A DNA stretch of 61,771 nt, counting the filler, from Sphacelaria rigidula (Eukaryota), in NCBI GenBank assembly GCA_964200075.2. It is 11 parts of 11 records of this genome, joined end to end, with 100 filler letters (N's around TTAATTAATTAA, not from the genome) between each part and the next. Parts side by side here need not be neighbours in the genome. Positions count along the whole stretch, not along the records: positions 11,251 to 16,775 come from CAXNAA020026627.1; 10 more parts are not named here. One strand, 5' to 3'. Positions 1 to 61,771 of the stretch are shown in pieces. How positions within the stretch are numbered: the first letter of the stretch is position 1; each line of letters starts with the position of its first letter. Made by a program: the position numbers and the translations under genes. The notes under the pieces were generated by a model. It saw only the letters and a list, made by a program, of their open reading frames with translations, was not told the DNA's origin and did not search any database.

Positions 1-712
1 GGCGGTGCTGCGGCAATAACAGATAGATCCAACTTGAACTTGGGGGGTGTTATTCATCGTTGATTTTCGCCGACCTCTCCCAACGGAGTGGCCGAGCAGA
101 AGGGCGTGCCACACGCCAGTTGAGGGGGGTGTATGAGAGATCAAACATTTGTTGAGACCTTTTTGACATGCGGAGTGAAAAGAGATACCTATGGTGGTGA
201 CCTAACTGTTGCTAGCGTGGCGCATAGGCAATGTGCAGCACGCTGGTCACGTGAACAGCTCGGTACAGCACGAGAAGTAACTTTCCATAAGTAATATTTT
301 TCCGATGTCAGGAGGACGTGGTCACGCTAACCAACTGCATCGAAGTCGCAAGACCTGTAAAAGCTAGAGAGTTTGGTTTTGATGATCTGCATCCACAAAA
401 TTGAAACGGTTCTGAAAACCTAAGGGAAGGTGTCCGCTTCGGGTCCAGTCAAACACCCGAAGAAACCATCGGACAGCAATGCGAAAATTTTCCGGGGTTG
501 ACATCGGACAGTGCTCGAACAACGGAACCGAAATCGACAAGTTACCGCTCGTATTAGAAAACAACGCGTATGGAACGCTTTGCAGCTGGGAAAACACAGA
601 TTTTGATGTAAAGAATTTTCTCCGGGCCCCCATGTGTGTTGTATCCGCCTGTAAAAGTATTTCCTCGTTCATCGATGCCTGGCCAGGGGACAGGCAGGCG
701 GTCCTCCCTCAG
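1..712 (+). repeat. Unclassified dispersed repeat R1, 3' half (cut by contig start)
   Basis: Aligns by eye to 8000-8908, 34613-35237 and 56970-57900; ends in CCTCCCTCAGG like the other copies. Confidence 0.9.
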
Positions 713-1480
713 GTCACTGAATGCACTAAATCTGGAATTTGCGTCTCAGTTTTCGAGAGTTGTGCTTACAACTTTGGTATGGAGAATCGCAAGCGCATGG
801 ACAGAATAAATATTTTTCACTACTGTAACGTTTTTAGTTTCTTCGTTTTTTCTGGGAGTTTCAAGTGAAAATGGGCATTAGTTCTGTAAACTCATCTCAG
901 TTGTTTCAGTTCGGTTTTTGGAATCTTTATTTGAAGCTTCGGTCACTCGTCATATGCCACAAAATTAAATGTCTTTGAAGAGCACGTTTTTTTCTCGCCT
1001 CCGTTGTTTCCCGCCCGAAAAGAGGGCTAAGCGGGTGTTGACACCCTGGAGTGAGCTGCCCTACTCCTTGATACCGTTCCAGAGCACCTTTGCGTTTTCC
1101 GTAGGTGGCAATAATTTTGTTTTTGGCCAAACTTTCACTTTCAATAACAATAGGTCGAGTAGATAAAGAACCAGCCGTTATTCTCCTGTTTGCTGAGAAC
1201 TTGCCCGTTTGTTATTGAAAGCTGTGACGCCAGCCAGTGGAAGAACTGCTGGATCACTGCTGTTGAGGGACTCCCCAGTCATACTGGCCTCAGTTTCAGT
1301 TGCCAGCCTTCACAACATTCCATTATTCAGGAGTACCCTCGTAGGCACATCCTCCTAGACACGCCAGGGTATCAACTTAGTATCCCCGGTCATTGTCCAG
1401 ACGGATTGACAGACTCGCGCGCGAATGACATGATGCTACTGCAACAAAGCTGTTGCCCCGACCAGTGGCATGACCAAGGG

Positions 1481-2045
1481 TTCAGATCTTCGCTCGAAGC
1501 CTTGATTGTCATAGAGGATCTCATTTCCTGGCATAATATACCTGGTTTCAGAAATCAGGCCCATACAAGCGCCTCTAGGGGGGACTTTTTGCAACCCAAA
1601 CACAAACGCAACTTGCCGGAGAGTTACCGCCGGTATATGAAAACAGGCCGTCAGCATCATGGAGGTCGTCAGTCGTGACACATATGTTGACGCGTACAGA
1701 AATTATTGAACACCGACTCACTTACGCGGGGGCTGGTTTCAGAAACAAGAAACAAATGCACTATGTGTGGCAGTTTGAGCTTCGGTTCAGATCTTCACTC
1801 GAAGCCTTGGCTGCCATGGCAAATCTCATTCCCTGGTATAATATACCTGGTTTCAGAAACCACCCCCATACACGCGCCTCAAGGGGGGACTTTTCGTGAC
1901 CCAAACACAAACACATCTTGCTGTGCGCCAAAGCATAACCGGCGGTGTATGAGAAAACAATCAGTAGACATCACTGCGGTCGTCAGTCGTGACGAATACA
2001 TTGACGCGTACAGAAACGATAGCACACCCACTCACTCACGCGGGG
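1481..2045. repeat. Diverged ~300 bp tandem duplication
   Basis: TTCAGATCTTC(G/A)CTCGAAGCCTTG...CCCAAACACAAAC...GTCGTCAGTCGTGAC occurs at ~1481-1730 and ~1786-2045. Confidence 0.8.
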
Positions 2046-2047
2046 TC

Positions 2048-2299
2048 GACACTTTCTATGATAGCCCCCCCCAAAAAAACCCAGCAAAAAGTGTCATGAA
2101 ACAAATGGCCACACAGCGCCTGATGTTCGGGTTCAGGCTGCATGAAGCGCCTCATATTGGCGACATTGGCTAGAACAAACCCAAGCGTGGGAATTCCCAG
2201 CTTTTCGTTGTGCTCGGCTTTTCCCATTTCGATTTACGTGGAGAATTTGCCTCCCGAAACCATGCACTTTGGGGGGGGGGGGCTATCGCAGAAAGTGTC
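2048..2299. mobile_element. MITE (~250 bp), same family as 58927-59168 and 61701-61771
   Basis: TIRs GACACTTTCTATGATAGCCCC / GGGGCTATCGCAGAAAGTGTC; internal sequence shared with the other two copies. Confidence 0.85.
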
Positions 2300-2569
2300 A
2301 GGTTGGAATTCATCAAAGGTCGCAGGCACGTTCGAGGAAAGTGTACCATCGCAGTGACCACTGGGGTGCCTGGAACGTGCCTGACTGGATGTTCCACATG
2401 TTCTGCAACGTACCTTGCGAGGCAAGGTCGGGAACGTGACGTTGCCGCACGTTGCCGGACGTTACCAGGGTTTACGCTGGAACCCATCACAGGTTGCACG
2501 CACGTTTAAGGCAGGTGTACAAGTTACGGGCGCGACTGACTTTTGAGATCCAAAATTGAAGAGGCTGGG

Positions 2570-2675
2570 GGGGGGCGGGCGGGTCTACTCATAGTCTTGC
2601 ATGTCATGGTGCGGGGTTAGGGGGGGGGGGGGGGCGGGGGGGGTAGTCATGATCTCGCATGCCATAGTCGTACGA
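2570..2675 (-). mobile_element. Two stacked 3' tails of repeat B (…GGCATGCATGATCATGAGTAC-like), each abutting a C-tract
   Basis: Two degenerate copies of the B terminal motif separated by G runs on the + strand. Confidence 0.65.
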
Positions 2676-2699
2676 GCTGGGCCAGCGTTGGCACGGGTT

Positions 2700-3396
2700 G
2701 AAGCTCTCAAGGCGATGTGTCATCGAGACAGCTGACTTGGGCCGTGATCCGCATATCGTATTAACCGTCGAATGAAGGGGAAGGTGCACATCTGCTCAAG
2801 GTCTAGGCCATTTTTTATCCGTTGATTACACCCCAAGTCTAGTACTACCTCTTTTTCAAACCTCGAACGATACATTCAGCAGACGAGAGATGCCCGCACC
2901 TTCACGGAATTCGTTATCTATCTCGAGATATGGTGCACATACCGTTCGACACTAAAGTCAATAAATTACGAGCAGAGGCACCAATTACACTCAATCTGGA
3001 TATTGAGTCTCAGTGTTTGAGAGTGGTACTTCAAAAATCGTGTGGAGAACCGGTAGTGCATAATAAATGAAAAATGAGCTTTTTTTGCCCCATGTGTCAT
3101 TTTCCTCCCTTTTCTTTCCTTTTTTGCTTTTTCGTCCTTTTTTTTTTTTTTCCTTTTTTCCCTTTTTTTGGGGGTTTTTTGAGGAGAAATGAACATCGAT
3201 GTTGGAACTCATCTCGGTTTTTCAGCTAATATTTCAAAATCGTGATTTTGAACCCAGCATGGAGAATCACAAAGGTATGCTGAATAAAACAAGAACAAAA
3301 AAATGAGCTTTCGATTGCTTTGGTAGAGGTTTGGGCGTTCTCGTTGAAAAGTGGTCTCCACTCTACTGAAACGCCCTAAACCAGTGGAAAGAGTAA
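2700..3396. repeat. Dispersed repeat, second copy at ~4365-5072
   Basis: Shared blocks CCGTGATCCGCATATCGTATT, AAACCTCGAACGATACATTCAGC and CAGCATGGAGAA(T/C)CACA in the same order. Confidence 0.8.
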
Positions 3397-4364
3397 AAAG
3401 CACCAAACGGACCCGCGTTTTTGGGCTCATCAAGCCCTGGCGAGGTCCCACACCAAGTGTCAATACACAAACACAAAACGTGGGCCGCTAAGTGGCCTGC
3501 AAAATACGGTTCCGGATTGCCATCGACCCGGTTACTGAACGGCCCATGCCCACCTCAATTTTAAGAGTTGGCCCCTGAAACTTGGTTTGCACAACGATTA
3601 GGGCATACATGAAGAAGTAAAGCCAGACCCGAAAATTTCACCTATATTTCCATGAGTTGGGAGCCATAATTATTTTTCAGATTTCAGCAAAAGGCCCTCG
3701 TATCATGACATATATGAATATATCTTTGGGTCCGGCATTATTTTTTCCATGGCCTACATGTATGTCCTATTTATTGTCCATCTCAAATTTCAGGGGACAA
3801 CTCTCAATATTGAGGTGAGAATGGGCCTCCAAATCACAAACCCGCTTCTAGACTCGCCCAGCTCGTAAGACCTTTGGCCTCGCATCTTTACAAAGCCGGG
3901 ACAGAGCACGCCGGGATTTCGCCAGGGGTGTGCGGCCGTATGTCCTGGACGCAGACGAGTTGGACAATGATCCGCATATGATATTAATCGTCCAATCAAG
4001 CCGAAGGGACCTATCCGCTTAGAAATCCGGGCCATTTTTTGTCGATGGTTACCGTACGGAAATAGCGCTATATTTATGTTTTCAGTATTTATTGCTTTGT
4101 CGCACTTTGAACGCCCCCCCCCCCCCCCCCCCCCCCGGCCCCGGGGCGGGCCCTTGGCTCGCGGGGGCCACCCACCACCTGCCCCGGCCTCCGGNNNNNN
4201 NNNNCGCAAATACCGCTATGTTTTGCTTTTCTGTTTTTGTTCCCTTGCCCCGCTTTTCGCCCCCCCCCCCCCCCCGTCCCTCGGGACTCGGGACGAGTCC
4301 GTGGTCTCGAGGGATCAACCCATCCCTGGCCGGTGCTTCGAGTTGGGCCAGCTTGAAAACGGAT

Positions 4365-5072
4365 TTCAGCTCTCAAAGCAATATGTCATCGACACGGACG
4401 AGTTGCGCCGTGATCCGCATATCGTATTGATCGTCTAATCAAGGGGAAGGTGTCCATCTGCTAAAAGTTCTGGGTCAATATTTTCTCGTTGATTAAGGCC
4501 CATCTCTAGTGCTTCGAAGTAGTTCGTATACCGTACGGAGATAGCGTCCATACGAAAAATTATATGAAACCTCGAACGATACATTCAGCGGATGACGACG
4601 GTTTTTAGTGGGGACCTTCCCCCGAGCACGGGGAGACGATAGATACCCTCACCTTTGCCTAATTCGTAGTCTATCCCGAGATTTGGCGCACATAATATTT
4701 CATTCTAAAACCGATATTTTACGAGCAGAGGCACTAGATGTCCTAAAGCTGGATATCGCGTCCCAATTTTCGAGAGTTGTGCTATGCAATTTCGTATGAA
4801 GAACGGCTAGTGCGTAATAAAAAAAACCAAATAGCCGTTAAACGTTTTCTCGTTTTTAGTGGAGTTTTGAGGAGCAATGAGTATTGCTCTTAGGCCTCAT
4901 GTAATTTTTTAGCTTAATTTTAAGAATTGTGATTTTACACTCAGCATGGAGAACCACAGAGGTATGCCACAAAAGTGGGACTTCACTTTTTTTGTTTTCG
5001 TAGAGGTTAGGGCGTTCTCGTAAGAAATGGTCGTTACCATACTAAAAGGCCCCAAACCAGTAAAGAAAGTAA
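4365..5072. repeat. Dispersed repeat, copy of ~2700-3396
   Basis: Collinear shared blocks with 2700-3396. Confidence 0.8.
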
Positions 5073-5479
5073 TTATTCGTAAATATCTGACCCACTGTGA
5101 TCACGGGTTCAAGATATGGAGCGAATTTAATAAGAATAAAAATCAATACACGTAGTGTCGAAGGCGAACGCTTTGTAGTGGAAGGCGAATGGGAGATATG
5201 CTTACCAAGCGGTGCGCTACTGTAGACGCGGGAATCTTTTTGTGGAGAACATGAGATGGGTCCGTAATCCCAAATACTGCCGAGCACGGAGCGGCGGCCT
5301 TGAGGAGGTGTAGGGGGAGCAGTAATGAGCCCGGTCGGACTGCACAACTTGCCTGGAGGAACAACGTGCCTGGAGGGCGGAGCACGCTCAGAGGTGAGGG
5401 AATGAGCGCAAAAAAGACCTGAATCCTAGATCATTACTCGCCGCGGGTGTGGTGCTAGCCCTCTGTATGACAGACATTG

Positions 5480-5525
5480 AACAACAAATTGTGCGAATTG
5501 AGGTTTAACTCCGAGATGAGGTTCG
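5480..5525 (-). repeat. Terminus of a high-copy repeat ending …CCTCAATTCGCACAATTTGTTGTT (probable retroposon 3' end)
   Basis: Same terminus at 5626-5707, 22501-22571 and 27954-28025; all lie at contig ends. Confidence 0.8.
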
Positions 5526-5625
5526 NNNNNNNNNNNNNNNNNNNNNNNNNNNNNNNNNNNNNNNNNNNNTTAATTAATTAANNNNNNNNNNNNNNNNNNN
5601 NNNNNNNNNNNNNNNNNNNNNNNNN
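5526..5625. other. Artificial contig spacer (N44-TTAATTAATTAA-N44). Others at 11151, 16776, 22401, 28026, 33651, 39276, 44900, 50524, 56148
   Basis: Identical 100-bp spacer with six-frame stop linker; intervening pieces are 5525 or 5524 bp, consistent with length-sorted contigs. Confidence 0.98.
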
Positions 5626-5707
5626 CTCTACAAACAGTTCGCAAGTCGGGTTGCGCACTTGAGCCTCAAAACAGAGTTAAACCTCAATTCGCACAATTTG
5701 CTGTTAC
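5626..5707 (+). repeat. Terminus of the CCTCAATTCGCACAATTTG repeat
   Basis: GAGTTAAACCTCAATTCGCACAATTTGCTGTT matches the other three copies. Confidence 0.8.
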
Positions 5708-7116
5708 CAGACATAACGCACATTTTACACAGGATCAATAGAATGCGGGCCACCGGTATCGTAAGTTGGGGTCTATGTTTGTTTTATTTTCGACTAGCTT
5801 TTAATGACTAGACTGGGTGAATCGGGGAAAGCGCTGATGGCGTTGGGTGTTCGGACGTGAAACTAGACGAATTCGGAACTCAACCCGCAGGTGTTAAACA
5901 TCACTTGCAAATTACGGCAACAAGCAACCATATCTGTTTCAACACTTTCAGACGTGAAACGCTGTGGTGCGAATCGTTCTCAAATCTTGTGAACAGTTAT
6001 GGGCGCGCCTGACCCCCCAAAATGAGCCAAAAAATGTGTCACCAACCAAAAGCACGAACAGACCGGAGATCTAGTTCATCCCCTGACTATGCACGCCGTA
6101 AAATCCCTCAAAGTACTTTTAATTTGAGTAGGGTTTTCATTCAACGGTTTCGAAGTTTTCTCGTAGTACGAACCACGGCGTGGCTCGGCTACTCACCGGC
6201 GTGTATTTGTCCAAGCTACAATCCGACGGGATGGTTTTACCAAAAAAGTTACGGCGATAGAGGAAATCGCGAGAAACCCATGTTTGTGTTTCACTTAATT
6301 CGTTATAAAACTCGCATCCTGATGAAATAAAAAGTTCATCCGCTCCAGTTGTAGCTGTCGTCTTGGCGCAGATGATGCAAAAAGCATCCCAATCGATGGC
6401 CTTGGCGATGAGTATTTTGTGAAACAGATGGGGCTATGATAGCAAACACGCGCCCCCAACCCTCGCCGGTTTCCACCAAACGCGAAAACCTCACCCTTGT
6501 CTAACGGCATCAGAATAGATGACACCCGTGAATGACTCTTGATAGTGCAGATGGTTGATACATCGGATATGTGGAATTTTCGACAGGTGTAGAATTTGAA
6601 CCTTCGACCGAACCTCAGAGGCAATAAGCATCTTCACGACCTCGCAGCAGCGAAGAGAACAAATTGTAACACTAACACTAACCCTAGCCAAAACGAAGGC
6701 ATACCGAGAATCCTCGGGCAAGGGGAGTGCAACGTGTTCCCCAGGCGAAAGGTGCGTTGCCAGACCTCAAATTGGCGCCGGTTTTGACAAAAATGCGTTC
6801 TGGGCACGCTAGGAGCATGCAAGGAGGAGCACAGCCTCTATGAAAGATCCGGATTTCGGTTTCCACACTAACATCAAGATAGACCAACTTACCCTCCCGA
6901 ATGGTAGACGATACTGCGTCAAGACGGCACACAAGACAACATGAAGTCGTCGGCCCACTTTCGCTGAAGCGTCATGGCACCGAAGCCCCATTCATGTCTT
7001 TCAGTGGATCCACCCGTCCTAAGACACGCGTCTGTTGTATTGGCACTGATGGGTGACGGACGACGATTTGTTTTCATTCCCTCTTGGAAGGCAATAATAA
7101 CTTTGAGTCTGATTAA

Positions 7117-7215
7117 GCCCTAGACCGCGAGGGCAGTCCATGTGGACCATGCACATCTTTTTCGAATGAAAATTGATGCCGACTCAGCAGGTGACCAGCC
7201 CTCGCGGTCAAAGGA
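7117..7215. mobile_element. piggyBac-type MITE (~98 bp family)
   Basis: TTAA/TTGA flanks, TIR core GACCGCGAGGG / CCCTCGCGGTC, internal GATGCCGA(C/T)TCA shared with 27598-27695 and 30642-30739. Confidence 0.75.
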
Positions 7216-7489
7216 TTGATATAATATTCATGAAATGAAAAGCCACGCCCGCGAAACAACAAATGCACTTGCACAAGGCGAGCTATTCATCCGCCGAAAT
7301 TTGTGGAACGATGGCATCGGATAAATAAAAAACCAAGCTCCTCAAATCATGATGATGAGGTGGTCAACCATCACCCACTCAGCCAACATCACAAACCCGG
7401 TGACTATTGGTACTCCACTCGTCTGTGTAAGAACCGCCTTCGTTGAAGTTCATCAGTACATACGACTCTGTCGCATGTTGAGCACATTA

Positions 7490-8908
7490 TAACAGTGGAT
7501 CCTAAAAAATGGGCTTCAAACAAAATATGGGGTTGAAGTGGCATTTCTCTTTTGCAAGGAAGACGCGAAAAACTTACGACCGAGCGAAGCCATCTTCCCC
7601 ACCATATGTCTGCAGCAGTTGAGCAGCTGTGGCCAGGTGCGCCTAACGAATGCGGTGTATACGCGTGTTGATGACGACATCACCAGAGAGAGAAACAACG
7701 ACAGAGAGGAAGCTCCTCGCCCATGTCCTTTGTGTGTCCCCGCTCGGCGATTACCAATCGCTCGAGAGACTGGCATCATTGATGTTACCAGCATGTATCC
7801 AATTTTCCATGTGCCAGAACATCGACGTGCGGAGAGATTCCGTCGTCTCTTCTTGCCTGTCGCCAACGCGAAGATGGATTTCTCTCTGCCTCTCCTTTTG
7901 GATAGGACGCGCCTCTGTGCACTGAAAAACATGTCGTTGAAAAATAGGGCAATATTCCCGTCACCGCTACTACTGTTCTCTGTCACACACATGCCAGGAA
8001 GGGCAATGCTGCGGCGAAAACAACAGATAGATCCAATTTGAACTTAGGGGGTGTCATTCATCGTTGATTTTCGCCGACCTTCCCCAACCGGGTACCCGAG
8101 CAGAAGGGCCTGCCACACGCCAGTTGAGCGGGGGTTATGAGAGATCAAACACTTGTAGAGATCTTTTTGACATGCGGAGTGAAAAAAGATACCTATGGTG
8201 GTGACCTAACTGTTGCTAGCGTGGCGCATAGGCAACCTGCAGCACACACTGGTCGCGTGAACAGCTCGGCACAGTACGAGTAGCTTCTCGTAGTTAATAA
8301 TTATTCCGATGTCAGGAGGTCATGCATTACTGCAAGTTGGGAGGAGAGACGAGAGTGCTCTACGATCAACCGCATGTCGTTGTATTCGAGACCCACGCCA
8401 TCAACCGCTGACAGCAAGGGTCTTGTGGCTTTCACGCGACGCTGTCGGCAGTACGGCAGGCAAACCGGATCATAGCTACCTTTCGTTGCTCTACCGGACG
8501 TACTCCTCTGCTTAGAGGTGGTCACGGTAATAACCTGCACCGAAGTCGCAACATCTGTGAAAGCTAGAGAGTTTGATTTTTATGAGCTGCATCCACAGAA
8601 ATAAAACGGTTCTCAAAACCTGAGGGAAGGTGGCCGCTTCGGGTCCAGTTAAACATCCGAAGAAGCCATCGAGCAGCAACACCATACTTTTCCGGGATCG
8701 GCATCAGGTAGTGCTTGAACAACGAAACAGAAATCGACAAGTTACCGTTCGTATTAGAAAACAATGCGCATGGAACACTTCGCAGCTTAGAATACACAGA
8801 TTTTGATGGAAAGAAACTTCTCCGGGACCCCATGTGTGTTGTATCCGCCTGTAAAAGTCTTTCCTCGTTTATCGATGCCTGGCTGGGGGACAGGGAAGTC
8901 GTCCTCCT
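7490..8908 (+). repeat. Repeat R1, near full-length (~1.4 kb)
   Basis: Starts ACAGTGGATCC; collinear with 34106-35237, 56478-57900 and inverted 26110-27160. Confidence 0.92.
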
Positions 8909-11393
8909 GCTGCTGTCCTCCGTCGCTGCTTTGGTATGGCGCATATTTGTTTTCACTGCCATGAGGTGGCGTGTGTGAACAGGAATGATGTAATAATCTT
9001 GTTAAGTATCAGTTTCGTCAATGAAAGACCTCATAACTGAAGCGGAGTACCACATCGCAGCAGAAGTTGTTTCTCGTACCACGAAGTAACGGTTACGTGT
9101 AGGTAGAGACGGTTCCCCACAGGGCGGGGCTGTGCACATATCAGCAAAATAACCGCCTGCAACATATACGCCCGGCCCGCAAGAGCACTCTATAATGTAG
9201 CATATCATCAGTAACAAGCAGCAGTATAGTACGCCACGGCAAGGCAATTGCGTACGATGAGAGTGTGAATGTAAAGACCTTACTGGGGAATAGTAAAAAC
9301 ATACGATCGATTATCATGGCCCTGGGGAAAATGAGATAAGATACGCGATGTTCAGTCACACCTAACAGTTAGTCCTGTTATTTAAACAAAAGAAGTACCG
9401 GAAACATCCAACCGAGAAAACCGCTAAATTGTATTTAACTCGGACACATATAATTATCGATGTACCGTGCTTCCGCGTCCTGGCGTGGCCTGTGGGGGGG
9501 TCAACGATCGCCATCGCATTTAGCGCCGTTTATCTCATGATGCAGGACATACCCAGGACAAGAGGCTGGGGTGAAGGTAGTAAAGTGTAAGGCTAGCACA
9601 AGTTGGGAGCACTGAGTACATGAAGATAAGCGCATGCCGTGGTCTTGTCACTCCTGTCGCGCATCGACTCGTTCCGTGTCGAGCACCAAATTTGAGAACA
9701 TAGCTCATCACATGAATAAGGATACGAAAAGGGTTCCATCATCCAATGCAATAGGTACAGACATATCAGTAAGCGAGGAAATGTATGTGCGTAGATTATG
9801 CACTGCGAAAATAATCCCAAAATAAAACGAGAAACTCACTACAAACTTGTATTTCCAAGAACACAACGGTCACCGCAAAAATGATATCCTGTGATGCAGC
9901 ACAAGCGAAAACACAAGGGTGACAAACACAAACACAATCAAATATATAGTTAGCAACGTTGACCACAAAATACAATATTACAGTTTACAAAAGCGAAACT
10001 GTCCCCGCAAGGATGAAACCCTGTGGTGTACGGGCAGCGATGGCGTCGGTAAGGTGTGAAGCCGGACGCAAGGGTCGCCGCGGGCAAAAGCCCAAGAGCA
10101 TACGGATGAATGGCAATTCAGTATGTATTGTGATCATCACATGTGCTCTTCTCCAGAGTTGTAGAGCTCGTGATCGTAAAGATGTTGTGGCATGAGATGC
10201 AACAGTGGGAAACTGATTTTCATCGCCCCCTTTTCTATTTTTTGAATGGCTAAAAAATCTTGGCACTAGGGCTTGAGGATAGAACTGTCAATGCATGTTG
10301 CTACCTTACCCTCCTGGTTCTGTTCCCAGTCTCGGTCCATACCTGAACTGCATGAGATTACCTGTGTTGCTGAACGGACTCCCGGGCGTCTCGCTGCGTG
10401 TATCGTGTCGTGCTCAAGGTCGCATGTATAATCGTTTTGTGATGCGGTCCTGACAATGGTATGGTTGGCGGTTCTCACAGAAGGGATCTGGGACTTTACT
10501 ACAAAAAGAAGAAGAATGAAGAGAAAAATATACTTCCGGTAGATGGATGTGTGGGAGCTGATCGAGTCACCCACCGTTGTACCTGTTTGTCTTATTAGAA
10601 GACATTGGGCAACGGGGTTTTTATTAACTATCTGCATAGATATGCGTGGTAGATAACATTGTCGCAGCATCCACGCCTGAAGCCAAAATATCGTATCTAA
10701 GCTCAGGTGTGTAGACATACACTCGTAAGCAGTGTTTGAGATCTGTACTCAGCAGAAGCTGTTGAGAATTCTATCCTTTAGCCCATTTGATATATAAATT
10801 GGTGGGCAAGAGGATGAATCATTTTCAACAATCTTTGCTGCATCTCGGATCCAAATCGCTTATTACGGTGCAGAGCGCGGAACTTGCACAGTTGAGGCTG
10901 TTCGCAATAGGTTCTCTTTTTGCCCAATTTCCGGATGAATTAGCAGGCAAAGAGAGGATTTATTTCGAGCTTCTTCTCCTGTATATATTCCAAATCTGCC
11001 AATGTTTATTGGATTCGCGGAGCAGATGAAGCTGCTCATTTTTTTTTTTTTTTATTAATTGGGCAAAAAAAGGATCTGTTTTGAACAGCTTCATCTGCCC
11101 CAAAAATCCCATACATGTTTATATTATTTGTGCATCAGATTAAGCTGTTTNNNNNNNNNNNNNNNNNNNNNNNNNNNNNNNNNNNNNNNNNNNNTTAATT
11201 AATTAANNNNNNNNNNNNNNNNNNNNNNNNNNNNNNNNNNNNNNNNNNNNATAAAAGGTTGTTAAGCAACTGGAGGTGGAGCCGGGCGGCGGGGCCGCCG
11301 GGGGGGGGGGGGGGGGGGGGGCGCAGCTCATCGACGACCTCACTGAGTCGGCTCATAAACCCTCGTCGCTGTTTTAGATCATCCTACAGTGGC

Positions 11394-14300
11394 CTACTCC
11401 TCCTCCTCTTCCTCCTCCTCCTGAGTGTGCAGGTAGTTCCAAGGGATGCAGGTTGACACCGAAAAATTTCCAATACAGGACCGAAGGAAAGGCCAGAGTC
11501 GGAGTCGGAGGGGGAGATAGAGTCGGGGGCGGGAGAGAATACGTGAGCAAAAAGCATTAGGAGTCGAATTCGAGGTTGGGAGAGATGAGAGTGTTTCAAC
11601 CCGTCGGGCACCAAACAACATTTCGGAACAATTTGATGGACTCAGGAGAAGGTGGGTTCACACAAAAACTCGACAACAGAAGTCCATGGCTGAACATACT
11701 TTCTTTTCGCCGGACCACAGCGCCAACACTAAACCAAATGACAGCACACAATCCTGCCTCAAAATACGATTGTGCACTCGCATGTTAGGTAAGGCACATT
11801 GTAAGGCTTCCCCCCCCTCCTCCCTCCCCTTTTTTTCTTGCTTTTGAAGAGTGCGCTACTCTTGACTTGAGTGAAGACCAACAATTCTAGGCAGAAATTG
11901 TTGGATTGGAGAAGTACCGATGAGCTTTCGAGCAGTCCTAGTTGCAAGCCACAACACGCAGTAACATCGGACTTTCCAGCACCCGCGATCCGCGGCTGAA
12001 ATTCGTGGTAGCGGAGCAGTCAACGTTTGTCACCTCATCATTTGAGTAATCAATCAGCCGCGGGCTCAACCGCCCATCCTGATTGGCATCGGATAGCAAC
12101 TCGTCAAAGCATGCGGTCATCGGTCATCGTGCCATATTCCGCGAAATTTCGAGGGCTTTCTTCGTGGAAAGCCTAGACTGGGTCCGTACCAGAGTACGGT
12201 ACAGGGCTTGAAATACGTAATTCGCCACCCGAAAAGCATGCACCATTTTCTTCTTTTCATTTTTGTAACATTTGCAATATTTTCACGGGTCGGACGAATC
12301 ACAAAATCCACGATTTTTGAGGCCTGGTTGCCCGGAAGAGAGAAAAAAAATGACAGCTGGTCAAAAAGTTCTCCACGCAATTGCGCCACTCCACGTGCCT
12401 GGGCTGCGCGTATCTCGGTTGCGACGCTGAAAGCAAAGACGAAGGATTGATTCGTACGGTACGAATCAAATACACTGAAATCAAGTAATTTCCAGACGAA
12501 TCATTGATTAGTCCGACCCTTGAATATTTTCAAGACGTCTTGGGTGCAGCGCAAACAGAGCTACCGCGTGACCGTCTCTCGGTCCCACAAAAAAAAAAAA
12601 CAGTCTCACATATCCAAGGTTGCGTCCCTGTACCGGGTATACCCGGAAGCGGGGAATATCCGGTTAGCACACTAAACCACAACGAAATGTTTGTCTAACA
12701 TTCCCGTATGGTCCGGCGGGGGTATTTACCGATAAAAATAGCTCTCTCATTTTGATGGAGACACTAGAATAGAACTTCAGTCTATTCACCCTACAGAAGG
12801 CAATTTCGCTAATATCCACCTTCAAATGAGGTAACACCACACCCTTCGACCGCGCCATATATGACCATTCTTGAACCGCACAACATCGAAAATTCCCCTT
12901 GACCTATATTCAAACCGGTCCGGGATCTTGGGGGAACACGTAAAAAACGAGACGGGGATGTATGTAAGTCTTGTCATGTGCAGAAAAAATGTTGGTTATC
13001 TTCCAGTACCTCTTCTTCCTCATCCCCGTCATCATCCGCTTTTGCCCCTCCGTGCGTTTTGTTGAACGCTGCGATCCCCTGCTGCTTGTACTTCTGCGTA
13101 ACGAAAAAAAGAAGATATCAAGAAGAGGAAGGAAGCGCGGTCCACGGGGTATTATCCAAATCGCTGAGAAAAAACGCAGTTCATTTCACGTTTCTTGTTT
13201 CAAAATGATGAGCTACGCTTCGCTTTCAGGACGGACGCCTATTTTCCTTCTGTAACTTCTTCTGCGGGCTGTTTGGGTTATGGGTACATTGGTGGTATGC
13301 TCCTTGCACTATGTGACCACGGGTTCGAGAGATCGAGCTTATGTGATGGATATAATAATAATATAATGATAATAAAGTAACATGTTGAGCGCATAGGACG
13401 GAACCCCCCTGTGATATAGCGTGCTGCAGTACAACCGGCCAGGAAAATAAGACTGCCGTTTTAGCATGTCATGCTCCACGAGGACTGCATTTCCGCAGCT
13501 GTCCCCTCTGGAGATGGGTAAAACGTCAAATACTGCTGCAATACTGCAGCATTGGGTTTTACTCCAGTTCACACAGGACGCTTGAACGTTCCATCACGGG
13601 AAGGTCAAGATAGACGCTTGATTGCAGTGTTCAATACAGTAGTTATAATCCATGTGGCACGGGACTTCACCCTCAGCGACCTCGAGTTTCGAGGAAGACA
13701 CGGAACGGGAGGGGAGTGGAATACGTACCTCCTTTTCCGCATCAGGGACTTCCTTCCACAGCTCTCCCATCCTCCTGCCGACGTCTGTGAATGAAAGCTC
13801 TGCACACGAAGAGAGGGAGAAAAAAAGAAGAGAAATAGAAACAGAAAAAATGAAATAGAATCAAGAAATAATATTAATGAAGGAAAAAGAAAGAGAGAAA
13901 GGCTCTGTGCACGGCCTGACGCTGTGGTTGGCGTTGCTATTTTTCCGCGATGTTGCTTTTTACTTCCCTGCCGGTGTATGCTGTATGCCAGAGCAGTATG
14001 GTACCTCGCTTCGTTGTGGTCGTTCACGGGTGAGAGGGTCCATACCCTAGATAGAGCGGTTGTACTAGATGGACCACAATCGTTTCCTTTCCACGGCTTC
14101 TTGTTCTTCACAACTGGGTATGTATGAGTGTGCTTCTGCGCAAGACCTTGTACACCGAAGCCATGTGGCAGAGGTCGGCAATTTCTCCTATGTTGTTCTA
14201 TTCTACCTTCTTTGTTCCTTCTGTTTCTCTTCAGCGCGTGTTTCGGTTCTGTTACGTCTCGGGTGCGTCTATCACGTGACCACGGATGCATCCCTGGGGG

Positions 14301-15911
14301 GTCAGTTAAGGTGCGACAATCCATCAATCAAACGATTCAATCATTGTTTCTTGTGGTTATCTTTGCATTGCTTGTCACCACACAAAGTGTGGTGGCACTA
14401 TATGTCTAGAGCGATGGGCGTCTGCGCGCCGCTCTGCCTCGATTTTGAGACGATGAAGCAACTCAACAGCGAATGCCGCTATCTTTGACTGGAGTTTTGT
14501 CCCAGTATAGAGCCAAAATATCAATAACTTGATTTTAGTGTAAAAACCGACTTATTAAAATCTTGAATGGGGCTGACAGTCTCGAGTGCTCCCGTCAAAA
14601 ATTGTTGCCGCAGGCGCCGATTAGAGGTCTACCAGCGCGCACGCTGCCTGAGGAACCCTTTGCACCCCCCTCGCTACACTAGGAGATAGATGGTGGCCAC
14701 AGACGGCGAGACAGAACGGGGATATGTGAAAGGTTCTTGTCTAACACATGGAATGAACGAAATGAGCACTTTAATGTTGGAGGTGTCTCTATTGGAGAGT
14801 AGGAACGGTGCTCCGTTTCGAAAGGGATGTGTGGCCAATGGTCAAATCACGAAGGCAAGCAACAAATGAGTACGCACCCCCCTCTGCTTGAGGGTTCTCG
14901 GCATGCCTGGGGGTGGGGTCAGGGGTTACGGTTAGCGTCACAGTACTTCGAGCATATTTCAATCATGTGAATATGTTGTTGCCAAGCCGAGCGGGAACAA
15001 ACCTAGCTCCTCTCCAAGGGCTGCGGACTTACAGAGTTGATAGATGTCGCTGATAAAAGTACCCTCGCGATGGAGAGGTTAAAAAAATGTTGAAAAAAAT
15101 AGTCGAGTCATAATTCTCCTGAAGATTCGAGAGAACAGCGCTGTTTGAGATTGCGTCTGATTTTTGGGGATTGAGTCTCACTTTGTGAGAAAACAATCTC
15201 CTCTTGGATGATCATATGCTGACATATATGATCATGACGATGAACAGACTCACCAGGCTCCTTTTGCTTGATCGACTCGCGGTGGGCGCTGCTGAACATC
15301 ATAAACCCTGACAGCGGCCGTGGCGCACGCTTCACCTTTACCTTTTTTGCAGGCTTGCCTTTGTCAGACCCGGCTGACTTCCTCTGTGAGGTTGGGGGGG
15401 GGGGGAAGGGTGGGAAGACGTGTATAAAATTCAGGCGCATTCATGCACAAAAAGGGATCCGTTCACGAACGCTTATGGCAGCGTAGGCAACAACAAGAAG
15501 AAAGAAAAATACGGGAAAATATTCCAAAATTCTCCTCGAGGCGACGGCGTCAACAGAGAGAAAAAAAAAGGAGGCGTTTTGCAATGTTCAGGCTGCACGA
15601 GAATTTCTCTCCCCTTGTCGCAACTGTCTCGTCGAGGCCGTTTGGTACACAGGAATACCTTGTAACAAGACGGCGCCTTCATCATAGAGGAAACCGGGCT
15701 TCCAACACTTCACTTCTTCTCAACCCCTCTGCCTCGGGGATGGTACTTCCCGCAACCTACAGTACGCATTTTTTCAACTCTCGACTATTTTTGGCGTTCG
15801 CATGCTTACCTTCTTGACGGGCTTGGCCTTTTTCTTCTTCTCCGGTGGTCCCTTGCTCGCGTCCGGACTCGGGCTGAACAGGAAGTCGACGATGCGTTTG
15901 ATCACGGTTGC
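11394..15911 (-). CDS. 3' part of a DEK/SAP-like + HMG-box chromatin protein with acidic tail. Exons 15911-15810, 15383-15254, 13799-13729, 13093-13010, 11420-11394 (stop)
   Basis: All exons have AG/GT boundaries with compatible phases. Spliced product: ATVIKRIVDFLFSP…K-rich…KRAPRPLSGFMMFSSAHRESIKQKEPELSFTDVGRRMGELWKEVPDAEKEKYKQ…DDDGDEEEEEEEEEEEE*. HMG-box consensus is clear. Confidence 0.88.
12300..12510. repeat. Diverged dispersed repeat, also at ~33000-33183
   Basis: Shared TGCGACGCTGA…TTGATTCGTACGG…TACACT…GACGAATCATT. Confidence 0.6.
14278..14342 (+). repeat. Retroposon-like 3' end …GGTCAGTT(A/G)(A)GTGCGAC with (CAAT)n tail; also 45818-45885 (-) and 48835-48883 (+)
   Basis: Same ~40 bp motif directly followed by CAAT repeats in three contigs. 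Confidence 0.65.
14673..14873 (+). mobile_element. 5'-truncated LINE (family A) with perfect 11-bp TSD GCACCCCCCTC, in the HMG gene intron
   Basis: Matches the 3' end of 52672-53747; TSD at 14662-14672 and 14874-14884; ends ATGAGTAC with no poly(A). Confidence 0.88.
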
Positions 15912-17095
15912 CTATTGCAAAAAAAAAATGAATCACACACACAGAGATGAAAAATCAATGCCAACAAGATATTTTTTTTAATCGTACCATCTCACCGCGA
16001 AGGGGGAAGAGCTTGTTTTCCCTTCTTCTCCTTCCTGCTTCAATTGGTGTTCTAGTCTCTCCTCCATTTCTTCTTTGCAAGTATTTTGTTCACCCTGTGT
16101 GTGCGCTCTGTCTTCGTTCACCTTTCCCCATATTCTCTCCATTTTTTCCGCGATTCCTTTCAGCGCGTGATTCCGTTCATTCACAGATGATGAAGGCCTT
16201 ATCTAGTGGCCACCGCTGGACTTGTTTCCGTGTAGGAAAAGTTAATGCGCGACAAGAACTTATTCCCTCACGATACAATATCCTCCCCCCACCGCGACAT
16301 TTTTGGGATGACCACGTAGCCTGAACTTATCAACCCATTTCCGGTACCGTGTGTGCACTCCCATGTAACCAAAAGAAAAAAAGAGAGAGAAGCTCCGTGA
16401 CAAGCATAAATAATATCCTCTGTGCATTATTCGGCAAGTCAATTGATAAGTCGACTCTTCAACCCATCGAAATTGTATCCGAAACGATGTCGCAACACAC
16501 AATAGCCTCCATAGCTCTTTCAATCTCAAGCTCCTTCTTATCCCGCCGTGGGAGCCAACAGAAACCATTACAAGCAAAAGTCGGGGTGTCTCACGTATGT
16601 GGGTACGGGGTATCGCCAGACCCCTCGCTGACATATGCCAAAGAAAAGGAATAATTGTGTTCGTGCTCAATTCATGAAACAGTACAGTGAAAAAAAATAA
16701 CCGGGGGGCAGGGGGGGGGGGGTGAGGACGCCCCGCCCCCCCCCCACCCCCCGGGGCAGTTTTTTCTGTTCTTTTNNNNNNNNNNNNNNNNNNNNNNNNN
16801 NNNNNNNNNNNNNNNNNNNTTAATTAATTAANNNNNNNNNNNNNNNNNNNNNNNNNNNNNNNNNNNNNNNNNNNNTTTGAACAAAGTAAATGAAATTTCG
16901 ATGGTCCGCTGGACCTCAATTAAATGTTGAACCTCAAAAACGAATCCAGGCTGTTTTGGGATGGTTGTCGAGGTGTCGCTTGGGTGATGACACTCGAAAA
17001 AACCGGAAGATCCAAGTTGAGCGTTGAAGATGATGGTCGAAGTCTCGCGTTGACGATGATGATCGAAGATGAATATCGTGCCCGATTCATATCCG

Positions 17096-20000
17096 TCATC
17101 TCCCTAATTCGGTTATAGCCTTCAGCAGTCTCTGATGTACAATTCTATCACAACTTTTGGTGAGAAGATCGGCTAATTGTTCTGGAGATCGTACATAGTT
17201 TATCCTTAGTTGTCCGGCTCGAATCATATACTTTAAATTGAAGAGTCGTATCGCCAGGTATTTCGAGCAGGTGCTGAAGTTGACGTTCGAAGACAGATAA
17301 AGTGCGCCTTGTGACTCCGAGTAGATAGTCGCGGGCTCGATTGATGATCACCCAAGCTCTCGTAAAAGATTGAAGAGATACGTTCAGAATTTGCCTCATT
17401 TCGAAAGGGCAATTAACTTCGCTTCTGTCGTAGAAGTAGGTGTAATACGTTGAAGACTCAAAGTGAAATGAACTAGCCCGTTAGACATGAGAAACAACGT
17501 CCCCGTCGTGGATCGCATTTTTCCCTGAAGCCCAGCATTACCATAGCTAGCGTCACAATATCCCTTTAAATCCAGATTCTTTTCGGAGGTTGCGTACGTT
17601 AGCGGAAGATCGGGTTTTCCTTTCAGGGACCGAAATATCCGTTTAACTGCTACTAAGTGTTGACTACGCGGGCTGCTCATATGACGTACTACCTGGGCGA
17701 CACTAAATGCGATGTCGAATCTTGTGCTCTGGGCCAGGAAGATGAGACTCCCAGCCATCGCTTGGTGCTTAGTTTTCTCTAACGGTTCCAGGACGGTATT
17801 TTCAGACGCATCGTCAACGAGTTGATTTGGTGTTCCCGGTGTGTGAACTGGCTTGGATGACTCCATGCCGAATTTCTTGAGCATTGATTCTACGTACCTA
17901 TGCTGTGACAACTTGAGAGTTCCTCGCGCTTCATCTCTGATGGCCTCTATACCGAGAATACGAGAAACTGGCCCTCGCTCGGAGATGGAGAATCTTGACT
18001 TCAGTGCGTCCTTGAACTGTTACAGTATGCTAATTGACGATCCTGTCATCAAGACATCATCTACATACAGAGTAAGCATCACATATCCCTCATGGGATCC
18101 TTTTGTGTAGACACATAGATCACTTGCTGTGGCTAAAAAGAACATTTTCCGTAGCTCGGTATCCATGGTATCATTCCACACGTTTGGGCTCTGACGCAGT
18201 CCGTAGAGAGCGCGCTTGAGGCGCATCACTTGTGGTTCTCCTGTCGTTAGGTCGAACGTCTCGAAGCCAGGAGGTTGTCTACATAATGCTGTTTCCTGTA
18301 GCTTGACATTCAAGAAAGCAGTTTGTACGTCGAGGGCTACACGGGTGGCCACTGGGGTGCCTGTAACCTCGAATTTGGACGTTACAGACTTTGCTCAAGG
18401 TCTATAACGTCCAAATTTGAGGTTCCAGGCACCCCAGTGGCCACTCGTGTAAGATAGGCCAATTTTTCGCCGTAGAAATTGCCAGTAACAATCGCTGACT
18501 TTCCAACCTGCAAACTGGAGCGAACGTACTCCCGCAGTCGGGTCCATGCCTCTGAGACCAACCTTGAACCACCAACCGGGCTTCAAAGCGCCCGTCGGCC
18601 TTGACCTTAAAGACCCACCTCGTACCGATGATGCTGTTGTTGCTGGGAACAGAGCTGGCCGGGATTATGTCGGATACTTCATGATTTTTTATGCTTTGAA
18701 GTTCATCCAGCATGGCTGCTTTCCATTTCTTCGCGTATGGTGAGCTCGATGCCTGTCGATAGTTGGTAGGGACTGAAATTGACGCGGGTGGTGCAACCTG
18801 TTCAACTCCGACAGTGCCTATGAACTGACATACCGTTTCCAGCGTTGATGCATGACCACCAAACGACATGACGGCTAGTCGCTTTAGCTCACTGGCTTGC
18901 CGTTTGTTAACGGATCCAGAAGGATGATGATTGGGACCGCCGGCTGAACGCAACCTCCTTTGGGCGATTGGCGGCCCTGTAGTCGGTGAGTTGTCCTCTG
19001 TGGTGCTGTGCTCTAGCTGAGCTATACCATCGTAGATATTCATGTTTGAGTTGTTTTTGTCGTCATACTGTTCCTGTTCAACTACAGATACGTCGCGTTC
19101 CTGGATGTCTAATGTCGAAAAATCTTTATCACTGTAAAGGGCACCTGTTACTTGTTCGATGAAAAGTGACGTTTCTGGAGCTGGATATTTTCCCCGAGTA
19201 GCGGTTGTAAAAACGGTACGATGGGCTATCGGAATCATACCCTACCAGCACTCCTTCCCAAGCCTTTTCTTCTAAATTACTGTGATGACGCTCCTGTGCA
19301 CAAACACTCTCGACTCGATTGTTCGCAAGAATGATAGCTTCGGTTGCTTGAGAAACATCCGAAAATGCGGAGTGTCACCGCCGATGCTCGTGTGCGGCAG
19401 ACGGTTGAGTAGAAAGATCGCAGTTGCAGAAATTTCTCACCAAAGAAATTTCGGCAGTTTCGATTCGTTCAGAGAGCAACGTGTAACGTTCAAGATGCTC
19501 CGCCCGTCTGTTTCACTGATGCCATTCTGCTGAGGAGTGTATGGGCTGGTGAACTCTTGACGAATACCCGTAGTTTTGCAGTACCTCTTAAAGTAGTCCG
19601 CGACATATTCACCCCCACGGTCTGACCGCAGGCGGTGTACACGGAGTCCTAAAGGAATAGCCAAATCTTGGATGAACCTGCAGAGCGTAGTTAAGGTCTC
19701 ATCCTTCGTTTTAATGAACTAGACTACCTTGAAACGCGTGAGGTGATCCGTAAATTTTGCCATGTACCGATATCCTCCTTGCGCCATGGGCGTGATCGGT
19801 CCTGTTAGGTCAGTGCTGACCAGTTGCAGTCATTCCGAATTATTCGTGGAGTCAACAGTCCTTGGGTGGTCCTGCTGTACACTTTTATTAATTTTGCACG
19901 TCACTCAAGGTGACAGTGACCCTTCAAAGTTCACATCTGATTCAGGGGTATTCAGTAGACGGCGCATGACCTGCTTCGTGGGATGTCCAATCGCCCATGC

Positions 20001-22036
20001 CAAGTGTCTGCTCCTGTCGTGGTGGACAAATTTGTCGGGTCTGCTCCCGCCGTGGCAGACATAGCTGCTGAAACTCCCGGCATGTCGTGGTGAATGGCTT
20101 CCGCAACAGCGGCTGTCCCGATGCCCTTAGATTCTCCTGATATAATTGTAGTTGTAAATGCTGAGCTGTTATTGATACTACCCGGTTTCCGAGAAACTTT
20201 CACGCTGATGTACTGTAACGCTCCGTTGCTGTCACTGTTGATACACACTTTAAACTTTCCAAGACCGATGTGGGACTCGTGAGAAAATATAGTCGAAGCT
20301 CCCTTCGCAAGAGCTTGCACAGGGGAGAGCAGATGCTTCTCCAAACCTGGGACAATCACGGCTGGGAGCCGAGGAGAGCATTGGTACCCCTCAGAGTCAA
20401 TGACGAAGGTGCTGAAAACTCCTTTTGCTGTATCATGCAGTAGATGGCGTCCCGCTGTTAAAATAGTCATCGGGAGATGAAGTTTGACAACCTCGACAAT
20501 TTCACGTTCGATATTGGGCAGCAACTGATCATCCAAAAAGTGTCCAGTGCTGCCGCTGCCCACTGTTAACTGGAAAGAAATTTGATCGGATGTATCAGTG
20601 ACATGTGAGCCGGAAAGAAAAGAAAATCACATACCGTTTGGCGGTGAAGATGAATCGATCACTGTCAAAGCTGTTGATGAAGAAGTTTGTACGCCGTTAT
20701 TGTTCGATGGTGCGGTTGTAGAATCTGAATCGGCGGCGGCTGTATTGGCTCGGCGTTGATGTCCGTCGGAGGTGTTGCTGCCGATGTTGCTGTTGTGGTT
20801 GCTCCTACTGTTGTTGTTGCTGCTGTTGTCGCGGTTGTCATTTCGATGGCGGGAATTTCTACGACGATGATGGGTATTGTTGTTCCCAGCGTTGTCGATC
20901 GCATTCCCGCTATTATGTTGAGATCTACACTCAGAATCGTCATGCTTGTCAGTATGATGGAAACTGCATTATTTTACAGGCCTGTTCCCATGGTTTGACT
21001 GCATTTTAGAACGACAGTCTCTCATATGATGGCCTGGCCTCCCGCAGGTGTAGCAACTTCCACGGAATTTCTGGGGTTGATTCAAAGATTTCGACAGTGA
21101 TGCCACCAACAGTGATGAATCGCGGCCATGCAATTTTCCGGAGATGATTCTCCGCGCCATGCGATTAGCATACACATTTCGTTGTTGTTTCGATGCTCTG
21201 AATACTGAGATCTGGGTCACGCTCCGCATTGTATTTGATGAGGTCATACTCGCTTGTTAAACCTTCGATCACTCTGTCAGTCAGCCTTTCTTCGGAAATG
21301 ATCTCGCCAAGGTTGTCCAGTTCGTCCCGAAGCTGATACACTTTGCTCAAGAAAGTATCAGGGTCTTGCCCTGGTGACATAGTGACGTTGTTGAGTTCTC
21401 TCATCAAGATCCTGATTCTCTGCTTCGAAGAATTTTGATACAGTACTTGGAAATCAAAGCCCCCCATGCACGTTTGCCGTTTGGTCTCTCTGAACCCCTC
21501 GGCTGGAAACGCAACAAATAACTCGCTGCAGGACCGGTTGTAGACAGGTACAAAACGTGGAAGAATTGTTGATTGCACCGGTCCCAACTCTCTATCTCAC
21601 GCGTGTTAGAAATCTGCCTCACATGTGACACCACGCTGAGAGAACAAGATTATTGTGTAGAATGATGGTCTTCTTCAGTAGGTCCACTCCCGTCCACCGC
21701 TGCTATCGTCTCGTCCCCCGCGGTTGCCTCCACCGATGATGAATGCGGTCGAACGGACGACTGCTGGCGGGTGGTTTGGGAATGAGTTCTGGTAGGGCTA
21801 AGTCTTGTGGCAGCTGGTTGTGGCAGGTCTACCTCAGAAAAGTCTTCTTCGACAATTTCCGCGGGGTTTTCGACCCCGTTGAGGATATCCGCAATCCCCG
21901 GATGAGTCAAAGAAATGATAGCGCGTGTAGAGCGCATCCACTCGACGAACTTTGTACCGTCGAACTTGTTGATGCTCTTGATGAGCTGAGTCACAGATGG
22001 CTCTCCCGACATATTCACCTGCCTCGCGTTACTCAT
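17096..22036 (-). mobile_element. Ty1/copia LTR retrotransposon gag-pol, degenerate (stops and frameshifts)
   Basis: Domain order: gag with CYTCGRPGHHMRDC knuckle; protease remnant (VGSGSTGHF); WHGRL pre-integrase; integrase SDRGGEY…PQQNGISE; RT RWVFKVK…LYGLRQSP…LYVDD; RNase H GYCDASYG…ADLLTK. Confidence 0.97.
18340..18449. mobile_element. 110-bp hairpin MITE with TA TSD (Tc1/mariner-type) inserted in the copia RT
   Basis: ~51-bp TIRs CACG(G/A)GTGGCCACTGGGGTGCCTG…; TA on both sides; removal restores NWPILALDVQTAFLN. Confidence 0.92.
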
Positions 22037-22207
22037 AAACCTTTCTCTTCACACCTGCAGATCTTTTGGAAAGATCAGGGTTCTTGGACTCTTGATTGTC
22101 GCTGCTGTGGCGACCTTGATGTGACACCTCCTCGCTCGTGCTGACCGATGTAGTCTCGAGCCGAAGGCCGATGACCTGAAGACCTATCTACGTGGTCGCG
22201 AATCGGT

Positions 22208-22218
22208 GGCTCATAACC
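22208..22218 (-). promoter_or_regulatory. Copia primer-binding site GGTTATGAGCC (internal/half tRNA-iMet type)
   Basis: Directly follows the LTR-terminal CA and precedes gag; resembles the GGTTATGGGCC PBS of Drosophila copia. Confidence 0.8.
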
Positions 22219-22400
22219 TGTTGGAAGCGATTCGCTGGCACAGCCCTGTCTCCCTAGACAGTTGAGCAGAGCCTTTCACTCTAGCGGTCAAGCTACTTGC
22301 GAGGAGTAGTGAAGTGAAAAATAAAATGGTGTTGGTCAGCGCTTCTGGTCTAAAATATCAAACAGCCTCTGTTGCAAGAAAGAGCTGTTGAAACAAAAAC
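22219..22400 (-). repeat. Partial 5' LTR of the copia element
   Basis: Ends …TTCCAACA next to the PBS; runs into the contig end. Confidence 0.75.
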
Positions 22401-22500
22401 NNNNNNNNNNNNNNNNNNNNNNNNNNNNNNNNNNNNNNNNNNNNTTAATTAATTAANNNNNNNNNNNNNNNNNNNNNNNNNNNNNNNNNNNNNNNNNNNN

Positions 22501-22571
22501 GTGGGGAAAGCACTGTTTTAAGGTTGAACCTCATCCCGGAGGTAAACCTCAATTCGCACAATTTGTTGTTG
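22501..22571 (+). repeat. Terminus of the CCTCAATTCGCACAATTTGTTG repeat
   Basis: Near-identical inverted copy at 27954-28025. Confidence 0.85.
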
Positions 22572-22662
22572 TGGGTTGATGCTTTACAAATATGCGTAAT
22601 ATTGAGCTGCACTGTTGAATTGCCCCTCTCGTGCCGCGCGGTATACATATCTCGGTATCTAG

Positions 22663-25359
22663 GCATGGCCACGTGGAAGTTGCCAACATCCTTCTAGCAG
22701 CCGGGGCCTCCAGCAGCAGGACGAACCCTGAAAATTACACGGCACTTCATGTGGCTGCTGAGTTCGGGTCTACTAAAGTGGTCCAAAGGCTCATTAAAGA
22801 AGGGGCATCCTTGACTTGCGTTGATATCATGGGCGACAATCCTTTGCACGTTGCGTCGTTTTCTGGAAAGGCCGATGTCCTAGCCGAATTATTGGGAGCT
22901 GCCATGCCGGAGGCGATCCATATGAAAAATAGAGACGGAGAAACTCCGATTTCGGTCGCCATTTCCAATGGCCATGTGGAGTCGGTGAAGCATCTACTGC
23001 GTGGAGGTGGACGTCCGGAGCCATTTGACCTCTATGTCGCCGCCTTCCACGGTTTTCATGATATAGTTCAATGCCTTCTTGATGTGGGCGCCAGTGCAGC
23101 TTTTCTTACCGCTGGGGGAACATCTCCATTGGCGGCCGCCGCCCAGGAGAATAATCCGGACATTGTTCGGGCACTGCTTGCCCATGAAATTGATGTTGTA
23201 GGAGGAATTGCATCTTGGGCAGATGCCCTATGTCTCGCAGCCGGCCGCGGACATGCGAGCATTATACAGGATTTACTAGACGTGGTATCAGGAGCCGATG
23301 GTGACCTGAAAGATGCACTTGCCACCGCACAGCTGTTTTTGCGTCGCCAAGGTATGTCGCCTCTTCACTATGCTACCGGCTTCAGTAACGCCAAGGTAGT
23401 ACGTGTACTGCTGAGAGCTGGGGCCGACGAGGCTGCTGTAAATGACGCCGGCTTGACTCCGTTGGATGTTATCGGTACCACGACTCGTCCACCACCTGCG
23501 GATGATGAGAAACGAGACTTTTCCCGCTGTTCCCCCGCTACCATCGTGGGTCCGGGCGCACACAAGAGGTGGCGTATACGCTCGATGATCATGCAGGCTG
23601 CGGGATATAGAGCCCGGTCCTGGTCCTACCCTGCGACAGTGTCGGTAAGTCCGAAAATCACCCATTCCGGAAAAGCGTCACCTTCATCGCCGATAAAACA
23701 ACCCGTTTTCACAGCTCGGATTTTCCGTCATGGAGACAAGCGCCGCTCATGGTTTGTTGAGGCCATTGCTAGGTGAGGTTGCAGAGAGTAAGCATGAGGG
23801 TGGTTGCGTGAAGTACAGGTGTGTATGAGTCTTCATGCGACTAGTCACGCAGGCGGTGCCCCCTCCACCAGTACAGTTGTGTGACAAGTTCGAATCCGAG
23901 GGGCGTTTTGCAATTGACCGTGAATGGTATTTTCTCACGGCGTGCCATACCGTGGGCAGCGGAAAGTGCCAAACTAGTGAAGTTGTGCAGCCATCCCTCA
24001 TGGTTTGCACTTCATCGTCAGGGCGGCTGGTAGGCCGCGTGCAAGCTACTTACCCGTACATGAGCCGGCCTCTGGGGAATAAGCACACCCACTTGTGGAC
24101 ACGTTTGGGATGGCAACGCTGACGGACAGTAGCTTTTATCCGGTTCATTGATCGTCCACCCGTTCGTCTTCCCGGTTCGAACCGTATGTCAGGTCTAACG
24201 CCATAAGTGGCACGACCGGCGCAATCGCCGACACCGCCAAAAGAGCCGAAGCCGCTGGAAGTGTTCGAACGGTTGATGTCACGGGGAGCCCTCACGAAGT
24301 GCATGCTCCGGCGACGATGGGCTGACAACCGCGTGCCATCCGCAGTGGTGGTGTAAAGAAATGGGTCGAATATACGAGGGACAAAATGAGGTATCAATAC
24401 CACCCTGAATGTCCCACTTTGACGGGCGGCGGGTTGGGGAAAGGGGCAAGAGGAGGGGCAATGGAGATGATCGGGAGAAAGGGAGGAGGGGGTCGAGCAA
24501 ACTGCTCTATCCCTGTGTGGTATAGATCAAAACAAAACTTGCTTCTATCATACTCTACCGCGGAGGGCTTCATGATTTTCGCTGGAGGTGGGAGTAAATC
24601 GGGTTCAGTGGGAGATTAAGAACACAGCGGATACAAATGTAGCCACTGGGGCAAGACAGCGAATGGTGAACAAATAGGCTGTAAAATCACAACAAGTGTG
24701 TAGATAGTCTTTCCTACTTGCCAGGAGTCGCGCCTAGATGACAAGGGAATATAATACTCTACGCAGACAGCTGGGGACGCAAGGACGTGGATGTTGGCTC
24801 GATGAATTCGAGGCCAGGGCGGCGGGCGCGGTCAAATACCTGCTTCGCTTTTACATGCATATGTTGTGCCTGTTCATGGAATCTCTCATAGTGCACCCGC
24901 TGGTCTCTACTCCCAAAGAGGAGCTCCTGATGAATTTCAACACCTTCTCTAATACGATGGGTGGCGAGGGGGGGGGTTCCCGCTGCTCCGCTGTTCCATC
25001 ACTTTCTAAACAACGTGTGCCCTGTACGGGACTTGACGGACGCTGCGCCTACCGTGACCGTCCTTCCACTGCTTTACACAACCGATTGGGCAATTTCGTC
25101 CAAGTGCCTCAATGTTGTTGTTCCTCCGCAAGCAAAATACCGCGTGGGACGAAACCTGATATTATGTCCCGCAGCCCTCCCGCCCGAAAAACTTCACGAG
25201 GGAGATCGCACGTTGCTCCACACAGCATAGAACTCCACCTACATATAGACCGCACAATACTGTACGGTGCGGTACATGTGTACAGAAGGCTGAATGCATC
25301 CGCGCTGCTACTGACTGTGTTTTTATTATATCAGATACGCCCATGCGCCGAGGTTTTGA
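22663..25359 (+). CDS. Ankyrin-repeat protein, 3' part: large exon 22663-23772 plus probable terminal exon 25335-25359
   Basis: Multiple ankyrin motifs (TALHVAA, NPLHVAS, GETPISVA, SPLAAAA, SPLHYA, GLTPLDV). AG at 22661-2, GT at 23773. Phase-compatible acceptor with CTGAC branch and pyrimidine tract gives R-YAHAPRF*. Confidence 0.85.
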
Positions 25360-25739
25360 AACAGGAACGAGTGACGACACCTCCGCACAGGGCAAAAATG
25401 GTGACAAACAGCGAGGAATGATAATACAAAGAATGATGGAAAAATCGCGGGCTCCCAGCAAAATCCAGACCAGTACGACGGTAGCAAGCTACTGGAATGG
25501 CGCCTCTCCCAAGTGCTGAGTGGCACGGTGCATCGCAAGCGGCCGTTACACTACCATCATTCTAGGCCAGCGGCTCCAACTCAGATGAATCGGCAGGGGT
25601 CGAGCCAATAGTGTCAGGGAAGGGGTGGTGGTAAGTTTCCCCTCGATTTTATCGCACGCTCGGTGAATACGCCTAAGGTCGATAGTGACTTCGCGTCCTA
25701 GCTGTTGGCGCGATGTCGGGTATCGATCCCGTGCTCACG

Positions 25740-26027
25740 TGAAAATGTCCGCTTTGGGTCCGGTCAAACGTGCGAAGAGAGTGCAGAACAGCAATTACAA
25801 ACGTTCCTGGAATTGACATACGACACTAGGTACAGAACGGAACAGAAATCGACCGTTTGATATTTTAATTACAAAGCAACGCGCATGAAACGTTTTGCAG
25901 GTGGGAAAACGCGGATTTCCATAGAGGAGAAGCTCTCTCTTCCCCCGTGAGTCTTACATGCGATCAAAAAACTATGTCGTCGTTCTCTCATACCTGGGGG
26001 GAGGGGGGGCAGCCACAGTTCCTCAGG
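25740..26027 (+). repeat. Diverged 3' fragment of repeat R1
   Basis: AACGGAACAGAAATCGAC, AACGCGCATGAAACG and terminal CCTCAGG. Confidence 0.7.
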
Positions 26028-26109
26028 TAACAAGAGTACTTTCAATAATGTGGACATAGTTGAGAAAGCAGAACTCTTTTGTATTTTCAGCTCTTGCAGA
26101 ATTCGGTGC

Positions 26110-27160
26110 AGCATGTTGTTATCAGGGGTGACCCCTGTGCAGGCGGCAGTCAGTACGATAGAGCAACGAAAGGTAGCTATGATCGGGTTTGCTTGCCGTA
26201 TTGCCGCCAGCCTTGCTTGAAAGCCACAAGACCTTTGCGGTCGGCGGTTCATGGCGTGGGTGTCAAATGCAACGACAAGTGGTTCTCATACATAGAGCAC
26301 TCTTGTTCCTCGTGGAGTCATATCTCGTTGCATCTTGTAATGCATGACCTTCTCACATCGGAATCAATATGCAAATCTGCTGTGCTGTGGCGCGGTGTTT
26401 GGGCAGCAATTCGGTGCGTCCATGCTGGACACACCCCTCTGCACCACGCTAGCAACAGTTAGGTCACCACCATAGGTATCTTTTTTCACTTCGCATGTCA
26501 AGAAGGTCTCTACAAGTGTTCGATCTCTCATACACCGCCCCTCAACTGGCGTGTGGCACGCTCTTCTGGTCGGGCAGCCAGAGGGTCAGATGTGGGGTAG
26601 AGTCAGCGATGAATAACACCCCCCAAGTTCGAATTGAATCTATTTGTTATTGCTGCAGCACCGTCCTTGCTGGAAAGACAATAGTAGCGGTGACGGGAAC
26701 ATCACCGTGTTCTGCAGCGCGCAGAGGCGCGTCCTGTCCAAAAAGAGAGGAAGGGAAAAATCGATTGTTGCATTCGTGGTGAGCTCCAAAGACGAGACGA
26801 GACGAAATCCCTCCGCATCTCGATGTTCTTTGATGGGCTGTGCAGCAATAATTTGACATGCTGGTAAGATCGATGATGCCAATCTCTCGAGCGATTGGTC
26901 ATCACCGAGCGAGGACACACAAAGGACACGTGCGAGGAGCTTCCTCTCGGCCGTTGCTTCTCTCTCTGGTGATGTCGTCATCGACACGCGTGTACACCGC
27001 ATTCGTTAGGTGCTCCTAGCCACAGCTGCTCAACTGCTGCGGACATTCGGGGGGGAAGATGGCTTCGCTCGGTCGTAAGTGTTTCGCGTCATTCCTGCAA
27101 AAAAGAAATGCCACTTGAACCTCATTCTTGAGATGGACCCCATTTTCCAGGATCCACTGT
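26110..27160 (-). repeat. Repeat R1, inverted copy
   Basis: Reverse complement of ~7490-8530, including GGATCCACTGT terminus. Confidence 0.9.
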
Positions 27161-27597
27161 TAAATGGTACCGGAGAGTTCTTGAGTCCTGCAAAAGTTGT
27201 AAGGGGCAGGGGGTTTCCCACCTATGAAATTTCCAATTTTCACATCTACATGAAGTTTCCAGCAACGGGAATTCCTTTCCAGAACACCAACGGCGAGACT
27301 TTACCTCTCTCATGAAATCATTCCCTTTTCTGTCATTTTGGGGGAGTTCGAAGAAACGCCGAAATAGTATTTGAGGAAATCCGAAGGAGGCAGACTAAAG
27401 CATCCTTCTGTCATCTTGTGAGATCCGATTCGAACGTGCGAAGGAGATACATATGACTCTAGACTCCGGAGCTACGATGCGCAAGCAGTCAAGCTAGGGG
27501 AGGGTGTGAACGGACGAATAATATTCTGTTGGTTCTTTCTGCAAAACTGTTCAAGGTAAAGTGTGACTTTTTGGAGGGCGACTTCAACCTCATTCAA

Positions 27598-27695
27598 CCC
27601 TTAGACAGCGATCGTAGTCCATCTGGACGATGCCTACTTTGTTTAAGTGAAATTGATGCCGATTCAACAGGTGATCCACTCTTGCTGTCCAAGGG
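27598..27695. mobile_element. piggyBac-type MITE (98 bp)
   Basis: TCAA/TTAA flanks; CCCTTAGACAGC / GCTGTCCAAGGG TIRs. Confidence 0.8.
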
Positions 27696-27953
27696 TTAAC
27701 AACGGTTTCGTGAGATTGAGAGTAGAGGATACAATTGAAAGGGAAAATCGGTCAATTAGTGAATGGAGCGTTTCAGTTCCGAAATGCCCCTCCACGAGGC
27801 CCGATATGCTTTCTGTTGCAGCTTGCCATTGGGGCCCTTGGTATCTCTGAGTAGGATATCGACGTGTAGCTTGTGACGAAATCACGCCGTCACGTTGAGT
27901 ATATAGTGATGATTAGATGATGACTTGGGATCTGTGGTGATGGTATGGAGATA

Positions 27954-28025
27954 TCAACAAATTGTGCGAATTGAGGTTCAACTCCGGGATGAGGTTCAAC
28001 CTTAAAACAGTGCTTTCCCCACACT
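27954..28025 (-). repeat. Terminus of the CCTCAATTCGCACAATTTGTTG repeat
   Basis: Inverted match to 22501-22571. Confidence 0.85.
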
Positions 28026-29654
28026 NNNNNNNNNNNNNNNNNNNNNNNNNNNNNNNNNNNNNNNNNNNNTTAATTAATTAANNNNNNNNNNNNNNNNNNN
28101 NNNNNNNNNNNNNNNNNNNNNNNNNCCTACTGCATGCGCGGCGTGAAGACTGCTTCACGAAGAGTCAGCCGTGCACCCTGGCCGGGGTTACGAAACACCG
28201 ACGGATCGAACTGTTGGTCGCCATACCCGTAAAATAGAGAACCTTCGAACCTTCTTTTCTTCCACGTTCCATTCGCACGGGTCTGAAAAACAACCATTTC
28301 TTGACCGAAAAAACCTCAAATATAAATCGTCAAATTTCCATCAACGGTTCCAAAAGGGTTAACCCTCATCCTGTACGAGGAGAAGGGGGGTGTACTCATG
28401 ATCCTGCATGCCAAACATGATCTTCATCGCGATCACTCATCCATCTCTTGCAATGCCACCTACTGTAGGGTCTTGATGGGTCCAAGTTATCGTCGAGCTG
28501 TGCTATCTACGGTGCCCATCTACAGTCGGCATATCCAACGTGGTAATAGTAACTACATCGCGCACCGACGCAACTGTCGCCGCCCCATAACCCCAACTGG
28601 ACACGACACAAGAGCGGAAGCCGGGAGGACCATCAGGACGAAAGTCTACCGCGAGGGAATGTGGCTTTTGCCATACCATCGTCTAAAGACACGTTTGTTC
28701 CCACTGCGTTCGAGAGCGCAAGCTGCGAGGTGACACCCACGAACGACAACAGTGTTGCCTCACCGCTCGCCGCTTCAGCATGTACACTTGCAAATATCGG
28801 GGGGGGGGGGGGGGGGGGGGGGGGGAGCGGCTATCCCGCTTCGTTTTGACCCAAATCGTTTTGGTCTCATCATTTTGAAACGAACGCGACTTCGCGAAAT
28901 GTTGGGCGGTGAGGTCACACGTCAAGTGCTTTGATCTAACATGCCTCATACTATCGCATGTATGAGGGCGTGAACTTTTGTTTGTGGTCTCCAGGCAACC
29001 CGGCCAGCCGCAACTGCTGCTGCCGTGACCACTCGCACAACCTTCCGTCATGGGATAGTCATGAACGCATTACAGTATGTTATGTACTAGATGTAGCATC
29101 ACGACACGGCAGCAGCGGTTACGGCTGGCCAAGAGGATGACTGTACTCTGCTATTTTCGGGAATTGATACGGCCGTTCAACTATTGCCCATAAACCAAAA
29201 GGCGCGGTGGGGGGGGGGGGGGACCTTTGACAAAATTGACTATAGCCGGATATCATTATTCCTATCTAGACTGTTTTCTTTTTGAAGAAACGACAAACCC
29301 GTCAACTGCTGTCGTCCACCGCGGATGTGGCCCGTAGTAGCTAGTGCATTATTTTTTCACGAGAAAATCGAGTTTGTTCAGCGCATACATGCGCCTGCAC
29401 GTTCATTTTAATTGATTTTATTTTCAATCGGATACACTTATCGTCTCGTGGCTACATGAAAGGGAAAAAAACGTGGTGGGGTAGAAACGTATAGACAGAT
29501 AGATCGGTCACTCTGTCAACCACCCCGGCAACCGATCAATGACTTGCTTGGCCAACCAAACGTTATAAATCGAGGAACCAGTCAAGCCGACCCTCGCTCT
29601 CGATCACCAGAGAGCCCTGCTGCTACTATGATACGTACACACCCCGCGTCGTAC

Positions 29655-29837
29655 CTCGAATAGGGTGTCGGTGGTGAGGGCTTCGAAGCATAACGGATAC
29701 TCGGGGGATATCTTTCCCCTCAGAGTGCTGACCGCCCCCAGATGCTGAAAGATGTTGTATCGAAAGCTCAGGTGCGGCCGGCCTGCTTTGTACTCTCGAC
29801 TGCGGTTCGAACAGAAGAACGAGCGAACGAGCGAACG

Positions 29838-29886
<49 letters not shown>

Positions 29887-32800
29887 CGCACGGAAAACAA
29901 GAGAAAAAAGGAAGCAGAGAAAACAATTGCTTGCGTCAAAAGATAGAAACATCGAGTCACAAGATTGGAAAAAAAAAAGCTCGAGCCGACATACCGGTCA
30001 TCTCGTTCTCCCCCTCACAAACACAACAAAGCAGCAACAGCAGCAACAGCAGCAACAGCAGCAACAGCAGCAACAGCAGCAACAACAACAACAACAACAA
30101 CAACCATATACTTTTACTTCAGCAGAGAACCCAACCACATACTTCCCCTGTCCCAGAAGTGAAGGTATCTAAATATTTACGGGCCCTCAACGATGTCCGA
30201 TCCATTTTTTTTTAATGAGCTCTACGTTTTTTTTGGCTTGAGAAAATGTGTTTAAATTTTGCAGCTCGTGCTTGAACCATGCCGCCGAACGGGTGCAAAA
30301 AAATTATACGGCCCAAAGATGGCCATTTTTTGCCCCTTTCCGAGGGAAAAAAAAGTGTCGAAAACAAAAAAATATTTTTCTTTTTTAATCGCCCCCGCTT
30401 TCACTGGGGCTTGCTGCCAGGAAGTCCCACGCTATTGAAAAAAAAATCAACAAAAAAAAATCGACACTTTTTCTTCCCCTCGGAAAGGGGCAAGAAACGG
30501 CCATTTTTGGGCCGATTACTTTTTTTGCAGCCGTTCGGCGACATGGTTCAAGCACGAGCTGCAAATTTCAAACACATTTTCTCAACCCAAAAAAAACACC
30601 GTAGAGTTCATTAAAAAAAAAAAGGGATCGGACATTGTTAACCAGTAGACCGCGAGATAAGTCTTTCTGGATCATGCATACGTTTCTTCACTTGAAATCG
30701 ATGCCGATTCAACAAGAGACTTACCTCGTGGTCCAAGGGTTAAGGGCCCGTAAAAATTTAGGTACCTTTCCTTATTGGACAGAGGAAGTATACTATTTTC
30801 CCTTCCCACGATCTTCACATGGAAACTGCATAAAAATAGATGAGCACCCCATGAAAACGGTGACAACTGGAGTACCATCGTACATGATCCTTTTGGAACC
30901 GTTGATGGCAAAGTGACGATTTACCACTGACGTTTTCTCAAGCAAGAAATGCTTGTTTTTCTGCAAGTGTTAATAATGATGCAGCCCACCAAAACGGAAC
31001 TCTGAGTTCAGATATACTGGTGCGACAGATCTGTGCACCGAACTAGAAGTGAGGTTTCCCCGGTGACAAAAACTCGCATATGGGACTGTGTACCGTTTTC
31101 CGCGGGTTCCAAAAGGGGTAACCGGTAGGCAACTAAGCATAGTACAGCAGACTGATAACAAAAAGTCCCCAGCCACACTTACAAAACTCGTCATCGAGAG
31201 CTGACAGCTGAACTTACGTTTCGGCAGTCTCGCCCGCGAACCACTCCACCTGCCACGCCACGTTACGTCACATCCACCAGGTGCCACAACAACCAAGCAA
31301 CAAAAGACAAGAAAAAATAAAAGATACTGATTGGTTGTCCCACATGAACTGATTATTATTCACAATAGGAACACAGCCGGGGTCATAGCACATACGTACC
31401 CAAGATAATACAAAACGGATACATCCATATATTTATATTTATATTTATATATTATATATATGCTATTCATATATGCTAGCACGCAGCCACAGCTACGCCG
31501 GTGAGGTGTTGCAGCATCGATGCATTGTCCAAAGTTTGCTGCATTGATTCAAAATATATTGACTGTGATCGATAGATTCATAGATAGGTTGGTCGCAGCA
31601 ACCATGATGGTGGCCGAGTTACATCACATCTGTGAGGGTGTATAACCTCAACTCCACGCAAGGGGCGTTATCGCAGTACGCGCGTGCGACACAAATGGCG
31701 CAGTGTAGCCCGTGGCTGCCTCTGAAAGTAGCAAATGATACCAGAAAATGAATCGATAAGCATTCGAGGCTGTCATCTACATGCAAGATCATTAGTACGC
31801 TTCGGGCCGAACAATCTCAGCAGGATGCCAGCATGCGAACACGGATGCTTACAGATGCTGCTCAACTCATCAATTACTCGAACAGTCACGGACGGGGTAA
31901 ACCAGCAACTACTCTCAAGTGCCCCTCCCTCAAAACCACCCTGATGATGTTTTTCTTGGGCGCACTCGAGGGGGGAATAACAAATAAAATCGAGGAGAGA
32001 TTGCGTTACACGGCAGTGGGTTCAGTGGATGCAGTGGATGCCATCGACATCGATTCCTCGATGTTGGCCTTCATCGAAGCTACGTGGACATGAGGAGACA
32101 AAAGACAGACTTAAAACAACAAAGATACGTGGGTCGCCTCAATTGCATTCTTTTTGTTTTCTTCTTTTTTTTTCGGTTGAAAGGGGAGGGAGGGGTGCTG
32201 CTTCTTCGTTCGTACCACGAGGTGGTCCGGCGGGCGTCTGTTTTGGTGAACCTCCAGGAATTCGGCAAACGGCAACATGTCCCTCGCTTGGATGAATATA
32301 CCGTTCATGCCGAACGATGCTCGAACCGCGATCCAATCAGAGTAGTAGCTGTGTACCAATCGAAACGGTCAAGCGCGCGCGAGGGAGGGGCGGAGGGGGG
32401 TACATCAGAGATTGCCAGCGTGTGTGTTGAGGGAAAACGGAATGATATAACAGTTACAACTGTTGAAATTTCCCTCCCCCATATTTGTCCATTATCCAGG
32501 TACGAAAAAAATGACACTAACAAACAAAAAAAAAACACGCCAGAACACGCAGACGAACAAAACAAAATACACACACACAACGCACGTACACAACGCGCAG
32601 CGTATACGAACACTCTACACACCTTTTTGCCTTGTCCAGAATACGCTTGATTGCCTCTATTCCGGCGTCGCACAGCCTCATGTCATCCTCCATAAACAAG
32701 TAGTTTTCCGCCCTACCGGCCGCTAATCGGAGCAGGTATACCAGATCCTGGGTTTGTTTCGAAACCTGTCCAAAAGCAACGAAATTGACAGACAAAAAAA

Positions 32801-33490
32801 CGGGCACATGAAAACACCGTTCGGGTGAGGTCTACCGAATCCGATCTGCTTTTTTCGTTCCTTCTGTGTGTAGGTAATGACACCTCTCGCGCGCACTATT
32901 ACCATGACTACTGTGACTTCAAATAGAAAAAAAAAGGACTTCTCACCATTGAGTTCAACGACTTGTGGAATGCGATACACCATGTGACTCGTAAAAAATC
33001 TTCCACCACGGGGTTAAAAAAAAAAAGTCGACGCAAACATTTCGCGCAATTTCTACTGCACGTATATTTCGCGCGCGCGTACCTGGGGTGCAGTGCGACG
33101 CTGACAACAAAGCTCAACGGTTTGATTCGTACGGCATAAATGAACTACACTCAAAGCGAGTGATATCAGGACGAATCATTATTCGCCACGACTCCCAAAC
33201 CCTCCCCGCACACCTCCACCCTCTGCGACAGAACTCCGTTCTACCTTAGGCGTCGGCATCGACTTCCGTTTCGATCCGCTGGGCGCTCGAACGGCAAGTC
33301 CCCCACCCGTCGGCTCCACGAATCGGCCGAATCCGTCGACCGCCTCTTCCGCGTCTCCGGCGTTCACGAACACCATCCCCGGTGTAACTCCCTCGTGCTT
33401 TCGACGCGCCTCATCGAACTTCGTGTGTCCCGGTCCGTGCATGTTTACGATCAGAACTGCCACAGATTCTCGCGGCGGGTCTCCCGGCGC
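29655..33490 (-). CDS. GT54/MGAT4-like glycosyltransferase, internal exons 33490-33245, 32765-32623, 32348-32216, 31249-31218, 29799-29655
   Basis: Five AG/GT exons with compatible phases. Motifs SKQTQDLVYLL, YLFMEDD, PPDHLV and IFQHLGAVSTLRGK parallel the MGAT4 KQNLD / EDD / FQHVG..SSL.GK motifs. Confidence 0.85.
29843..29885. repeat. (CA)n microsatellite
   Basis: Direct inspection. Confidence 0.95.
30030..30103. repeat. (CAG/CAA)n microsatellite, intronic
   Basis: Direct inspection; lies within the GT54 intron. Confidence 0.95.
30142..30788. mobile_element. Foldback MITE with ~220-bp arms, Stowaway/mariner-like ends and TA TSD
   Basis: TA|CTTCCCCTGTCC … GGACAGAGGAAG|TA; the arms are reverse complements once the nested 98-bp MITE is removed. 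Confidence 0.88.
30642..30739. mobile_element. piggyBac-type MITE nested in the right arm of the foldback MITE
   Basis: Perfect TTAA on both sides (30638-41, 30740-43); GACCGCGAG / CTCGTGGTCCAAGGG ends. Confidence 0.88.
30888..31117. mobile_element. ~230 bp piggyBac-like MITE; second copy 35474-35702, another end at ~28340-28358
   Basis: CCTTTTGGAACC / GGTTCCAAAAGGG TIRs; TTAA flanks at the other copies; shared interior GATGCAGCCCACCAAAACGG. Confidence 0.75.
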
Positions 33491-33532
33491 CTGCGTGGGA
33501 TAATGTGCGGGAAAGTTGGAGGGGAGGGAGGC

Positions 33533-33598
33533 GTACCTATTTGTTGCTTGCCTTGGTCGTTCGACCATTGACCACGCATCCCTTTCGAGACGGAGCAG
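33533..33598 (-). mobile_element. Short LINE A 3' fragment between G/C tracts
   Basis: TGCTCCGTCTCGAAAGGGATGCGTGGTCAATGG…GCAAGCAACAAAT on the - strand. Confidence 0.8.
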
Positions 33599-33750
33599 GG
33601 GGGGGGGGGGGGGGAACAATTTTTTTTTTTCCTTTTTCATTTGAAAATTTNNNNNNNNNNNNNNNNNNNNNNNNNNNNNNNNNNNNNNNNNNNNTTAATT
33701 AATTAANNNNNNNNNNNNNNNNNNNNNNNNNNNNNNNNNNNNNNNNNNNN

Positions 33751-33842
33751 GAAAAGATGTTCGATCACTCCGGGAATCGAGCCCCCCTACTCAACCATCA
33801 GAAGGTTACCAGGTTACCAACTTTGCCACCGGGGCGACCGGG
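33751..33842 (-). mobile_element. tRNA-derived SINE head; related copy 51020-51102
   Basis: CCGGTCGCCCCGGTGGCAAAGTTGG (A-box-like) … GGCTCGATTCCC (B-box-like); no complete cloverleaf. Confidence 0.6.
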
Positions 33843-34105
33843 ATAGGGGTGCTGTGGCGAAATCACGCCGTCATGTTGAGTATACAGTGGATCCTGGATG
33901 ATCACCAGGGGACGAGAGCATCCTGTGGATAATGACCCTTGCTGTGTAACACAGGCCTGACGGTAAGGGGCTGCAGCTGCTGTTTACTCCGGTAATGATA
34001 AGGTGTTGTGGAGGCTGATAACTGAGACCTTGAGGCCAGTGGAACTGGGGAGTCTCCAAACAGAATTTAGATGCTGCAGTACTAGCAACCTGCTAGCGTC
34101 ACAAA

Positions 34106-35237
34106 TCCTAGAAAATGGGGTTCATCCCAAATATGGGGTTGAAGTGGCATTTCTCTTTTGCAGCGAAGACGCGAAACGCTTGCGACCGAGCGAAGCCATC
34201 TTCCCCCCCGAATGTCTGTAGCAGCTAAGCATCTGTGGCTAGGTGCACCTAACGGATGTGGTGTACGAGCGTGTCGATGACATCACCAGAGAGAGAAGCA
34301 ACGACAGCGAGGAAGTTTCTCGCACGTGCCCTTTGTGTGTCCTCGCTCGGCGATTACCAATCGCTCGAGAAACTGGCATCATCGATGTTATTACACCAGC
34401 ATGTGCCAATTTTTTCATGTGCCAGAACATCAACGTACGGAGAGATTCCGTTTTTTCTTGCCCGTCGAGCTCACGAACGCGAAGATCGATTTATCTCTGC
34501 CTCTCTTTTTGGACAGGACGCGCCTCCGTGCGCTGAAAAACATGTCATTGTAAAATAGGTCAATGTTCCCGTCACCGCTGCTACTGTTCTCTGCCACACA
34601 CATGCCAGGAAGGGCGGTGCTGCGGCAATAACAGATAGATCCAATTCGAACTCGAAGGGTGTTATTCATCGTTGATTTTCGCCGACCTCCCCCCAACCGG
34701 GTGCCCAAGCAGAAGAGCGTGCCACACATCAGTTGAGGGGGGTGTATGAGAGATCAAACACGTGTAGAGACTTTTTTGACATGCGGAGTGAGAAAAGGTA
34801 CCTATGGTGGTGACCTAACTGTTGCTAGCGTGGCGCACAAGCGTCAGCCCATGCCGCGACCTGCAGCACACGCTGAACAGCTCGGTACAGTAGTACGAGT
34901 AGCTTCCCATAAGTAATAATTATTCCGATGTCAGGAGGTCACGGGGTATTGCAAGTTGGGAGAATAGACGAGTGCTCTACGATCAACCGCATGTCGTTGC
35001 ATTCGAGACCCGCGCCATCAATTGCCGACAGCAAGGGTCTTGTGGCTTTCACGCGACGCTGTCGGCAGTACAGCAGGCAAACCCGATCATTGCCACCTTT
35101 CCTTCCTCTACCGCGCGTCCTCCCGGCTGCTCAGAGGTGGTCAAAATAACAACATCGAAGTCGCAACATCTGTGAAATCGATAGAGTTTGATCCATTTCA
35201 TCTGCATCCACAAAATTAAAAACGGTTGTGGAAACCT
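34106..35237 (+). repeat. Repeat R1, 3'-truncated copy
   Basis: Collinear with 7497-8620. Confidence 0.9.
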
Positions 35238-35473
35238 CTTCGGATTACCTTTTTCGTGAGAAAATCATGTTCCTACAGGGAAAGGCGGAGCCCGTGAAGC
35301 GCAAACCCATCGATCAATGCATGGACAAGAGCACAGACCTTATATATGTCGGGAACAACCTCACAGAACGGAAGCAGCCAGCCCCTTTCAATAGAACGAC
35401 GTGAGTATTGCAAACATCATCTCGTGAACAATATAGAATAAGGGGGGGAGGGGACGTGGGACGGTTGCATTAA

Positions 35474-35702
35474 CCATTCAGGAACCGTTGATGGGAAGAT
35501 GGAGACCAACAGTTGACGTTTTCTTGAGCAAGATATGGCTGTTTTTTTAAACTGCTGATGCAGCCCACCAAAACGGTGCACCACTTTAGGTTCAAGTATA
35601 TTAACATGACAGGTTCGTGCGTTGAACTCCAAGTGACGTTTTTCCAGTGACGAAAGCTTGCATATGGGAGTTTGTATTATTTCTAGCGAGTTCCAAAAGG
35701 CG
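35474..35702. mobile_element. ~230 bp piggyBac-like MITE, diverged
   Basis: TTAA left flank; homologous to 30888-31117. Confidence 0.7.
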
Positions 35703-36234
35703 GTAACTGAAAAGTACTGTGGGAGTATGTATTACTGTGAGGTTGTCGCCGTGAAAATAGCTCATGATTCTTCTCTATTTACACCAAGGATGACCAACCT
35801 GCCTTTTGCTCCAGGAACTCCTATGAAAAACGGGGCGAAACAATGTGAGATAAGGGGCACTAGTGTTTCGTCTTGCGGGGTCAAGACTCAGATTCGTCGC
35901 TCAACCATCCCCATCCGCTACACCTGCCGCTGCCCCCATTGTACCCTACCCCCTACCTGGTCGTGAAAACACACAAAATATCAGCACTTTGGTTTACCGA
36001 TCTTCGAAAATAAATAATGCAGCGAAGACCAGCGAGCATCCACACAAGCACAGCACACAACTGCAAACAAGTACTTCGCATTGTAGTACGATCCTCACGA
36101 GCCGTAAATCATATATTTATATGTAAATGTTCATATATTTAAATGTAAATGCAATGAAATATTTGCGCAATACCTCCCATCATGGTACCCAATTTTTCCC
36201 GACGTACGTGTGTGTGCCTACCGTCCCGCGTAAC

Positions 36235-36295
<61 letters not shown>

Positions 36296-37755
36296 AACGC
36301 CANNAGGAAGGGGGTAAGGCCCATCCTCAGTAGTTTGTGCAGAGCATTCGCTGGTCTCCGCCCCCCCCCCCCCCCCCTCCACGGCCCCCGTCCTTTTCGC
36401 CTCCCTCCAGCCCGACATGTACAAACGCTGCCATGCACACAAACCATCACAATCAAAGCACCCACACACCCTTGCTCACGTACATTTCCACGCCAGCCTC
36501 TACTTCGGATGATGGTGAGGAACATGCACAATATGATGTGGATGGGAGACAAAAAGCTTCCTCCGCCTCTCCCTCTCCCTCTGCCCTCCCACTCGGCATC
36601 TCTTCTCTTGCTCATGAACGGCCAGCCGCATGCATCACGTACTGTTCTTTTCTCGACACTGTCTCGGTTTTCACGGATTTTTTTGCCTTGAAAAACGGGC
36701 CGAGAGCGTTAGGTAATATACACGAGAGAGTCTCCGGGATTACCCGGAAGCTATTCGGCAAAAAACACAACATGCTTCGAAGAGGAACGGGAGAAAGCAA
36801 GAGGAGGAAACAGGGAATAACAAAGACCGTAATCCTGCCGCAAACGATATCAAGACGTGGACTTGTCAGAAGGCCTCTGTTTGTCCAAGTCTACAAATGA
36901 TTGCCAGTATGCACTCCTTTTGCAACCACCACGATCAACGATCGAGACCCATATAAAAATAAGGATAAATAGGGTAACACAAAGAAAAACGCATGATGTC
37001 AATACTGATTCGGGAAGACAATAAGAGCCTTTACGAGAACGAACAAAAAGTGAGAAAAACAAAAAATAAATAAGGTGACGGTACGAGGGCCGTTTCAGCA
37101 TCGACCCCTCAAAGCCGCGAGAAAAATGCGAACCTCCCCCCGCCCATCCCGAACCGTATTGCGAAAAATCATGTGAAAAAATATCACCACGAGAACAACG
37201 ACAAAAAAAGCGAAAATACGTCCGTAGTCAGAATGAAGTCAATAAAACAAGCGTCTACAGCGAAGCAAAAACACAGGAGAGAACTCCGACTGAAATTCCG
37301 CATGAGAAAAAACGGGAATCACGGGAAAATGACCGACAAAGAAAATGTTCGCCAGGCACCTACTTGTACCGCAATATCGTAATGGGTCATGAAAGGTTTT
37401 CGCTCTCCATGCATCACTGCTGTCCCCATGATACGATACATGATACGATATGATACACGGTGCCAACTCGAGCACAGTAACGTCACATACATGCCATCAT
37501 GCTTCGCGCGCTTGTGCTGCTCCTGGCGGTCTAGCTACTTCGAATCGACGCTTCAAACGAAGCGGCAGCGTATGCCACGAAATTTGCGACATGTACTATT
37601 GTTTTCGTTCCCGCAGCGCCTTCGCGGATCTAAATAGGAAAAGTCATTTCACGGGACCACACCGCGACAGAGTGTATCTACAGTGTACAGCATAACGTGC
37701 ACCGGACCACCTCCCTGTAAACGGCGCAAAAACCAGGTGCGGGGTGCGGGAGGCC

Positions 37756-37858
37756 GTACTCATGTGTTGCTTGCCTTAGTCGTTCGACCATTGACCACGC
37801 ATCTCTTTCGAGACAGAGCACCGTCCCTACTCCTAATAGCCACCTTCAACATTCCGGC
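37756..37858 (-). mobile_element. LINE A 3' fragment with C-rich flanks
   Basis: Matches the LINE A tail; flanks read CCTCCGCCCCCC and CCTCCCGCACCCC on the - strand. Confidence 0.8.
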
Positions 37859-38638
37859 TGAGGGGGGCGGAGGTGCCTTCGGTCCGTTCTTTTTCGGACC
37901 TACCCGCGTCTCGGTGATCTTGTGTTTCAAGTGACACCATCAAAGCGGGGCAAACGTGGGTTCGTCTCCCGCCAGGTGCGTCTAGTTTGTCTTTTCTTCA
38001 TTCCCAGAAACATCTGAGTGCTGTCGTTGAAAGCGTCTCAGCACGTGAGAAGAAAATAATTTACCATTTGGTTGTGTTTGATAAACGACAATCGACGCCG
38101 TGCGGGATGTGTTGGTCATGATCCAGCCCACGATACCTAAATGGAAGTCGTGTACCGGTGGAGAGATGGGTCAATCCCGTATGACGACGGACTCGCGCCG
38201 AGGAAGGAGATCTAGAAGTGGGGGAAAAAATAAGGAAGCGCCACGGCCTCGTAGATTCAAGTGTCCCGTTTATCAAGTAACAGCAGCTACATGCCCGCCC
38301 CAAAAACCCCGCTCAAATTTCGCGCGGTCTCACCAGTGTCGCTGACTGTTGTCGCTGGCGCCGTCATGAGTTTGACTCCACCGTGAAATAGAAGAAAAAG
38401 AAATAGGAGAGAAGAGGAAGTACTCCAACCAACGAGCAGTGAAAAATCACGCTCAAGTCAAGAGAAGAATACAAAAGAGGAGAAACATGACAACCATTGT
38501 AATGAGAAAAAACAACCATCACCCTTGGGGGAAAAGAGACAGAAGAAAAAAGATGAGAACAAACTGAAAGGAAACAAGGGAAAATACAATAAAACATGCA
38601 ACACATCAACAACAAAAAACCACGAAGCGACCGACTCT

Positions 38639-38770
38639 CTACGGCGTCTTGATCGCCAGGCTGAGGACCTTGTCATCGAGCAAATGGAATGACTTCAGCA
38701 CCTTACGCCCGCTCTTGACCTGCAAGTTTTCTCCAGTCTCGTCTAGCAAGAAGACGCACTTTGGGCACTC
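38639..38770 (-). CDS. Possible exon of an unidentified gene (ECPKCVFLLDETGENLQVKSGRKVLKSFHLLDDKVLSLAIKTP)
   Basis: CAG acceptor at 38771-3 and coding-like GC3 bias; no recognised family. Confidence 0.35.
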   Translation of the reverse strand, partial: ECPKCVFLLDETGENLQVKSGRKVLKSFHLLDDKVLSLAIKTP

Positions 38771-38812
38771 CTGCTCATGTACACACATGTAGGGGTCGGG
38801 GGGGGGCGGAGG

Positions 38813-39170
38813 GTACTCCTTTGCTGCTTGTCTTGTCGCTTGACCATTGGCCACACATCCCTCTCGAGACGGAGCACCGTGGGGGGTGGGGGTGTACTCA
38901 TGATCTTGCATGCGATAGTAACATGGCCTTTGACCTCGAATCCCCACAAAGCCGGGACGGAGCACGCCGATTTTTCGCCGCATCAGGCTCGAAATCAATC
39001 ACCAAGCGCGAACCCCCGTGATCTGTTCGGCGAGTCGCATGAAGGATAAGCTGCATCCTGCTAAGATCGTTCGGCTCGAAGCGTACTGATTATCTTGCAT
39101 TTGGATGACAACCTCCAATGAGTTATTTCATCTCCTGGTTACTTAAGTTTCTGGCATCGCCACTTTCAGA
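38813..39170 (-). mobile_element. Repeat B 3' part (38894-39170) with a LINE A fragment (38813-38880) inserted in its C-tract
   Basis: B matches 52154-52400; the A tail follows directly after B's CCCCCACCCCCC. Confidence 0.8.
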
Positions 39171-39375
39171 GACAACCAGGTTTCTTGCTTTGCTCCCCCC
39201 CCCCCAGGGGGGAATGCGAGACGTGAACAAAGGTGACATGAAATCGTTTGATGCATTAGACAGTAGGGAGAAAACNNNNNNNNNNNNNNNNNNNNNNNNN
39301 NNNNNNNNNNNNNNNNNNNTTAATTAATTAANNNNNNNNNNNNNNNNNNNNNNNNNNNNNNNNNNNNNNNNNNNN

Positions 39376-39785
39376 CAGGAAGCGAACAGTTTATCCATTG
39401 AACAAGTGAGCGCTCACTTGTAGCTCAATGGTAAACTGTTCGCTTCTTGAATAAAAGATGCCCGGATCGAGTCCTGGTATGATCCTTTGTGGAAGGAATG
39501 AGTTTGACATGTGGATAGTGAGCGCTCACTGGTTCAATGGAGAAACTGTTCGCTTCCTGAACAAAAGATATGCTGCGTGGTCCATCCCGGCATGACACAT
39601 CAGGGATCTCCGGGGTCTCTTGCCCCTCGCAAGCCGCACTGTCCACATGTCAAACTCATGCCTTCCACAATCGATCATGCCGGGCTCCGAACCCCATATC
39701 TTTTGTTCAGGAAGCGAACAGTTTATCCATTGAACTAGTGAGCGCTCACTGGTTCAATGGATAAACTGTTCGCTTCCTGAACAGC
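39376..39785. repeat. Array of tRNA-like ~110-bp units in tandem and head-to-head orientation
   Basis: Unit GCGCTCACTGGTTCAATGGATAAACTGTTCGCTTCCTGAACAAAAGATATGGGGTTCG…; palindromes centred on GTGAGCGCTCAC at ~39412 and ~39743. Confidence 0.8.
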
Positions 39786-40870
39786 CCGTGCGCGCGATTC
39801 GCACCCACGATGTCAGCAATGACCCACGTTTTGCAACATTGTGACTGACGACCTAAAATCGGACTAATCGCGTGTGTGTACCTAGCAGCCCAAGTCAACA
39901 GGAGAAGTCAGCCCCCGATCATGCCATTTTCCAGCACGCCGCAGTACTTAATCCTCTTCCCGTGCTGTGTCCGTGTAACAGGATTGGCACAAGGAAGCCG
40001 CGCCGAGACAGCCTCGAACAGGCCTGCCCGGCGACGATCTCCTTCGGACGCGACAGCATACTCCGACATACTCAACCATCACCAAACGAGACGAAGACTA
40101 AACTCGACTACACGGACCCATCGAATCACAAGCGCTCCCCCCTGGACAACTCCATTGAATGCGCGAACACCGATAAGTGCCGCACAGAAGCGGTGCACTA
40201 CATGCTGGGAACTCAAGAAGATCTGTACGGCCAGGTCTCCGCAGAACTCGCGTCAGCGGTGAGGTCTCGCGTCACAAGTACATGGTTCGCGGTAGGAATG
40301 CATGGCATACATGTTGTGAAGAGCGCCACCCCCGAATTCGGCGGCGTCATGATATTTTTGCATTATGTGGTGGTTCCCCCGAGCACTATAGTGTTACGCG
40401 CTGCACTTGTCCGATTTCGGGCCTTTCTTGCGTACCACTAGTGGAAAGGACGAGTGAGTGCCAGCGTCGGTAGCATTTGGAATGATGCTGCGAGAGGGAT
40501 GCCGAGGAAAAATGCGGAAATCAGACGTGTTCTGATCCCTCTATCGCATCGACAACACAGCTCTTGCGATAGGTAAGAGCACACCAGGATTGGTCGTCGA
40601 AAATGGCAGGGATGTCCCAATGAAATTACAAAGAGGGGATCCCTCACTCGTATGGTTGTGCATGTCGAATATTCAGGAGCCCCACAATAACACCGGGATT
40701 TGCCCCAAAAGTGAAGCCCTAGCCGAGTGATGCCGAGATAGGGTCATCACTTTTGGGCCCGAAACCGGTCTGATCCACGGGGTTCCAAAAGGTACGAACT
40801 ACACACGAAAATGGGTGAGGATATCTCTGCTTGCAAATTCATCCAAGATATCCCTAGAAAATTGGAAAAA

Positions 40871-41078
40871 AAAAACTGGTGTACTCGCACCTCTTGCGAA
40901 AGTCGTGTTTTGGATGAGATGAAGGGTTCCTAACAATTCTAATGTAAGACCGTTTTTGTTGCTGACCCTATCGCAAAAACTGGTGTACTCGCACCTCTTG
41001 CGAAAGTCGTGTTTTGGATGAGATGAAGGGTTCCTAACAATTCTAATGTAAGACCGTTTTTGTTGCTGACCCTATCGC
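40871..41078. repeat. Perfect 104-bp tandem duplication
   Basis: AAAAACTGGTGTACTCGCAC…CCCTATCGC appears twice with no visible mismatch. Confidence 0.95.
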
Positions 41079-42104
41079 AGCATATATCTGTTGTAGACAT
41101 GAAATAACAGTGCCGACGTTAGTGTAAGTTGTTGTTGCCGGGTGATACAAGTAGATATGGGGTTCAGGAGGAGAGTCCTCCTGACCGTGAACCTCGGGAT
41201 TTCGGCTCTGGTGCAAGAAGTAGGTTGAATGAAAAGGAGATGGTGCTCTACGTGTCTGAACAAATACGAACGAGACAGGCTTCATCGACAGAAGATAGCC
41301 AAGTCTCTGAAGCTGGCCTGAAACGTGGCAGGACCCCCGATGGCGGTTCAGCCCGTAAGTTGCTCGATACTGAGCACGGCAGATATGTGTGTTGAACAAT
41401 GCGAAGCGGATATGAGCAACCCGATATCCCCATCTTCATGAGCGATGAGAAGCGAAAGACCCCATGAACAACGCAAATGACGATAATTTACCCAAGCCCG
41501 ACTACCGCAGAGCCTCGAGCCACATACCAAAGAAACATGTCCATTGTGATGGGCGCCTAAAAACAGATGCACCCTGTCTATTTGGCGGCAGGACATCACA
41601 AACAAGCCCGAGATGCACCGCTAACACGAGGAGAACGTTCTTCCCATGAACGCGAAGACCTCCTTGTATCGCCATCGTGCACGGGGGTCTTCAACGCCAA
41701 AGTAGTTGATGATGCCGGCGCCGTGGACGCATCAGCATTCACCGCCCGTAGGAGGGGGGTCATTGCATGCCCACCGCGACACGTGGGATATACGTTAAGC
41801 GTAGAGTTCCAAGCGCGAAGAAGTGAAGATATTCGATAAATAAAGAGCGGATGATCGACGAAGTCAGATCACGCGACTTCGCCGAAATCGCGATCTTCCA
41901 TGCTGGATTTTGGCGGATCCTGTGGTAAAAACATGCAGTGAAGTCGAATCTGTTTCAAAAAGAGTAGATCCCTGGGTCAGGGATTTTTATTGTCGTTTGA
42001 TTCGGCCATTTGAGGGCATCACTTGTCCATCTGTCTGCTTTTTCTCCACGAATGTAGTGAAGACGTAAGCCGAGCTGGAAAAGTAGTTCGAGTTGAAAAC
42101 AATC

Positions 42105-42600
42105 CACAGGCACCGTAGGTAACGTAGGTACCCCGTACCGGTATTTCGGACATCTCATACCCTACCGATACCGGTCGAATCCGGTGTTTTGAAATGTCAT
42201 ACCTACGATACCACGGTATTTTGATATTTCAACACCTACCGTACCCGCCCTGCGCGGTATTTTGAAATATCATACGTACGGCACCTACGATACCACTGTA
42301 TGTCGAGACTCAAATACCTACCGCACCCGCCCAATCCGGTATTCTCAACACTCATACCTACGATACCTACGATAGCAGGGTATCTTGAGAGTTCAATACC
42401 TACTGTACGGGCCCAGTCCGATTTTCTCAAAACTCGTACATGCGATACCTACGACCACAGGGTCTTTCAATATTTCAATACCTACCGTACCGGCCCAACC
42501 CAGTGTTTTCAAATGTCATACCTACGATAGCTCCGCATACCACGGCATACCTACGCCACCTACAATACCAGGGTATTTGGCGATTTGAATCCTACCTTTG
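42105..42600. repeat. Block of degenerate subrepeats (CATACCTACGATA / TACCTACCGTAC), transposon-subterminal-like
   Basis: The motif recurs many times across ~500 bp. Confidence 0.65.
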
Positions 42601-42950
42601 GGCCATTTGTTGCTCGAAATTTCGAGTCAGATCGTCCTCGAAAGCAGCAACGGTTGTCCGAACAAGCTTGNNNNNNNNNNATGTCTGACACACTTATGAG
42701 CTTCATTTTTCGTGCAACCAAATACCCCCCCCCCTATCGTAGGATGACTCCCCGTGTCCCGTTTCGCCGCGCCACACACCTCCCTCCCCCTCACCTCCCC
42801 ACACCGCTGCACCCCTCAAACAGTTCGACAGAGGTGATGTCGAGAGGAAGACCATATCACCGGCGTCGTTCGGCAAGCTCATCCCATTCAACATCAGACA
42901 ACAATCAATACGCACATGCCTCTGCGTTCATTGTCTCCAAGGAAAACTAG

Positions 42951-44700
42951 CTATGAAGGCACTCGTCCGCAATTGGCTGTCCTTACACGAGGGCGACACT
43001 CCGGGATCTCCTTGCGATTGCACATGCAACCTGTGCAAGAATGGCGCGTGCACGGACTTCCTTGGATGCACATCGGAGAAGGATGTGGTGGGTATCGGAC
43101 GTTTGTGTGATAGGCTCCTATGCGAGAAGGTGGCAATATACTGCACAGACAAAGGCCACGAAGTTGCCGCGCACAGAGATGCATGCGAAATAGGTGGGTG
43201 TCACAAATGCCAACGGAAGAAGGACATGTTTTTTGGATGCCCGAAACACAGCAATGGCGATGAAGCGGAAGGGGTCGGCCGAGACGGATCACACGTACGA
43301 GATAAGATATGCCAATGGGAAGCGTTTGCGCGAGTCGATGAAGATGGGAACGATGCTGAACTGTCGCCTAACATCGTCGGGGGGGTGCTCATCACGTGCC
43401 CGGCGGTACCGCGAAGAGGAGGATGGCGACTCCGAGTATACCCCAACGGGTGGTAGCGTGAATAAGCGAAGGAAGGTACGCGAATCTAACATGCACATGT
43501 GAAGAGCGCAGTGTACCACTCGAGAAATAGACTTGGGTTTAGTTGTGGAAGGTTTCAGACATTTGCGCGCCAATCGATAGAACACACCCGCGTCAGTAGT
43601 GCGGCCCGCACTTTCATGTGGGATACGCGCGTGCATTGGCCCAGGCTTTGGGCCGGCGACCACTGTGACCCTCGCAAACCCTTTCGGGTAGTGAGTTGAT
43701 GGACATATGGATTGTGATGGCCGATGACCGCTGACACACGCCGGGAGGTTTGGTCCGCGCTCACAGACCCGGACGCCGATCCTGTATCGATCATACTGTT
43801 CAATCAAGAAGCGAGCGCGTTCATGATACGAAGTTGCATACACCCCCGAGTGACGTCCCCGAAGCTACTACGCACATCACTGTCGCCTACCCGCCTCCCT
43901 CGCTGTCCCTAAGAAGGCGTGGATGACGTTTCCACATACCGCGGCGAAAGCACGAAGTTGCCACAGAATTTACTGTGAAATTCTGCGAAAAACTGGGTTC
44001 GAGACCGCCGCAGTGCTTTCCGTACACATTAAGCTACAATACCCCATCACTTCTTGGTCGGCCTAATGCCCCTCGATTGAAGGGACACTTTTCCGGAACA
44101 CTTTGCCGGCTGAGCGAGCTAACAGCGCCGGAGAAAAAGCGGAATCTTCCCTTTTTTCCAGCGAGGGGGGGGGTGTGTGCGGTGGGTGGGGGGGAGGGGG
44201 GGGGTGATATCAGGGCGTATGATTTTTCATCCTTTTAGTACTGACTGTAAGCAACCACAGCCGGAAAGAATGGCTGAAAACGTATTAACGCGATCGTTTT
44301 CACTGAGGCAACGAAAAAGTCATTGGACACTATCGCTGAAAGTGTATGGGAAGCACTGTGTTGGGCGCGAACGTCGACTGTACGGCGAACGTCACCCTAC
44401 AGAATATTGTGATACGGTGCACGCACACATATGCATGAACCAACAGGTGCCCAGCGTGCGCTGATCCCATTCCACCTTCGACGCCCTCCAAAACCGTGTG
44501 AACCGGCGCATGTATTTCATCTTCCAGGTTGTCGTGTCTCGTCGAGGCATGCCGCACCTGCTTTTCAAGGAAGTGCGCGAGATCGTCGCTAAGGCATTTC
44601 GTCACCGTCGCCAGTATAAGATACAGAGAGCAGCGTACAACCAGACAATCGCGACACTAGAAGATGGCCACGTATTGATGGTTGCAGACTTCCAGGAGAG
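42951..44700 (+). mobile_element. Spliced Sola2-like DDD transposase fragment, exons 42951-43475 and 44528-44700; +1 frameshift in G7 at 43379-43385
   Basis: Cys-rich N-terminal region (LLCEK…CEIGGCHKC…CQW) followed by FRHRRQYKIQRAAYNQTIATLEDGHVLMVADFQE. This matches the H-x5-Q…L…DF(S/A)EN first-catalytic-Asp pattern I associate with Sola2. AG/GT boundaries with a phase-0 join. Confidence 0.65.
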
Positions 44701-45244
44701 GTGAGCATATTTTGGGTTGCAGATATTGTAAATAATATAACTCCTTCATTTTTTTGTCGTGGGTGCAAAAAAAAACCTTTCCCGGTGGGTGATAACAAAA
44801 AAAAAGAAATGACGTATAAATGAATGCAAGGGGCCTTACAGACTGGAAACCGGTTTATACCCCCCCCCCCCCCCTCAGGGGTGGTCGAGAATGAGGAAAN
44901 NNNNNNNNNNNNNNNNNNNNNNNNNNNNNNNNNNNNNNNNNNNTTAATTAATTAANNNNNNNNNNNNNNNNNNNNNNNNNNNNNNNNNNNNNNNNNNNNA
45001 CAACAAAATATACATCCCATACAAGTCAAATCAACGCAAAAAAAAACGCAAGAGCCCAAAAACAATCGGTAACCTGGTTGCCTAGCTTACGTAGTGAGTG
45101 GCGTGTTTTACAGCGTCATCGCCAAGCGACGCCAAGGAGGGGGGGGTGTACTCATGATCATGCTTGCCATAGCCAAGGAAGGGGGGGGGGGGGATTGGTT
45201 GGCATACTAGATCATACTGGAAATACCTCGTTCACACTTGTCTG

Positions 45245-45470
45245 TATGTGTTGTCGTCCCGTCTGTTCTGGACGCCGGTCTACACCTTTCGGTACATGTG
45301 GGTGCATCAGCCGGGGTCACACAGGAGGAAGGTCAATACAGGAGTTTTTCGTTTTTTTGTTTGTTTTTGGCACTCCACCTTCATTTCGCGATGCTTGCCT
45401 TTATTTTTTATCGCGAGATGGGTTCAGCAGTCCCTTTCACTCGTCGTCCGTTGAGTCGAATTTTGTCCAA
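45245..45470 (+). repeat. Dispersed repeat, second copy 50782-50995
   Basis: TTCTGGACGCC(G/A)GTCTACACCTTTCGGT…ATCGCGAGA…GTCGAATTTTGT shared. Confidence 0.85.
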
Positions 45471-46651
45471 ATGTCCGAATTTCAGGCGGTGTAAATATAT
45501 ACCCTACAGAAAACGACCTTGCAACTTATGACGCGTATTCTGATACAAAATCGGACAATACTTCACTCGTCGTGGGGTTGGTTACCCAGCCTATGTTTTG
45601 TGTTAGTGGTCCTCCTCTGGAGTATGATTGTTCTGCATCAGCAGACGGACGGGGATCTCAATGCTGTCTCGGAATGCCTGCCGTACGTCTTGTTTTTTGT
45701 TTTGTTGATTTTTTTCTTCAGTAAGGTATACCCGGAAGTGAGGGAGGTTCGGTTGGCATACTATACCGTACCGAAATCTGTACCGAATATTTCACATGTC
45801 GGACAGATCATAATCTGATTGATGATTGATTGATTGATTGATTGATTGTCGCACTTCAACTGACCACCCAGGGGTCCAGCCGTGGTCGCATCATAGACGT
45901 ATCCAAGAAAAGCAAAACTGAAACACTCGCTCAAGAAAAGAATGAACAGAAAAAAGTCGAACAGAACGACATTAATAGTAGTCTAAGGAACCAATGAAAA
46001 TCAACTAAAGCAATGATCTGTCTGGAAGTAAACCAACTAATCAAAGAAGAATCTCGAATCCGTTGATGAAAAAAAAAAAAACATGTGACCGCGGAGTCAG
46101 AAAAAGCCGAAGCGCAAATTTTGCGCTACTCGGCGTGATCGGCGTCCAGCGCGGTAAGGAGAAAACAGGGGAAAGTAGGGTCAGATGATGCGGATCATGA
46201 TACGGATTAGCATACTGAGAAAAAGTAATTTTCAAACGGATCATGGCATGTCTGACGTGTGGAATATTCCGGTGTGATTCGGCAAAGTATCGAGCCCTGC
46301 TCCGAACACTCCGTTATGGTTCTGAAGAGTATTTACTGATATTATATGTCCTACTTTTATACCGGTGCAAATGCCCGAATTTTAGCCGGTGTGCCCTACA
46401 GAACATAATCTCCAAAAAAATTGCAACATTTTGGCCATGCGCTCAGAATTGGGGGACACGACTCTAGACGCTTGAGGACCGGTAGAAAATTTGGCACGAG
46501 AAGTAAAACGGGACATGTCGTGTTTCGTTTTACAACAGCACACACACAGACGGGTCTCTCATGTGCTGCACCTTATTATTTTTTGCTTTGTTTTTTTGTT
46601 CGTTTTTTTTCTTGTCTGTGAATACTTCTGCCGTGTGCGTTGCGCTTGCAG

Positions 46652-49600
46652 GACCTTCCCATGAACTCCTACCAGGGATATCTGTGTTTCCTCGGCAGGG
46701 ACAGTCAGTTCCCCAACATGGCGGCAGGGTGAGAGGCGATCACAACCATGGTCATAATCCATTTGGCATACGGACCCTCCGAACCCTAGGAGGAAGCAAA
46801 TACACTGAAAGGAACGGAACGAACGCCGGACACTAGTACCTCCGAATGTCAATTACCCCGAAGCAAATATTACTTAATCACTCCAATCGTGCATTATCCG
46901 CAAAATGTTTTTACTTACCCACTCTCCGTCCCCCCCGCCCCCTGCGGGTGTACTCATGACTATGGCATGCATGATCATGAGTATACCCCGCCCCCTGCTA
47001 GAAGGAAGAAGGAGATACACCAGGTTTCGAAAGAAGGAGGAAGTAGATGGACATAATTGCCCCTGTAGCAAAGGAATCTAGAGCAGAAGTCATGGAGTGG
47101 GAGAATGTGAACTGTACAAGGAGGAATGACACGTACCAGAGGGGGAAATGCGGGACGTGAACGAAGGTGGCATGAAATCGTTTAGTGCGTTAGACAGTAG
47201 GGAGGAAACGATGGCTTATACTAGGAGATAAATGGTGGCCACAGACGGCGAAACAGGACGGGGATAAGATATGTAGAAGGTTTTGTGTAATTTACACAGG
47301 CTGGTTCACGTTAATTACCCCAAAAATACTCATCGGCAAAACCTCACGCCGTTTCAAGGAGTTAGACCCTGAAATTTCGCACGAACGTTCTATGGGTAAT
47401 TACGCAACTTTCGAAGGTGTTCTTTTTTTTTTACTTATTGACTTTTTCACCGTTCTCCGTGGATCTCAGTTTTTTTGGGGAAACCTCGACCCAATCGGAC
47501 CCCCATAAAACGGTGACAAAAAATAATCAAAACCCCCCGTTCATCCAAAGTTGCGTAATTACCCAAAGCACAGTTGTACAAAATTTCCAGTCATTTTCAA
47601 ATCACAATGATGCCGATTCACAAAAACAAAAATCGTCAATGGGTTCCCAAAGGGTTGAAATACCTTCACACGTCGGATAGTTCGTGAGCTAGCTCACGTG
47701 CGGTCACTTGCGGTCACTTGCCGCCAAACATGTACATGTGAGCTACACCCGATAGCTCACCCAGGGTAAACGTGCGCTGATGAGCTACGCGTTGGTAGCT
47801 CACTCAGGGCACACATGCGTACATCATGTATCTGTCATAAATCACCCAGGGCAAACATGCGTAGCTCACGTAGCTCTCTCATAGCTCACCCTGGGCAAAC
47901 ATGCGTAGCTCCTGTAGCTCCCATAGCTCAGTAGGGAGCTACGTTCAAGAGGGGCTAGCTGGAGCTACAGGAGGGAGCTGATCTGTCCGACATATGGGGT
48001 TTTTCCAATTTCGCCTTCCGGTCTTACGCGAATAATTGTAAATCAAGGGTTGAAGCCATATAAGGGCAAGAATGGCGCGGGCGTATCGGATCGGGAATTT
48101 GTTTCCGCCGCACTTTTTCTGTCGATATTTTTGTTATGAGACACCCTAGTCCCCAGCCACTAGAGCTTGCCTGAAAGAATGCCTGAACTACCGTTTCTTG
48201 AAGTATAGTGCAGTACAGCACAGTGCAATGCAGAACACTACGGCGCACCACATTGCGGTACGGCACAGCAGTACATACAGCACAATGGTAGTTTTCCAAA
48301 CAAGGAAGAGACAAGCCGCACGGCAACGATTTTGCAGCATGTCGCACCGACAACGGAACGACAGCGCAGCATTGCCACTGTCCAGCACGAGTGGTGGACT
48401 ACGCATCGTGCACATCGTCTTCTCCTTGCCGAACATGCACAAGACTGGCGATAGTGCGGAGCTCTACCGAATGCAACCCTTTGTGCGCACCAAACGTTTC
48501 AATTTTACCCAGCACAAGAGAGCGAATGGTGGTACCGTGGTGGGGGCAGGGAGGTCGCCTGCTGCGATGTCAGACATTACTACTTCGTTACTGGTGGCTG
48601 CGTCCGGTAGCTCATCCAGGGCAAACGTGCGTGGCCCACGTTGCTCTCATAGCTCACCCAGGGCAGACATGCGTAGCTCATGCAGCTCTCATAGCTCACC
48701 CAGGGCAAACGTGCGTAGCCCATGTAACTCCCATAGCTCTGTAGGGTACGCTAAAGAAGAGCTAGCTCGAGCTATAGGGAGCTGATCTAGCCAACGTGTG
48801 AATACCTCGGGTTCAGTCAGCCTATACTTTGACACCGGCTGGATCATGACCGAGGTCAGTTAGTGTGCGACAATCGATCAATCAGCCGAAACAATCTAAT
48901 CCGCAGGTACAGTCATCATTGCTGCAGATGATATGCTAGCCCAATGGCATACACGCATATTCGCCGGCGCGCCCGCGCCTCCATGGCCTAGCTAGTACAG
49001 CAATAGCTAGTACAGCAATAGCTGGTACACCGATAGCTAGCACAGCGATAGCTAGCACAGCGATAGCCAGTGAGAGTCGAAGTCTGCGAGTTTGTTTTCC
49101 CAACATGTAATGTTTTACCGAGAAAGAAGTGGTGTCTGCAGTTGAAAGCCTGAGGACGAGGTAACTATCATGGTAAATAAAATTCGACGAGAGTTGGCGG
49201 GGGTACCGAAGTGCTGGCAGTCATGATCCAATCCTCGACTGACCAAAATGTTGGGCATTTACCGGGGAGTCGTGGAGGTGGGTGGGTGAGGGGTACTAAT
49301 ATGTTGCTTGCCTTAGTTACTTGACAATTGACCACGCATCCCTTTCGAGACGGAGCAACCGAGGAGAGATGGGCTTGGTCTCTTGCGACTGTTGAATTGT
49401 CCCGAGGAAGGGGAGGGGAGTATTATTGAAAGTATGGCGAACAAAAAAAACACAAGAGAGCATCATATGATGAACTGAGTTCTGCTTGAAAATGCCGAGA
49501 TCTATGCTAGGCCCAATCTGGGGCTGCGATGCTACCGCTTTATTCCGGAAAGAAGGGTAGCGTGGGTGATTTGAGCCAAAAATACAGGTGGTTTTGCTGT

Positions 49601-50037
49601 GATTCGCACCGAGAGGTGAGAAGATCATTTTTCCAATCCCATGAGAAAATATTTCCGTTCTTCACACCAAATTCATGTCTTTCGTACCGTACGGTTGATG
49701 AATCGATCGATGGACCGAGCATGGATTTTGCGGGGTTACCGATAAATATATGTATATATATATTTTTTTCAATGCCATTTAATTTCTCTTCTTTTTTTTC
49801 GTTTAAACTCATATTTTTTCGCCCGTGGCTTCTTTTTTCTTGTTTTGTTTGTAATAATTTTGAAATGTTTCCCTCGTCGTGTTTTTTCTTGTTGTTGTTG
49901 TTTTGCAAATTGGGCAGGAAGCAGCACCAAAGTCTACCGCCAGACCACTGCGGCATGGCTCCGTTTTTCGTGTCTATGTACCTGTGCTTCAATCTGGCCT
50001 ACAACGTTGTGCTCATAGTCATTCTCAAGTACGGAAG
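46652..50037 (+). CDS. CRT-like (chloroquine-resistance-transporter family) membrane transporter, internal exons 46652-46728 and 49918-50037
   Basis: Phase-compatible AG/GT exons give DLPMNSYQGYLCFLG…DHCGMAPFFVSMYLCFNLAYNVVLIVILKYG, matching the G..CF…C..AP…Y..FN..YN…K family signature. Confidence 0.8.
46996..47292 (+). mobile_element. LINE A fragment (CCHC region), preceded by a C-tract and a palindromic repeat-B tail at 46945-46985
   Basis: Homologous to 52800-53095; includes CTAGGAGATAAATGGTGGCCACAGACGGCGAA. Confidence 0.85.
47690..47985 (+). repeat. ~40-bp minisatellite-like element (ATAGCTCACCCAGGGCAAACATGCGTAGCTC); second cluster 48608-48790
   Basis: Unit repeated in two intronic clusters that share the same end GGGAGCTGATCT. 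Confidence 0.85.
48989..49068. repeat. 15-bp tandem repeat (TAGCTAGTACAGCAA)
   Basis: About five degenerate units. Confidence 0.9.
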
Positions 50038-51019
50038 GTGGGTCTCGCCAAAGACAAAAAAATCGGTTCTCAAGCATGGGAAACACATGTTTATATACAC
50101 ACATGTGTGTTTATTCGAGAAAAGTGAAATAGGGTAATATTAGATGTTATTTCGATTACCGATTCTTTATTGTTTAGCGGTATTTTGTGCACCCGTTGCC
50201 TCGAGTCATTGGTTCAGAACCATGTGTGCATGCTGTTTAGAGATACAAAAGTAATGGTCTAATGTGATGCCAAGAGAACGCCGCAAGCTTTCCTCGAGGG
50301 AAAAATAGTGGGGAACTCGTTACCGTTTTTTCTTCTTCTCACAAGACAGTGAGTACACTAACCTGATGTACAGGTACAACAAGTTTTCGTGTTTACCTAC
50401 TTCGGTGTGTTGAGTGATTTCCAGAGTATAACGCCGCAAAATAAAGGTACCTACCCCGCCGCATAGCGAGCCTGGTCCGGCGAAAACCCGGCGTGCTCCG
50501 TCCCGGCTTTGTAGGGATGCGAGNNNNNNNNNNNNNNNNNNNNNNNNNNNNNNNNNNNNNNNNNNNNTTAATTAATTAANNNNNNNNNNNNNNNNNNNNN
50601 NNNNNNNNNNNNNNNNNNNNNNNGGGATGCGTGGTCAATGGTCGCACGACTAAGGCAAGCAACAAATGAGAACGCCCCCCTCCGTGAGACAGCGAAATAG
50701 GACGTGCACTTTTTACACGCCATGTGCATTTTTGGTGAGCTCTCGAGCTCATGTATCCCTCATCTTCCAGGATACACAATGGGATCGTGAGTGTGTGTTG
50801 TCAACCCATGTATTCTGGACGCCAGTCTACACCTTTCGGTGCATGTGGACTCATCAGCCGTGGTCACACGGGAGGAAGGCCAACGCAGGATTTCACCTTC
50901 CTTCTCCAGTGCTTGCCTTGTTTTTTTTTTTATCGCGAGAGGGGTTCAGCAGTCCCATTCCCTCGTCGACCGTGAAGTCGAATTTTGTGTACTCAGGCCC
51001 ATGATCGCTCTCCACTGTC

Positions 51020-51102
51020 GGGCAGGGTATGAGAAATTCGAACCCACGACCCAGCCTTCAGTAGGTTTCGACGTCACCACCTGAGCCACCCAGGCGACCG
51101 GC
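51020..51102 (-). mobile_element. tRNA-derived SINE head
   Basis: A box TGGCTCAGGTGG and B box GGTTCGAAT; same CCGGTCGCC start as 33751-33842. Confidence 0.7.
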
Positions 51103-51816
51103 CCTTGGATATGGCCCATGTATTCATGTGCTTTTACCGCAAGCTATACTCGTACCGTACAGTACTGCACAATGGTATGATTTCATTCGCTTCCTTCCCC
51201 CATTGATCCTGTATGGTAGTAAATATCCAGAGACGAGCAGAAGGCGTACACGTTGTAGTGACGATGTGTTGACACCTGCCCGAGATAATCATACACTGGT
51301 CAACGAGCAAATTGGGCGAATTTTGTAATTTCGGAACTGGGCCACTCATTGCGTGCCACCGCTCATCACATATAATGTTCGATCCCAAAGAGTGGAGATG
51401 GGGAGATACTAGCATCTGCTTCATATTCCGAAGATAAAATCATTTCTCCATTCCATGTTGAACTACTTACGGGGTGACCGGTTCTCGGGGGTCCTGGGAC
51501 TACACAGCCCCGGGTTCCGACTCTTCGGTTCTTTTCACTTGTTGGACCAATCCCGCTCGTTATCTTGATCCAATAATAGAAATAAAATCCAAAAATTCTA
51601 CCTATTCAGTTCGCCAGAGCCGAAAAACCGTGGTTTGTTTACCAATGACGGTCAATAAGACCCTCCTGATAAACGACGTATTTATCCCATATCGTCCCCA
51701 CAACACCAAGTTGTGGATTGTGTCCTGAGCACGACCTGTTTATTTTCCCAATATCTGTCGACTCTAGTATTTTTTAGCGCGAAGGAAGAATAATTTTCGA
51801 GAAAATCGTATAAATA

Positions 51817-52057
51817 CCAAGGGTCTACACGTTACACTCGTTACGTTCACGTTTCACGTCAAAAGTCGTCGAAAGTTAACCAGGCTAGTATTACGGTGGG
51901 AGACGGGGACCACGTGGGGAGCCTCGATTTGAGTTGGTTTTTTAACAGGGCTTCCCACGTCTTGCCGGTCCCCCACCGCAGCACTACCCTGGCTTAACTT
52001 TTGACGTGAAACGTGAAACGACATGACACGTGACGAGTGTAACGTGTAGACCCTTGG
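51817..52057. mobile_element. Foldback MITE (hAT-like CAAGGG ends)
   Basis: Perfect 24-bp TIR CCAAGGGTCTACACGTTACACTCG with imperfect arms extending ~100 bp; TSD unclear. Confidence 0.85.
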
Positions 52058-52153
52058 GAAATAGTCACAAAATTCGCCCAGTTTTGCCCTACTATGCAGT
52101 ATTTTGCTTGTCAACATCACCGACCCGGGGAGACGGGGGGGGGGGGGCGGGGG

Positions 52154-52400
52154 GTACTCATGATCATGCATGCCATAGTCAGAAGACCGTTGACCTCGCA
52201 TCCTTACGAAGCCGTGACGGAGCACGCCGGGTTTTCACCGGAGCACGCTCGCAATCAATCACCAAGGGCGGGGTGCTGTGACGTTTTCGGCGAGTCGCAT
52301 GAAGGGTGAGCTGCCTTGTGCTAAGATTGTTCGGCTCGAAGCCCACCAAGTATCTTGCATGTAGATGACAGCCTACAATACGTTACTTCATTTTCCCGTA
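52154..52400 (-). mobile_element. Repeat B 3' part ending ATGATCATGAGTAC, followed by a C-tract
   Basis: Homologous to 38894-39170, 50470-50523 and 3860-3925. Confidence 0.8.
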
Positions 52401-52671
52401 TCGCCAATCCCAGAGATGGCCACGGGTTACGGGCTGCATCATGGTTGTCTTACCATTTGAGCACTACGTGGTACGATCATCCCCTTGCGCGGAGTTTGAG
52501 GTTCTCCATTTCGCACAAAATGATCTAGCTCGAACACCATCATGATTACCGCAACAAAAACACGAGCCAAAAACGAACGGTAACCTCGTTGGTTACCTGG
52601 CTTACGCAGCGGGTGACATGTTTTACAGTGTCGTTGCCAACCGATGCCAAGGGGGGGCGATGAAGGGGGCG

Positions 52672-53747
52672 CACTCATTTGTTGCTTGCCTTAGTCGTTT
52701 GACCATGGGCCACGCATTCTTTTCGAGACGGAGCACCGTTCCTACTCCTAATAGAGACACCTCCGACTTCTCGGTGCTCATCACGTTTCGTCCATACATA
52801 ACACAAAAACCTCTTACATATCATATCCCCATTCTGCTTCGCCGTCTGTGGCCACCGTCGATCTCCTAGTATAGCCATCGTTTTGTCGCTACTGTCTAAT
52901 TCATCGAACAATTTCATGCCACCTTCGCTCACGTCCCGCATTTCCCTCGCGAGCACGTCCCGTTTATCCTTTTATAGCTCATATTCCGCCAATATATATA
53001 TGAGTTCTGTTCTCTATCGCTTTGCCACAGGGACAATTCTGTGCATCTGCCTCGTCCTCCTCTCGACTACTGGTGAGTCTCGTTCTTCTTTCTAGCAAGT
53101 CCAGGTCCCCCACCCGAAATCGCAGGTTCAATTGTTTCGCCGCGTCCACTGGGCCATGCACATATGTTTTCACCACGATCCCCTTTCTCAACCACCCGTA
53201 CATGTTCAGGTACTCTTCCTCGTCTACTTCGAGTCTGAGTGCTTCTTTTTCCCTCCTTTGTATCATGTCTCTTACATTCGTCTTTTATGCCCCTCGCCTT
53301 CACCTATGAACAGTATTTTATCTCAGGTTCCTCCTATATCCTTCCATACTTTCTCGACTTCTCTATCCCACTTTATTCCAGCCCGCCCTTGCTTCATTTT
53401 CTTCCATATAGCCTTATCAACTTTAGCTGGCCATTTTTTTCTCTGCATGTTTTTCATGCTACATTGTCATCGCAATTTTTTCATGTATCTTTTTGCTTAA
53501 CTGTAAGGGGGTACATTCACAACTCCGCTCTCAATACTGTCTTACTCGTCGTTCTCGAGCATCCGAGTATTTTCTTAGCTGCTGCCCTCTGTACTGTCTC
53601 CAACCTCTCCACCAACTTCACGTTCCCCTCCAATACTTCCCCTGCATATTCCAGCTTTGGTACAATCACGTTCATCAGGATACATCTTTTCATGGTGTGT
53701 CTAGGTGCAAGTCTCTGAGGATCACGCCCATCCTGTTTATCTGTGTA
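52672..53747 (-). mobile_element. 5'-truncated LINE A: RT thumb region plus CCHC finger, degenerate
   Basis: KRCILMNVIVPKLEYAGEV…LETVQRAAAKKILGC; LRFRVGDL…CPCGKAIENRTH; ILGDRRWP. 10-bp TSD-like G(A/G)AGGGGGCG at 52662-71 and 53748-57. Confidence 0.92.
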
Positions 53748-54581
53748 GGAGGGGGCGAGTGTAGTCCCGTACAATGCGATGGTACAGCACAGTACAGTAG
53801 AGCAAACGGCTTCCCACGCGTTTTGAGGACTTTAGCGTGACTTTTTCCAATAACCTGCGCTTGGAAGATTTCACCCCAACTCTGAAAAATTGGATCCGAA
53901 CTCTTGCCCGCGGATACACCGATATTATGCAAACGGGAAACGAGGTGAGGGAACAGGAGAGGGGAGGGGAATCGCACACCCTGGACAAAAGAATGACACT
54001 GTCAAAAGGTGTACTGTGTACGGTAATCGCTATTGCGCCCATTGCAGCAGACAACGGATTCCACATTGTACGCAGTACGTATTTTTACAATAGAATCTGT
54101 TGTCCAGGGTGTGGTCCGTAATATCAAATCGTATAGAGGGAAGTACACCTGAACAAGGCATGAAACGAAGTAGATGGGGGGTGGTACTCATGATATTGCA
54201 TGTCGTAGTCGTATGACCATTGATTTCTCAATATAAGTAGATGGGGGCGGCGGATGAACTCATTCGTCGCTTGCCTTAGTCGATGTCCAAATGACTCAGG
54301 CAAGCAACGAACGAGTACCCCCTTCCCCATCTACGCATGCGAGGTTAATGGGGGGGGGGGGGGAGGGGGCAGGCAGTACAAAAAGTCTAAGAACGATTAT
54401 TAGGGTGTTTTATCGTGTGTATACCTTTCCATGGCATAGCTATCTAGTGTCTACACAGCAGCATACCCTATGCGTGTGCTATTGACCAGCACTACAAGCA
54501 TCTACAAGCTGTTTGCATACTCTTGTCTCTATTTCCCCCCCCAAAAAACGACGTTTTTTCATCAACCTTATCGCGTGTTAC

Positions 54582-55610
54582 CTGACGATCTTGGTATGCG
54601 TCCGCCAAACTCTTCCCATCTCCAAGTTTCGCCGAGGACGTTGTCAAGTCCAGGATCCAATCCGCGGGGTTGGTCTGGGGCGGCAACTCCAGTCCTGCAC
54701 AACAGCAGAAAAAAACGAGCAAGACCAATCTAGTGTAAACAAATTACAACATGAAGATTCCCACGCATATCTAGGCGACGTGTTAACATAAGACACGACA
54801 GTAATGCGAACTACGGTATATGAAAGTACTCAACACAATAATCATTATGTGGATACCATCATACCACCAAAAAGGGGAGAAATCCCGCGTGTGCCCATCG
54901 AGGAAAACCTCTTTTGAAAAAATAGTACGGTACAAGGTTGAAATTGCCAAAATCCTCGCCCGCCCGCGCACCCCCAAACAAACGTGATAAAAAGCTGAGG
55001 AAAGGGGAGGGAAAACATCGCAGCACAAGGTTCTCACAGTATTAATTAAAAAACTTAGAACAGTGTGCCAAAAAAGTCGAGAGACAAGAAAAAACGAGCC
55101 GTACAAAAATAAAAAAAACACCAAAAAGCTGGAAAGAAATATAAATACAAGCATAAATATAAGTACACATATAAATATAAACATACACGTGAACATAAGC
55201 ATAAACATACACATAATCACAAACATAAGCACAAATATAAATACAAATAAAGATACGAATACAAATGTAACATATGTATATTGCCGCTTTATTCTCGTTT
55301 ATCTTCTTCCTGTTCTTTTTTCACAAGACAACAAACTTCACAATAACAGTATCCTCGTACTGTTTACCGTAGACACACGCACACACACACGCACACACAC
55401 ACACGCACACACGCGCACCAATGGAACCAAAGTACTTGACGACCGAGCTTCGTCTGCCGTAATACACCGTTTTGCCCTTATCCAACAGCAATAGCTTGTC
55501 GAACACGCTGAAGATGTTGGACCGAGGCTGGTGGATGGAGCACACGACGATCATGCCCTTCTTTCCAAGCGTGCTCAGCAGCGTGATGATGCTCAGGGCC
55601 GTGCTGGAAT
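54582..55610 (-). CDS. ABCG (White-like) transporter, internal exons 55610-55419 and 54694-54582
   Basis: DSSTALSII…VVCSIHQPRSNIFSVFDKLLLLDKGKTVYYG…YF..IG…P..NPADWILDL; AG/GT boundaries with compatible phase. Confidence 0.93.
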
Positions 55611-56477
55611 CTGTAGGACACCATGTTTTGGGGTGGCGGCTGGTTTACTTAACGGGGGGGGACGGGGTTCTAGTCTTGTACTCCATGCAAGAATCAGGGG
55701 GGCGCATTTTGAATTTTCGGCGGCATTTTTCGCGAGATAAGACGGGAGGACAGATAGGTGCCGCCTCGGAACGACTTGCACTCCTATCTCACAACATCCT
55801 ATCTCACAACGTCGCGGCACAAGCGGGAGGCTGTTCACGAAAAGTGAATTGGATCGAAAAAACACACAAGCGCACACGGCATGAGGACCCAACTACAGGA
55901 AACGCGGGGTTAAGGACCAAAGTAGCAGTGACAGTCTTGCAGAAAGACGGGGGGGGGAAGCACGACAGGCACCTGCTACAGCCTGAGACAAGACGCCACA
56001 CAATAAATAAGGTCGTGGAAGCAGGTTGCGGCTCAGATTTTCAGGAGATTGGATTATTTTTTCCAGGAGCAAAGAGCTTCTTCCTTAGAAAAAGAAGACG
56101 CATGCTACGGTGACTTCGTCACTTCCACCCCCCCCCCCCCCTCGACANNNNNNNNNNNNNNNNNNNNNNNNNNNNNNNNNNNNNNNNNNNNTTAATTAAT
56201 TAANNNNNNNNNNNNNNNNNNNNNNNNNNNNNNNNNNNNNNNNNNNNCGTGTAGGTGACAGCTTTCATTGAAGCCACCGCTTCACCAGCGGGGCGCATTA
56301 CTCCTCGAACTGTGGCGATGTCAAAATCGACGGGAAAGTCAAATGTTTCGGGTCTCACTCTGAATCCGATATTACACTCTGAATCTCACGAATATAGTGT
56401 TCCCCGTGTTATTCAACGAGCGTCCTCGCTTTTTTTAGGGTTCAACGGCGCCGTTCAGGAACCACGAGTTTCTTGAG

Positions 56478-57900
56478 TATACAGCGGATCCCGAAAAATG
56501 AGGTTCATCTCAAAAATGGGCCTGAAGTGGTGTTTCTTTCTCGTAGGGAGAATACGAAACAGTAGCACAGAGCGAAAGTATCTTCCCCCCCAAATGACCG
56601 CAGCAGTTGAGCAGCTGTGGCTAGGTGCACCCAACGAATGCGGTGTACATGCGTGTCGATGACGATACCACCAGAGAGGAAGCTCCTCGCCCGTGTCCTT
56701 TGCGTGTCCTCGCTCGGCGATTACCAATATCGCTCGAGAGACTGGCATCATCGATGTTACCAGCATGTACCAAATTTCCATGTTGTGCCAGAACACCGAG
56801 CTGCGGAGAGATGTCTCTTCTTCTTGCTTGCTTGATGCGACGATCAATCATCTCTTCCTCTCTTTTTGGGCAAGACGAGCGCCTGTGCGCTGCAAAACAT
56901 ATCGTTGAAAAACAGGGCAATGTTCCCGTCACCGCTACTACTGTTTTCTGTCACACACATGCCAGCAAGGACGGTGCTGCGGCAATAACAGAAAGATCCA
57001 ATTTGAACTTAGGGCGTGTTATTTGTCGTTGGTTTTCCCCGACCTCCCCCTAACTGGGTGCCCGAGCAGAAGAGCGTGCCACACGCTAGTCGAGGGGGGT
57101 ATATGAGAGATCAAACACTTATAGAGACCTTCTTGACATGCGGAGTGAAAAAAGACACGTATGGTGGTGACCTAACTGTTGCTAGGGGTCCGCTCATGCC
57201 GCAATCTGCAGCACACGCTGGCCGTGTAAACACCTAAATAATAGGTACAACAGTAAGAGTAGCTTCCCATAATTAATAAGTAAGTGTTCCGATGTCAGGA
57301 GGTCATGCATTATTACAAGTTGGGAGGAGAGACGAGAGTGCTCTACGATCAACCGCATGTCGTTGCATTCGAGACCCACGCCATCAACCGCCGACAGCAA
57401 GGGTCTTGTGGCTTTCACGCGACGCTGTCAGCAGTACGGCAGGCAAACCGGATCATAGCTACCTTTCGTTGCTGTACCGCACGTACTCCCGTCTGCTCAG
57501 AGGTGGTCACAGTAACAACATGCACCGAAGTCACAACACCTGTGAAAGCTAGAGAATTTGATTTTTATGAACTGCATCCACACAATTGAAACGACTCTCA
57601 AAACCTGAGGGAAGGTGGTCGTTTCGGGTCCAGTTAAACATCCAAAGATACCATCGAAGAGCAGTACCAAACGTTTCTGGGATTGTCATCAGGCAGTCCT
57701 TGAAGAACGGAACAGAAATCGACAAGTTACCGTTCGTATTAGAAAACAACGCGCATGAAACGCTTTGCAGGTTGGGAAAGAGGGATTTCGATGGAAAAAA
57801 ACTCTCCGGGCCCCCATTTATGTTGTATGTGCCTGTAAAAAGTATTCCTCGTTTATCAATATTACCTGGCTGGGGTACAGGGAAGCCGTCCTCCCTCAGG
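56478..57900 (+). repeat. Repeat R1, full-length copy
   Basis: TATACAGCGGATCC … CCTCCCTCAGG; collinear with the other copies. Confidence 0.92.
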
Positions 57901-58926
57901 TTTTGAGAGTCGTTTCAATTTCGATGATCGGCTCTCAAAAAGATCCATCCTCAATTTCGATGATCGGCTGTTTTAGGATGAAGACCCTTTCAGCCACGTA
58001 CAAGCGTCGCAAGTTCATCCTCAATAACAATCGCGAACTGATACATTGAAATCCTCGCATAAAATAGCCTTGCATATTCATTCCAAAATCTGTAGTATCA
58101 TTTATGAGTGGTTCTACGTTAGGGGTGCACAGTTTTGTTTGAGGCTTTGCACTTTGAGAGTACCCCGATGACTAACATCTGGGTCTTATCGTGCAGCCCC
58201 GAAATCATTTTGTGCTACAAAGTGCACCCGTGCCGGAGAATTGTTCTCATCCAATATCGCCTGGATCCGACTGAGAAACACCATGTTGTCTTTAATGCAT
58301 ATTTTGTATTCCGGCCGACCTTCTTGAATTTCGATGAAAACCTCATGGCGTATGAAGATCCCGAATTCAATTTGAATTAATTCACTCCAAAACAAAATAA
58401 TCAGGTGTGCCATAACTCAGAGAAATGAATCCAGTTCTCATGATACAGTTACGGTAAAACTCAAATGACTCCGTCGGCCACACATTTTTCAATAAGTTGG
58501 CATGCTCAAACCCCGACGTTACGTGGAAAATCGAAATCTCGTTCGTATTCACAACCTCTCTTACAAAATGATACACCAAGTCATTATGCTTGAGGTGGAG
58601 TTTGCGATGGGATTTCGTTTAAGCTGAATAGCTCCCTGGTTGTCTTCGAGCACTGGTGTGCACGTTGCTTGAACCTGCGGCAGCATAAAATGCCACAATT
58701 GTCTCAAAAACAACAATACCTCCTTCACTACGTCAGTCATGGCATCGTACTCTGCCTCTGTGGTAGAAACATTTGCACACTTCTGTGTTCTCGGAAACCT
58801 AGACACACATCCACCTCCGCACATTTCTAGCCCCCCTGATGCCGGCCATCTGTCGGCTGCCGTACTCGCGTAGTAAGCATCGGTAAACACCTGAAAAATG
58901 AGCGCCTGCAAACTAATTTTACGAAA

Positions 58927-59168
58927 GAGTCTTTCTACCGTACCCCCCCCCCCAAAAAACCAGCCGGAAATTGTCAAGAAGAAAATAATCATACAGCGCC
59001 TGATGATTGGTTTCAGGCTCCATGAAGTGCCTCATATGGGCGACACCGGCGAAAACGAACCAACCCAAGCGTGCAAATTCTCAGCTGCTCATTGTGCTCG
59101 GCTTCTTTCATTGCGATATACGTGTGAATTTTGCCTCCCCACACCAGCTACGTTTTTGGGAAAGACTC
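58927..59168. mobile_element. MITE with GAG…CTC ends and 4-bp TSD GAAA (Sola-type)
   Basis: GAAA|GAGTCTTTC … GAAAGACTC|GAAA; removal restores copia GVTFRKISLQALIFQVFTDAYY. Confidence 0.85.
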
Positions 59169-59257
59169 GAAAAGTGACGCCCAGCGAACTCGTTCGCCTC
59201 ACATACCCCAAAATACCAAGTGCACCCCGCCATTGAATGCGTTTAGGTGAAGCACAG

Positions 59258-59473
59258 TGTAATGCGTGAGAGGACCGCACCTTAGAGGACCGCGCCGTAG
59301 TTTAAGATACGTCAGGATCGACGTTTTCCAAAACCAATCGGGTCAGTCCCTGCAGGTATCACGCCCCTGACCCTAACCCCAACCCTAAGCCTAAGCCTAA
59401 CCCTAACCCTAGCCACAGGGGTGTTTAAATTCCGATGCGGTCCTTTAAGCATGCGGTCCTCTCACGCATTACA
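59258..59473. mobile_element. Non-autonomous TIR element with TGT…ACA ends, 4-bp TSD (ACAG/ATAG) and internal (CCCTAA)n-like repeats
   Basis: ~36-bp TIR TGTAATGCGTGAGAGGACCGCA…; removal restores copia VARYCASPKRIQW. Confidence 0.88.
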
Positions 59474-61700
59474 ATAGTACCTTGCCACTCTACGTACTTC
59501 GTTAGAAGTGTCTGGTCTTGTTTGAGTTGCCAGCCACATCAGCGACCCTACTAACTCCCGAACTGAAATGTCGTGCCTTGCGCTTCAACACTGAACTCTT
59601 CAAGCTTCACACCTGCAGCGATGGGGTACGCTTTTCCCACTCTACACCGTACTCCTTCGCCAACTCTTCAGCAAAATTCTGTTGTGAAATAGTCAGTACC
59701 CCTTCCTCAATGCCTCTCTTGTAGTACAACCCAGAACACCAACGCAAATCCCCAAGATTCTTGACTGGCACCATCGTGTCGAGGTTCTTGCCAAACTCAT
59801 TACATCTTTACTTCTCTCCTATAGGGAATATGCCGTCCATGTGCACCACAACGGTGGTGATGACCACCCTATCACCCTCCATCAAAGGAAACACGCATGA
59901 ATCTGCCAAGTACTGGTCAAATCCTAGGGCCATCAGACATTCCGCCAAGTGATTGTGCCATTACCTCGAGGCCTTCTTTAATCGATATAAATGTTTGCTA
60001 AGTCTCACTACCATACCAGATAAACTACCACAATCAGGCGGAAATCGCGTAAATATTCTCTGATCCAACTCAGATCGCACGAAAGCCTGCTCAACATCAA
60101 AATGACTGAATGCGAGATCCTGTTCACAGGTCATGGCTGCCAACAAACGTACACTTGGCACGGCTACAGTCGGGGCATACAATTCTCCAAAGTCTATGTC
60201 TGGTCTCTGCGTACATACTCTTGCTACAAGTCTCGACTGCATTTCCTTGGGCTACCCAAACCCATCTGCTTCCCAGTTAAACACCTATTCGACATAAATG
60301 TAATTCTCCACTGATTACCCCTCGGCGGTGTCGACCATTTCTACTTCCAGCGCTCCAGGCCACTCCCGCGCGATAGAGTCTTCCCATAGCTCTTCGTACT
60401 CGACCGCATCACCTGCGCTATAATGTCGGCACCTTGAGGTCCTTCGCTGGGCATTGAAGCTCCGGTGGGGTATGCGGCGGACGCTTCTCGCGCATGGCGG
60501 CATCACTGTCTGCAAGCATCGTCATCCTAGCTTTATGCCACATCGGAATCTCTCCGCGCGCCCCTTCTCTAACACCCTACTCCTGTCGCTGGGCATCGAC
60601 GATGCCGCGCGTGGGGAGAACGGATAGCAAATATCTCTTGTGTATTTGCTTCATCCATCCTAGATTCGGGTGCATGATGGATCTCTTGTCGACCTTGTAT
60701 TGTGCCGTCCTTGACCGTGTGTTCCCAGGCTACCGACGGTCTGTTTCCAGATCCACTTCTTGCCGTACGTCATTCGGAGCGACAAGAAAGAGGGATTCGG
60801 CATTCTAGAAGTGGTTGATGAATGAGGCGGCGCCGTAGGGAAATCTTCTGTGCTGATGGCAGCGGCTGTAGTGTTGGGAAGGTCGACGAAAGCGGCAGCG
60901 GCTGCGGCTTGTCGGCGGCTTGTCGGCAAAGTCGGCGGAGTCGGCGGGAGCAGCTGCGGCTGCAGCTGCGGGGACTCGATACCATCTTGTAATATGTTGG
61001 CGGCAGCGGTCGAAGTGTCGTCGAAGTCGACGGTAGCGGCAGCAGCGGCTACAGCGTTGTCGGTGGTGGTGTCGGTGCGGTCGACGGGAGCGGCAGCGGC
61101 TACGGCGTTGCCGTGGAAGTGCCAGCGGAGTTAGCGGAGTCAGCGGCAGCGTCTCCATGAGCCCGGATGCCACCGTGTAAGGTGTCACCGGCAGCGGCCG
61201 TAATTTCGGCGAAGTCGATGAGAGTGGGAGCGACTGCGGCTGCGGCGCTCTCGGTGAAGGTGTCGGGGAAGTCCGCGGCAGCGACAGCGCGGCAACGGCA
61301 GCGGGGGCTCGTGTACCACCGTGTAATGTGTTGGCGGTAGCGGCGGTGGAGTTGGCGAGTCGACGGAAGTGCCAGTGGCTGTGGCTTTGTCGGTGGAGGT
61401 GTCGGTAAAGTTGGCGACAGCGGCAGCGGCTTGCGGTGTTGTTGGCGGCGATGTCAGCGAAGTCAGCGGCACCGGCAGCGGCGACTGGAAGTCTCCTCGT
61501 GTGACGCTGCACAATCGGCGGATCGGCGACGGTAGTACCTTCGTCCCTCCTCCTGCCGGCGAGCTCCGATTGCGTAAGGGACACACGCGGGACATCCCAC
61601 ACAAAAGATACGACGTTTGCTGGGGAAGCGGACTGGACACAATACCTAGAGGGAAGGTACAACACTAGCCGGGGAAGCGGGCTGGACACAAACACCGATA

Positions 61701-61771
61701 GACACTTTCTACGATAGCCCCCCCCCCAAAACTAGCTAAAAGTGTCACGAAAAAAATGGCCATACAGCGCC
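61701..61771. mobile_element. Left end of a MITE of the 2048-2299 family
   Basis: GACACTTTCTACGATAGCCCCCC…ATGGCCATACAGCGCC. Confidence 0.85.

What the first reader, a model, noticed from the sequence alone, without database searches (positions are those of the whole stretch)
14662..14884. Tail-less LINE that appears to target C-tracts
Seen: LINE A copies end at …CAAATGAGTAC with no poly(A) or microsatellite tail. Here the truncated copy is flanked by a perfect TSD GCACCCCCCTC. The 1.1-kb copy (52672-53747) has CGCCCCCTCC/CGCCCCCTTC. Fragments at 33533, 37756 and 38813 have C-tracts on both sides, and those at 39207 and 46996 have one at the 5' junction. Known: some non-LTR elements target microsatellites or telomeric repeats. 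Inference: this family's endonuclease or priming prefers poly(C)/poly(G), and repeated TSD formation may seed the many long G/C homopolymers in this genome. I know of no description of poly(C) targeting, but could not search.
Basis: partly seen in the sequence, partly recalled or inferred. Interest (0 to 1): 0.75.

Follow-up and report, generated by a model that had tools for sequence, protein, structure and literature searches.

The report
Poly(C)-tailed brown-algal LINE targeting C-tracts
This is a truncated copy of an abundant LINE retrotransposon, likely from a brown alga, that ends in a short run of C's and sits in pre-existing C/G runs, likely because its C tail pairs with a nicked G run; the same traits are already noted for Ectocarpus RTE-X elements.

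Summary
A 201-bp LINE 3' end (14673-14873) lies between perfect 11-bp repeats. Genome-wide the exact 3' 20-mer occurs 4,150 times. C6+ runs lie at 39 of 62 5' junctions (background 2%), and empty copies of a host MITE already carry the tract, so C-tract targeting is real.

'Tail-less' is wrong. Where the target has only 3-5 C, the 3' side has more C in 10 of 12 cases. The base after GTAC is family-specific: G in the LINE, A in a ~570-bp non-coding partner sharing its last ~60 nt.

The ORF is APE endonuclease, RT and CCHC, 57-64% identical to Ectocarpus proteins in the RT. Dinatale 2025 (PMC12477816, Suppl. 3) already lists Ectocarpus RTEX-1/-2 with '(C)n 3'' and C-rich TSDs, plus a ~600-bp partner. 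Only 5 of 30 sampled C10+ runs adjoin these elements, so they do not explain most homopolymers.

Not found in my searches: a roughly fourfold drop in copy number at ~66 nt from the 3' end, matching a predicted RNA domain. Verdict: new member of a known, little-studied kind.

The parts
14662..14672 (+). 5' copy of target-site duplication, GCACCCCCCTC
14673..14873 (+). 5'-truncated LINE A copy (201 bp): C-terminal end of the ORF, stop TGA at 14867-14869, then GTAC
   Evidence: tblastn to P0001 residues 1294-1360
14808..14873 (+). Last 66 nt: predicted three-way-junction RNA domain shared with partner family B; its 5' edge matches the genome-wide truncation cliff
14874..14884 (+). 3' copy of the TSD; its first G also matches the family's encoded +1 G
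52672..53747 (-). 1.1-kb LINE A copy (post-RT region with CCHC motif, frameshifted) between near-identical C-rich 10-mers
52154..52650 (-). Near-complete copy of non-coding partner family B, directly 3' of the 1.1-kb copy, followed by a C-tract
33533..33597 (-). 65-nt LINE A mini-copy, C17 at the 5' junction, C-rich 3' flank
37756..37858 (-). ~103-nt LINE A copy with C-tracts on both sides
38813..38880 (-). ~66-nt LINE A mini-copy lying in the C-tract after a family B end
38894..39139 (-). Family B 3' part (246 nt)
39206..39275 (+). LINE A fragment after C11; 3' part lost in an assembly gap
46994..47294 (+). LINE A internal fragment; its 5' C-tract follows a short family B end (46953-46983)
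49293..49357 (-). 65-nt LINE A mini-copy; C-rich 3' flank, no long C run at the 5' junction
50624..50673 (+). LINE A 3' end after an assembly gap, followed by a C-tract
45148..45175 (-). Short family B end between C13 and C8 tracts
2048..2299 (.). Empty host MITE whose inverted ends carry C8 and C12 tracts; paralogues elsewhere are filled by LINE A mini-copies

Best explanation
This is a truncated copy of an APE-RT-CCHC LINE, likely of the brown-algal RTE-X lineage, that carries a short C tail and sits at pre-existing C/G tracts, likely because the G-rich strand is nicked and its G-ended primer pairs with the RNA's C tail.

Shown: domain order; element end ...TGA GTAC G (C)n; 8-20-bp TSDs, most beginning with C's; pre-existing target tracts; extra C at short targets; a ~570-bp non-coding partner with a similar 3' end; a truncation cliff near -66.

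Inferred: target-primed reverse transcription as a C/G mirror of L1's poly(A) tail and T-rich primer. A variable pairing register would give anything from no visible tail (the focal copy) to about 11 extra C. The tail would be regenerated by read-through into the C-tract that follows each source copy, since the stop codon lies 5 nt from the end. The protein would recognise the folded last ~66 nt, which lets partner B hitch-hike. New copies nest in the tails of old ones.
For: Domains: APE motifs, RT and CCHC in near-full copy L048; Pfam RVT_1 E=4e-20, Exo_endo_phos_2 weak at E=9e-4 and below cut-off; intact 1,360-aa relative P0001, 74% identical in RT, with PF03372/PF14529/PF00078.

Targeting: 39 of 62 versus 2% background; 15 of 18 TSDs have 3+ C in their first 4 bases with a caller that does not require C. 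Empty MITE copies carry about C7-15, and filled paralogues L111 and L122 duplicate tract plus flank; a second MITE is filled in L066, L100, L132, L146, L159. Long tracts are used about 28-42 times more per site than C3, against window run counts.

Tail: 3' C count exceeds 5' in 10 of 12 short-target insertions (p=0.019), e.g. 3 vs 14, 3 vs 13, 4 vs 10; 3' tract length is uncorrelated with target length (rho 0.08, n=35); +1 base is G in 112 of 149 A ends and A in 48 of 56 B ends. Four related loci from metagenome contigs also end ...TGA(G/C)TACG plus a C-rich run.

Literature: same traits in Ectocarpus RTEX-1/-2/-N1.
Against: Over all 35 TSD calls there is no net 3' excess (17 longer, 4 equal, 14 shorter), and homopolymers change length after insertion. 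TSDs were called in only 35 of 176 usable copies, and that caller required a C before the anchor. Three of 35 insertions have at most 2 C on the primer side.

The RNA structure is weak: z -1.5 and -1.7, no compensatory double change between A and B, the closing stem has probability above 0.5 in only 3 of 49 long copies in 200-nt context, and RNAalifold gave no consensus fold for 111 A ends.

No RNA ends and no biochemistry were seen. RTE-X placement rests on matching descriptions, not on a tree with named references.
Confidence: 0.8

Rival explanations
1. Truly tail-less element: all 3' C's are duplicated target, and the excess arose by later replication slippage.
For: The focal copy has a perfect TSD with nothing between; 18 of 35 calls have 3' C count equal to or below 5'; copies are old (about 80% pairwise identity).
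Against: C3 targets face 7-14 C at the 3' end (L092, L108, L110, L084), and three-base runs rarely expand so far (general knowledge). 3' length does not track target length. The +1 base is family-specific. The Ectocarpus curators also record (C)n 3'.
Confidence: 0.08
2. The preference comes from priming alone: the endonuclease nicks broadly (or existing breaks are used) and only G-ended primers pair with the C tail.
For: Three C suffice in 7 of 35 calls. No special base precedes the tract: T 14, A 14, G 7 of 35 (read), similar to the T>A>G order among the C10 runs listed.
Against: In L066, L095 and L101-B the tract lies almost wholly on the non-primer side, and long tracts are strongly over-used, though longer pairing could explain the latter. 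This rival concerns only one step of the best explanation.
Confidence: 0.4
3. C-rich flanks reflect retention or assembly bias, not insertion preference.
For: The assembly is fragmented and many copies lie at contig ends.
Against: About 30-fold enrichment at 5' junctions, TSDs far above shuffled pairs, and filled versus empty MITE paralogues.
Confidence: 0.02
4. The C tail is added by the CCA-adding enzyme to a tRNA-like 3' domain (stem, unpaired purine, CC...).
For: The predicted fold ends in a 6-bp closing stem followed by G or A and then CC.
Against: No CCA signature: positions +2 to +6 are 86-91% C and interruptions are mostly T. The topology differs from tRNA; no Rfam match above threshold for L193 or L139; ARAGORN found nothing in two B copies.
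Confidence: 0.04

Closest known systems
RTEX-1_Ec32 / RTEX-2_Ec32 (Ectocarpus RTE-X LINEs; Dinatale et al. 2025, PMC12477816, Suppl. 3)
   Same: Single EN-RT ORF, '(C)n 3'', 'C-rich' TSD, thousands of copies. Ectocarpus proteins are 57-64% identical to this RT among the top hits; P0003, whose 90% cluster holds Ectocarpus members, ends in a near-identical C-terminal peptide.
   Different: Different genome and older copies (about 80% pairwise here, versus mostly young TEs in Ectocarpus). Term searches of the main text found no discussion of targeting. The consensus FASTA supplements and Fig. 1C could not be read, so sequence identity to RTEX-1/-2 was not measured.
RTEX-N1_Ec32 (non-autonomous partner)
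   Same: 604-607 bp, '60 bp 3' end 83%' to the LINEs, C-rich TSD, tandem copies. Family B is ~570 bp, non-coding, about 77-81% identical over its last ~50 nt, 2,909 exact 21-mer matches.
   Different: Homology of the 5' head was not tested; B has a 31-38-nt head repeat of its own 3' unit.
Mammalian L1/Alu
   Same: APE-RT-CCHC layout (layout recalled); homopolymer tail thought to pair with a complementary primer at the target (PMC3812793 passage).
   Different: C/G instead of A/T; the tail cannot come from poly(A) polymerase; a shared 3' sequence with the partner points to stringent recognition; P0001 hits L1 ORF2p only weakly (E about 1e-20).
Stringent-type LINE/SINE pairs (UnaL2; green-algal RTEX)
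   Same: Shared structured 3' end and simple 3' repeat (PMC3747384 passages).
   Different: The six green-algal RTEX families listed end in (CA)n, (CAA)n, (CCAT)n and longer units, not (C)n. No family-specific slippage signature was seen in the tails here.

Membership tests
APE-type non-LTR retrotransposon | N-terminal AP endonuclease upstream of RT | tested here: met
   APE motifs in L048 and L041; PF14529 weak in L033; PF03372/PF14529 in intact relative P0001
APE-type non-LTR retrotransposon | RT domain | tested here: met
   RVT_1 E=4e-20
APE-type non-LTR retrotransposon | 5' truncation, fixed 3' end, variable-length TSD | tested here: met
   (TSD 8-20 bp)
RLE-type (R2/CRE) | C-terminal restriction-like endonuclease, no APE | tested here: not met
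   APE is N-terminal and the ORF ends about 105 aa after the CCHC
RTE-X (RTEX) clade | RT phylogeny with named RTEX references | not testable with these tools
   No Repbase/Dfam sequences on hand; the paper's FASTA supplements are unreadable
Ectocarpus RTEX-1/-2 type | Single EN-RT ORF | tested here: met
   P0001 (1,360 aa) maps colinearly on L048; G000 copies examined are all broken. An upstream ORF was not excluded because the true 5' end was not defined.
Ectocarpus RTEX-1/-2 type | (C)n 3' end and C-rich TSD | tested here: met
Ectocarpus RTEX-1/-2 type | ~600-bp non-autonomous partner sharing the last ~60 bp | tested here: met
   family B
Ectocarpus RTEX-1/-2 type | Full length 5.5-5.9 kb | tested here: inconclusive
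   Longest traced extent about 5.0 kb (L193, L041, L048)
Ectocarpus RTE (RTE-1/-2_Ec32) | (CAA)n 3' repeat | tested here: not met
   3' flank is C-rich, not CAA
tRNA-derived SINE (for family B) | tRNA or other Pol III head | tested here: not met
   ARAGORN 0 of 2 copies; Rfam no match above threshold in L139

The most novel reading that the evidence does not exclude
A full C/G mirror of L1: the APE domain itself nicks G-tracts, the RNA primes through a poly(C) tail, and the folded last ~66 nt is released or protected as a defined short RNA that is the element's main substrate, so that most genomic copies (roughly 7,000 of 10,000 reaching -65) are a minimal retroposon with no separate master gene.
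Probability: 0.15. Interest if true: 0.72.

Novelty: new member of a known kind. Interest (0 to 1): 0.38.

Why it matters
It gives genome-scale support to a trait so far seen by me only as a supplementary-table note: a LINE whose tail and target are C/G rather than A/T. That makes a standing question testable, namely how much of LINE target choice comes from the endonuclease and how much from tail-primer pairing. An intact 1,360-aa relative (P0001) and a ~66-nt candidate recognition signal are available for assays. It also corrects two ideas: the element has a tail, and it accounts for only a minority of the genome's long C/G runs.

Tried and rejected
- Empty allele of the focal site in other samples: four runs laid. 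Contigs of X3 and X4 reach into the insertion from both flanks, and no joint skipping it appeared among those shown (76 joints not shown). No RNA holder listed.
- Slippage signature (G interruptions in A tails, A in B tails): not seen; T dominates in both.
- CCA-type tail: rejected.
- Separate master for the ~65-nt copies: 58 short and 53 long copies share one majority sequence; three internal positions differ in frequency at p<0.01, at least one likely from how the sets were picked. Not supported, not excluded.
- Endonuclease consensus beyond the tract: none found (one search list).
- RNAalifold of A ends: no structure. Rfam: nothing above threshold.
- PDB sequence search: only distant L1 and R2 proteins, no help with clade.
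- Blepharisma papers (PMC9942856 and its preprint, passages only): their poly-C concerns a DNA transposon's ends; irrelevant.
- Earlier scan findings: none returned.
- No structure prediction or tree was run.

Full report
Observation. The focal insert is a 201-bp LINE 3' end at 14673-14873 between exact copies of GCACCCCCCTC. The host assembly G000 has 244 Mb in 27,214 contigs. The exact terminal 20-mer occurs 4,150 times with 0 control matches, and 1,700 of 2,099 forward matches are followed by CCCC within 3 nt.

What the element is. Walking upstream through long copies gave a broken single ORF with APE motifs, RT and a C-terminal CCHC. Pfam found RVT_1 at 4e-20 and a weak, sub-threshold Exo_endo_phos_2 match. 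The RT is 74% identical to an intact 1,360-aa protein (P0001) and 57-64% identical to the top Ectocarpus proteins, so the host is likely a brown alga. The stop codon lies 5 nt before the element's end (TGA GTAC G). Four of five related metagenome loci reach the 3' end, and all four finish with TGA(G/C)TACG plus a C-rich run. About 5.0 kb could be traced; the true 5' end was not defined.

A partner family. A second repeat (B) ends ...GATCATGAGTAC; its exact 21-mer occurs 2,909 times. Its longest copies are ~570 bp, have no ORF above 72 codons, no similarity to the LINE protein and no tRNA head, and share the last ~50-60 nt with LINE A at about 77-81%. A and B nest in each other's tails, including at 52154-53747 and 38813-39139 in the window.

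Targeting is real. I examined 75 copies in 70 loci drawn from the first 100 listed 20-mer places; the 40 loci I fetched by hand skipped places at contig ends. Of 62 usable 5' junctions, 39 have a C6+ run within 25 nt, against 2.0% of random windows. TSDs of 8-20 bp were called in 18 of 62 (shuffled mean 0.8), and 15 of 18 begin with 3 or more C in 4 bases. For the empty-site test I used paralogues: a ~250-bp MITE with 2,216 exact end motifs carries about C7-15 in its empty ends, including window 2065, 2271 and 61718, and L111 and L122 show the same ends filled with LINE A mini-copies and a duplicated tract plus flank. A second MITE is filled in five loci. Per available site, C6-9 and C10+ runs are used about 28 and 42 times more than C3, a rough figure based on 35 calls and window run counts.

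It is not tail-less. Among 149 A and 56 B ends, the base after GTAC is G in 112 A ends and A in 48 B ends, so it is element-encoded. In 35 TSD calls from 176 usable copies (shuffled mean 1.65), the 3' C count is unrelated to the target's (rho 0.08). Where the target has 5 C or fewer, the 3' side has more in 10 of 12 (p=0.019), up to 14 against 3. Against this, the whole set shows no net excess (17 longer, 4 equal, 14 shorter), which is expected if nicks fall inside long tracts but limits the test.

Mechanism. The simplest reading is target-primed reverse transcription mirrored from L1: a nick on the G-rich strand leaves a G-ended primer that pairs with the RNA's C tail in a variable register. 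Pairing of tail and target is proposed for L1 in PMC3812793 (passage). In the focal copy the primer would pair up to the +1 G with one mismatch, leaving no visible tail. The tail would be renewed by read-through into each source copy's own tract. These steps are inferred. Whether the endonuclease prefers G-runs or pairing alone selects them is open: three insertions have the tract almost wholly on the non-primer side, but no consensus beyond the tract was found.

A truncation cliff. 42 of the 75 copies are 56-73 nt long. Genome-wide, exact 18-mers at -48, -65 and -83 occur 4,252, 3,380 and 711 times. Normalised by their match rates in 52 long copies (16, 18 and 14 of 52), this is about 13,800, 9,800 and 2,600. 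The edge coincides with a predicted three-way junction closed by GUGCUC/GAGUAC. A-versus-B differences avoid its paired positions (1 of 42 versus 11 of 25, p=3e-5). Against it: z-scores are only -1.5 and -1.7, there is no compensatory pair, the closing stem rarely forms in longer context (3 of 49), RNAalifold gave no fold, and this stretch also codes for protein in A. A fold-back of the new cDNA, a protected RNA fragment or stalled reverse transcription could each explain the cliff.

Homopolymers. G000 has 45,686 C10+ runs on both strands. Of the first 30 listed, 5 adjoin an A or B end (random positions 5 of 300) and 3 more are strict MITE ends; in the window the figures are 9 and 5 of 34. The elements are enriched at such runs but do not account for most of them; very old copies may be missed.

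What is known. Dinatale et al. 2025 (PMC12477816; I saw the abstract, main-text passages, part 1 of 3 of Supplementary Material 3 and search hits in the others) lists RTEX-1_Ec32 'single EN-RT ORF; (C)n 3'', RTEX-2 '(C)n termini/TSD', TSD 'C-rich', and RTEX-N1 (607 bp, 60-bp shared 3' end, tandem copies). Its FASTA files and Fig. 1C were not readable and may hold more. Green-algal RTEX families end in other repeats (PMC3747384 Table 3). Seven searches (listings only for most hits) found no paper analysing poly(C) targeting or this truncation cliff; Repbase, Dfam and subscription journals were not covered.

Verdict. A real feature and a new member of a known but little-studied kind: it works like, and very likely is, the Ectocarpus RTEX-1/-2 type, though clade membership by tree was not testable. 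Interest 0.38.

Noticed in passing
window 2048-2299, 61701-61771, 58930-58970: ~250-bp MITE with inverted ends GACACTTTCTACGATAG plus a C-run; 2,216 exact end motifs in G000. An independent source of C/G homopolymers and a target of the LINE.
   Followed up: partly
window 42725-42750; L132, L146, L159: Second MITE (~280 bp) whose ends share the CTACGATAG-plus-homopolymer motif; L159 is filled at both ends.
   Followed up: partly
L139, L160 (family B): The head of B repeats 31-38 nt of its own 3' unit at about 82%; B copies cluster at 93-107 nt (8 of 56), which could arise by a jump between the two repeats.
   Followed up: partly
window 46930-46995: Short B insertion whose 5' part is an inverted copy of B's own 3' end and tail, between two CCCCGCCCCCTGC repeats; a similar inverted A-end arrangement lies at 54258-54322.
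   Followed up: no
L066 5' junction: About 10 extra bases resembling telomeric TTAGGG repeats between TSD and element.
   Followed up: no
P0013, P0017, P0029 (about 50% identical relatives from unnamed contigs): Their C-termini keep a 'GCVV' motif like the one encoded by the LINE's 3' RNA domain; whether they have C tails could not be checked.
   Followed up: no
window 17396-22048 (-): Broken Copia-like gag-pol frames, recognised by eye in the ORF list.
   Followed up: no
window 22619-23776 (+): 385-codon open frame with ankyrin repeats (Pfam Ank_2 E=2e-38).
   Followed up: partly
G000 contig ends: Many 20-mer matches lie within 30-70 bp of a contig end, suggesting the assembly breaks at these elements or their C/G tracts.
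   Followed up: no
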